From Narcine bancroftii (Eukaryota), in assembly GCF_036971445.1 (NCBI RefSeq), contig NC_091475.1, positions 94,178,001 through 94,242,000 on the forward strand: a stretch of DNA of 64,000 nucleotides, in the 5' to 3' direction. The notes under the pieces were generated by a model that had not been told where the DNA came from, did no database searches, and was given only the letters and a program-made list of their open reading frames with translations. Shown here one piece after another: positions 1 through 64,000 of this stretch (positions within the stretch are counted from its first letter, which is position 1; every line of letters starts with the position of its first letter). Made by a program: the position numbers and the translations under genes.

Positions 1-258
1 CCTTCCACTCACCCCCCAGAGAAAAGCCTGTTTAACTCTCTCTGTTTTAAAAACCACATGATTCCCCTTAGAACAGCAAGCTGCCATCAGACAGCCTGCG
101 GCTCCAGACCTAAACGTCCTAATTCTTTCATATGTTGCTTTTGAAAACAATAATCCATCAATAAAGTCTCTTGGGCACTCTCAAACGTTTTTGCAAAGGC
201 ATGCTGAGCCAGCCTGTCTGGCTTGAGCAGAGCCCCAGTATTTTAAATATTCTGTTAC
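1..258 (-). mobile_element. Fragment of a long LTR-like repeat family (runs off the window edge)
   Basis: Reverse complement aligns by eye with 51740-51970 and 35776-35910 (tttaaaat..ctcaagccagac..cctttgcaaa..ggattattgttttcaaaagcaaca..gctgttctaag). Confidence 0.7.
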
Positions 259-284
259 AATATATTGACATTCATTACAAATGA

Positions 285-720
285 AATGATTCTCACTACC
301 TTGACTACACCTACTCCCAACTTGTCTTCTTTAAGGATACTGTATATTCCTCCCATTTTATTTTCCACCATTGCATCTTCTCTCAAGGTGAAGCCTTCCA
401 TTTCAGGGCACCTGAAAGATCCTCCTTTTTTTCAGCCATGTGGCTTTCCCCAACATTAGTCCCCTCTTACATTTCCTCCTTTTTAGTTTGGTCTTGCTCC
501 ACTTTTGTCCTGTCGTATTCTTCCACCTCACCAGCCTTTACATTCAGCACATCAAACTCAGTCAATTCCACAAGATGCATCCACTTGTTACAGGGGCCAC
601 TCCCTTGTCTGCTCACCAACCCCACCACCACCAACCCACCTGTTGTAATTCCCCTGAAACTGCAGGGAGTGCAACACTTGTTCTTGCACCTCCTTCCTCA
701 CTACCATTCATGGACACATT
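285..720 (+). mobile_element. Decayed Penelope-like element ORF fragment (RT thumb region)
   Basis: gattctcactaccttgactacacc reads DSH-YLDYT. Remnants resembling SQDEAFH..SSFF..GFP and VFFHLTSLYIQHI follow, typical of vertebrate Penelope RT. Confidence 0.6.
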
Positions 721-1224
721 TCAACAGTTTAAATTTAAATATTAAATTAATTTGACTTTAATACAAGAATGTGTCTTTCAGAACTGATGGATTTTATTCT
801 GTGTATATAAATTTCATTAGAAAATGTGCCAACAGTGAAGAGTCCGCACAAAAGTACACTGGAGTACAAAGTGGAAAATCCATCCATTACAAATTAATAT
901 GTGGAAAATAATACATGTAATTTCCTGGGTCATACACTTAGCATGACAAAGCTTCCTATCAGGATCAAACAAGCTAAGTCTTTGTTCTTAATTTTGCAGA
1001 CACTTGTTTCTGCAGTGGAATAAATCAGAATCCATATTTAGTGTTGACCAGCAAGTATTTCTTGGAAACACATTGAATCTGTCACAGTACATTTAACTAA
1101 TTGAACTTTCAAACCTTATTTTCTTATCAAGTTTCAATTGCTGCATTTAAATGCTAAACATGTGAAACAGCTCAATTACCTTCAATATGCCCAATTTTTT
1201 GAAGCAGAGTTCGCTGATGTAGTA

Positions 1225-1345
1225 TCACCATTAGTTGAGCTTCTGCCTCAGTTCACAAATCCATGATCTTAACCTTGGATGTTGTCTGTGTGGAGTTCGT
1301 TCTTTGTGAATGCATGAGTTCCTTTTGAAGCCAAACTTGGCCATA
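1225..1345 (+). mobile_element. Degenerate V-SINE fragment
   Basis: gtctgtgtggagttcgttctttgtgaatgcatgagttcc resembles the V-domain seen at 11041-11105. Confidence 0.45.
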
Positions 1346-1499
1346 CAATTGTGAGTGTATAGGGAACATACTGATTATGTCTGTTAATAAAGAAGTGGAG
1401 GATCTGATTGCAAAAGGGTTAAAGTCCTGGATCCGAGTTTGATTATAGGCTTTGCTGATATATTGAAGATATTGGTGAATATTATCTCACTTCAGCAGG

Positions 1500-2258
1500 T
1501 GTGACAGAGTATTTAGAGGTGGTTTGGGAGGAATTGCTGGAGTAGCTTGCATACAAACACATTTTAAAACACAATTTTTGCAGGACTTTTGCAGAATGCT
1601 TTTTGCAAAGAAAGCAACAAAGTTCCAGAATACAGCTTGCCTGGGAGAGCATGTGCTTTTTGCAGGCAGACTAAGAACAGTTTTGCTCTCAGAGAGGGAG
1701 GGTGTGAAACAGAGAAAGAAGGAGTCACAGTAATCTGTTCCAGAGGGACAAGCTGGCAAACTTTGGAAAGCTGCCTGGTCAAAGGAGAAGACTAGCAGTT
1801 TGAAAGGTGACCTGAAAGAGAGAGGATTATCTGGAGAACCCTGAAGGGAGTAAATTTCGTCAGCAAGTCTGATTGAGAAGGAATCAGTTGTGAGTGTCCT
1901 GGAAAAGGAATCTCTCTCTGAAAACCAGCAAGAACCCTCCAGAATGGTAACCATTTGTCTGTTAAGCACCAAAGAATGGTGAACTTCGTTAATGCTAATT
2001 TCTGTGCACAGTACAAGAATTGCCTGCAATCAGTAAGATTGGACTGTGATCTTAAATATACATTACACACACCTGTGCTTAGTATTAGAGTCGGGGGGGA
2101 TTAAGAGGGTTAGGTAGGTCAAGTAAGTTGATAGTAGTAAAAGTTTAATTCTGTGTTCTTGTTCAATTATAATTAAAGACTACTTTTGTTTAAGTAACCC
2201 TGTGTTGTGGTGCATATTTATTGTTGCTGGTTTTTGGGGTCCTCTGGACTCTATAACA
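1500..2258 (+). mobile_element. Solo LTR-like element (~760 bp), apparently inserted in a Rex1 LINE
   Basis: TGTGAC...TAACA termini. Homologous to 51630-52652 (ggaatcagttt/gtg, aatctctctctctgaaa, tttctgtgcacagta.aagaattgcc, ggtcctctgg). Rex1-like reading SLQQ|VSTCFKQ flanks it. No clean TSD. Confidence 0.65.
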
Positions 2259-3410
2259 GTATCCACCTGTTTCAAGCAAGCATTAAGAAAAATGTAGTAA
2301 CCTGCCTTAATGACTGACGACCAGTAACACTTGCATTAACAGTGATGGTGTTTTGAAGGCTGATGTAGAAGCATATCAGCTCCTGTGTGAGTGATGATAT
2401 GGATACGTTCCAGTCTCCTTTTGTAGCAACAGGTCTAGAGGATGCCCTCTCAATGGGTCTACACAACACCTTGGAATATCTGAACTGTAAAGATGTGCTC
2501 ATCAGAATGCTCTTTATCAACTATAGTTCAGCATTCATCACCATCATCTCCTCAAAACTGATCAACAGACTCAAAAACCTGGGGGTCAACACTTCACTGT
2601 GCAATTGGATCCTGGATTTTCTCATCTCCAGACCCCAATCAGCGAGGATTGGTAAGAACATCTCCTCCAATATCTCCATCAGTACCACAGCATCACTAGG
2701 CTACATTTTAGGTCCCTGCTCTACCCGCTTTACACTTAAAACTATGTAGCTTGGTATGACAAGAACACCATCTATAAATTTGCTGATGATGCCATGGTAG
2801 AGCATGGTATGAAGAAAGATGATGAGTCAGCATACAGGAGGGAGGTTGAAAACTTGGCTGAATGGAGCAGCAACAACAACCTTGCACTCAATATCACCAA
2901 AACTAAGGAGATGATTATTGACTTCAGGAAAGGAAAGCCAGAGGTATAGAATTCAGTGATCGCTGGGGGAATCACAGACGAAGAGGGTGAGCAAATTTAA
3001 GTTCTTGTGAGTCATTATCTCAGCGGATCTTTCCTAGACTCAAAACACTAATGGCATCATGAAGAAAGCAGGTCAGTGCTCTCCTTCCTTAGGATTTTAT
3101 GGGGGTTTGGTATGACACCAGAAACCCTGGTAAATTTTTACAGCTGTGTGGTGGAAATTGTGCTGACTGGTTATATTACAGTCTGGTATGGGGACATCAA
3201 TAACACTGAGTGTAAAGCCCAACAAAAGGTAATGGACATAGCCGAGGACATCACAGGCAAAACCCTTCCCACGATTGAAAACATCTACAGGGAATGTTGC
3301 TGTTGGAGAACAGACGACCCAGCACATTCCCTGTTCTCACTGCTGCCATCACGAATGTAGAAGAAAAGCCACAAGACTCACACCACCAGGTTCATAAACT
3401 GCTACCTCCA
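2259..3410 (+). mobile_element. Rex1/Babar LINE, RT and 3' region, decayed
   Basis: CLND*RPV, RMLFINYSSAF, LCNWILDFL.SRPQ, YKFADD, LTGYITVWYG motifs with stops and frameshifts. Confidence 0.85.
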
Positions 3411-3473
3411 TACCAGACAGTGATGCACCCGGTCAGAATGCTCTGCACGGTACAGCTGGAGAGATTTTCAAGA

Positions 3474-3931
3474 GAATCCACGCTGTTGAAGATCCAACTG
3501 CACTGGGTAGGTCACGTCTCCAGAATGGAGGACCATCGCCTTCCCAAGATCCTGTTATATGGCGAGCTCTCCACTGGCCATCGTGTCAGAGGTGCACCAA
3601 AGAAGAGGTACAAGGACTGCCTAAAGAAATCTCTTGGTGCCTGCCACATTGACCACCGCCAGTGGGCTGATATTGCCTCAAACCGTGCATCTTGGCGCCT
3701 CACAGTTCGGCGGGCAGCAACCTCCTTTGAAGAAGACCGCAGAGCCCACCTCACTGACAAAAGGCAAAGGAGGAAAACCCCGACACCCAACCCCAACCAA
3801 CAAATTTTCCCCTGCAACCGCTGCAACCGTGTCTGCCTGTCCCGCATCGGACTTGTCAGCCACAAACAAGCCTGCAGCTGACGTGGACATTTACCCCCTC
3901 CATAAATCTTCGTCCGTGAAGCCAAGCCAAA
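3474..3931 (+). mobile_element. RTE-clade LINE 3' fragment (young)
   Basis: QLHWVGHVSRMEDHRLPKILLYGEL..KRYKDCLK, a C-terminal CxxC..HxxxC motif, and the 3' end ataaatcttcgtccgtgaagccaagccaaag. Near-identical to 5281-5740. Confidence 0.9.
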
Positions 3932-4035
3932 GATATCAACATCCAAGAGGCAATTCCAAATGAATCAGAATCATATACCCATCAGCTATTGCAGACCTTG
4001 CAGGTCATATCCTATAGGGTGGTATGGTTAATGGA

Positions 4036-4118
4036 GGGGCTGGGCAGCATGTTTTGTGTAGCAGTTAGTGCAACACTATTAGCGCACCAGCGATCCGGGT
4101 TCGAATCCAGCATTGTCT
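4036..4118 (+). mobile_element. V-SINE 5' (tRNA-derived) half, interrupted by L1
   Basis: Pol III B-box GGTTCGAATCC at 4098-4108. The element continues at 11029 after the duplicated gaatccagcattgtct. Confidence 0.85.
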
Positions 4119-4500
4119 TTTTTTTAAAAAAAACTTTATTTAAAGATTTTATCACAAGAATAAAGAGAAAAATTACATTTAAAGAAAAGATTAAAAAATA
4201 AAATAATAAAATTACAATACAACATTAGTAACATAACTTAAATCCAACTACCCCCCCCCCAATAATCACAACACAACATTAATGACCTAATTTAAATCAG
4301 TCTAACCCCCCCCCCCACTTTATACGGCCACTAAAAAAAATAAAATATATATTAAAATAACCCACCCTTCCCCCCAAAAATAGAGTGGAGTTAGTAAAAT
4401 TAATAAAGTTATATAAATATAAAAAAAACACTCACCAACAAGAAAAATAATAATAAAAAAAAGAATAATCAAATCTAAAATATCACAGTTAAAAACATAT

Positions 4501-7500
4501 TTAAGTCAAACTTAATTGCATGTACTTAACAAATGGAGTCCACTTCAGCTTATAAAAAGACATCTTATCTTGAATTGAGAAAGATATCTTTTCCATAATT
4601 AAACAGGATTTCATCTCTAAACACCACCTATCCAAAGTTAATATATTTCTATCTTTCCAAGTAAGCGCTATACATTTCTTGGTCACCGCTAAGGCTAAAT
4701 AGATAAAAGAAATCTGATAATCATTTAATCCTAAGTCAATTAATGATAGCATATTCCCTAATAAAAATATATCAAGTTCTAATACAACATATATATTATA
4801 TAAACTATTAAATATAGATTGAATACCTTTCCAAAACTGTTGCAATCGATCACAAAACCAAACAGTATGTAAAAAAAGTATTAGCCATCTGATCACAGCA
4901 AAAACAACAATCTAACTTACTAAGACCAAATTTTTTTAATTTCTCTGGTGTTAAATATAACTGATGTATCCATATCATCAGATGCAAGGATCGACAATGA
5001 GATAGACAACAAACTCGCCAAGGCAAATAGCGCCTTTGGAAGACTACACAAAAGAGTCTGGAAAAACAACCAACTGAAAAACCTCACAAAGATAAGCGTA
5101 TACAGAGCCGTTGTCATACCCACACTCCTGTTCGGCTCCGAATCATGGGTCCTCTACCGGCATCACCTACGGCTCCTAGAACGCTTCCACCAGCGTTGTC
5201 TCCGCTCCATCCTCAACATCCATTGGAGCGCTTTCATCCCTAACGTTGAAGTACTCGAGATGGCAGAGGTCGACAGCATCGAGTCCACGCTGCTGAAGAT
5301 CCAGCTGCGCTGGGTGGGTCACGTCTCCAGAATGGAGGACCATCGCCTTCCCAAGATCGTGTTATATGGCGAGCTCTCCACTGGCCACCGTGACAGAGGT
5401 GCACCAAAGAAAAGGTACAAGGGCTGCCTAAAGAAATCTCTTGGTGCCTGCCACATTGACCACCGCCAGTGGGCTGATATCGCCTCAAACCGTGCATCTT
5501 GGCGCCTCACAGTTTGGCGGGCAGCAACCTCCTTTGAAGAAGACCGCAGAGCTCACCTCACTGACAAAAGGCAAAGGAGGAAAAACCCAACACCCAACCC
5601 CAACCAACCATTTTTCCCCTGCAGCCGCTGCAACCGTGTCTGCCTGTCCCGCATCGGACTTGTCAGCCACAAACGAGCCTGCAGCTGACGTGGATTTTTA
5701 CCCCCTCCATAAATCTTCGTCCGCGAAGCCAAGCCAAAGAAAAAAATTATAATTAATCATCGCTAATCTAGCATTAATCAATTTCTGAATACTATTTTGA
5801 CAAATTTCCATCCAGGCTTCTTCAGCTATTGTAGAACCTAAATCTTTTTTCCCATTTCAAATTATCTTTATCCCAATCTTTCTTACTTTTATTTTCTTGT
5901 AAAATACAATATAAATCAGATATATACCCCTTTTTTGGTATTGAAAGCACATATTTCTCAAAACTAGTTTCAGGCAATAGAATCATATGCCGGCCACATA
6001 TCTGTTTTACAAATGATCTTAACTGATAATACACAAATACAGAGTTTCCGCTAATACCAAATTTCCTTTGTAGTTCCTCAAAAGAACAAAAACATCCTTC
6101 AAAAAAACAATCTGATAAATGTTTTATTCCTTTCCTTTCCCATTGTTTTAAAATGATATTGGAGACTGTAAAAGGAACAAGTTGATTATTATATAATGTC
6201 AATCGCCCAGACCACTTATTTTTAAGCCCCAATTTATTAAGTTTACTCGTCCATAAATTCATTAAATGTTTCAATATTGGTACATCATAAGTTCGTAATA
6301 AATTTTTATTCCATCAAAACAAAAATTCATGTGGAAATTTTTCTAAAATGACTGCCATTTCTATCTTTGTCCAACTAGGCGGATCCTCCATATTCATTAG
6401 AGCACTAAGAAATTTAAATTGAGCTGCCTCATAATAATATTGAAAATTTAGTAATCTTAAACCTCCAAATTGAAAATCCCACATCAACTTTCTCATTGCT
6501 ACCCTCGGAAATTTTCCCTTCCATAAGAATTCTCTAACTGCTTTATATAAATCCTTAAAAAAACATTTTTTTTTAAATAAAAAATTGATTGAAATAAATA
6601 TTGTATCCGAGGAAAAATATTCATTTTTTATAGTATTAATCCTCCCTAAAAAACCTAAAGGTAAATCCTTCCACCTAATCAAATCTAATTTAATATTTTT
6701 TATTAAGGGAAGATAATTAATTGAATATAAATCTTGATATTCTGTATTAACATTAATTTCTAAATATTTAATTTGTTTAGTCCACTTCAAATTTGTAATA
6801 TTTTTATATCTTGAGTAATCATCTTTACAAATTGACAAAATGTCACTTTTGGCCCAATTTACTTTATAACCCAATAATTGACCATAATTTTCTAAAGATT
6901 CTTGAATTGCTAGTAAAGAAATATCAGGATCCACCAAGTATAATAAGACATCATCAGCAAATAAATTAATCTTATATTCCTCATTCAAAACTCTCATACC
7001 CTTAACATTTTCATTTTGATGTATTAATTGTGCCAAAGGTTCAATAACTATAGCAAATAAAGAAGGAGACAATGGACATCCTTGTCTAGTAGACCTTGTT
7101 AAATCAAAAGATTCTGAAATCTGCACATTGGTGCAACTCTAGCCTTCGGACTATTATATAAAGCCTTTATCAATCCAATAAATGAGGAACCAAAGCAAAA
7201 CTTCTCAAGTACTTTAAAGAAAAACTTCCATTCCACTCTATCAAAAGCCTTTTCTGCATCTAATGAAACCATTAATGGATAATTCATTTGAGATTTAGAT
7301 TTATTTATCAAAGTAATTAAATGCAAAATATTATCAGACGCATATCTATTTTTTATAAATCCTGTTTGGTCTTTATGTATTATTTTAGGTAAATATTGAG
7401 CTAATCTATTAGCCATAACTTTAGCTACAATTTTATAATCTACATTTAGCAATGATATTGGTCGGTAAGAAGAAACCTGTAAAGGATCTTTATCTTTTTT

Positions 7501-9054
7501 TGGTATAACTGTAATTATTGCATTAGAACAAGATTCAGGTAGTTGAAAAGTTTTATAGATTTTCTGTATTACATCCTTATAATAAAAGATATAATATCAA
7601 TATAAAAAAGTTTTATAAAATTCTATAGAAAACCCCTCTTCGCCAGGTGCCTTTCCATTTGGTATATCTCTTATCGCCATTTCAATTTCATTTTCTGTAA
7701 AAGATTTATCCAACTCTTGTCTATCTTCTTGATTCAGTTGTGGCAATTTAATATTTTTCAAAAAAGAATCTATTGCATCTTCAGTTACATCTTTACATTC
7801 AGAAGTATATAATTTTTTATAAAAATTACAAAATTCCTCATTAATTTCATTTTGTCTAAAAGTAATACCCGATTTCTTTCTAATTGCTGGTATAATCCTA
7901 GATAATTGTTCCTTTTTTAACTGCCATAAAACTTTATGAGCTTTCTCACCCCATTCATAAAACTTATGTTTAGTTTGATTCATTAAACATTCAAACCGTA
8001 TTCATTATATGTATTATATTAATTCATTATATTTAAATTTTAAATTAGTTAACTGATTCTTTTGCATTTCGGTAGCATTTTTTTGAAATTCTTTTTCAAT
8101 AACAGTTATTTTTTTCTCTAAATCTTCAATCTCTCTGATTCTCTCTTTCTTTACTTTAGAAGCATAACTAATAATTTGACCTCGTAAAAAAGCTTTCATT
8201 GCATCCCATAAAACAAACTGACTAGAAACAGAATTAATATTATTACTAATAAAAACCTCAATTTGTTTTTTTAAATAACTAATAAACTCTGGTTTTTGTA
8301 ATAGCATAGTATTAAATCTCCATCTTGGAGTTCTCTGAACATCTTGTGAACTCTGGTATTCTAATAATAGTAATGAATGATCTGAAACCCATCTAGCCTT
8401 ATAATCCATGGATATAACCTTATCCTGCAAATGTGTTGAAATTAAAAAATAATCAATTCTTGAAAAAGAATTATGGCGTGAGGAATAAAAAGAAAAATCT
8501 TTCTCTGTAGGATTAAATATCCGCCAAATATCAACTAAATTCAAATCTGTCATCATATTAGTCACTTGAATTGCCATCTTAGATTGCTTAATTACTCTTG
8601 GATACTTGTCCAATAAAGGCTCCAATACCACATTTAAATCTCCCCCAATCATCACATTAGAATTTGCTTGTCCAAGTAATAAAGACATATCCACAACAAA
8701 AGCTGTATCCTCAACATTTGGAGCATAAACATCAAGCAAAGTCCAAGCCTCATTAAAAATTGTACAAGTCAATTTTAATAATCTTCCACCATTTTTTTCT
8801 TCATTCTGTAACTGAAATAGTAGATTCTTGTGTACCAAAATTGCCACTCCTTTCGCATTTGAATTAAATGAAGAATAAAAAACTTGTCCAACCCATTCAC
8901 GTTTAAGTTTCAAATGTTCCTTATCTGTTAAATGAGTTTCCTGTAAAAACGCCACATCAACTTTTAATTTTTTTAAGTAAGCAAGTACTTTCTTATGCTT
9001 AATAGGATTATTTAAACCCTGAACATTAAGAGAAGCGAACTTTAACTTAGACAT
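4501..9054 (-). pseudogene. L1 ORF2 (APE endonuclease, RT, Cys-rich C-terminus), frameshifted and split by an RTE insertion
   Basis: SLNVQGLN, FLQETHL, GGDLN, SRIDYFL, SDH (endonuclease); LDAEKAFDRVEW, RQGCPLSP, LFADD (RT); FLHTVWFC near the C-terminus. Confidence 0.93.
4970..5742 (+). mobile_element. 5'-truncated RTE LINE nested in L1 ORF2, reading frame intact
   Basis: Open frame ISSDARIDNEIDNKLAKANSAFGRL...LLFGSESW...QLRWVGHVSRM...CSRC..HKRAC. The L1 frame NYNF|IHQLY rejoins across it. Confidence 0.93.
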
Positions 9055-9411
9055 TTCTTACAACAACGCAAACAAAAAAAGAAAAGAAAAAAAAGAAAAA
9101 CAGGAAAAGAGGAAAAAAAAACCCTCCCCTTATCCCCTCTTAAAACTACAAGAAAAAAAAAGAAATTAATTTTTCTTTAAAAAGAAATAATTAAAAAAAC
9201 TTTACTCATAAATCCAGAAATTAGAAAAAAAAATAGGTAAGAGGTTACAATTACCTCCTCCTGTCTTAACCGCTCAATGCGGTAACTCCCACAAAATATT
9301 GGGTGTGAGATAACTCACACGTAGCTGATGACTTCTGGAAAATAATGCCCACCCAGCTCCCTCTCCCAACTCCCATTTCACATTAAACCATCATCATTAT
9401 CTAAAATCTTC

Positions 9412-10890
9412 TCAGAAAAAAAAATTAATCAACTTTGTCACTCCGACCACCATTGCTTCCATTTCTTCTTGAAATTCGACTCCCATCTTGCATCTCCACT
9501 CTCTTTGGAGACCGTGGGGTCTACGTTGTTCCTGAAATTGCGTAATTAGTAATGATTGAGCAAAGTCCATAGCTTCCTTAGGGTTATCAGAAAATTTTGG
9601 TTGATATCCATCTTGAAAAATCTTCAATACTGCAGGGTATCTAAATGTTGCTTTGTATCCTTTTTTCCATAGCACTTCTTTCACAGGATTAAATTCACGT
9701 AATTGAGACATAACTTCTTGACTTAAGTCCGGATAAAAAAAAACACAATTATTCTGAACCATCAAAGGAGATCTATTTTGTTGCGCATTTCTAATAGCCA
9801 CACGCAAAATTGTCTCTCTATCATAATAGTTTAAACAACGAACCAGAACATGACTTGGATTCTGTCCTGGAAAAGGCTTTCTTCTCAAAGCTCTATGAGC
9901 ACATTCCAATATTAAGCCTTCCGGGAACTTATCTTGTCCTAACACTTGTGGAATCCATTCGATAAAAATTTTTCTTGGATTTGGTCCTTCTATATCTTCT
10001 GGCAAACCAACAATTTTTACGTTGTTCCATATAGACTGATTCTCAAAATAGTCAACCTTTTTCGCTAAATTTTTATTCTGGATTTGTAAAGTTTCAATTG
10101 TTTTATTTACGTCTTGTAATTGATCTTATACCTTGGTCACAAACATCAAGTCTTTCATTCGTTTCAAGCTTAAAAGCTCCATAATCAACCATCTGTTGAG
10201 TATTAATATCCACCAAGGTATTAAGCTTAGTGTTAACGAACTAAAGATTTACCTATCTCTTTTATTGAAGAAGATAACTTAAATTCAAGATTCTTAATAA
10301 GCATATCAAATGGAATAGATTCAGGTACAATAGGATCCTGCTGTTTCTGAATAGCCAAAGGGTCTTCCATTCCTTCCCTTAGTTTAACTGCTTTTCTTGC
10401 AGTATGACTACGTGTAGAAACCCCTGCCACAACTTCCTCAGCAGTATCAGAGGACTGATAGTCAGGGTTGTCCTTAACCCATATTATATCAAGAGCCTTC
10501 GTTATATCAAAATCTATTGAAGCCTTCATAACTGGTGGTGCACTTCGCAGCGCCACCGCTACATCGATCGGTGGACGGCTCTTTAAAGTCGGACCTTCAG
10601 CTGGCGGCGTCCCAGCTGTCAAAGGTTCAGTGACAGCACTCATAGTGGGCGTTGATTGAAATACACTTGCCTGGCTAGCCCTTTGTTCCAAAGGCTGCCG
10701 GGCGCCATCTTTAAAGAGCCCTACCAGTAAAGAGCAGAGCTCCGTTGCCGAGTCTTGCACTTCTCCTGGATCCATTCCACGCTGAGTCCTGGCTTCTTGT
10801 AAACAGGTAGGCTCAGATAACTTCGGGAAATACAGTTTCTTAACGATCTGTTGCCATTTTTTAAAACTTTTTTTTTAACAATTGTACCAT
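9412..10890 (-). pseudogene. L1 ORF1 (low-complexity N-terminus, coiled coil, RRM/CTD), disrupted
   Basis: NNVKIVGLPEDIEG, LECAHRAL, FYPDLSQEV, FRYPAVLKI motifs. Confidence 0.88.
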
Positions 10891-11028
10891 TAGAAGCTAA
10901 TTTAAAACCTCTAACTATTTATAAACTTTTAAAAAAGTTTTAACGGGCACTTATAGACAAAACAATAACAAAGAGTCAGGAGAGGACTGGAAGGCACGTC
11001 TATTCCTTACGCCATCTTGCCACACCCT

Positions 11029-11205
11029 GAATCCAGCATTGTCTGTAGGAAGTTTGTATGTTCTCCCTATGCATGAGTGGGTTTCCTCCGGGTGCTCTGG
11101 TTTCCTCTCACCCCTCAAAATGTATGAGATTTGAAGGTGAATTGGGGCCGGAAGGGGCTGTAACTGTATGAATGTCTAAATTTAATTTTGCATTTAAATT
11201 TAAGT
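11029..11205 (+). mobile_element. V-SINE 3' half
   Basis: V-domain gtttgtatgttctccc..gtgggtttcctccgggtgctctggtttcct followed by an AT-rich tail. Confidence 0.85.
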
Positions 11206-11249
11206 TGAAGCCGATCATCATAAGTGGCTGTGATGCTTCACTCCCTGAT

Positions 11250-12745
11250 GAGCACAATGCCTTTAATGTTTCTTTTGAAAAGGAGAATAAATACATCAGT
11301 ACCATTGATAATCCCTGCAGAGTTAGAAATCCTGCGATATCAGTCTGAGGCCAATATCAGAACACCTTTCTGGAGGGTCAACCCTTGCAGGCCCTGATGG
11401 TGTACTTCGCAAGGTACTGAAAATTTGTGCCTACTGAATAGTAGGAGTGTTCATGGACATTTTCAATTTCTCATTGATGCTGTCAGAGCTTCCAACCATT
11501 GCCCAAAAAGAACAGAATGAGCTGCCTCAATGACTATCGCCAAGAAGCATTCCTAATGAAATTTTGGGATCATGGCCAGAATTAACCTACCACCACAATC
11601 ATTCTGCACGAGATGCAATCTCTCCAATCAGCCCTGGATCACCTGGACAACAGCAACATGTAAATCAGGTTGCCTTTCATTAATTACAGGTCAGTTTTCA
11701 ATGCGTCATCCCCTCAGTATTGGTCAGCATGCTTTAAAACCTGGGCCTCTGCACTTCCCTCTACAACTTGATCCTTGACTTTCTCATCAGAAGACCACAA
11801 TCAGTGTGGATCAGTAACAATGTCTTCTCCTCACTGACAATCAGCACAGGCACACTTCAAGGATGTATGCTTAGCCAACTGCTTCACTCTCTCCACATTC
11901 ACAACTGTGTGGCAAGGCACAATTAAAATGCCATTTACAAATTTGCTGACAATACCATGGTTGTTGGCAGAATTATAGATGGCAATGAGTGAGATGCATC
12001 AGCTAGCTGAGTGGCATCTCAACAACAACCTTGCATTCAACCTTATAAAAACTAAGGAATGGATTGTGGACTTCAGTAAGTGGAAACCAGGAGTACACAA
12101 AACATCAAGGGGTCAAGAGTGGAAAGGATAAAGGACATCAAATTCCAGTGTGTCAACATTAATGAAGACCTATCCTGGTACCATCATGCCAATGCAATCA
12201 TGAAGCTGGCTCACCAGTGGGTATATTTTGTTAGGAGTTTGAGAGGATTTGGTTTGTCACCAAAAACTCTTGCAAATTTCTATAGGAATACCATGGACTG
12301 CATTCCAGATGGTTGCATTGCTGTCTGCTATGAAGGTGTCAATTCACAAGACAGGAAAAAAATTATAGACTTGACCAGTGCCATCATGGCATTAGACTTC
12401 ACTCAATTCAGGACATCTCAAGAAAGCAACCTTTATCATCAAGGACCCTCACTATCCAGACAATGCCCTCTTCTCACTGCTACCATAAGGAAGGAGATAC
12501 AAGAGCCTGAATACGAACACCCAACATTACAAAAACTTCTTCTCCTCTGTCACCTGATTTCAAAATGGACGATGAGCCACAGACACTATCTCACTTTTCC
12601 ACCAATTTATTTATTTATTTATTAGTAACGTTTCATTGGAAATGTAATTTGTAGTATTTTTTTGTCCATGTTATGCAACAATTACTGCCGCTGCAAAACA
12701 ACAAATTTCATATCACATGCTCATAACAATAAATCTGATTCTGAA
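11250..12745 (+). mobile_element. Rex1/Babar LINE, decayed, with 3' end
   Basis: GPDGV..KVLKICA, CLNDYR, YKFAD, LANFYR, CIAVCY motifs. Ends aataaatctgattctga. Confidence 0.85.
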
Positions 12746-13129
12746 AAACTTTAAGGTGTTTGAATACAAATCTTTAAAGCTAAGAAAGTCATTAAAATGT
12801 ATTTGGGAACCTTTGCTTAATGAGGGGGTAAACAAAACAAAAACGGATATGAATGCTAAGCCTTTATAAACATTGATTAGGTTTTACCTGTTGGTTGCAG
12901 TTATATGTGGTATTTTTAAGAAGAATGTCAAGGTCTTATCTGCAGATAATCTGGACAGCCTGCTTTCTCTTCAAAAACATTACTCAACACTGCTGCAACT
13001 TTTCTTTACCTGTAACTGAAATCAATCTTTTCTTTTGTTGCATTCAAACTTGAATATTCCACTGATCTCCTGACTAACTTGCACTCTTCAAAACTTGATT
13101 CTCTTTTCTCAGTCACAGACTGGTAGCCA

Positions 13130-13330
13130 TTTTCCAGAGTTGGCTTAAACTCTGGAATTCCTTCCTTCTCTTATTCCTAAAATGCAAATGTCACGATCAA
13201 GACTTTTTAAAAGCTCTCCTCTGATTAAGTTTTTGGTCATTTGTTCTTGTATTTCAAATGGCTGTCTTATTTTGTTTGATCAATATTTATCTGTAGCACC
13301 TGGTGTTTTGAGGGTTACATAAATACATCT
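13130..13330 (+). mobile_element. Old L2-type 3' tail
   Basis: aactctggaattccttcc..tttaaaag..aagtttttggtcatttg..ttttgtttgat..ctgtagcacctgg resembles the L2/Deu-SINE tail. Confidence 0.5.
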
Positions 13331-15099
13331 TAAATTTCTGATGTGAATGCTGATAATGAGAATCTCCCACTGGGAGCATGTGCTTACATCAGTAGATTAA
13401 ATATGCCTTTGCAACAAATAAACTGTCAGGATTTGAGTCATTATTACTATAATTCTAGTATCTTCAACTCCAGGGTTCAAGAACTAAAAACAAATAAAAA
13501 GCTCGAGGTAGCATGACTGAATTTTGCCTCATGATTGGGAATCAAGAATGGTTTTCTATAAGTTCATCTTTCTATTCTGGGTGAAATGGTTGTCATTTGG
13601 GCAATCAGCAAAGAAAATCAAAACAAATATAAAAATAGTATTGTAAAAATAGTTTCAAAATGTACAAGTTGAAAGAGTTTGATTGAATGAGCATTCTGTA
13701 TTTAAAGGGAATGAGTTGAAATATCAACTAAAAGAAATTCTTGGAGGGAAGTGAAAATCCTTTCAAAATATAGCAGTTTTAAGTTCAGCATAACCCTTTT
13801 TTTGATTGAGAAATGAAATGTTGAATGCAATGGGACTGGGATCATTTGGTTTAGTGGCGTGATAAAAATCAAACCTTGGGAAATGAATGAATTATTTTAT
13901 GGATTGCAAGAAATCTGAAGCAGTTTCAAGTATGAGAAAAAAAAGTGCTTTTTCCCCTCTGGAATTTGGAACTATTGAAATATCAGATATTTACAGTAAT
14001 GTTTTCAAAAACAAGTAAAATCTCAAGATTGAGGGGTTCTACCAGTTACTGAGATTGGAGACCCAACCAGATTCTTGGAAAGCTTCAACTAAAAATTGTT
14101 CCAATTAATTAATCATTCCTGCTTCATGTAATAGAAAATGGAGCTTCATCCACTCAACGTGGCTCTGTGTTTTATAAATTTGTTTGAAATTTTAGAAGGT
14201 TGATGAGCAGCAAGAGAAATTCACCAAGACAATAGTATCTTCAAAACAATAATTCTTATAATAATTACTTATAACATTACAACTTATTCCCATGTGTGCA
14301 TAGGAAAAACTCAAACCATTAGAGTTTAGGCATAATTCTGAAGAGATGATTTTAAAGTGTTGAAGCTTGGTCTTTACAGTTTTATTTAGAGTTCTCAAAC
14401 TCACAAAATTCTTGTAGAGTTGTTTTCAGAGAATTATTTCTTCATATGAATGATTTCTCTCTTGCATGGATATTTCAGAACTTGCATTTTCTTCCATGAT
14501 GATTTCATAACCCCGGCAAGGGTTACATGAAGTGGCCATGTAAAAAGGGACAAGGTGGAACTGTCTTCTTTTCGAAGATATAGTTGAAGTGTCTCTTACT
14601 TGCCACAGATATGTGTATCTCCCATGGTAAAGAGAATGCAATAAGAGCAGTACCTCCCTCCCTAGAGGCTACTGCATTTTTTTTACTTCAGTTGAAAAAT
14701 ATTAAAGATTTCTCCTTGAAGTATATTTAATCACATGACATGACCTCACTGTTGATTTTGTTTGAAGTTCTCTTGCAAAACTTAATGAGTGAATGAGTTA
14801 TCTGCCCAGGTCACAAGCAGATGGTTTTATGTGTATACAGATCATTGAAGCAAAAGATGCTTGCTTGAACAGATGCCATCTCTCAGCAAACACCATTGTT
14901 TTTAATTTCAATGTTTTTATGGCTGTTTACTCAGCTTCCACTAAACAATGGATTTTCAGACATTTTGACTCTCAAAATAGTTTCTGTGTGTAAATGTCTG
15001 TGTCTCTGTTCACCCACAAGCTTTTTCTTAGAAATCTAATTTTCCTAAAGAATAATAGCAAAATACTGCCTCAAGGTGACAAAGGTGATTGATTATCAA

Positions 15100-15950
15100 A
15101 GGGAAGCATCTCTTGTAGTCAGAGAGTCCCCTCTGAGTCGGTGAGTTTCTGTAGATTCACCTCCAGCACTTCTGCATCCTCACATCCACACGGAGTCCAG
15201 TCCAAACCATTGGCAACCCAAGCTCCAGATCCAAACCTACAACACGGTCAAGAACTCCTCAGTGCCTTCGGCACTCCCTCACATTCCAGTTTCGATACCT
15301 GGTACCCTCAGCCAGTTTCAAGCCAGTCTCCAGCAGCCTGCAGCGCATTGTGAGTCTCCCGACAACAGTCTCCAGCAGCCCCAGCCTCCGTTGGTTTCTT
15401 ACCTTGAGTCCCCAGCAGCCCATTGCATGTGTGGGTCTTTCAGCTCCTCTCTGGCTTGCTGCCATTGTCACCATCCCATGGGTTGTCTCCTCTACTTTTC
15501 AGTTTTCTGCAGCAGTCTTCCACTCCTCTGGAGACTGCAACACCTCGTGGCTGCTTGCGATTGTAGGCACCACCATCTTGGGTGCAGACCCTGTGGGATT
15601 TTGAATAAAACTACCTTTGACGGTGTGGTAGTACAGATTCTATCAACAATGTGTATGTGTACAGATGGTAGTGTAGGATGACTGTGATTGGCTGAGAGTG
15701 TAGCCACACCTACTGGCAGGTCTTAAAGGATTGCTCCTAGCCAGACCAGGTCATTCTGGACTGGTCGACCTACTTGTGATCTGCTCCAGTCTTTTAGTTA
15801 ATACAAGCCTTGGTTTGGATCAACAAGTCTTTGGTTCTTTCGACGCGCATTACAGACAGGCTATTCAAACTCTGTGCGGGGCTGATGGCAGTTGACACCA
15901 GTGGCAGCACTGCCATTACAGTGGCTCCGGCAATGTTGCCATTTTCACCA
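15100..15950. repeat. Unclassified GC-richer interspersed repeat, interrupted by a solo LTR
   Basis: Compositional shift with recurring gagtc(t/c)ccagcagcc motifs. The sequence continues after the LTR's TSD. Confidence 0.4.
15624..15854 (+). mobile_element. Solo LTR (231 bp)
   Basis: TGTGG...TTACA termini with a 5-bp TSD gacgg/gacag (one CpG-type change). Contains gattgg and TATA-like tcttaaag. Confidence 0.8.
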
Positions 15951-16419
15951 TCTCATTCACATGAATAATGTCGTGAAAATTCTGGCTGATTTTCCCACAC
16001 AAGGAAGTTAACAAGGTTCTTTTCAAAATATGCTAACACATTTATCTTTTCGAGGAGGCCGTGTAGGATTATAAAATGCAAATGCTGTCAATGAACATAT
16101 CTATGGATATAGAAAATAGCTTTGAATAGGTTGAATACAACTGCATGAAAGGCTTGTTGAGGAGGATATTTGATCTCGTCAGGGCCCATAAGTACAAATT
16201 TGTGCACGGTATTTTCTGTTTTTGTTTGTACTCCGTTTATTTGTGTTCTGGAGGTAAAATGCCTCTATTTGGTAGCAAAAACATTTTTAACTTTGCTTTG
16301 CTTGTAGCATGTGGTAATTTGGATAATGCAGAAACTCGCACATTTTTGAATAACCGGTAAAAGTAAACACAGTGTACTCACTATCCTCTGAGTCTAGGTT
16401 CCTTTTTGAAATTTTTAAA

Positions 16420-16532
16420 AGTTAAATTTAAAATTTAAAAAATTTAGACCTACAGCATGGTAACAGGCCATTTTTGAATCTGTGCCGCCCAATTTACACC
16501 CAATTAACGTATACTCCTGGTAGGTTTTGAAT
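16420..16532 (-). mobile_element. V-SINE 3' fragment
   Basis: aatttagacctacagcatggtaacaggcc..caattaac matches the tail of the copy at 61430-61635. Confidence 0.6.
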
Positions 16533-16559
16533 GTTTTTATTAACTTGTCTGTGGCTGAT

Positions 16560-16820
16560 GCAAATACAAACTTCAGGAAGGGTGAACCCTCAAAGTATTT
16601 GGGTCAGACAATGCATCTAGCTACAACCTTAAAACTTGTGTGGACCAACTGGCTGGAGTTTTGTAGATGTTTTCAACCCCTTGCTAGAGTAGTCTGAAGT
16701 CTCCACCTGGTTCAAAAGGACATTCATTCTATCAATACTTAAGGAATGCAAGATGACCTACCTCGATGGCTATTGGCTGGTAGCCCGTAATGTCTATTGT
16801 ATTGAACTGCTTTGAGAATA
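16560..16820 (+). mobile_element. Rex1/Babar fragment
   Basis: LKTCVDQLAGV..VSTWFKRT..CFE motifs. Confidence 0.65.
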
Positions 16821-17022
16821 CTAAACAAGTCCCTTCAATATTGGCAATGTAAAGAGGGTTAATCCCCATCCCCCACAGGCTTTGTGTATATTGCAGAATT
16901 AGGCTAGTCATGAAGGAAAGAGCTTGAGGGAAGTTGGGTCTTTGAGGAACATTGATGAGAGAATAACAACCAATGGTTGAGCTGAGGAGTATCAGGGTTC
17001 GAATGGCTGTTGGAGAAGGTTG

Positions 17023-17210
17023 TGTACTGACAATAACCACACCAGCGGTGTGAGTATAAGACAGCTTTAATAAACTGATATGAACACTAAGAAGTCTTGT
17101 CTCTCTGCAAGATGAACCTGGAAGGCTAGACTGTAGCTCTGGACTGCTTTATATACAAGGTCACCGGGATGACCCCTGGTAGCCTAGTGGTGTAATTACA
17201 TATAACCACA
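17023..17210 (-). mobile_element. Solo LTR (188 bp)
   Basis: TG...CA termini and a perfect 5-bp TSD GGTTG (17018-17022, 17211-17215). The minus strand has TATATAAAG then ATTAAA. Confidence 0.88.
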
Positions 17211-18387
17211 GGTTGTGTTGTGAATGGGTTTGAATGTCGGAGTCAGAAAATAAAGGTGAATTTTGGAAGCTGATGAGAATCAACATAAACTAACATTTTA
17301 ACATAAATTGAAGCTATGTGAAGTGAGTTCCCAAAATATGACTGCATAGTCTATGAAGAGCAGCTCTGTCTGAGGGTGCAGTGGCATCCAAGGACCTGTA
17401 GATAGACATGAAATTGCCAGAATTGGTGTCCAGGTGTGAGTTGCAAAGTATTGGATGACACTCTATATATTTATGTGCCCACATGTGGTAATATATTGGA
17501 TACAAGCATAACTTGGGAGTAAAATCATGAGTCAGTGATTATCAGGGTGACAGAAGTATTGATGCGATCTTCATTGAGCATTTTTCAATTATTTTAGAGC
17601 ATAAATTTATAGACTTATTCTGGGTTTGTTTAATACACCACGAACTATGGCAGCAATATTTGGCCCTTTAAAAACATTAGTGGGTGAGATTTTTATTTTT
17701 ATTTTTTTTTCCAATATTCACACACTTATCTTTCGAGTGTTCTGGAAAAGGCACATGGTCTGATGTTTTGGAAACAATGAATTGTCTGTTAGATTGTAAT
17801 TAAGAATTTGTTTTGTCTATAACCTGACACAAACTTTCAAGACATTAAGATTTATAGTGCAAAGCAATTTAGCTTTTTAAAGCAGATACTTGTCGTAAAC
17901 AATGTTAATCTTATAAGATAATATAAAGAAATGCAATATGTTTTAAGAATTGAAACTCAACATCTTGTAATACGGTATGCTGATTATATTAACTCTGAGG
18001 CCAGACTATTTTCAACTTTACAGTGCTGGAATCTTGCTGTGGTTTACAATATATCTGATGAATTCCTCCTTAAATCCAGGTCTCCATTTCACATTACATT
18101 GATTTATTAAGTATTTAATGTAGTTGAAATCTCAAGTGATTTACATCCTCTCTTTAATCTTTGAAACAACAGATTGCTTCCTTAATCAATCGTAATGTAT
18201 TCTCCAGCCTTCCATCCATTACAGGAAAACATGCTTAAATAGTGAGTTCTTCCTGTTTGCCATTTCATGAAATGCTTGGTCTGGACACCACACAGCTATT
18301 GCTTTGAGTAACGATTAAGGATAGGAATAAAATGAATTTAAATCACTCTCTAACCTTGAAGAGGCTAATTTGCAGTTCTACCATTAT

Positions 18388-18600
18388 AACAACATCTAAT
18401 TTGCACATAGCTATAATATTTAATGTTGCAAACTGTGAATAAAAGAAAGGGTATATCAAGGTAGAAAGAAGTAGGAAGGGTAACCAAATGTTTGGCCAAA
18501 TGAATTTTTAGAAGAGCTAAAAAGAACAAGAAAGGTGTGGGAGAGAATAAGGGAGAATTCCAGAATATGATGCCTGAACAACTGAGGGCAGGACTACCAA
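18388..18600 (-). mobile_element. Old L2-type 3' tail
   Basis: acaacatc..taaccaaatgtttggccaaa..gggagaattccagaat..gcctgaacaactgagggca matches the antisense L2 tail pattern. Confidence 0.55.
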
Positions 18601-19029
18601 TATAAAGGTTGGCAGGCAGGCATGCAGTTCTTATTGTTGAAAGTTTAGCTCATGCATCAGGTCCCTGGGGTGAATCTGTGGATCAGTTTTTCTGCTGAGA
18701 TATAAGCATGATGGATAAATGCTAGATTATGTGAATAGCAGCATCTCTTAGCTTGCCTATAGGCAAGGGGTATCTTGGAACAGCAGTCTGACACTGGTCT
18801 CACAATTTTCTAACAGCCAGCTAGCCCAGACTTCTGCACTTGTGGAAATGATACTCTCCAAAGCCCAGAGCTATTTCTAATTGCCCGTCACAGCCAACCC
18901 CAGCAACCTCCACTCCAAAAAGGTAAAGGCCAAAGAAGACAACACATTGATAAGGAAGGAAGAAATAGCGTGTGAATTTTAATCCATTTTTTTTTCAGTT
19001 GCCTTAAGTCTTTCTAGATGGCATGAGTT

Positions 19030-19440
19030 GAGAGATTCGTATCACATGGAAATACCCTCTTTGTGGGATTTTTCCAACACTTTGAGGTGCCTTCTGCAGA
19101 AAGAACTAATTACACAAGTGCGTTGAAAGGCAAGGATCATTGCTGCTTGGTAGACCATGTGTCTTTCATGAGATCTGATGTCTTGATCTTTGAGTAACTC
19201 TTTCTTAATTTGCCCAAAAATTGTGGTGCATTGAAGATGATGGTGAATTTTATCACTGATGGCTGCCCTCACTAAGAAATTGCTCTGAGATGTGATAAGG
19301 AGTCCATCTTTTCCACCATCTCACTGAACCTTTACTGTTCCTGAGTAATGTAGTGCAGCTGAGATCACTCTCTGTGGAAAGGGCTGATGATTGCTTGGGC
19401 TCAGCCCAGGATCATCTGGAAATACAAACATCCTCTTCCT
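19030..19440 (-). mobile_element. Old, decayed RTE LINE fragment
   Basis: DKIHHHLQC..FGQIKK..DQDI..MVYQAAMI aligns with the young RTE region EIDNKLAKANSAFGRLHK..VYRAVVIP. Confidence 0.6.
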
Positions 19441-20019
19441 TATACAGCTTGACCACTAAAGTTTGAATGATCTTGATTCTAAAATAGCTACGCTCTTGAA
19501 GAAAATCTTGGAAAAAAAAACACCATTAATTAATTAGACACTATTATGTTCTACAATGGGTTAAGCACCTCTAATAGTGTAAAATTTTCCCTTAAATCAG
19601 AATAGAGTACATTGAGCTATAATGCTCTTGATAGAAGACGCATCATACTCTCTGCAAGAACGTTGCAAGTTGGCTGTTGTTGCTTAACTTGGACTACTTA
19701 CTAAAACAAATCCCATTAACGAAACAGATTTGTGTTCTACATCTGTTGAACACATACAAATAATACAGAAGCAATCTTCACACAACTAGAAGTAGTTTAG
19801 ATTAAGTTAGAATCCAGAAGATATTTTCAGAAACATTACAGATGCTGCCAAGGTACATGTTGACTGCTATTGCATAACATTAACTGCTTGTTGAAACCAA
19901 TGCTATTAACAAAAAGTGGGTTAAGTTCTATAGGTGAATAGCACTTTCTAATAGTGCAGAATCTTTTATCACATTAAATAGAAGTAGCTTACATTGTATT
20001 GTAACATTAAATATTTTAT

Positions 20020-21700
20020 TTGGGGGGGGTGTGATGCCGTAGGTGGGAGACATGGGAAAACTCTTCTCCTGGCAGAATGAATTAAAACCCGACTTTTAAT
20101 GTCCTTTTAAAATAAGAGAATAACTTTAAGTTCTTCTAAAGATCTCTAGCAATGGCTACAAGAAAATCTAAAGCTCAATCTGTAAAACAAATGGCTACAA
20201 CAGAAGCAACAGTACTTGAAGAAACCAACCTACCCTCCTGTTTTGGTTCCTCTCCAGCTTTGTTTGATGTGACCTCGTTGGGTAAGGATTCGAGATTGAA
20301 TCCAACGCCACCTACTCAGGGAACTGAGGGTGCTGGAGAATGGAGGAAGGCTGCAGATGCAACCCAGGAACAACTGTGCATGTGAACTATGGAAGTGGCC
20401 TGTAAGGAGCCTGAGGGACATGTGTCGACCAGTGTTAATGGCCAGATGAGAACCAGCCGAAGGGCTCGAGCACAGGCTCTCTTGTTGACAACATCTACAA
20501 AGAAGAGGAGATCAGAGTAGAAGAAGGATATTTGCCACAAGGAGAGGAATCAGAAGATGAAGGAAAAAAATCAGTACATTCAAGGTAAAGTGGAGACATA
20601 CTATGTTACTCCAGAACCTCTGGACCCTCAAGTTTTTCATAAAATTTGGGAGCAAATAAATTTAATGAGTGAGAAAATGGATAAAAAATTTTGCAGAAGT
20701 AAGAACAGAATTTATAACACAATTAGGAGGTATTAAGGAAGAAATGACTGTAGCAAAATATACAAAAACTGTTGATAAAATGAAGGTTCAAAAATTTGAG
20801 GAAGATTTTCAAGAATGTCATGGAAGTAGAAGAATGTAAGGATACAGTTAATAAGATAGAAGATTCTTTCATGGCATGGGAGGTTCAGAGAAAAGACTTG
20901 TTGCAAAAAATTGGAAAACCAGAGTCAAATGAATAATGTCAAAATTGTTGGATTTCTAGAAGATTTTGAGGGCACTAATCCAGTGCAGTTTTTTTTTTAA
21001 AAACTGGTTACCTGAAATTCTGGGGTCTGAAAATTTTCTGAATGGTCTGGAACTTGAAGAGCATGTAGAGCTCTAAGAAAGAAGTTGTATCCAGGACAAC
21101 ATTACAAGGATAGAGAGATGACATTGAGATTGGCTGTTCAAAAAGCAAGGGAAGAGCAAGGTCCGTTAATGATTTAGAATGATAGATTATTCTTTTATGC
21201 AGACCTGAGTAATGCTCTTGTTAAGTGAAGAAAATAATTTAATCCAGCAAAATCCGTTTTATGGAAGAATGGATATAAATTTGCCTTTCGATACCCAGCA
21301 GTTCTTAGTCTTTTGTGGAGAATACCAAGCACAATTTTATTGCTAATGAATCAGAAGCTTTGAAATTTGCAAATTCATTACCTAATAATAAGCAAAATGG
21401 AAGCCAGCATTATTCATCTTAGCAAATGGAAAAGAACCAAGGTAAATTGAGAGAAGAATATTCAAACCAGAAGCCGACTGATATTGATGATGATCAAGTC
21501 TATAGAGATCTTGAAGAAGCTTATCATACTTCATTGACTGATATTCTTTATGATATTCTGTTGGGGGAGGCGGTCTCCTTTTTTTCCTCTCTGCCTTCTC
21601 CTTCTGAGCCCACGTGCCACTAATGGTGAGAGCCACTTCCCAGAACAAAGGGGTTTAGTGGTGATCCTATCAACATGTCCTACCTTTCTATATTTGAAAA
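20020..21700 (+). mobile_element. L1 5' portion only (5'UTR and decayed ORF1), a second family
   Basis: G-run start, MATRKSK N-terminus, NNVKIVGFLEDFEGTNP, FYADLS, GYKFAFRYPAVL. No ORF2 follows. Confidence 0.8.
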
Positions 21701-21714
21701 AAAGAAAAAAAAGA

Positions 21715-22300
21715 TTTTATTGTTGTAGTTTGATCAATGTATGTATGGAACAAAATTCTTGCTGAGCAGTTAAGGTTTAAAAAAAAGTTAACTATTTACA
21801 ATAGCACACTAAATTAAAACACAATACATACAAAAATAGATAATAATATTCATAGTTATCCTTGTACTAATATAGATATGGTATAGCAATAGTGCAGATG
21901 GTCCTTTTGTGGTGTCAGACCACCAGTCCCTGATTAGTGCAACAAGAGAAGGATCGGGAGCCTGATAGTTGGTGGAAAGGAACCATTCTTTATTCTAGAG
22001 TCACTGGTCTCTGTATCTTCTGCTGAAGGTAGCAGTGAAGAGATTGTGACAAGGGTGACGGGGATCCTTTGATGTTGGTTGCCTTCTTGAGGCAGGATTT
22101 CTCACAGTGAAATAATGGGAGGTTGGAAGCTGTGATGGACCTGGCTATATTTGTTGCATTCAGGAGTCTTCTGCATTCCCTGGCAGTCAAATGAAAGAAA
22201 AAAAAGGCTGTGATGGCTATACCTGTCAGTATACTTTGTACAGTGCATCTATACAAGTTTGATAGAGCATTTGGCGATATTGCAGTTGATACAAATACAT
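21715..22300 (-). mobile_element. Rex1/Babar 3' end
   Basis: LSNLYRCTVQSILTG, ARSITASNLP, CLKKATNI motifs. Confidence 0.75.
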
Positions 22301-22304
22301 TCAT

Positions 22305-23437
22305 ATATGTGGATGTTGTCTACATGGACTTTTAGTAAGTCCTTTGACAAGGTCCTACATGGGAAGTTGGTCAGGAAGGTTCAGTCATTTGGTATTCATG
22401 GTGAAGTAGTGAACTGGATTCAACAATGGCTGGATGGGAGAAGCCAGATTGCTTATCAGACTGGAGGCCTGGTGTGCCTCAGGGATCGGTGCTGGGACTA
22501 GTGTTGTTTGTCATCTATATCCATGATCTTGATGATAAATGCAGTAAATTGCATCAGTAAGTTTTCAGATGACACTAAGATTGGAGGCATTGTGGACAGC
22601 GAAGAAAGCTTTCAAAGCTTGCAGAGGGATTTCGAACAGATGGAAAAAAAGGGCTGAAAAATGGAAAGGATAAGTGTGAGGTGTAGCATTTTGGAAAGAC
22701 AAACCATTGAAAAGACATGCATCGTAAATGTTAGGGCACTGAGGAATGTGGTAGAACAAAGGGATCTGGGAAGACTTACACAATTCGCTGAAAGTGGCAT
22801 CACAGGTAGATAAGGTTGTAAAGAGAGCTTTTGGCATGTTGGCTTTCATAAATCAAAATATTGGATATAAGTTATGATGCTATGCTAAAGTACAAGACAT
22901 TGGTGAGGCTAAATTTGGAATATCATATGCAGTTTGGTCGCATAACTAAAGGAAAGGTGTCAATAAGATGGAAAGAGTGCAGAGAAAATTTAATAGGATG
23001 TTTCACAGAATTCAGGAACTGAATTACAGGGAAAGGTATAGACTTTATTGCCGAGAGCATAAAAGAACAGAGAGATTTGATAGAGATCTTTTAAAATGAA
23101 GGGGATAGACAGAATAATTGCAAAAAGGATTTTTCCACTGAAGGTAGGTGAGCTACAAATCAGAGGATATCGGAGAAAGGGGAAAAGTTTAGGGGGAACG
23201 TAAGTGGGAACTTCACACAGAAAGTACTGGGAGTGTGGAATGAGCTGCCAGCTGAAGTGGTGAATATGAGCTTAATTTCAAAATTTAAGAAGAATTTGTA
23301 CAGGTACATGTAAGGGAGAGATATGGAGTGCTATGGACTGGGTGCAAGTCAGTGGGACGAGGCAGAAAAATGGTTCAGCACAGACTAAAATGATTAATGG
23401 GGCTTGTTTCTGTGCTGTAATGTTCTATAGTCCTATG
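22305..23437 (+). mobile_element. CR1 LINE RT and 3' end
   Basis: VDVVYMDFSK.FDKV.HG, VPQGSVLG, FSDDTKIGG motifs. Tail ttctatagtcctatg. Confidence 0.88.
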
Positions 23438-23599
23438 TAGGAATATTGCAGATGGTGCCAAGCTGTGGTTGCATAGTGTAAACTGTTTGTGAGTGCAAAG
23501 GTTATTGTTTAATCAAATTTACAAATGGTTGTGTTGGTGACTAGTCCATGTTGTGCAATGACTGCTAACTTGCAGTGGATTAGAGATCTTGAGTTATTA

Positions 23600-24012
23600 G
23601 CAGAGATTGGATGGGCTTGGTCTGTTTTCCCTGGAGCAAAAAAACAGCTGAGAGGAGACATAACAGGGATATAAAACAATGAGAGGCATAGGTAGGGCAG
23701 ATAGCCACTGTTTGTTTCCCATGGAAAGTTGATTAAGCTAGGTGATGTAGGCTATAAGATAAAAGGGAGGAAGTTTGAAGGGGATCTGGGAGATGCATTT
23801 TGCAAGCCTAGTAATTGGTATCTAGAATGAACTGCCAGAGATGATGGATACATGAATATTTAAGAAGCATCAGGACAGGTACCATACTTGAATGAGAGGG
23901 GCACAAGGGATATTAGAATTAATGTAGTCAAGTGAGATTAGTTTTAATAAGCATAATGGTCCACACAGACATGGTGGGCTAAATGGTCTGTTTCTATGTG
24001 ATACAACTCTGA
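23600..24012 (+). mobile_element. CR1 3' fragment
   Basis: ttttccctggagc..gctgagaggagac..catggtgggctaaatggtctgtttctatg..actct. Confidence 0.7.
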
Positions 24013-24149
24013 CAAAGGGAATAGCCTAGATTTATTAGACACCAACCTCACTAAGAACAATAGTTATTGGCTCCTTTGACAATATTGTGGTGTGCATGCC
24101 ATACCTGAGTATGAAGATGAATGTTTGTGAGGACCCAAGGTTAAGTTAG

Positions 24150-27100
24150 AATTTTCACAGCTATCCTAAATAATGGAACCAGGCTTGGGTGTGGTTGAGA
24201 AAGGCCATGTGCAGTGCTTGATGCTGTTATTGTGGTCCTGGACTTACCTGTGTCGGGTGTGGTGCCAGTCACTGCTGATGACCTATCAGATGGATGATAG
24301 GCAAACATCACAAATGCTGAGAATATGGTGCAGGCTAGCTGGGCTGGACTCTGCTGAAGTGGATCATTGGAAACAGAGGTTTCTCCAATATTTACCTTGC
24401 CGAGTTCAAGGACACGTGGTGAGTGTCTTTCAAGTGCCCTTTGATGAGTTGGCGGATCATGCTAACATCTTTATGTCCACGACCTCTGCAATGAAGATAG
24501 AAACGTTGGCTATTGCCCCTAGTCAGCAAGAGCAAACAGAGCTGGAATGATTGCTTACTGCACCTTGTGAACCGCCAGGACCTTATCAACTCAGGATAAC
24601 TGAATTGGAGCAGCAAATGGCTACACAGGTCCAGGCTTTGAGCACCCAATGGAATGCCTCCTGTCAGCCTTGTTGGTATCATGCTCTTCTTGGACATAGT
24701 AAAAGTGATGGGCGGTGTATTTTTTGGAAACACCAAAAATTTGGTGCTACCACCTGGTCCTGTCAGCCACCTTGCGACTTCTGCAAATGGCAGCCAGGAA
24801 ACAATCTGGCCTGGCAGAAGTGGCAATTGTGCCCATGGGCACATCAGGCATTGTCTCTTCCTCAAAGACTCTCTCGGCAGCTCAATTTCTTGCTGATTCT
24901 GATGCAGAAATTTCTATGGTCCCTCCAACCCCTGAGGAATGCAGACACCCCAATATGTTGTGTGTTCTTTCAGCCGTGAATAATTATCATATTCAAACCG
25001 ATGGCTAGGGGTCACTCGCGCTGGATTTTGGTCTCAACAAACATTTTGGGTGGGTTTTCATGGGTGAAAATATGGTGAATTCCATCTTGGGAGTGGATTT
25101 CCTGTCACATTTTTCGATGCTGGTGGATTTTTTAAAAAATTGATGTGTTGTGGACCGCAGCTCTTGTATGCAAGTGAGCGGCATTTGTCATCCTTCCAGT
25201 GTTTTCACCCACCTGATGAGGCTCCAACCTGGCTCCTGCCCTTTCCAAGCATTGGCCAAACATTCCCCTCACCTAGTAACCCCATTGTATTGTCATACAG
25301 ACTAAAACATGCAGTAACCCACCACATAGAGACTCTGGGCCCTCCGGTTGCAATGCAGAGGCATAGATTAGCATCACCTAAACCACCTTAAAAAAACATG
25401 AAAAAAGAATTCAACTTCATGCAAAAGCTGGGCATAGTCCACAGATCTGACAGCTGTTGGGGTGTCACCATTGAATGTGATTTCCAAAATGTCTCCTGGG
25501 AATTGGAGGCCTTGTGGTGATTATTATGCCCTGAATAATTCCACTGTGCCTGACTGATTCCCAATTTTCAAGACTTCTCAGTGAACTTCCATGGAAAATG
25601 TATGTTTGCAAAATTAGATCTTGAATGTACATACTATCAGATTCCAGTAGAGCTTTCCAATGCTGCCAAGACAGCAGAAATTACCCCTTTTGGCACATAT
25701 GAGTTTCTGTGAATGCCATTCTATCATCAGAATGTAGCTCAGACCTTCTAGCGATTTATGGACTGTCCACTCTCCGGCCTCAATTTTGTCTGTATTGACT
25801 ATATTCTTGTAGTGAGCATGGATGAAGAGGAGCACAAGAACTGTTCCAGAAACGTGATGAATTTGGCATTGTGATCAGTCCCAGTAAATGCATATTTGGT
25901 GCTGCTGATCTTATATTTTTAGGACATAGCATGGTATCTTGCCCGATGAAATGAAAGTGCAAGAAATTTGAGATTTTCCTACAGCTGTTATGTTTGGCCA
26001 GTTGTGACATATTTTTGGGATGCTGAATGTCTACTGTCATTTCCTTCTGAATGCCACAGCATCTCTATTACCCCTTGCCGAACAACGAAATGGATTTGAC
26101 AAGTCCACTTCAAAAAGACCATCGACTTTGGGAGTCTGTTATTCGTGCTTTCAACTATGTGAAGACTGCACTTGCGAATGCAATAATGCTTGTGCGCCAA
26201 AAGCTCAATGCCTCGTTCTCTCTTTACCATGGATGCCTCTGACACTGCCATGGGAGCAGTGTTAGAACAATAAGTCCATGGGCAACTGAATCTCTGGTGT
26301 CTTTTTCTGCAAAAGCTGTTACTGGTTCAGGCAAAGTACAATAAGCTTGATCAGCAACTCCCAGCCATCTATCTCACATTGAAGCTTTTCCGGTTTTTGT
26401 TGGAAGGTCGCCATTTCACCATTTATACAGACCACCAGCCTCTTATTCATACTGTGAGTACAAGCACCAAACTCTACTCGCCACAAGAAATTTGCCACTT
26501 GGATTTCATCTTACAAATTTTCCTCAGACATACAGCACATCCGAAGGAAGGCAAAAGCCATGGCCAATGCCCTGACCAGATGTGATACTAAGGCCTTGTA
26601 TGTGACAACTACCATTGATTTCACTCCCCATGGCTCGTGACAACACATTGCTCTCTATTTCATCCAGTATTGCTGGATCAACACAGGTCTCCATCTACAA
26701 GATTTGAGCTGGATGAATCGGGTGAAGCATTGGTCTGGGATTTTTCCCACAGGAAGACTTGGGCCTTTTTTGCTGGTAGCAATGACGTGGGAGATTTTTG
26801 AGACACTTCATAATCTCTCATCTTGGTGGAAGAGTATTGATCAAACTGATTACAGAATGCTTTACCTGGCCTCATGTTAAATGGGATGTTGGATTGTGGG
26901 TAAGGACCTGATTGCCATAACAATGTTCTAAAGTCTCCAGACACATGAAATCCTGGCTGGATGATTTTGTTGTTCTGGGTTCCCGTTTCTATCACATGCA
27001 CCTGGACTTGGTAGGGCTGCTTCCACCATCCAGAGGATATACTTATTTGCTTATGTGTAGGGACTGGTCTACCAGGTGGCAAAAGGCCATTCCTGTCATT

Positions 27101-28150
27101 GACATCTCTGGGGAGACCATCACTTTGGCTTTTGCGGATAGTTAGGTCCCATCTTTTGGTGTTCCAGGCATTATTACGACATACCAAGGGTCTTGATTTG
27201 AATTGGCATTGCTCCAATCTCTCATTGATCTGGGCACTACTCATATTCACACTATGGCTTACCATCGACAAGCCAATGGCTTAATTTAGCATCTTAATTG
27301 CCAATTGAAAGCAGTGTTGACAGTCAGTGATGGTGCATCTATGTGGACCAAACATTTGCCCATTGTTCACCTTGGTGTGTGTCTTGCTGTAAAGCCAAAT
27401 CTTGGATGTTCAGCGGTAGAAATTGTATATGGCACCAAGTTGACTTTTCCCAGTGGATTTGTGAATCAGAGCCCAGGGACAGTGTTATATCATCTGGTAT
27501 GTCAATTACCTTCGGGAAAACATGAGATTGCTCAGACCTACATCTACATGGCTGGTACCACCTACAGTATATGTACTGGATGATTTACAATTGAGAATGC
27601 ATGTGTTCATTCTACATGATGCTGTTCATAAACTACTTCAGCCTTTTTACTGTGGGCCTTTTGACGTCTTAGAATGTCACCCAAAGACTTATGTGATTCA
27701 CAGAAATGGGAACACTGACACAGTCTTCATCGACAGATTGAAGCCATTTTATATTGACAGTCCATGTTCTGCATTGGTGCCAGATTTGGAGGAACAGTCA
27801 TCACCCCCCCACCCCCACCCCTCCCAAGCACGTTGGAGCATACATCATCTGCCTTGCAGTATAGTATGAGGTGAGGCCAGATTATCAGCCCCCTAGGCTG
27901 TTGCATAGCAGAACAGATGTGATCAGTCATTGGAGGATGAGGGGGTGGGATGTCATGGTCACGCACTTACCTGTGACAGGAGTGGTGCTGGTCGCTGCTG
28001 ATTTCACATCCGAGGAAATGAGTGGGAGTAATAGCACGCATGCGCAGGTTAGTTCAGAAGGCTGCTTATGTGGTTCTGGATCTCAGACCCAGGAGGAGGC
28101 AATGGCAGATTAACTACCAACTGGGCCCTAGTTTAGTAAGGCCTCTCCAG
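24150..28150 (+). mobile_element. Decayed Gypsy LTR retrotransposon, CsRn1-like (gag-PR-RT-RH-IN, PPT, partial 3' LTR)
   Basis: CHCC-type Gag knuckle (..WKHQKFGATTWSCQPPC), FLADSDAEISMVP (PR), WRPCGDY (RT), FTIYTDHQPL (RH), HMHLDLVGLLP (IN), GPF motif. PPT at 27939-27950 followed by TGTCA. Confidence 0.85.
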
Positions 28151-28211
28151 CCCATCCTGACCTTGCCTTGCTGCCCCTCAGCCCCACCTTTCCTCCAATT
28201 ATGTGACTGTG

Positions 28212-28360
28212 GTAAAACACAGAAATGCTCGAGGAATTCAGCTGGTCTCGTAGTGTCCTCAGGAGATAAATATACCTGGAAGAAGGGCTCCAGGCTGAAA
28301 CGTCAGTAATACATCTTTACCTCCTACAGATGCTGTGAGACCAGCTGAGTTCCTTTAGCT
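28212..28360 (+). mobile_element. Penelope-type palindromic end repeat with hammerhead-like core
   Basis: Inverted arms aggaattcagctggtctc / gagaccagctgagttcct flank ctggaagaagggctccaggctgaaacgtc. Confidence 0.65.
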
Positions 28361-28674
28361 GCATGATTTTATAACTCAATTTACAAACGTGAATTTGGCT
28401 TCTCCCTTTTGCTTTGCTGAGATTTCATCCAAAACAATTTAAACATTACTCATTTTCTACAACTGTCATACGAATAATAACAAACCAAATATCCCTGCAG
28501 TGAAGGAATGAATTAGGCTTTCATTTATTAATAAAACTAGATTATGCAAAATCACACTACAATGATAATTTAAAAACAGATATATTAAAGTTCAAACAAT
28601 CGCTATCAACTTTGGTTATATTATTTGAAGAGAAATCACTGGCCCTGCCAATTTCATTGAAATGTTAAAGCAGT

Positions 28675-28840
28675 GGGCCTGTCCCTATCCCGTTGGGCAG
28701 GGTGAGATTGCTGTTTCCCCAGCTCCGTCCTGTTGGGCCAGAGATTTGTTGCATCCCCAGGACCCCATCCCATTGGGCAGGGAGAGGACCCCGTCCCCCA
28801 GCCCTGTCCCGCCAGGCAGGGAGAGATTGTGGTGCTGCTC
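28675..28840. repeat. Imperfect ~40-bp GC-rich minisatellite (4 units)
   Basis: tcccgttgggcagggtgag / tcctgttgggccagag / tcccattgggcagggagag / tcccgccaggcagggagag at ~40-bp spacing. Confidence 0.65.
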
Positions 28841-30084
28841 AAGCCGGGTAGGTGACCACAGAAACCAGTGTGGCTCTGTGTGCAGATGTGGGGAGGAAGA
28901 GCTGCAGTGTCCCACTGGGTTCCTGCAGCGCTGTGGCTGTTCCTCCAGCGCTCCTGTAAATATGTGCGCTCTTCTCTATGCTGCATCAATGTAGTTAATT
29001 TCTGCTACTTTATAAATAGTTTAGACTCGATGATTTCATTAGCACAATAGAAAAGAATTTCACGGCTGAATCACTCACCTGGAACTTTTCATCTGCTTGG
29101 AGGCTACCTGCAATTTTTAATGAAATCAAACAAACACAAAGGATGAAGGAGAGTAATGAAACTCATTGTTTTTGTTAAATTTGACCATAATGGATTGACT
29201 CCCCTTATCTTCCAGGCCCCCAGGATTCAGCCTACTCAGCCTAATGGTTAATCCGCCACTGGGAAGAGAAGATTGAGAGTGTCAAGATCACCCATGTGGC
29301 AGAGAGCCAATAAAAATGCCATTGGGGTTTGGCTGGGTCATGGTTGGCTGGAAGAAGAATTCAATGTTGGTTCTGAGTGGAATAAAGGAGATCAACTCAA
29401 TTTTGTGCTTAAAATAAATGAGTGAGTGTATTTAAATTTTGTGTAAACTGTGTAAATTACTACAGCTACACTGTTCATACACCTTCTCTATGGATGTACC
29501 TCTCTGCCACCCTGTTTTTGGTTCATTACTTCCCAAACATTCTGAGTTAGATTTTAGTTCTAGAAAGATATTGTGGAGGATAGATAGAACCTCCTGACCA
29601 GAGCAATTTTTCCACCTTCTGCTTCCAATCGACTTTTTCTTTGACTCCCTGATTGCCAATTCCTGAAAACTCATTGAACCCTCAATTTTTCACATCACTT
29701 GATCTATGCAATGTTCAATATTTGGCATTTTCTTTGTTGACAATCTTCCTGACTTCAACAAAGTAAGAAAAGGGCCTCCCCTGCTTTTCAATGTTGAACA
29801 TACAGCAAGTAATCGGCTTCACAGAAGAAGCATCAGTCGCACATTACACAATTTATGAACACTCCCAACAGCTGTGTCTGAGTGCTCATTACATGTCAGG
29901 AAACCTGTCATTATTTGCTACACATAATATAGGGACAAAGCACATTTAACAGACAACTTTATTCTTCAACAGACAAAGCAATTAAAAAATTGTACCAAGT
30001 AGATGAATTTCTGGCATTATTTCCACGAATGATTTGCACTGCCAAAGTTATTGAAAGTAAAAATTACTGTAACTTAAAGAAATT

Positions 30085-30365
30085 ACACAAGAACACACGT
30101 GAACATAATGGGGGGTGGGGAAAGGAGCTTTAGGGGAGGTAAACAGGGGTAAGTTTTTTTACACAGAGTTGTAGGTGCCTGGAATACATTGCCAGGAGTC
30201 CTGGTGGAGCTTGGAATGATAAGGGCATTTAAAAGCCTTTTAGACAGGCATATGGGTGGGGAAAAAAAAGGTTGAGGTAGGGAGGATATAGTTTTTATGT
30301 ATATATAGGTCAACAGAACATTATGGGCTGAAGGGCCTGCACTATGCTGTAATGTTCCATTATGA
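30085..30365 (+). mobile_element. CR1 3' fragment
   Basis: ttttacacagagttgtaggtgcctggaat..tatgggctgaagggcctgcactatgctgtaatgttc. Confidence 0.8.
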
Positions 30366-30949
30366 ATTCTGGTGCATGTAGTGTACTTGAAGACAATTAC
30401 TGCATGTCTCATAGCTCATTGGTGCAGAAAATCAATGTAGGAGCTACTACCCTGGATTTGATTCCTAATTATTTTGTCCTCAGATTTCACTCTGCTACAA
30501 TTGTGTGGCATTATATTAAAATAGCCAGGGTAATTTCAAGACAATGCCACATAATGCTGCCTAAATAAATAAAATGGAACTTTATTTCGTTCATTTGGTT
30601 CACATGTTATGTCTCTTGCCTTACTTGGGAGGCTTTTTTAATAACAAAAGAGACTTTTCTTATTGAGGCTGTCCACCATCTCAGGAAACTGTTCACACAC
30701 TCACATTTACATGTACATACGGCCCACAGTGTTGCACTACAGTTATTACAATGAGTAATGTGTATTCTTACGTGGTTACAAAATAGTTCACATTATCCTG
30801 ACTACATAACATCACTGTCATTGGAGCTTTAATTTATCATGAAATCTTTCTGCTTATTAGTCAAGGGCAATCTGCTCAGTCTGTTAATAGGTATAATTTG
30901 TAGTTTTGGTTCAGTGGAGAAGGCATTAGAAAGATAATACTATTGAAAA

Positions 30950-31090
30950 TAAAGAAAATCTGTAGATAGTGGAATTCAAAAATAAAACTGCAAATGCTGA
31001 AAAAAATTTAGCAGGTTACATTGCAGCTGTGAAAAGGGAGTCTGTTAATGTTTCAGGTTGAAGACCTTTCATTGTAACTGAGGAAGAACA
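30950..31090 (-). mobile_element. Penelope-type end fragment
   Basis: ctgtagat..aaatgctgaaaaaatttagcagg..gttaatgtttcaggttgaagacctttcatt. The minus strand gives ATGA-AAGGT..ACCT-GAAAC. Confidence 0.55.
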
Positions 31091-31618
31091 AACATGTTGT
31101 TCTAAGTAGTAGTTGAAGAGGGCAATGGGGACAGAATAAAAAGAATATTTGGTAAAGGCTGAAATGATGGAGCAATTGCATAGGCAGTTAAACTTTTTCT
31201 GTGAGAGCAGAGTTGCAGAAAATAGTTGAGACAAAGATTCTGTGCACTTTAGTGGAGAAAAATCATAACTGAAGAAGGAAGACACTTTAGACGTTATAAT
31301 TTCAGTGGTATTTGAGAATGACAGACATAACACATCCATAGTGCATGTGAACATATTTGGACCAATGTAAAGTGACTCATCAGATGAAGCTGAGACAAAA
31401 GACCCACCAGTTCAGTCCTGACAGGATTCCAAGTGTCACTAATGCAAGGTCAAGGAGTAAAAGATGAGAAACCAGAGGTGCCAACTCTGTAAGCAGCAAA
31501 TGAATTATGAACAGCTCATTCACCTAAAGCCAGTCATTGGATGATTTAGACGTAGTAATTATATGAATTGTCTTATTCAACTTCCTTGCATGCTTGCATC
31601 AATTGAATAAAGGCTTGT

Positions 31619-32101
31619 TCCATCTACATCTACAGTTCCAGTCTCTAAGAGCATCAATCCAAAGTTCACTAACATGCAAATAGTTTTAGTACACATACAT
31701 ACATAGGTGGATCTGTTTATGTAAATTAATTTCATATGTTAAATACAGTAAAATCCCTATTGAATTGTTAAATACAGTAAAATCCCTGTTGAATTCCAGA
31801 TAACAGGGATTTTACTGTATTTAACATATGAAATTAAGTTACATAAAATTAATTGTGTACTAAAATGTGTACTAAAACTATCTGCATGTTAGTGAACTTT
31901 GGATTGATGCTCTTAGAGACTGGAACTGTGGGTGTAGATGGAGATTGTGTGTTGCATGAATGGAGAACTAACAGGGCACGCCAATTTTAAATGCGTATTT
32001 TTTACCCAGCAAAAAAAAATTGCAGAAAATAAATGGGTAAAAAATACGCATTTAAAATTGGTGTGCCCTGTTAGTTCTCCATTCATGCAACACACAATCT
32101 C
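31619..32101. repeat. Two adjacent long inverted repeats (31619-31942 and 31941-32101) overlapping a Tc1/mariner-type MITE
   Basis: The second IR has 68-bp arms (31941-32008 / 32034-32101) with one mismatch and a 25-bp spacer. The first IR is ~320 bp with small internal duplications. TA-CAGTAAAATCCCTG terminus. Confidence 0.9.
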
Positions 32102-32287
32102 AAGCAACCATAAAATCTGTTTATCCGGCAAGAGCCAATACTCATAGGTGCCAGATACGAGGGGTAAATATGAAAACTATTGAAAATATGTATGGTTGTC
32201 TTGAATTTCTGCTCAGTTGCAGCTCTTTTTAAATGACTGAGTGATTAATAGATGGCTTTGATGCTTTTCAAAGGGATTTCCATTAAT

Positions 32288-32510
32288 AGTGGCACAGTTT
32301 AGCACAGTACTATTACAACTCCAGCAACCTGGGTTTGAATCTGATGCCTTCTGTAAGGAGTTTGTACATACACCCTGTGACCTGCATGGGTTTTCTGCAA
32401 GTGCTCCAATTTCCTCCCACCCTCCTAAAATGCAGGTTAATTAGTGTATTGGGGTGATGTGGGCTGGTAGGGCAGTTACCCTGCTGTAAGTCTAATACTT
32501 TTAAAAGAAA
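32288..32510 (+). mobile_element. V-SINE
   Basis: gggtttgaatc B-box remnant, ctgtaaggagtttgtac, gtgctccaatttcctcccac. Confidence 0.8.
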
Positions 32511-33743
32511 TCAATTAAAAGGAAGTCACTCAATGGATGCTGGATTGACTTTGGATTGACATATTTCTTAAATATCCTTTTTTTTTGGATAACCTCGTTT
32601 CAGTTCTGTCAAACTACATCTTCATAAGTATACTGTAGAAAACATTTTGAAGCAAAATTATTATTTTAAATTGCACTTTGAACTGATTGCTTTGTTTCAT
32701 GACAGAGTTCACAGCCTGGTGATTCAAAATTGAATTTAAACTCGAGCTCCAGGAAGAGAACTTTTCAAAATAGATTCAATTTTTGACCAATTGCCAATTA
32801 TGTAAGAAACAAAATTAATACTCCACTGTTTATAAATAATTTACTCAGATTTATGTGCAGTTGCATTTGATGCTGAATTCTATAGTAACAGCATAAGGTT
32901 GTATTTAAAATATTTCTATTCTAATTCAAGTGGTTATTACATTGAAATTAACTTCCCATAAAGAATGAAATATAATCTAGCAGTTTGCTTTAAAAGCCTA
33001 CCATTTTAGATAAGAATTCTATTAACCCTTTCTTTTCTGTAATTCTTTGTAATATTTGGTCATATGAAGTAAATGAACAAAAAAAAACCAACATCGTATC
33101 CATTTAAGCCACGAATTGACTCATCTGTGTGTGTTCTAACATCTTCTGTTTTGATTCAATTGTGTAACTCTTTGGAGTGTTTGAAATGTTTGGGAAACTT
33201 AGAGAAAACTTCACACGATTTCTTGGATAGAATTGTTTTGTAAACTTGCAAATATATTGTATTATCAGTTGCATAAGAATTTCAGGCCCTTTATGCAAAG
33301 ATAAAATTTAACTGATATATGGTTAAAATGAGGACAAGACTATTTATTTGGTGTGATTGAAAGGAAAATTACAGCATTAACTTGCTGAACCCATTGAATG
33401 CAAAATGCTGCTACGAGAATTTTTTCTCATTCTACAGTAGTTTTTCAGAAGTCCGTAAGTCGAGTGAGTGTGGTAACAACTCTTTGTGAGTTCCTTGAAC
33501 CACCAGGGAACTATTGGGTGCAAATTGCAAACTGTTTCCTTTTGTCATCTAACAGACTAATAGAATTCAAATCTAACAAAATTATAGAACTGGGACCACC
33601 GGCATATCCATTATATCTGGAGGGTAAATGCTAACACTCCAAGAAGCACCCTATCATTTTCCTTGCTGAATTAAATTTCACTTAAGGGCTCAGACAGAAG
33701 ATTTGAACTCTTGTTAGCTAATTACTGTCATGTAATAGCATTC

Positions 33744-34740
33744 TGTAGCGTCTGCTGCGGTAGAGCTAAGGAATAAAGAGATGACCACCCCATGTGAGGG
33801 TGAACCAGTAAACTGATTTTGTTTGAATTCTCTGCGTTAAGTGAAGGGGACACCCACTTCCGGTGACGTGTGCACCAGCTTCTGGAAGTGACATCAGTGC
33901 ATCATGGCGTCACTCCTTGGTCGGCAGTGTGCCACCCAGAAGCGGGGACTTCGTTTAGTCCACATGTGGCGTCAACCGTGGGCTTCTCGGTAGTGATGGG
34001 GGCCCGCGCCATCTTGGGTCAGCTGATTGATGCGGTGATTCGGCCAGTCTAACCGTGCGGTCACTCGGCCGGCTATACCACTACCCCCCTGCCCAAAGAA
34101 TCACCACTGCCCTCTGAACAGGTTACTTACAGCTTCTGCACCTGACCTGGGGGGGGTCTGGGGCCAGCAGGTCTGAGTCCAGGTGTGCCACCTTGAGGCG
34201 GTCGATTGTGAATCTATCCTGTTGGCCGCCAATGTCCAGTGTAAACACGACACAGTCTCTCTGTACCACCTTGAATGGGCCTAGGGGTGTTCCTTGTTGT
34301 CCTCTCCGCACAAAGGCCTAGTGGGTGGATTGAAGGTCTACGGGGACGTGACTGGCAGTGAGCTGTGTCGAGACAGTGGCGGGGGGGCATTCACCCACTT
34401 GAACCCTCAACCTCTGGAGGTCAAACAGGGGCTGCAAGAGGGTGGTCGCTTCCGGCAGAAAGCGATGGTAGAAGTTAACCATCCCCAGGAACTCCTGAAG
34501 GCCTTTGGTCGTGCTCGGCTTGGGGAAGTTTTGAATGGCCTCTACCTTGTCTGGTAGTGGCATGGCTCCCTTTGGGGTGATGCAGTGTCTCTAAGCCAGA
34601 CTGGCACATCACCGTGAGCCTTAACTGTTGCAGTCTGTCGAACAGGAGGGTCAGATGCGTCCTGTGAGTGCTGGCGTTGGGGCTGGTGATGAGGATGTTG
34701 CCTAAGTAGACAAAGATGAAATTGAGGTCCCTTCTGACAA
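33744..34740 (-). mobile_element. CsRn1-like Gypsy remnant: 3' LTR (33744-~34077), PPT, IN C-terminus fused to an RT piece
   Basis: GPFKVV..IDRLKVAH (IN tail); FIFVYLGNILI and LQEFLGMVNFYHRFLP (RT); purine tract at 34081-34090 on the minus strand next to the LTR. Confidence 0.85.
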
Positions 34741-35607
34741 CTGAAACACAATTGATTCCCGCACCCTTCATGCATTTATGGCATAATTTCCATTGCTAAT
34801 GTAAACAATGCTGATATCTAGTTGAAATTAATTGTTGGTCTTGGAAACAAAGTTTTACAAAGGTCAATTCAAATTGGAACACATATTATTTTCAAACCTC
34901 TCAATAATTGTTCCTTTCAACTTGTGTATATCTCTATCCTTGGAAAGGATTAAGCATTTACTTTCAAGTCACAGTCGGGAGATCAATGAGCAGCATGTGT
35001 TTTTTTTAAGTTCTAATTCAGCTACCAGGAATGTAAAATTACTGGTAATACCTTCTCATTGTGATAATGTTTGAATTCAAGTCAAAATTTTAATTACTTA
35101 ACTGATAGGTTCTCCTATCTAAAGTAATATCATTGGATATGTTGGATGATTCAGTGATATTGCAGTTTTTGAAGAGATGATTGCTTGCATATGAAATGAT
35201 GTTAGTAGACCTGATTTGCATAACCTACAGCAATAACCTTTATTAACTCTGACCAGAGAAATATTGAGGAACCTGACTACTCTGTTCATTCATCTTGAAC
35301 TCTCAAGATTTCCCAATGAGAAAAGGAACTATATAATAGTAAGCTTCCTCAGTTTTGTGGAAATAACTAATTTCTATTTTTTGTTGCAGTGTTTGATAGC
35401 CATTGCACTATTACAATTCAAAAGCACACATTTTGACCCCGACCATTTTTTGTCAACTCAGAGAATTTGTTCCAAATGAACAAAAGCAGACACTTTTGAT
35501 TTATGATGCATTTAAATGTTTGGGCAGCTAATGGAGTAAACTAGCTTTTTTTTAATGTAAGTAGGGAAGATTCTAACAATTAATATTGTTTGTCCCAAAT
35601 GTCCATG

Positions 35608-37110
35608 TGTAGTGGCTCACCAGAGAATTAATCAAAGCAGCCCAGGAGGTTTTGAGTGACATCATGATGTCACAATGTGATGACATCATTTGGAACATGC
35701 AGCGCTTTAAAAAGCTGCGTGTGACTGAGTAAATGACAGATTGCAGCACCAAACCCAAACTTTTGAGCCTGTTCATCTGTTGCTTTCAAAACAATAATCC
35801 ATTTACACCTGCTTTTGAAATTCTTTCGCAAAGCAGTGTCCTTGTTTTATTGTCTTTGCAAAGGCTCTGGGCCAGAGCGTCTGGCTTGAGCAAAGCGCTA
35901 GCATTTTAAATGAGATCTGTTTTGTGAAGTGTTTGTTTGTGACCTTCACTGCCTCCACAATTTATCTCCTTCAAAAACATATCTATGTGCAATAGAAAAT
36001 ATGATATAATCCATCACACACATGACGGTGCTTCAGCCTTTCCAGCTACTGCATTGCAGATTCAACCACATGCATGTCGACATTGTCGGCCTGTTTCTGG
36101 TGTCTCAAGGGTCTGGATACTTGTTAACGGTCATTGACAGATTCTTTAGGTGGCCAGAGGTGGTTCCTATGATTGGCTCATTGACTGATTTATGCGCCGG
36201 AGCTTTTATTTCTGCCTGGGTATCTCGGTTCAGCCTACCCAGACACGTCACCTCTGACAGAGGCCCACAGTTTACCTCCACACTCTGGTATGTTTCATCA
36301 CCGCTGCTGGGAATTCAGCTCCACCACATGACAGCCTATCACCCACAGTCGAATGGCCTGGTGGAGTGGTTCCATAGGCACATGAAGGCTGCACTAATGG
36401 CCCACCTTCAGGGACCTGATTAGTCAGACAAGCTGCCCTGGATCCACCTAGGAATAAGAACGGCACCCATGGACGATCTCAACTCCTCGTAAGCCATGTT
36501 GATTTATGGAGCACCACTCATTGTACCTGGGGAGTTCGTGCCCGCAGCACACAAACAGGAGGTGCGGCCGACTGAAGACTTAAGCAGACTGCAGGAGCGG
36601 CTTGGAAAAATGGCCCCAGTTCCCACATCATGGCACAGAACAATGAAGCCCTTCATCCCAAAGGAACTCCAGGACTGTGAATTTGTGTTTGTGTGTAGAG
36701 GTACACACCGGCCACCCTTACAGAGGCTGATGTGCACCTTCAGAATCATATGATACAATCATACAACTTGTATATTGGACATTGGGGGGCATCCAGACAT
36801 TTATGATTGACCGACTAAAGCCTGCTCATCTTGACCTTGATTGCCCCTTGCCATGACCCCCTACATGAAGGCGCGGACGACCGCCAAAGAGCAGTGGACA
36901 GTAATGGCACGAGAGGTTTATCCTCCCATCACCTGAGGCTTAATTGAACCAGCTCGGGAGGTTCCGAGTGACGTCATGACATCACAATGCGATGATGTCA
37001 TTTGGAATGTGTGGGTTTTAAAAAAGCTGTGCGTGTCTGTTTGAGTAAAGGACTTTTTACTGAACTTCGACTCAACTACGTCTGATCATTTTCTCGTTCT
37101 TCATTTTGCA
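35608..37110 (+). mobile_element. Internally deleted CsRn1-like Gypsy: two LTR remnants flanking integrase only
   Basis: Direct repeats 35625-35735 / 36938-37050 (gagtgac.tcatga..tcacaatg.gatga..tcatttggaa). IN motifs HMHVDIVG, DRFFRWPE, TSDRGPQF, AYHPQSNGLVE. Confidence 0.85.
35776..36018 (-). mobile_element. 5' part of the long LTR family, nested in the Gypsy remnant
   Basis: The minus strand starts TGTGATGGATTATA. aaacacttc..aaaacagatctcatttaaaatgc matches 51721-51752. Confidence 0.75.
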
Positions 37111-37621
37111 CTGAGACAATTTTTCTCCTTCTCTGCCTCTCATATTTCAATTTCATGAGAAATGGACTTATTCTTGATTCAATATCCTGATGCATTGACC
37201 TGAAACTTCAGTTCTGCAGATACTGGCTGACCATTATTTTTGTCATAATTAATGTTTCTGGCTCTCACTATTCCAACGGTGTTAGACTTTTCCATTTTTG
37301 ATTGTTCTGGTGAGGTTGTTATTTTGTGGAATTTCCCAAAATCGGATATTTTTAGTTAAAAAATATAATTGAACAAATAGTTTTCAGGCTCGATATTGTA
37401 CAACTAAATGAAAATGTGTTCTCCTAAAAATCAACTCTGGAATCTCCTCTTGTGAATCTAATCAGGGACTGCTCCAACACCACAAAAGGACTGTCTGCAC
37501 GACTACAAAGTCTCTTTTGTTGCTCGAGGATACATGAACATTTATTATCCATCTTTTTTCTATCTATTGTCTCCTTTAATTCCATTAGGCATAGTATTGT
37601 TGCTTTATTTACAAAGTACCT

Positions 37622-37695
37622 CTGACGTGGACATTACCCCTCCATAAATCTTCGTCCATGAAGCCAAGCCAAAGAAGAAAAAAGAGAAAAAAAAA
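37622..37695 (+). mobile_element. Extremely 5'-truncated RTE (3'UTR and tail only)
   Basis: ctgacgtggacattacccctccataaatcttcgtccatgaagccaagccaaagaagaaa. acctct is repeated on both sides. Confidence 0.85.
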
Positions 37696-40002
37696 CCTCT
37701 TCAGCTGCAGCATTGCAATGGTCCAATGCCTGTGGACAACAAACTAGCATTTTTATTTTCATGTAGTCATGAATTCTTATGATTTTTGTCCTGTTTCCAC
37801 AATTTTCTCTCATTTCCGTTGATCTGAACGCCCAATGGAGAAATAGAATTGCTCTCACGCTGAGTGGTGAATCTTGGACTTCTCCACCTTGGAGTGATGT
37901 AGAGCCAAGATGACTGGAGGCACTTAAAATGAAAGAAAATTAGACCATAAACAAATGGCAGAAAGAGAAGATGAGGTCTTGTGTAAATCAGCCCAGGCTC
38001 ATATCGAATGGCAGGGCAGGCTTGAGGGGTTCTTAGTTTCTTTTCTCATTACAGTCAATAGTCCACGCCAACCAGTTGAATGTGTCATTAAACATTCTTT
38101 AAATAAAATGAATGAAGATGTAAACTTCTGCAAGGTTGCTATTTTTAGCACAGATTTTAATCAACAATAACAAAATGATTTTCCAATAAGACCTTTATTT
38201 AAATTCCCCGGTTTTAGTGCTTAAAACCAAAGCTTCAAACTTCAATTATAATATGGAGATACTAATAACAGCCTTGAGAAAAGCGACCAGTGTGGTCGCA
38301 TATAAAACTTTGATTTGCTTGGGCAATGCTCATTTGGAAAGATTTTTAAAAGTTCTTTTGGAAAAGTTGATGGACCCATTTAAAAACCAGTGATTAAGTT
38401 GATTATTAAATATTCTTACTTTGGAAAAGGTAACAAAAATCGTTATTTTATCCTTAAGAGATGGAGGAAGAATACAATTGTAATTGCACAATTAGAAATG
38501 GGGAAAAATTGGAAATGACCTCTGGAAGTGACCCCTTCATTTGGTTCAAGAAACATAACTCCAGATGATTAAGATTGTCACTCGAGTCAATTCTTTTAAT
38601 AAAGTTACAGTATTTATTTCATTCATATTAAGGAATACTGATTTTAAAAATCCCCTACAATAATTAAATGTAGTTTTCATTATATTCACAGATTTAGGCT
38701 TTTTAAATATTGTGTATAAACTCCTGTTAACATATTTTTCGAAGTCCTATTTTGATGGACAATGTTAATGATTCACAATAAGTTGAATCTTTTAAAATTG
38801 GTAACAAAGGATTTTCATGGCAATGTTATGTCCCGATTCAAAATTTCAATAACTTATGAGCTGCCTGGTTAGAAATATAGATATTTTAATCAAAATTAAA
38901 ACTGAAGTGTAAAGAAAATTCTCAGTACAATTGTGAAGATGTGCTAATCTTAACAGTAACCCATGTCTGATGCTCACTGATAACCTTAACACTTCTCTAT
39001 GTAGTAGCTTTTATAATACATGTATTCCGTGTAATTTACAATAATTGGACATAAGGGATAAAAAGAAGTGGAAGGTTGCACATTAGTGCTGTCTGGTTTG
39101 TTGAACTGGTCATTATTTAACCTAAGTCCATTATGCAATGCATTAAATTAATAGAGGTACTGACTGACAATATGATGGGTTGGTTGGGTAATGATTCTTT
39201 GGGTTGATTTGGTGTGCAATGCAGAATGCTTATCATAAGTTGTCACATGTGATAAATGCCAACTATAATTTAATGCCATTGACAGAATAGATTTTCTGAA
39301 AGCAATAATTAAGTATGTTTTGTGCTAATTGTATATCGTATGTAGATTTTTTTTTCTCTGGAATAATGACTTGCCTGGGTTAAAGCCTTCCAGATTAAAT
39401 CTCTGACACTTTTGTGTATTCTGAACTAATAATCAAAATAATACAATGTTCTGTGAGCTTTATTTTTAGTAAACCCACAAAATTGTAAAGTTCATAGTTG
39501 CATCTGTGGTAACAATCTTGATGATATACCTTTACCATTATGTTTGCCACTGGCAATTGGTGACACTGAAGACCGTTTATTGTAGTATGAGCATGTATGT
39601 ACCTTTCTTATCTATGTACACAATGTATTATGACTTTTGATATAGTGGCAGTTAGTGAGTGCTAATTGCCTTCAATAAAGAATGGTTAGTAGTTCAATCC
39701 TTGTCACTTGACTCAGCAATATAAATAAAAGAGCCAACAAATCCGACTGCTAAATCTGCTATCTAGTCACAGATTGGTAGGCATCAAATACAATCCCATT
39801 ATTTAGGAAAGGTTAAAAAAAACCACAAAACTTCGAAGAAGTTCACCTAACAGTAGCAAATAGATTCTTCAGTCTGTTTTGAAGTAAGCTGTAAAAGGGC
39901 AGATGGAAAATAATGCAACCAATCAACAATTTATGAAAATAATGCATTCCTGCAAATTTTAAAAGTCAAAATTTTGGTACAATGTTTTCCTTAAAGAAAA
40001 AT

Positions 40003-40250
40003 GGGGCAGCACACTAACTGCAGTGCTTAACACAATGTTACTACAGTGCCAGCAATCAGGGTTCAAATTTGATGTTGTCTGTAATTTGGCGTTCTCCCCA
40101 GTTCTGCATGTGTTTTGACCAAATGCTCCGGTTTCCACTCATGCCAAAGATGTATGGGGATAGCAGATTAATTGGGCACATGTGTGCATTTGGGCAGCTT
40201 TGGCCCATGGACTGGATGGGCCTGATGTGCTGTATCTCCAGAGTTGAAAC
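40003..40250 (+). mobile_element. V-SINE
   Basis: ggggcagcac..gggttcaaattt..gttctcccc..tgctccggtttcc. Confidence 0.8.
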
Positions 40251-40269
40251 AATAATTTTAAAATTTACT

Positions 40270-43200
40270 AAAATGTAAAAAGGATCTGAAGAAAGACATT
40301 AGACAAGCTAAAAATAAATATGACGTTGCTATGGAAAATAAGGTGAAAGTACATCCAAAGGGTTTCTACAGTTATATTAACAGGATAGTGAGGGATAAAA
40401 ATGGTCCCTTTGGAGAATCAGAGTGGTCTGTTGTGTATGCACTCACTCAATAAAGACTCGGAGATGGGATGCTTTCTCATCCTTTACTTTTATTAAACTA
40501 ACCTGGCTACTGATACACAGGATTATATATGGAAGGGTGACATTATTAGATGGGCATCATGATGTCCAGCAGAGGGTGGACTTATACCCAACTTTCTTTC
40601 CCATCCCCTGTCGTGCTGGCTGGGCCCATTCGAACTAATAAGATTACATCGGGCCCAGGACGACAAGAGAGAATTAGAATACATCTCATGAGTAATTTTA
40701 AATATACAAGGGAAAGTATTTAATAATAATCAGTGCACATAGTCCTTAAAGCATTCAGGGCTGCATAGTGTAGACATATTAGGGATATGTTTTCGGTAGT
40801 GATTAACAAGTCCTAAGAAGAACTGTAATTCTGATTTGTTGGTTGAGTATGGGGCCTTGCAATCGGCTTCTGTTCCTGCTGGATTCATTCGCACCCCCTC
40901 ATCATCGATAGTAAACTCAAGATATGTTACTGAGGGGCACTTGAAGGCACATTTGTCCTTGCGTAATTGTATGTTACACTGTTGTAGTCTGGTTAAAACC
41001 TATTCATGGTTTTGTAACTGTTCACTGTCGTTTTGGCCCGTGATGATGATATCATCGAGGAAACACCCAACTGAGAGTCCATGTAGTAATTTGTCCAATG
41101 TTGCTTGGAAAAAGTCACAGGAGCTGCTGATATTCTGTAAGGCCCGTGTGTATCGGTGAATAGTCCCAGATGGGGATTGATTGTCACATATCCCTTTGAT
41201 TTTTTTTTAATGTCCAATTCTATCTGTTGATATGCTTGTAATTTGCTCTCAGTTTAGTGCTTGGAACAATTCTTCTGCCTTGGGCATGGGGTGTTCAGGT
41301 ATTTTGAGTGACAAATGGTGACTTTGTAATCGCTGTAATTGCGAATCTCATCATTTGCTTTTTGGGCACTGCCAAATCGCTGTATTGTATTGGTTCTAGT
41401 ATGCCTTCATGTTTTAGTCTGTTTAATTCAGCCTTATTTTTCTCTTTCTTAGCAAATGGGACTGTTCTGGCTTTGAAGAATTTTGCTTCTGCATTATCTT
41501 TTAATTGCAATTTGGCTTGAACACCTTTTGATTTCCCCATTTCTTGTTGGAAAACCAACATGTGGTTGTTGAGGATTTGGTTGAGTTCTGGCTGGGAGTT
41601 GTCCATTTAGTATTGAACCCATTTCCAGCCATTCTAGGGGAATGTCTTGTAGCCAGTTTCTCCCGAAAAATGCTGGACCCTGGGTATCTATGATGTAGAG
41701 AGAAAGTATTTTTGGTTGCTGTTGTTTGAATTGTACTTGGACTGTACATTTTCCAAACACTTTGATTCTGTCTCCAGTAACAGATCTTAGTTATTTCAGT
41801 TGTTTTTCCATGAGGCGTGGTAGCAAGTGCTCCTTTACATGTAATGACATTAGGGATACTTCTACCCCTGTGTCTAACTCCATCTTCAGGGGGTGTCTGT
41901 TTAATTTTAGCTGTATAAAGATTACTGTTTCCTCTGTTTATTCTTTGGAGTTGTAATATCTTAGGAGCTGAAATTTCAGGAGCTTGAAGGTCAGCAGTTG
42001 GGCTGTTATCATCGTCGTTGCTAGGTTCCTCCTCTCTCTATGCAATTGTTTTGACTTTAGCTGCCTGTTTATTTGCAGTCCATCTGTGCTGTAGAAGTGA
42101 ACATTTAGCTTTGATATGCCTTTCATTTTTACAATGGTTGTATTTAGAATTTTTGAAGAAACTGTTTTCTGTCGGTGGTTATATTTCCCACAATGGAAGC
42201 GTTGTTAGTGGGAAGACCTCCCAACCAGTAGGTCTGGTTGACCCACATCCATGTTTTTATCTGCCATTTCAGAGCTGCAGGCAACACTCTATGCAAAATG
42301 TAATGTAATGTCTCATCCTTTGCTAATAATTTTTGCCTTGCTTGGTGATTTGCCTGCCCCATCACTAATCTGTCTCACAGTGCCTGATTTAGAAACTGCT
42401 TGAAATGACAGTGCTCCACCAGTTTACACAATGATGCCAGGTATTCACTTACTGTTTCTCCTGGTCCTTATCTCCTTTCATAGAATTGTTGTCTTTCTGT
42501 CATAACTGGTGGTTTGGAACTTAAATGGTTCCTTAGAGCTGTGCTTAATTCGTTGAATGGCTTCATCCCTGGATCCTCCAAGGCCAGCAAGATCTTAAGG
42601 AGGTTGAATGTTTTGCTGCCCATTATACTGAGGAAGAGGGCACGTTTGCAGTTTACTGGACCTTCCACAATACTGTGGGCTATGCAATAGTAGTTAAACA
42701 ATTCTACGTAGTTATCAGAACTTTTTTCTACTTCGTTGAGTTCCCCGAACTTTCCCTCTGCCATCTTGGTGCGCTTTCGCCTTGATCTTTTGGAGGAAAT
42801 TTGCTGGGGTTGTTAGGTAGTTGTTTTCTATTTTCTGTTGTTTTCTTTCTCACAGTTGGTGCATGGAGTATGTGTAGGGTTTGTTTCATCCCCATCACCA
42901 TTATTGTGTACGGCACTCACACAATTAAAACTCGGAGACATGATACTTTCTTATCCTTTTCTTCTATTAGACTAACATGGCTACTGAAACATAGGGTTAT
43001 ATATGGAAAGGTGACATCATGTCTGGGGTGTCATGATGTCCAGTAGAGGGCGTTCTTATACCCAACACGGTCAGCTATGTGTGGAACCAAAGGACATGCG
43101 GGAGATTTTGAACTATTTCTTCAATATTTACTAAGGAGACAGATATTAAATTATGTAAGGCAAGGGAAACATGTAGGGAAGTTATGGAAACTTATGATTG

Positions 43201-44740
43201 AAGAGGAGTATGCTCTAGAGCTTTTAGGAAATATAAAGGTGGAGGTCTCTGGGTCCTGACAGGATATTCCCTAGGACTTTGAGGGAAGTCAGTGTAGAAA
43301 AACAGGGCTCTGACAGAAATATTTAAAATGTCATTAGTGACGGGGATGGTGCCAGAGGATTGGCAGATTGCGCATATTGTTCCATTGTATAAAAAGGATT
43401 CAAGGAGTCAACCAAGCAATTATAGGCCTGTAAGTTTGACGTCAGTGGTGGGCAAACAAATGGAAATTTTTCTTAGAGATGGTATATATAATTATCTGGC
43501 TATACATGGTATGATTAGGAACAGTCAACATGGATTTGTATGTGGAAGATCATGTTTGACAAATCTTATTGAATTTTTTTGAAGAGGTGACCAGGAAAAT
43601 TTGAGGATAAGGCTGTAGGTGTTGTCTATATGGACTTCAGTAAGAACTTTGACAAGGTCCCACATGGAAGGTTAGTTAGGTGTGAATATGGAAGTAGTAA
43701 AATGGATTCAACAGTGGCTGGATGGATGAGAGATGCCAGAGGGTGGTGGTGGATCACTGTTTGTCAGGTTGGAGGCTGGTGGCTAGTGGTATGCCTCAAG
43801 AATCTGTATTGGGTCTGTTATTGTTTATAAAATACATTAATGATCTAGATGATGGGGTGCTAAATTGGATTAGTAAGTAGGCAGATGATACTAAGATAGG
43901 TGGCATTGTGGATAGTGAGGAAGATTTTCAAATCTTGCAGAGAGATTTGGGCAAGTTAGAAGAGTGGGCTGAAAGTTGGCAAATGGAGTTTAATGCTGAC
44001 AACTCTGAGGTGCTACATTTTGGTAGGACTGATCAAAATAGGATGGTGAATGGTAGGGTGTTAAAGAAAGCAATTGAACAGAGAGATCTAAGAATAATGG
44101 TGCACAATTCCCTAAAAGTGGAATCTCAGGTGGATAGGGAGGTGAAGAAGGCCTTTGAAATGCTGGCCTTTATAGAGTACAAGAGTTGGGAGATAAAGTT
44201 AAAATTGTATATGGCATTGGCGAGGCCACATTTAGAATATTGTTCAGTTCTCATCACCAAATTATAGAAAGAATGTGAACGAAATAGAGAGAGTACAGAG
44301 AAGATTCATTAGAATGAAACCTGGGTTTCAGCACCTAAGTTATAGTGAAAGGTTAAACAACTTAGGTCTTTATTCCTTGGAGCGTCGAAGGCTGAGTGGG
44401 AATTTGATAGAGGTCTTTACATTTTTTAGGGGGATAGATAGAGTAGATGTGGATAGACTTTTCCCATTGATGGTAGGGGAGATTTAAACTAGAGGACATG
44501 AGCTGAGAATTGGGGGGAAAAAGGGGAGCTTCTTTACTCAGAGTAGTGTCTGTGTGGAATGAGCTTCTGGTGGAGGTGGTGGAGGCAGGTACAATATTTT
44601 AAGAAAAATGTGGATAAGTATATGGAGGTAAAAGGTATGGAAGGTTATGGGCAGAATGCAGGTCAGTAGGACTAGGAGTGTATGCGTTTCGGCACAGATG
44701 AGAAGGGCCATAATGGCCAGTTTCTGTGCTGTAATTGTTA
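40270..44740 (+). mobile_element. CR1 LINE (~1.8 kb of ORF2 and 3' end), split by a Gypsy insertion
   Basis: VPEDWQIAHIVPLYKK, NYRPVSLTSVVGK, SQHGFVCGRSCLTNLIEFF, MDFSK.FDKVPHG, ADDTKIGG. The host sequence rejoins across 40428/43073. Confidence 0.92.
40429..43067 (-). mobile_element. Mag-like Gypsy element with two ~165-bp LTRs, lacking RNase H and integrase
   Basis: LTRs at 40429-40593 and 42902-43067; TSD tggtc/cggtc. PBS tggtgatggggatg; PPT ggggatgggaaagaa. Gag ALFLSIMGSKTFNLL, PR ELDTGV, KFFKARTVPF, TINPHLGLF. Confidence 0.9.
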
Positions 44741-44766
44741 TATGGATATAAGGTTTATTCAAAAGT

Positions 44767-45107
44767 CCCCCTTTTTTTTACACCTTTATTGCGCCACTCC
44801 ATTCTGTCTAAAATGTAGAAACGTGGAATGGGGTGGGGAGGGGGGGACGGGGCATTGTGGTCCTGCCTTTAACCCAGCAGCAGAGATAGTCACAGCACTG
44901 AATTGACGTCTGTGTAAAATGGGCGAGCCGTCACACAAGACACTCACGAGGCATCATGCCAGAATGCTGGCATGCTTTGTAAAATGACACACTGTGGCAG
45001 CATTATGCCGGTGTGGTTTGGTTCAGTGTGGAAAAAAAAGCAAAGCCGGCTTAATGATAGGCCTTCTTTATGGCATATTGCAGGATCTCTTGTGTAAAAA
45101 AAAGGCT
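44767..45107. mobile_element. Possible non-autonomous DNA transposon (Harbinger-like TIRs)
   Basis: ccttttttttacac ... gtgtaaaaaaaagg inverted termini, followed by TAA. Internal gtgtaaaa repeats. Confidence 0.4.
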
Positions 45108-46119
45108 AAAGATGTCAATTGCATTGTGTGGATGACAGTACAGAAATTAGTGTAAATCAAACATTTGAAAATCAAGGAATACTAGCAATAGTTCATGCTT
45201 TTTTTGAAGTTTTTTCCAGCACATTAGAGGCTGTGCATGGTGTGGCTCTTCAGTAATTGGTGCCGATGTGCAGAAGATGCAAAGAAAGGTGGCAGTGTGT
45301 GTGACAGGAGGATATGAAAAGAGCTCAGGGATATAATCAGGCTAAATGATGTGGAAAGAAAATTGAGGTAATTTATATCCATTGGAAAAAAGTGTTTTAT
45401 AAATGCTGATGTGTTGAAGGGAAAAGAAAATAACTATAGAAGCTGAAGTAAAATATTAGAAACACTCACCAAATCAGGCAGCATTCTATGAAAAGAGAAA
45501 TGATTAACATTTGAAGCCTAAGACCTGACATCCAAACTGAATTGTGAGTATTTGATTCACCTTGACATAAATGTTCGGGCCAAGTTTAGAAGGTGGAATT
45601 AATATGATGGACACTTACATTGATGTGGTGGGCAGAATAGCTCGTTTCCATGCTGAGTGACTCTATGGAAAGTGATAAAACAATCTTTTTACGATAGCAG
45701 ACAAGATTGGAATGGGATGGATCGAATAAGGTGAATATCTCTGATAGGGGAAGACCAAATGAGTAAATGTTCAGTAACAGTTGGGATCAGATTAAACTTT
45801 GTCCATCTAACATGTTGCTAATAATAACTCTAGGGCACACCCAGCAGGCAGAATATACAAATAGGAGAAGGATAATTGATCCAAAAGTTACCTCAAACAG
45901 AAATGGCCAGTTTTGATGCAGACAAAAAAAGGATCGAGTTACGTAAAGTTAGAGACCGATATTGAGCACTGAAGGCAGCAATGAGCCCAAATGTTCCTCA
46001 AGTTTGGATTGGCATCATTGTAAAGGAGCGGGAGGGAACATAGAGTAAGGTCAGCAACATAGGTATTGGGTGGCAAGTTCAAGTGGCAGACAAGGGTTTA
46101 ACCTGGGTCGTCTTGCCCA

Positions 46120-46410
46120 CAAACAGTTGGAATCGATTTCTCAGATTAAAAATGTCACAAAACTAGAGGATGTGCTTACGGTGAGGGAGATAGTTTAAGG
46201 GAGATCTGCACAGTGATAGATGGGTAGAACACACTGCCAGGGGTAGTGATAGAAGCAGATAGAATACTAGTAATTATGAAGCCTCTGTAGATACATGAAG
46301 GAAATAGAGGGATACATATCACATGCAAGCGGCAGGATTATAGTTTAAATTGGATATCATGCTCGGTGCAGACACAAGGGCTGGAAGACGTGTTCCTACG
46401 CTGTATCATT
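46120..46410 (+). mobile_element. CR1 3' fragment
   Basis: aaactagagg..tttaagggagatctg..ctgccaggggtagtgatagaagcagat..gggctggaagacgtgttcctacgctgta. Confidence 0.7.
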
Positions 46411-46992
46411 TTGTGGTGACAAACAGAATCATCAAAGCATTGAATAAGTGAAAATATGTTGGCCTTTATTGCAAGAGGATTTGACTATCAATTTACACCT
46501 TTCCTCTTATCATATCCAATTAATACCTTTAATACTCTTCTGTCCCATTCTTTCCCCTTTCTCTCTGTCTTTATTCAGACACCTGCCTATTTATTTTTCT
46601 TAAACCTTATTACCAAAATGTCAGTAATATATCCTTACTTCCTATGGTTGCTGTGAGACTGGCTGAGTTCCTCCAGCGCCAGCAGTTACTGTTTTTTTCC
46701 AAAAATGAACACATCTTACTCTAATTATAAAGAGCTCAGATGGCACTGTACCTAGTATACTATTTTGGATTATGCTGTCTCTAGCCAGTGGTTCAGACTG
46801 GAAAGCCAGTCTATAGCATTTTTCTTTGTGGAGCTCAGTGTTGTTGGGATTGCTTACATTCTGCAAGCGATCACTTAAGCTGATTCAGATGTGGTGAAAG
46901 GTTGAAACCTTAGAAATTGAAGTGGAGATGATAACACAAAGTTTTGAAGGGCTCAGGTCCAAATTATTGGTTATCCTTTACTTCCTATAGAC

Positions 46993-47361
46993 CAGTGGTT
47001 CTCAACCTTTGTCTTTCCACTCACAAAGTTTAAGTGATCCCTATGCCATCGGTGCTCTGTGATTAGTAAGGGATTGCTTAAGGTGGTATGTGAGTGGGAA
47101 GGGAAGGTTGAGAATCACTGCTCTAGACCCAATTGTTACTGAAATATTTTGCTTGAGAAAAATTGTCATTGGCCCATTTCCTTTGGAGTTATGAAACCAT
47201 GCATATAATGAGTCAATTAGGTATGTTGAAAACAGTGGTTTTCATATTTTTTTCAACCCACATACTACTTTAAGCAATCCTTTACTAATCATAGTGTTCC
47301 TATAGCATAGGGAATACTTAAAGTGGTATGTGAGTGGAAAGAAAAAAGTTGAGAATCACTG
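46993..47361. mobile_element. Composite hAT (Charlie-like) MITE: two inverted ~128-bp units around a 112-bp spacer
   Basis: CAGTGGTTCTCAAC / GTTGAGAATCACTG TIRs. 8-bp flanks ctatagac (46985-46992), ctctagac (47121-47128) and ctctagat (47362-47369). Inserted in a Penelope-type arm. Confidence 0.85.
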
Positions 47362-47409
47362 CTCTAGATGCTGCATAACCTGCTGAGTTTCACCAGCACT
47401 TTTGTGTAT

Positions 47410-48130
47410 TGCTCATGAACTTGGAGTTTTTCTGAAAAGGTGACCATGAGGATTGTCAAGAGATGGCTGATGAACATTGTTTGTGTGGAACTTTGCAAGG
47501 CTTTTGATGGGGTTTTGCATGGTAGACTTGTCTAGAAAATTAGATCACTTGGGACGTAAAGTACCCAATTAGATAGTAGAAGGAAACAGGATGGCAATTG
47601 AGGTTTTTATTTTCTAGATTGGAGGGCTGGGACCAGTCTTATGCCTTATGGATTGGTGGTAGGTGCACTGTTATTTGTCATATGATTTGGATGAGTATGT
47701 AGGTAGCCCAATTAATATGTTTCTGGATGACATAAAAATTGGTGGTGTGGTGAAAAATGAAAGAAATTAAATTTAGGACAGGATCGAGATCAACTGGTAA
47801 AACGGGCCAAGGAAGTTAACAGAGAGGTATGAAGCAATGCATTTTGGGAACTTAAACAAGGGCATGAAGAGGCCTAGGGAGTGGTGTAGAATGGACACCT
47901 TTATTACAAGTACTAAGTGGCAGCACAGGTAAATGAATTGCCTTCACCAAATATGTATAAGAATTGGGACATTGTGTTACAGTTTTACTAGAAGTTTTTG
48001 AGACCATACCTGGAATATTGCATGTAGTCTGGTTGGCCTACTATAGAAAGCACATGATTAATTTAGAGTGCAGAAAAGGTTAACAAGATTTTTCAAGGAA
48101 TATAGCTCAAGTTACAAGGAAAGACTGGAC
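47410..48130 (+). mobile_element. Old CR1 fragment
   Basis: actttgcaaggcttttgat..catggtagact, ggatgacataaaaattggtggtgtg, agaccatacctggaatattgc. Confidence 0.7.
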
Positions 48131-48679
48131 TACAGCGACTCACATTCCAGTCCTCTGCCTAATTACAACAAATCAATTTCCAGATGGAGACAAAGAGTCT
48201 AATGGCGATTCCATTTATTACCATTTTTAAATGGGCTGAAAGTGACATTCAATCTCAGCTCCTCTTGCAAATCAGGCATAAACATAGCCTTACAGTAGTC
48301 ATAACAAAGAAGAAAACCTTTATAAATGACCCAACATTAAAGTGATCTGAATAACCATAAATTGGTGTATAATTAAAATGTTCCCAGTTCCTGATTAGTT
48401 TTGATGTTTGTAAATATAAATGCAGATTTATTTCATAAATATGAAATAAATACAATAGAACTTTGACTTAAATTTAAAATCAAGTAAAATCCATTTGTTA
48501 ATTTAAATGGGATAAATTAAATAAAGTGGATAAATTATGCTAGAATGACATAAGGTGGTTATGAAAGTGATTTTACTGAAAACAAAGTAATTACCTACAG
48601 TCCTATATTTAATATGATTTGAATAGTGTATTCCAACGCAAGAAAAAGAAAACAAAAAGACAAAGGAAATATAAGAACT

Positions 48680-49170
48680 TGAGGGATGAATTTAACATTC
48701 TCCCTTGAGAATGTTCACCCAGTAGGCGAATGAGGTCTTGATCACAGCTACAAAATCTCCTGTATGTCCCTCTTGTCTTCTATCACTCCAGTCTCCTTCA
48801 CTCCATTCTCCTCTGCCATCCCTCAGAGCTAGACATTGTGCTACCAATCTGTCTGCTGCTTCTGCCCCCTAAAACAGCATCCAAAACAATGCATGTTACT
48901 GAGGGGAATGGCCACAGTGGCCATTCCCCTGCTACCTTTCACAGAGGTCACCCAACTGCCTGCTGCCTGAACCTTCTCTATGACTTCTGCACTAAAGCTC
49001 CAGCCTATGAAGTTCTCAGCATCACAGATGCTCTTGAGCAAGTCCAACTGCAGCTCCAGCTGCTTGATGTGATTACTTGAGCTGCAACTGGACAGACTTC
49101 CCGTGTGTATGATCAGCAGGGACACTGGAATCTTCCCTGATATGCCATTTCCTGCAGGAGGAGCATATGA
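48680..49170 (-). mobile_element. CR1 ORF1 N-terminal fragment
   Basis: HIKQLELQLDLLKSI.DAENFI..SFS..VQAAGSWVT..VAIPLSN. Confidence 0.6.
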
Positions 49171-49825
49171 CTGCGATCTCTACACCAGCACGACCACAAT
49201 GGAAAGTAAAGATCTTGCACTGTCTTCCTACTGCTCAACTAAAGGAACAGGCTCAACACCAATATTAAAACACAGTGCTTCAACCTCAAACCAGTTCACT
49301 CAAATCCATCCCACTCATCCATATATAATCTGGCTGCCTGACACTATCCTTCCCTCCCCCCCCCCACCTATATTTTGTCACCCTCTTACTCACCTTTTAC
49401 ATCATGCTGATGATTTCCTTGCACCTTTATAATTTTGAATTTGTGTGAGGTCCCAGCCCCAGGTGCCTAGATGAGTCACTGTGATTGATGACAAAGGTGG
49501 GGTAGACACATGGTTATTGTAATTGTCCTATCTACCCACTAACTTTGATCTCTTATCTAACACTGGCTAAGAAGTAGGGAAGAATAATATGACAGCGCAG
49601 ATGAAGACACAAAACACAACTTTCCCTCCTTTTACCTCCACCTCACTCATGCCTGATGTTATGAATGTTCACCTGCTCTGATCTGGAAATTGAACAGAGT
49701 CAAGAGGTTAGAGATTAAATCACCATCTGTATCAGGCAGGTGGCCTACAGGCAAGGTGAAATGATTGTGCACATATTAGTCAAACAACAATTCTGTTGTC
49801 AAGAACACATTATGAGGATATTGAT

Positions 49826-49951
49826 GAGAGACAAAAGAAGGTGCAGATGCTAGTTTAATGAAGCAAAACCTGACCTGTTGGAGGAACTCAGCAGATCAAG
49901 TAGCACCTGTTGAAGCAAAGGGATGGTTGACCCTTCAGGCGAAGACCCTGC
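49826..49951 (-). mobile_element. Short Penelope-type end insertion between 14-bp direct repeats
   Basis: tgcagatgct..tggaggaactcagcagatcaag arm. atgaggatattgat at 49812-49825 and 49952-49965. Confidence 0.7.
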
Positions 49952-50639
49952 ATGAGGATATTGATAAGGCAAGCCAACAGAAGAGGGCAAGTGATGTATG
50001 CATGTAAAAGCTTGACAGGACATCTTTGAGAGCTTTGTGTAAATTGTTATGACGCTTGGAGAAGATGACACAAACTTCGTTCAGCATTGGAAACATGGAA
50101 TAAAATAAGGTTGAATACACCTTGGGCTAACTACATTCCTCATTGAATTATTACCTCACATAGTGAAAGCAATGATTTCATGATGTGGATGGTACTTAAA
50201 GCCAGCCTGCACCTCTGTTGTGTAGTTAGTACAGAGTGAATTGCTTGATTGACTGCCTACACGAACAATACCAGAGATCTCTAATATGCTTGCCTAATTT
50301 TAGTACTGTCTATTGGCTTTAATTGGCTGTTGAAAAATGAAATGAACATTGCAGCTTTCTTTATTGTGAATGACAGCTAGAGAGTTAACGGAAACCTTGT
50401 GAATTGACGTTAGCTGTGGAAGAAAAGACAATGCTGCTTTAGTGATTGTCCTTTTGAGGCATTGCAAAAGTTGCCAAACAAATGGACTTGCGGAAACAGA
50501 TTCAAGAACAATAATGGTCAAAACTTTGCTCTGATAATATGACATCATTTATTAATGTCAGATATACATTGGTACAATACAATTTTATGCACCAATTGTA
50601 TCTTGCACCACAACATTTATACAGTTTAAAACTGTAATT

Positions 50640-51315
50640 CCAGACTTGTGTTTTATGTGAGGTATAGAGGTTGGAAGATTTATTCATCCACCTGGCTATG
50701 CGTAAGATCCTTTTGATATGATTTGACAGAAATTTTGACAAAAATTATTGAAGCGGATTTTCCATTGGAACCAGAACTGTATTTATTGAGGAATCTTAGG
50801 GTTATTGGCACAAAACTATCAAAATATCAAAAACAGTTCACTAGCAGTAGCCAGAAGATGTACCGCTGTTGCATGGAAGTCCAACTCCCCCCCCCCCCCC
50901 CCCCCCCCCGCACATCCGCACATTATTACTTGCTGGAATGTGGAAATACAAAGTTGTGCCCCCTGGGGAAAAAAAACATAATCTTAGAAAAAAAAATAAC
51001 GTGTTTGTTAAAATATGGCAATTTATTTGAATCGTACTGACTTGAGGATATAATTAACTGCCCCCAAAAGGTTTAAATAATATAGTTAGGTTAATAGCAT
51101 TGAATTCCTGAAGATCAAGATATGGACTAATTAATGAAGGCAGCTCAAACACCCCTTCTTTATTGGACTGTTGTTATTTTTTTAGTTAGCAGTTTGGGGG
51201 TGAGATTTGGCCAATTATATGAGACTCTATATTTTCAAAATACTATTTATATGATGTATGCAATAATATTCTATGAGTCTTGGAAAAATTAAAATAAAAT
51301 ATTAAAAAGGAACAA
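50640..51315 (+). mobile_element. L1 3' fragment (ORF2 C-terminus and 3'UTR)
   Basis: LTEILTKII..FPLEPELYLL, A.KCTAVAWK-like stretch. Ends aaataaaatattaaaaa. Confidence 0.7.
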
Positions 51316-51629
51316 AAGCATTACTTTCAAAAAGCATGAAATATGAGATAACATTCAATATATACACAATCCTTTTCTGTGTCCCTTACATTTAGGTTTT
51401 GTTTTGCTGACTGTTTATCTGCTGTGAATGATTATCACTCTGCACTGCTTTCCCTGCTGGGAGCATAGTATGTGTTGTTTAATTAGTTCCTGAAAAATAA
51501 ATGGATAGAACTAGAAATTCTAACATAATACTACATCTTTATTCATGGCACAATTGAATTTTAAATATAACCTGTCTACTAAGCTTGATTAGGTTCTCCA
51601 TATAGACAAATCATACTTCAAGAAACATC

Positions 51630-51975
51630 CAGGACAGATCATATTATCTTTTATATTGTGTATAGATTTGCTTTTGGAAGATGATTTGTGGGTTTTTTAG
51701 TGTAGGATATACACAGATACAAACACTTCAAAACAGATCTCATTTAAAATGCCAGAGCCTTTCTCAATCCAGACTGTCCAGTCTCCAAGTGCCTTTGGAA
51801 AAAACTTTGAAGAATGCCTATAAGGACTTCACAAGTAGGTGTTAATTGGACATGCTGTGGAGTAATAGATTATTGTTTTGGAAAGCAACAGATGAACGGA
51901 CTGGAAGATTAGGTCTGGTGTCGCAGTCTGTTTGAATACAGTTTGCTGTTCTAAGAGGGTCATGTGTTTTTTTTT

Positions 51976-52017
<42 letters not shown>

Positions 52018-52652
52018 TTCAGTTCTACAGTTCTGGAACATGACAAGCTGGCAAGCATGTGGAAAAACCCCATTTGGAAGATGGGCTCTGAGTTCTGAGT
52101 TCAGTCTGTTCAAAGCCCTTGTGGTCCATACAAGAGGAGATGGCTGGCTGTATAATGTTACACTTGAAATAAGGGAAACAGAAAGGGAACTCTGTGGTGA
52201 CCTGAAATAGGTTATCATCTGGAAAACCCTGATAGGGCAAGTTTCTTCGGCAAGACACTGAAGTGGCTGATTGGAAGGAATCAGTTTGTGTCCAGAAAAC
52301 AACAAATCTCTCTCTCTGAAACCTGACAAGAACCTTCCTGAGCAGCAACTATTTACCTTTCATAAATGTTAAATTCTGTGCACAGTATAAGAATTGCCCG
52401 ATACCAGTGAACTTGGAGTAGTGAGGAGTGAGATTGGATTGTGAATCAAAAAACTTTTCTGAACTTACACACACATTACATACATGTGAGCTTTGAATTA
52501 AAAGGATGTTAAGTTAATAGTAATAAGTTAAAGTTTGATCCTGTTTTCATGTTTAAAGAAAATAAAAGTAACATTTGTTGAAGTAACCATTTGTCTTGGT
52601 AAATTTCTATTGCTGCTGGGGTTTGGTGCTGCGGTCCTCTGGGCTCATAATA
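51630..52652 (+). mobile_element. Solo LTR-like element (~1 kb) with internal (AG)n at 51978-52014
   Basis: Homologous to 1500-2258 and to the minus-strand copies at 1-258 and 35776-36018. Confidence 0.7.
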
Positions 52653-52654
52653 TT

Positions 52655-53180
52655 CTCTATAGGTATTTGCACAATCATGGGCTAATGGCTTTGTGTGTGG
52701 TAGGTCATGTTCAATAAATCTAGTAGAGTTTGAGGAGGTTACCAAGAAGGTAGACGAAGGAAAAACTGTGAATGTTGTCCACATGGACTTTAGTAAAGCC
52801 TTTGACAAGATTCCACATGAAAGATTGTGAACTGGATTTGTAATTGGCTGTGTGGGAGAAAACAGAGTGGTAGTGGATGGTTGCTTCTCAGACTGGAGGC
52901 CTGTGACTAGTGGTGTGCCTCAGGGATCTGTACTGGGACCATTGTGTTTGTTGTATTTATCATTGATCTGGATGATAATGGGGTAAATTGGATCAGCACA
53001 TTTGCTGATGATGCAAAGATAGGAGGCGCTGTGGACAGTGAAAAAGATTTTTCAAAGCTTACAGAGGGACCTGGACCAACTGAGAGAATGGGCCAAAAAA
53101 ATGGCAGATGGAGTTTAATACAGACAAGAGTGAGGTGATGCATTTTGGAAGGGCAAACTAAGGTAAATACAGGGGCATAG
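52655..53180 (+). mobile_element. CR1 RT fragment
   Basis: MDFSKAFDKIPH, VTSGVPQGSVLGP, FADDAKIGG. Confidence 0.88.
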
Positions 53181-53193
53181 CCAAGTTTAAACA

Positions 53194-53349
53194 NNNNNNN
53201 NNNNNNNNNNNNNNNNNNNNNNNNNNNNNNNNNNNNNNNNNNNNNNNNNNNNNNNNNNNNNNNNNNNNNNNNNNNNNNNNNNNNNNNNNNNNNNNNNNNN
53301 NNNNNNNNNNNNNNNNNNNNNNNNNNNNNNNNNNNNNNNNNNNNNNNNN
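53194..53349. other. Assembly gap (156 N)
   Basis: Run of n. Confidence 0.99.
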
Positions 53350-56300
53350 CATTCCTCCTGCCCCCCCCCCCCAAAAATAGCACGAGATATTGCATATTGT
53401 TTATTCTGTTTACAAGCTGACTCCATGATTAGGTGTTGAACAAGGAGAAAAGCTGCTTCCAAATCATCAAAAGGTACAATGAATAGTATTGCCGTTTCAC
53501 TGCAACCAACTCAAAAACAGTTCTACACAAATTTTCGAGCTTCAGAATTAATTGTTCCAGTTTAGAAACACTACTACTTAAAATAAAACTATTTATTCTC
53601 ACTTCTGATTAAATGTTTCTAGATGCTGAAGGGAAAAGATCAAGAAGTCCTAGTGCAACTGCAGAGATTCGCAGACATAATCCAACAGGGTTTTCAGGAA
53701 TGAAGTAAGGGAATATTTCCTCAGATAGAGAACAATGGGCATTTGAGACTCCCTTCCATCCGATTTTAAACAGAAAAAAACCCAACTCTAAATATAATAT
53801 TAATGATAAGAGATACGAATGAAAATTTTAAAAATGCATTAATTTAGTGCAATTTTAAGCAAAAACTGGAATTTCCCCATGAAAAGTCACCAATAAGAGA
53901 TGAAGAGCAAATTGCAGGAACATAACTAATGGCAGATTGAGAATCTCCTACTGGCTAGGGAAGTGAGGAAGGAGGGAATGGAAATAACTAATCTGACAAC
54001 ATGACGGTACATGTCTCAACTCTGTCAGCTTCTTAAACTGAAGTTGAAATAATAAAACGATACAGGGTTTGCAAGGAATTCCCTTTGTACATTTCATTAT
54101 ACTCCTGAAAGCCTGCCCATATTGATAGAATGAACAACAATGTTGCCTTGAATTAAAATAAAATACTGTATAGGTTTGCATTTTTTATCATAAAAATGCA
54201 AAAAGGCATTATATCCTCTTGGGAAATGTCATGCGGCTTAGTGACGGATCGCAGGGAAGCCATGAAAAAAAAATGGACACTTTTCCAATACAACATCAGA
54301 GAAAATCTTTGGTCTTAATGTTCAAAAGGGAGTTAAATCCACCACTATGCAGTTAATAAATCACCTTACAAATAGAATCAAATCCACCTCACCTAAGAAT
54401 GGACTTTTATGAAATGTACTATTCATTCTCATGTTTTTAAATTAAAAATTAAAAAAAAAAATCCAAGGCCACATTCAATTATTGGATATATAAAATAAAA
54501 ACTGCAAATAACCATCCCAGTGCATGGCACACACAAAAGACTGTCAAAATGATCATTTACTAATGAACTCCACTATTGCAGTGAACTGGAATTCACTGTC
54601 TGTGTGTTGTTCAGATGGCTGGCTCCTCCCATGGCTCTACCCTCACCTACCCCAATATAAACCCTGGTTTTCCCGCCTTACCTCAGATTCACCTGAGGAC
54701 TATTTTGTCTACCAGCCATTGATTGTAAGTTATTAAAAGCTTGTTTGTACTCCTCACTTGTCCCTGAGTGCAAGCAGTTGTGTTACAATTTTAATAGCTT
54801 AATTTTGAAGCAGGATGGAAGCCAGGCATGCTCCTGGTTGACCCTCTGTCCCCTGAGGCCCTGGAGGAATTCACCTCTTGGCTGGAGTGCTTCCAGTCCA
54901 CCTGACAGCCACACAAGATGTCTTCAACTCCAATAGTCTCTGGAGATCTGCACTTCACTCACGAGTCGTCCCCAAGTGGTTTGCTGTCATCAAAGACTGT
55001 GTTCCTTATGAGTCGGCCATAGAAGACTGAAGGCCCACTACATGAGGCTCCAGAACAATGTGCTGGTGAGGTACCAGCTCTCTCAATGTTGGCAGTGTTC
55101 GGGTGAGATGCTGGACAATTATGTCCTTGAACTGTGGGCCCTGAATAGAAAATGCCACTATAAAGCAGTCACAGCCCGGGTGAGAGAGGAGGAACAAATC
55201 CAGGACACCCTCGTGGCAGGAGTGAGGTTGATGTAAATGAGGCAGTGACTGCTAGATTTGGGGAATAAAGACTTGACCAGCATCCTGGAGCTGGCAAAAG
55301 TACATGAACAGGCCCAACTGGTAGCTGACGACCTCGCAGGCAAATGTAGCGCCTTTTAAGAGGATCAGGTCAATGAGGCACCAGTGACCCCTGCAGCTCC
55401 AGCCACGCATGACCAGGGTTGCTACTTCTGTGGACGGGCAGAGAATCCCAGCACCCAATCCCCCACAAAGGATGCTGTGTGCTCAGGATGCATTAAGCAA
55501 GGACACTGGGTGAAGGTCTGGAATCCAAAGATGGTGAGTGCATATGCAACCCAAGAATTGTCATTTGACTCGTGCCTGAGTCCTGAAATGCCGGCCTCAG
55601 TCTCTCCGTGCTGCTCTCTGCCAGCATCTTGCTGCGCCTCATGGCAAGACCCACCACCGGAAGTAAAGCATCGCAGGAAGCAATGGTATCCATTTTGCCT
55701 AGAAGTCATCACCACATAGTCCTCCTTTGGATCAAGATGAAAGTCAGCCATCTTATTGCACCTCGAGATCGACACCATCTTGTCTGCCTGTGGACCATGA
55801 GGAGAGTGTAGATATCAGCATGGGGAAAAATGGGGTTTCCGGAGCACTAGCATCAGTCATCCTGAATCAGGCAATACCTCGCCAATTGAATAACTCGACA
55901 ATAGAGGTGAGGGTAAATGGACACTTCACTGATTGCTTGGTTGACACTGGCTCCAATGAGAGCTTTATAAACTCTGTGACGGCTCTGTGGTACAACTTAA
56001 AAATGTACCCGACAGACTATGATATTTTCCCAGCTTCACATCCAAGGATATTGTTAGTACATCTAACTGTAAAAGAGGGGGGAGGGGGAGTTATGTAAGT
56101 TCCGATTGTATGTACTGAAGGATTTGTGTGCTCCTATGTTGCTGGGCCTGGACTTTTTGTGTCACATTAAAAGCATGATCAATAGTCTGGCCCACTCCCT
56201 CCAATCACAGTGCAGAATGGAAGGTCCCAAAAGCTGGACTCCACATGTGATCTCTCCACCATAATTATTGATCCCCCCCCCCGCACTGTTTCCAAATCAG

Positions 56301-58035
56301 ACTCCCGATTGCAAACCAATAGCTACAAAGAGCAGGCAATACAGTATGGGCATCAAGAATTTATCACAGCCAAGACATAGTGGCTGATCAAAGAAAATAT
56401 CATTGAACCTACCAAGAGCCTGTATGGAGTCCAGGTTGTAGACATGAAAGTGGAAGAAAGGTCCAGACTAGTGATTGACTATAGCCAAACAATTAATCAT
56501 TTCACACTCCTGGATGCATACCCCTCCCTTGAATTTTGGACATGATAAATGAAATTGCGCTATATTGGGTCTATTCGACCATTGACCTTAAAGCTTCATA
56601 CCATCTGTTCCAACGACCGTCCATACACAGCATTTGAGGCAGATGGATGGCTCTATTAGTTTTGGAGGGTTCCTTTTGATATCATTAATGGGGTCTCAGT
56701 CTTCCAGAGACAGATGCACAAAATAGTCAACGAATGCAGATTGAAGGCCACCTTCCCATATCTCAACAATGTCACCATTTGTGGACACTCTCTGGAAAAC
56801 CACGACACCAACCTCCAGAGGTTTCTTCACATGGCCAAGGCCCTGAATCTCACATACAACTTGAGTATGTGCATGTTCCAGACTAAATGTCTGGTGATTC
56901 TGGGCTAGGTGGTGGAGAATGGCATCATTTGCCCTGATCCCGATCAAGTATGCTGCCTGTTAGACCTCCTGATCCCGAAGACCATGAAAGCCTAAAGGAG
57001 GCTCCTGGGCTTCTTTTCTTACTATCCCTCACTATGCGGATAAAGTCCACACCCCTCTTAAAATCTATCTCCTTCTCATTATTGGCTGAAACCCAAGTAC
57101 CTTTCGATGATGTTCAGAGCTACATCGCAAAAGCCACCATGCATGCGGTGGACGAGAATGCACCCTTCTAGGTGAAAAGCGATGCCTCTGACATAGCTCT
57201 GGCCACTACCCTTAACCAGGCAGGCAGGCCTGTTGCCTTTTTATCCCGCACTCTACAAAGCCAAGAATTTCGGAACCCATCTGTGGAGAAAGAGGCTCAA
57301 GCCATTGTAGAGGCTATCAGGCACAGGAGGCCTTACCTGGCTGGCAGAAAATTTACATCGACTAGAGATCGGTGGCATTTATGTTTAATAATGCAAAAAG
57401 AGGCAAAATAAAAAAATGACAAGATCGCCAGATGGAGGATACAACATAGCATACAGGCCAGGTACTCACAATGAACCTCCAGATGCCCTGTCAAAAGGAA
57501 GCTGTGTCTCTCCACATACCATGATGAGGTTTGCCACCTAGGCATCACCCGCATGGCTCATTTTGTCAAGGCACTTAACTGGCCCTACTCCATTAAGGAT
57601 ATAAGGGAAATGACAAGGTCCTGTCTGGTCTGTGTGGAGTGCAAACTGCACTTCTACTGCCCTGACAAAGCACACCAATAAAGGCAACCTGCCAAAACAT
57701 GACCACCACCATGGTCATAAGGGCCTTGCACTCTTTTTTCACCCTGTTTAGGTATCCCAGCTATATCCATAGTGACCAGGGCTCATCATTTATGAGTGAA
57801 GAGCTATGCCAGTACCTGCTCATAAGAGGCATTGCCTCAAGCAGGACGACTAGCTACAATCCCCTGGGAAATCGACAAGTTGAAAAAGAGAACACGACTG
57901 TATAGAAGGGTATGAAATCAGCTCTCTGGTCAAAAGGCCTTCCAAACTCACACTGGGAAGTAGTCCTACCCACGGCGCTCCACTCCATAAGTTTGCTCCT
58001 CTGCACAGCGACCAACACAACTCCTCACAAATATA

Positions 58036-58420
58036 CAGTGCTCTCAATAATGTTTGGAGCAAAGACAGTTTTTTTCCCTTTCTTTGGCCCTGTGCTCCAT
58101 TGTTGTAAATTTGCAATCAAATATTTCACATGTAATTAAAGTGCACATTCCAGATTTTATTCAAGGATATTTGTACACACATTGGTTTGACCATGTAGTA
58201 ATTACAGCACTTTTTATACATCGTCCTCTCATTTCAGGGCACCATACTGTTTAGAACATTTGGCTTCACAGGTGCTTGTGAGTACTCGGGTATATTTAAT
58301 TGCTTAATTGGTGCAGATGTAGGCTGGCTTCTAAACTTTTGATCACCTTTGAAGTCTGTAGTTACTGTTTTTCAACATGAGGACCAGTTGTGCTAAAGTC
58401 TATCAAATAAACCATTATGG
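58036..58420 (+). mobile_element. Tc1-like left end (IR/DR and transposase start) inside the Gypsy integrase
   Basis: TA-CAGTGCTCTCAATAATGTTTGG, an inner repeat cagggcaccatactgtttaga at 58235, then ATGAGGACC. Confidence 0.65.
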
Positions 58421-58671
58421 GCATCCCGGGTACGAGAATTGCTGGATAAAGTATGGGCTGTGGGGGAGCATGAACACCGGCGTCCCGAAGAGGTCGGGGT
58501 GCCGGCGTTGGGAGTCCAGACCCACAGCCGTTCAGCCAAAGGCCCTACAATGACTGAGGAAGAAGAGGAACATACCTTATTGGAATTCATCCAGGAGGAG
58601 GAGCTTGCAGTTAAAGGAGGTGGATCTCAAAAAGTGAAAGTGGAATCTGGAATGGATTCAGTAAATCAGTG

Positions 58672-58743
58672 AACCGGTGCGGACTCGAAAGGCCAACATG
58701 GCCTGTTTCCACTCCGTAAATGGTTATATGGTTATATGGTTAT
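58672..58743 (+). mobile_element. CR1-type 3' tail with (ATGGTTAT)x3
   Basis: gcggactcgaaaggccaacatggcctgtttcc..aaatggttatatggttatatggttat. Confidence 0.7.
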
Positions 58744-59769
58744 ATATGTTTGCGTTCAAGAGGAAATCCATGTCTGGGATTACTCTTCTGGTTCAGCTAA
58801 TGGCACCAGGGCCAGTCCTGGTAGGAAAGGATGTAAGGAGGAGCAAGACAAATGCTCTGATCAAGAAGGTGCACCTGCTGCACGCCAACCCAATGTATTC
58901 CTATGTGGTATACCTTGATGACAGAGAGGACACCATCTCAATCAGAGACCTGGCACCTGCCGGAGCTGAGGATACAATATCTCAAATGGCCCAGGAACCT
59001 CCTAGTACCCCACCCAGGGTTCCGGTTGACACTGCTTGGGAAGTAGGTCAATCCACTCTGCACCCAAAGCCATAGCCCTCGAGACCATAGGGGGTGCAGG
59101 AAGTTCAGGAAGCCCAAAGTCCTCCAGTACTGAGGTGCTCAACCAGAATAACTACACCCCCTGACAGATTTGTAAACTATTTTTTTTAATGAATGGTCTC
59201 TGTTTTTCACCCACAGGCTCTATTCTGAAGGAAGGGGGAAACACAGTGAACTGGAATTCACTCTCTATATATTGTTCAGGAGGCTGGCTCCACCTTCCCC
59301 TAGCCAAATATAAACCCTGGTTTTCCCGCCTTACCTCAAATTCACCTGAGGACTATTGTATCTACCGGCTGTTGATTGTAAGCTATTAAAAACATGTTTG
59401 TACTCCTAACTTGTCTCTGAGTGAAATCAATTGTGTTACAACTATGGACCTACCGGTTTGTTGTCTTTTTTTGCAGAAGAGTTGAGTAGAGTAGTTGTGT
59501 ATTCCTTTTGGTGTTTGTTGCCTGTGGTTTGAAATCGAGCTCCAGTGTAGACCAAGGGGAGGGTTCGGAGTCGGGTATCAAGAGCTCCGGTATAGGCTGA
59601 GGGGAAGGTTTAGAATCAGGACTCTGGTGTTGGGAGCTTTGGGATAGGCAGAGAGATTCAGTGGCACCTGTTCTTGAACTGTGAGACCATGGCATCTGTT
59701 CAAAAATATATGGTGTGGGAGGGCCATGTGGTTGGCACTGCTGGGCTGAAAAGGAGGGGCTGCTCCTGA

Positions 59770-60340
59770 GTAAACAATAGTGCACTGAAGAGTGTAGAGG
59801 AGCAGTAAGATCTGGGAATACAGATTTGTTGTTCCCTAAAGGAGGTGTCGCATGTGGTCTGGGTTGTAATGAAAGCTTTTGGCATCCTAGCCTATATAAA
59901 TCAAAGTATTGAGTATAGGAGTTGGGATGTTATGTTGAAGTTGTTTAAGACATTGGTGAGGCCAAATTTGGAATATTATGCAGTTCTGGTTGTCTAACTG
60001 CAGAAATGATACCATTAAGATTGAAAGAGTGCAGAGAAGATTTACTAGGATGTTGCTGGGTCTTCAGGAGTTGAGTTACAGGGAACGATTGAACAGGTCT
60101 GGACTTTATTCCTTGGAGCGAAGAAGAATAAGAGTAGATTTGATAGAGGTTTACAAGATTATTGTGAATGTGGTCTCATTATTGATTTTTCAGAATAGAT
60201 TGGATAGACACATGGCTGGGAGAGATCTGGAGAGTATGGAATGGGAGCAGATCAATGGGACTAGCAAAACAATGGCCTGCACAGACTAGAAAGGCTGAAT
60301 AGCCTGTTTTCTGTTTTATAGCATTCAATGGTTCTAGATT
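59770..60340 (+). mobile_element. CR1 3' fragment with internal deletion
   Basis: LFKTLVRPNLEY, IERVQRRFTRML, GLYSLERRR motifs, then the tail. Confidence 0.85.
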
Positions 60341-60929
60341 GAGAATGGTTGCCTTAGATCGAACTTCCCTGTAACCTACTCCATCTGCCAACTATCCTCA
60401 ATCTCTTTCCTATCTCATTCTCTCCACTAATGTAGACAGTCCATAACTTCCCCAAATCCAGTCTTTTAACCTGTCCCCCTGAGATGCTGTACCATACAGA
60501 TCTTTTTATTTCAAACTCTCAGTTCCCCAGTATTGACTGAGCATTTCACTCTTTCCCCAATATTTTATCACTCTGTTAATTCCTGAAGCCATCCTGTCAT
60601 GATGGAAGTGAGCACCCCATTCCCTGCACCCCCCAACAGTGTATGTGTGAATACAGTTTAATTTATGGGTTCCTTATGCTTACAATTTCTGTTTTCACAC
60701 ACAGAAGAAATTCTAACCATTACAGATGGATCAAAAAGCAAAGTAGGATGCATCTGGAGCAATCAGTTTGTACCTCTTCTGCCTTCTGTTTTTGTACAGC
60801 TTGTTCAAAAATTGACTAGAAAACTATAAAGCAAAAGAAAACGTATTCTTTTACTAATAATTTGTATGATCAGAAGTTTATTTTATGTATTTTGTAAAAT
60901 ATGTGATTAGAACAATCTTTTATCCAGGA

Positions 60930-61172
60930 TAGGGATGTCTAAAACTAACAGGCATAGATTTGAAGGGAGAGAGTAAAGATTTAAAGAGTAACTAAGGAAC
61001 ATCTTTTTCAAATAGAGGGTGGTGAGTATGTATAAGGAATAAGCTGTCAGAGGAGGGTATAATTACAATGTTTAAAAGGTATTTGGATAGGGATGTAACT
61101 AGCTCAGGTAGTCTTGGTTGTCATGGGCAAGTGAGTCAAAGAATTTATTTCATGCTGTATAACTTTATGTCT
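60930..61172 (+). mobile_element. CR1 3' fragment
   Basis: gtctaaaacta..ggcatagatttgaagg..tttttcaaatagagggtggtg..catgctgtataactttatg. Confidence 0.7.
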
Positions 61173-61429
61173 CTAATCCTTTGTTACCACAGTGAATTGT
61201 TATGATCTGAAATGCATCTGTAATTAAATAAATTCAGCTTGTAATCTGCAAGCATGAAGCAAGATATAAACTTGAAAAGGGGAAAACTGCAGAGGTTTTG
61301 GAAAAGAGGGAGATACATGAAATACCTTGGTACTTTTAAAAGCTACATCTGGCAGGAGGGACCAAATACACTGTGCTGTATAATTCTATGTGCAATTATG
61401 TAATTTCCCTTGGGCTGTTCATTATTATT

Positions 61430-61635
61430 TTTAAAATTTAGACATACTGCATATTAACATGCCCTTCTAGCCCATGCCACACAAATGCACCGATTAACCC
61501 ACTACATGCACACGTTCTTAGAGGGTAGGAGGAAACAGGAGCTCCTGGAGAAAACCTACACAAACATGGGGAGAATGTACAAATTCCTTATAGACACCGC
61601 CAGATTTGAACCCAGGTTACTGGCGCTGTAATTGT
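61430..61635 (-). mobile_element. V-SINE
   Basis: ggaggaaacaggagctcctggagaaaacc..ggggagaatgtacaaattccttatagac..gatttgaaccc (antisense V-domain and B-box). Confidence 0.82.
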
Positions 61636-62349
61636 TTATGTCAGGACAGAAAGACATAAGTGCCAAATATTGGGATTTTGTGATTTGTTGAGCAAAATAT
61701 TAAGGTTAAATTGCAGCATCGGTGTATGTTGGGAGCGGTTGAATCATCCAGAAAGTCTGTGGTAGCTACATCAGTCAAAAAATGGTAAGTCATCACCTTT
61801 CATGGGCTCAGGGATTTGGTCCATTGTTCTTGTTGTTTATATTTCATGAGCATTTTATCATGGAAGATTGTGAAGAATTGTTGTGGAATCAATTAGTAGA
61901 AAATGGTCTGCTAGGAAATGTTTGTAATGTATTCATGTTAATACCTGAAAATCATTGTTATTCAGAAGTTTGCTTCATGTGTTTAGCTAAAATAGATAGA
62001 GTTTCATTTGTGCAAGTGCTTATGTGCTGAACATAATTATGAGCTTTAAATATATGTAGAAACCATTGAATGAAATTAATTGAAACATCACTGAGGATTT
62101 CACATAGAATCCTAAGGAATGTTGGTAGTACCTAAACTGAAGTTTTAGTTTTGGAACAATTTCATTACTCTCCATTATAATTTAGGGCTTAAGAGCATAA
62201 TGGAATCTATGAGAGAGCTTTCTTCCAGTGATGATCAGTTTCTCACTGGCATTTTATGTCACAGTGGATTCAAAGCTGCTAAATTGTTTACCATTAATGG
62301 AAAACAAGCATAAAGTGGAATATAGTAATGATCACCCAGAAAAGTAATG

Positions 62350-62735
62350 CAGATTTCAGGTTTGCATACATGATATCACATAAAACCTGAGATTCCTTTT
62401 TTCCTGCGGACGTGGTTGAATTACCACAAAGAACTGTAAACAGATAACAAATGTAAACAAGCTGACTGTATAATACAGAGAGAACCAAAGAAAATTGATA
62501 AAGTGCGCAAGTAAGAGTCGTTAAATGAGTCTCTGATTGAATTTGTAATTGAGGAGTCTGATAGTGGAGGGGTAGCAACTGTTCCTTAACCTGCTGGTGT
62601 GAATCTTGTGGCACCCATACCTCTTTCCTCATGGCAGCAGCGAGAACAGTGTGTGTGCTGGGTGGTGTGGGTCTTTGATGGTTGCTGCTGCTCTCTGATG
62701 GCAGAGTTCCCTGTAGATGTAGTCAATAGTGGGTA
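62350..62735 (-). mobile_element. Rex1/Babar 3' end
   Basis: gtctgatagtggaggggtagcaactgttccttaacctgctggtg..ctgggtggtgtgggtctttgatg is antisense to the Rex1 tail at 3310-3410. Confidence 0.8.
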
Positions 62736-64000
62736 CAATAATTGTCTATTAGTCCTGTTCCAAGTTCACAGCTATCTTTTAATGAGCATGGTTCAAAATA
62801 CATTGGAGAAATCTGATCAAAGTGTTGTGATATCAGAAGCAGATGAAGCCCCTGAACCACCTGCTGGGCTCCACTTTGTCCTCCACCATGCAGCAGCATT
62901 GCCGTTAATTAAGAGGATTCATTTGTGCACTTTGAAAAATATTACACAGTAATAAAGACAAATCAGAGGTCTTTGGAGATTGCAGCATACATAATGTTTC
63001 TTCCAAATATTTGGTTATTCTCAGTGAGATTTCTGAGCAACAAAGCACAACTGTTCAATGCACTTGGGAAGTGTTAATACTAGGTGTATTCCAAGAACAT
63101 TTATTCCAGCATAAATTGAAGTTAAAACATAATTTGCTTGGAAACTTATTCCTGATTAGAAGTGCAAACCACATCTAATAATTGCACTTGCATCTAATGT
63201 TCTGCCTATGATATTGAGGTAAATATAATTTTACTGATAAAAGCATTGTGTTTAATTCTTTGTAACTCAGTATATCAGTTTGAATTGTTTTCATATTTAA
63301 CAAAAAAAAATTAACGTTAAATATCTGAGCACATTGATAGGTGTTGTTTGTAATATTTTACTGTTTAAGTTGAAGGAATTTAATGTATAATAGGATTACA
63401 AATGCAAGTTTGAGGAAAGGCCCACCAAAAGGGTTCTCTCTAAAGGAGTCAGCTGCAGTTGGTTGAAATCAGAGTAGAATTATTCTTAGCTATTCTAACT
63501 GCCAAAATCATTGCCCAAGTATCTTTTTTGCAGAGAAAAATATGTGTTATGTTCTCATCTCTCGTTGTTCTGGAATTTCCTGTAAAACTAGGAGGGAATG
63601 TATTGGGGCATGTTGGTGTTGTCAAGCAGCTTCATGTCAGCAGACGATGAAAGTAAACATCTACACCTGAAAGGTGTCTGTTCATCGTTTTTGTGAAAAT
63701 GGCATCTCACTGTTTCGCCTCTTTGTTGAATTCATTTAATTTGTGGGGGAGGGTGTAAAGTAAACTCTCACAAAGCTGTGATCTTGTTCATTTCAATACA
63801 AGGTGTTCTGTGATACAATTTTGTAAAATTTTGTGAAAGATCAGGGAATTTAAGGTTACTGGGAGATTCTCTTTTGCTTCTCTTTCTCTCTGACTGTAAG
63901 AAGTGCTTAGACAATTCCTGTTGGTGGCGAATCTGTCTGCTATGCAGCAGGCAAAAATAAATTTCATGTATTTATTGCTATGACAATAAATTTAATCTTG

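Follow-up and report, generated by a model that had tools for sequence, protein, structure and literature searches.

A clade of Gypsy retrotransposons without a chromodomain, represented by a decayed copy in the 64,000-nt (64-kb) stretch of Narcine bancroftii DNA analysed here (the window), has no tRNA-type primer-binding site (PBS) and carries in its place the complement of a segment of its own LTR. This complementarity is real and clade-wide, and self-priming of reverse transcription in some form is very probable. We propose, with a probability of about 0.6, that these elements prime with the capped first ~50–55 nt of their own RNA, cut behind a ...UAAA(A) motif; the priming, the cut and the start site are read here from genomic sequence rather than from RNA. 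What is new is the pair of mapped boundaries pointing to a long leader primer.

Structure of the window element

The element and its features are as follows.

54572-54576, + strand: left target-site duplication (TSD), 5 bp, ACTAT, identical to the 5-mer at 59441-59445
54577-59440, + strand: decayed Gypsy LTR element, with TG...CA LTRs, TSD and polypurine tract all present
54577-54787, + strand: 5' LTR, 211 bp, TG...TTACA, both ends agreeing across 30 family copies
54656-54661, + strand: predicted TATA box, TATAAA, with an Inr-like A 29 nt downstream
54685-54688, + strand: putative transcription start, i.e. the U3/R border and proposed 5' end of the primer, from the Inr-like TCAGATT and fold-back stops
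54726-54738, + strand: segment S, 3' end of the proposed self-primer, containing ATTAAA (54732-54737)
54741-54777, + strand: hairpin predicted by RNA folding in the loop closed by the S/PBS duplex
54789-54801, + strand: putative PBS, antisense to S and separated from the LTR by a single unpaired A
54815-59170, + strand: decayed gag-protease-RT-RNase H-integrase region, from tblastn with the sister-family polyprotein
58044-58745, no strand assigned: foreign insertion of ~700 bp splitting the integrase region, a gap between the tblastn matches 57675-58043 and 58746-59072
59227-59241, + strand: polypurine tract, from sequence
59242-59440, + strand: 3' LTR, 199 bp, from sequence comparison
59379-59391, + strand: 3' LTR copy of S, perfect complement of the PBS
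59441-59445, + strand: right TSD, 5 bp, ACTAT, matching the left 5-mer

The two LTRs are identical at 173/199 positions, and the coding region (54815-59170) is interrupted by many stops and frameshifts. The 5' LTR ends in TTACA, followed by a single A and then TTTTAATAGCTTA, with no TGG. As the original prediction had claimed, TTTTAATAGCTTA (54789-54801) matches the reverse complement of 59379-59391 in the 3' LTR without a mismatch; with the 5' LTR copy (54726-54738) it pairs 13/13, including one G-U, which results from a C-to-T change in that copy of S. Also borne out are the positions that it gave for TATAAA at 54656, which we take to be a TATA box, for ATTAAA within the paired segment and for gag about 13 nt further on, the gag ATG lying at 54815, 13 nt past the PBS segment. 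Within the window, neither the 13-mer nor its complement has a second occurrence. In 3000 LTR shuffles, Watson-Crick pairing anchored at the LTR end never exceeded 11 pairs (0/3000 at 13); when G-U was counted as well, 6/3000 reached at least 13 pairs.

Other sequences in and around the element were noted. The insertion at 58044-58745 terminates in (GGTTATAT) repeats at 58717-58745 and is probably a LINE or SINE 3' end; an insertion in the LTRs of locus L061, a young copy of sister family B (below), has a similar tail at its end. Just downstream of the element, 59960-60289 holds a fragment of a LINE reverse-transcriptase tail, presumably of CR1/L2 type, and a weak integrase-like match to the sister-family polyprotein (30% identity) at 36061-36366 marks another retroelement remnant. 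A TTACCT motif, resembling an antisense splice donor or the U1 5' end, lies just upstream of the predicted start in the window (54677-54686) and in L088, L089 and L093, whose LTRs are otherwise unlike.

The complementarity is kept across the family and its sister families

The window family (family A) was sampled through the best 30 loci of the source genome, with 40 scored from 3280 candidates. A TGG PBS was found in 0/30 copies, so none was deleted in the window copy, and a TGG lost from this copy only, the case that would have undone the original prediction, does not hold. Own S and leader pair at 11 or more of 13 positions in 27/30 copies, and perfectly in 9.

With the RNase H stretch as query, 20 regions of the source genome were recovered, 17 of them with LTR pairs, which belong to family B (16) and family C (1). 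Family B is young: its LTRs are 240 bp and 92-100% identical within pairs, one of the 16 copies is disrupted by an insertion, and exact 5-bp TSDs flank 80/89 two-LTR copies. The family-B LTR gave no blastn match to the window LTR, and the leaders of families B and C are nonetheless the complement of a segment of their own LTR, in the same geometry despite the different LTRs. One young family-B copy (L061) has the same ~300-bp LINE-like insertion in both LTRs (1045-1557, 5993-6506), so the element was copied with it. Two more related families in the source genome (L348, L352, L355, L362) have S ending in AATAAAA and complements of 16-17 nt.

A single 1408-aa frame with CCHC-like motifs is present in one family-B copy. 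Pfam gave the domain order gag-PR-RT-RH-IN, the same order mapped onto the window element, and the best PDB match of the polyprotein was Ty3 RT (E 2e-51). No Chromo domain was matched by Pfam on this ORF and none is listed among its 120 homologues; none of the 16 chromodomain loci returned for the source genome has pol sequence within 1.5 kb. The closest of the 120 listed homologues is labelled Narcine bancroftii (99%), and others come from rays, sharks, the anemone Actinostola, Trichuris, Trichinella and many other assemblies. A gag cluster search (Atlas) returned only generic CCHC/Ty3-capsid clusters.

Compensatory pairing across the clade

Scans of metagenome and MAG contigs yielded 89 external loci, of which 67 were examined, the remaining 22 being mostly short or flankless. 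These 67 comprised 19 true LTR pairs, 6 circular-contig overlaps and 40 without a pair, while 2 had other repeats on top; 11 of the 19 LTR-pair loci were scored, leaving out 8 near-identical copies. A viral contig collection yielded no relatives. Loci L161-L168 are animal retrotransposons inside bacterial MAG records, probably host contamination of the bins.

Five elements from the source genome and the 11 external ones, some related to each other, were then compared (16 elements × 13 positions). Watson-Crick pairs occupy 205/208 cells, with more than one pair type in 10/13 columns; with the partner slid, 46-85/208 cells pair, a contrast that is inflated because S had been chosen as the best-pairing stretch. 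The LTRs of the 16 elements are largely unrelated, and each leader pairs over at most 8 nt with the LTR of any other element, as against complements of 13-17 nt within elements. A shuffle test gave 0/1000 for 11/13 elements. The complementary run is 14 nt in L082, L155 has one mismatch, and L089 and L091, which belong to one family, differ by one compensated pair. A TGG PBS occurs in 0/16 elements. Invariant across the clade are the single unpaired A after the LTR, a leader beginning TTT(T)A and an S ending TAAA(A), and the end of S lies 32-65 nt before the LTR end. In 14 folds the S/PBS duplex had a mean pairing probability of 0.79-0.99, and a helix directly 3' of S was enriched (mean pairing 0.66 vs 0.33 in shuffles, 14 elements).

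The pairing itself is thus seen in the source genome and in metagenome contigs, and relatives keep it, with compensatory changes, both family-wide and clade-wide. This supports the earlier idea of tRNA-independent priming from an internal LTR segment.

In the LTRs of L121, L145 and L155, a pyrimidine tract with TTTCAG, resembling a splice or trans-splice acceptor, lies 10-25 nt upstream of S; in these hosts the 5' part of the primer may be made by splicing.

Fold-back junctions on the side of the predicted start site

In family B, 261 junctions run past the PBS as the complement of the LTR itself (0 for a reversed-pattern control), beside at least 825 normal junctions, both being exact-pattern counts. 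S is intact on the left in 124 fold-backs. Among 30 such loci, both arms reach LTR nt 1 in 14, and 11 of these 14 complete palindromes have exact 5-bp TSDs, indicating that integrase inserted them. The ~430-bp palindromic insertions, with two U3 ends and 5-bp TSDs (L205-L233 in genome G000, e.g. C1:271099554-271102636), represent a class of integrated reverse-transcription by-product; there may be dozens of them, and they could give rise to hairpins or dsRNA. Eight near-identical copies of one fold-back junction are clustered at G000:C11:145898097-147307559, three each at ~330-bp spacing, which suggests later tandem amplification.

We read 200 family-B fold-back rows by eye (250 matched). The LTR is left early in 38 of these, 17 at nt 148-155, 21 across the preceding 33 nt and 0 in the following 11 nt. 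The start predicted from TATA/Inr spacing, A153, falls within the nt 148-155 cluster. The pile-up has p ~ 4e-7, with ~12 distinct landing sites, so that the effective count is below 38. It lies 35-40 nt upstream of S, and the TATA-to-S spacing is ~65-70 nt in families A and B. The original prediction had guessed that S is not at the transcript 5' end; in agreement, the fold-back fossils would place the RNA start ~40 nt upstream of S. About 80% of the fold-backs pass the start site, mostly reaching LTR nt 1, a behaviour that a plain DNA hairpin explains equally. Assembled RNA contigs from runs X1-X3, compared with a sister-family copy, contained no start, end or poly(A) junction.

Fold-back junctions at the edge of S

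On the other side, joints from U5 into internal sequence in family B are concentrated near the S end (nt 192): 40/46 map to nt 179-202 and 0/46 to the start-site zone, at loci partly selected for having no full left LTR. Fourteen of the 46, with nt below 191, are contained in S or sit past it, and the stop is therefore no single sharp cut. Snap-backs resuming at the end of S make up 19/100 rows, and L451 lacks exactly the stretch from the start site to the S end. In 89 two-LTR copies there was no mutation hot spot at either boundary, the predicted transfer points. Linkage among U3, R, U5, gag and 3' internal variants did not locate strand transfer, owing to too few recombinants and to CpG recurrences.

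Most fossil counts come from family B. For family A, 30 loci gave 8 fold-backs; read by eye, the other 22 loci are 16 plain antisense LTRs, 4 normal junctions of other families and 2 others. One of the 8, L336, starts on the left at nt 161, with S ending at 162, and stops at nt 112, equivalent to 54688 (predicted start 109), and so shows both primer boundaries in one window-family fold-back. Stops across the 8 are scattered: three lie at nt 137, 112 and 95, and the remaining five coincide with the LTR start or run past it.

These two boundaries bear on where the primer comes from. An unlikely alternative is that the self-primer is supplied by the R copy at the 3' end or by a second RNA, either a co-packaged genome or a short LTR transcript, and not by the 5' end of the same molecule. 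Since S lies in R, both RNA ends carry it; most fold-backs continue through U3, and 14/46 joints reach into S. Moreover, the palindrome arms of 2/30 complete-left copies (L216, L227) differ at several sites that look subfamily-specific, which indicates that two molecules met. A U3-bearing primer, however, does not predict early stops at the predicted start with none just beyond it, and no minus-side joint (0/46) lies near the start site, which is where strong-stop DNA would be expected to stop if the template were uncut. Two RNAs priming each other from their 5' ends would look the same here as priming in cis.

Less probable again is that the fossils merely reflect DNA hairpins and their repair by the host and say nothing about the primer, leaving only the complementarity informative. 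Any plus strand bearing the PBS can fold onto S, microhomology of 0-2 nt in 39/44 scored U5-side joints fits end-joining, and opening of a DNA hairpin by a host nuclease could produce the same spread of joints. Against this, the exact TSDs on 11/14 palindromes mark integrase products, and a DNA hairpin provides no cause for stops at the predicted start site.

Poly(A) signal and tRNA alternatives

It had also been suggested that the pairing could occlude the 5' poly(A) signal. In 10/16 elements S contains A(A/T)TAAA, which is the sole such hexamer of the LTR in families A-C. Six of the 16 segments have no hexamer, however, and in L081 the only AATAAA of the LTR lies outside the duplex, so occlusion cannot be the general reason and this claim was not upheld; it is at most secondary, with a possible side benefit in the ray families. 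In HIV-1, the 5' poly(A) hairpin buries the hexamer in a duplex near the RNA 5' end; this hairpin is local to R/U5, and HIV primes on tRNA-Lys3. The clade differs in that the duplex partner is the PBS and in the six segments without a hexamer.

The leader was also checked against host tRNAs, a match to which would have counted against the original prediction, using a partial set of 27 distinct sequences and 13 anticodons that does not include tRNA-Ile(AAU). The best match of the window leader within this set was 5 nt Watson-Crick or 9 nt with G-U, the latter to tRNA-Asn and ending in the anticodon arm. Separately, a likeness to a tRNA anticodon loop (CT-NNN-AA) is seen in the S of families A, B and C and in that of L088, either by chance or as a relic of half-tRNA priming; we weighed this likeness and did not favour it.

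We give little credence to a duplex that mainly hides the 5' LTR poly(A) signal while another primer is used, such as a 5' half-tRNA with an S-like anticodon loop. The hexamer positions in families A-C, the 9-nt tRNA-Asn match and the tRNA-Ile(AAU) missing from the scanned set speak for it, but the hexamer-less segments and L081 do not fit, the duplex always begins exactly 1 nt past the LTR CA, which is the register of a primer, and the run-on copies consist of LTR and not tRNA, with each PBS tracking its own family's LTR and no shared tRNA. Half-tRNA priming is described for the Copia lineages Osser, Bryco and Bianca, which have no TGG at the PBS (PMC6317226). The clade shares with them the missing TGG and, in some S segments, the anticodon-loop likeness, but the best tRNA match in the partial set is 9 nt with G-U, as opposed to 13-17 nt Watson-Crick with its own LTR.

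Comparison with known self-priming elements

The Tf1 primer is described as the RNA's initial 11 bases, released by an RNase H cut between bases 11 and 12 (PMC7175516), and Tf1/sushi elements as chromoviruses whose 5'-terminal self-primer sits in a three-duplex pretzel (PMC10085805, PMC4600332, PMC5341516). Like the clade studied here, Tf1/Tf2 of Schizosaccharomyces pombe, Tj1, Tosmo1-3 and other Tf1/sushi elements are reported to have no tRNA PBS and a PBS that complements a 5' LTR segment. Further likenesses to the published descriptions are the need for RNA cleavage to obtain a 3'-OH, the Ty3/Gypsy domain order and a helix beside the predicted cut. The differences are several. Tf1 primes with its first 11 nt, whereas S of the clade apparently lies ~40 nt from the RNA 5' end, so that the primer would be ~52 nt long; neither the family-B ORF nor any of the 120 listed homologues (0/120) shows a chromodomain; S ends in a conserved UAAA(A), overlapping the poly(A) hexamer in 10/16 elements; and the clade folds did not contain the full three-duplex form, with no consistent two-sided pairing next to the PBS. 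Judged by these features and not by a tree, the clade would work like Tf1, lacks the chromodomain and appears to place its primer differently.

That the clade has plain Tf1 geometry, with the RNA starting at S, a primer of 13-17 nt and a wrong TATA/Inr assignment, is very unlikely: Tf1 itself uses its first 11 bases (PMC7175516), the RNA start here is a prediction and a 13-17 nt duplex would call for no trimming at plus-strand transfer, but 261 junctions copy LTR upstream of S, the early stops pile up where TATA/Inr spacing predicts the start, 35-40 nt upstream of S, and TATA and S are ~65-70 nt apart in families A and B.

Self-priming has also been predicted for plant Tcn1 chromoviruses and for TAR (Houba/Osr-1) Copia elements by the same criterion, at least 10 nt of LTR/leader complementarity, so the trick is reported to have arisen outside Tf1/sushi (PMC6317226). 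Those cases concern other lineages and hosts, and the accessible text gives no primer length or cut site for them (PMC6317226). Further elements that lack a PBS are reported in PMC6934838 and PMC5006619, and nothing on the present clade was found in the accessible parts of PMC3601003, PMC12471100, PMC7472051 and PMC2774666. The literature search, which had most subscription literature, Repbase and GyDB outside its reach, found no paper on self-priming in this clade.

The clade may correspond to Cigr-1, as short LTRs, a single gag-pol ORF, a CCHC gag and marine animal hosts fit; this name is a lead only, because the match is to the description and not to Cigr-1 sequence. Cigr-1 is reported from Ciona and molluscs (PMC6238403).

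Proposed mechanism

Based on these data, we propose a plausible mechanism for priming with the capped 5' leader. Its starting point is the observed lack of a tRNA-type TGG site together with the 13-17 nt LTR/leader complement kept with compensatory changes. Transcription would start ~30 nt past the TATA box and ~40 nt upstream of S. Pairing of S with the PBS is predicted by folding to close a loop of 33-66 nt, which often starts with a small helix. On the model of Tf1, a nuclease (RNase H or a different enzyme) would then cut S at its 3' edge, or a few nt short of that edge within S, to yield the 3'-OH. Minus strong-stop DNA would end near the S edge and be transferred via the short remainder of R. 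The fossils suggest that plus-strand synthesis often passes the still-attached primer as far as the cap, after which the plus strand may snap back or jump, generating insertions that are palindromic or chimeric. As a side effect in the ray families, the S/PBS duplex would also mask the sole poly(A) hexamer that the 5' LTR contains.

A fuller version combines these elements: a widespread animal Gypsy lineage outside the chromoviruses would have evolved tRNA-free priming independently of Tf1, using the whole capped ~52-nt leader cut behind the poly(A) hexamer, with one duplex both making the primer and removing the 5' poly(A) signal, at the cost that about one quarter of U5-PBS junctions in a young family are fold-back or palindromic. 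This combination is tentative, and we rate it slightly below an even chance.

Implications

To our knowledge, self-primed reverse transcription has been proven only for Tf1 and is treated as the mark of one chromovirus group. A second lineage, one that lacks the chromodomain, suggests that elements freed themselves from host tRNAs and tRNA-fragment silencing more than once; among its RT relatives are proteins assigned to rays, sharks, a sea anemone and the nematodes Trichuris and Trichinella. A long internal primer also raises a problem absent in Tf1, namely how plus-strand synthesis halts inside the primer, and the fossils suggest that this halt often fails, giving rise to palindromic insertions. 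Fold-back junctions also make it possible to locate RNA start and cut sites with nothing but a genome assembly, and supply exact coordinates for a bench test.
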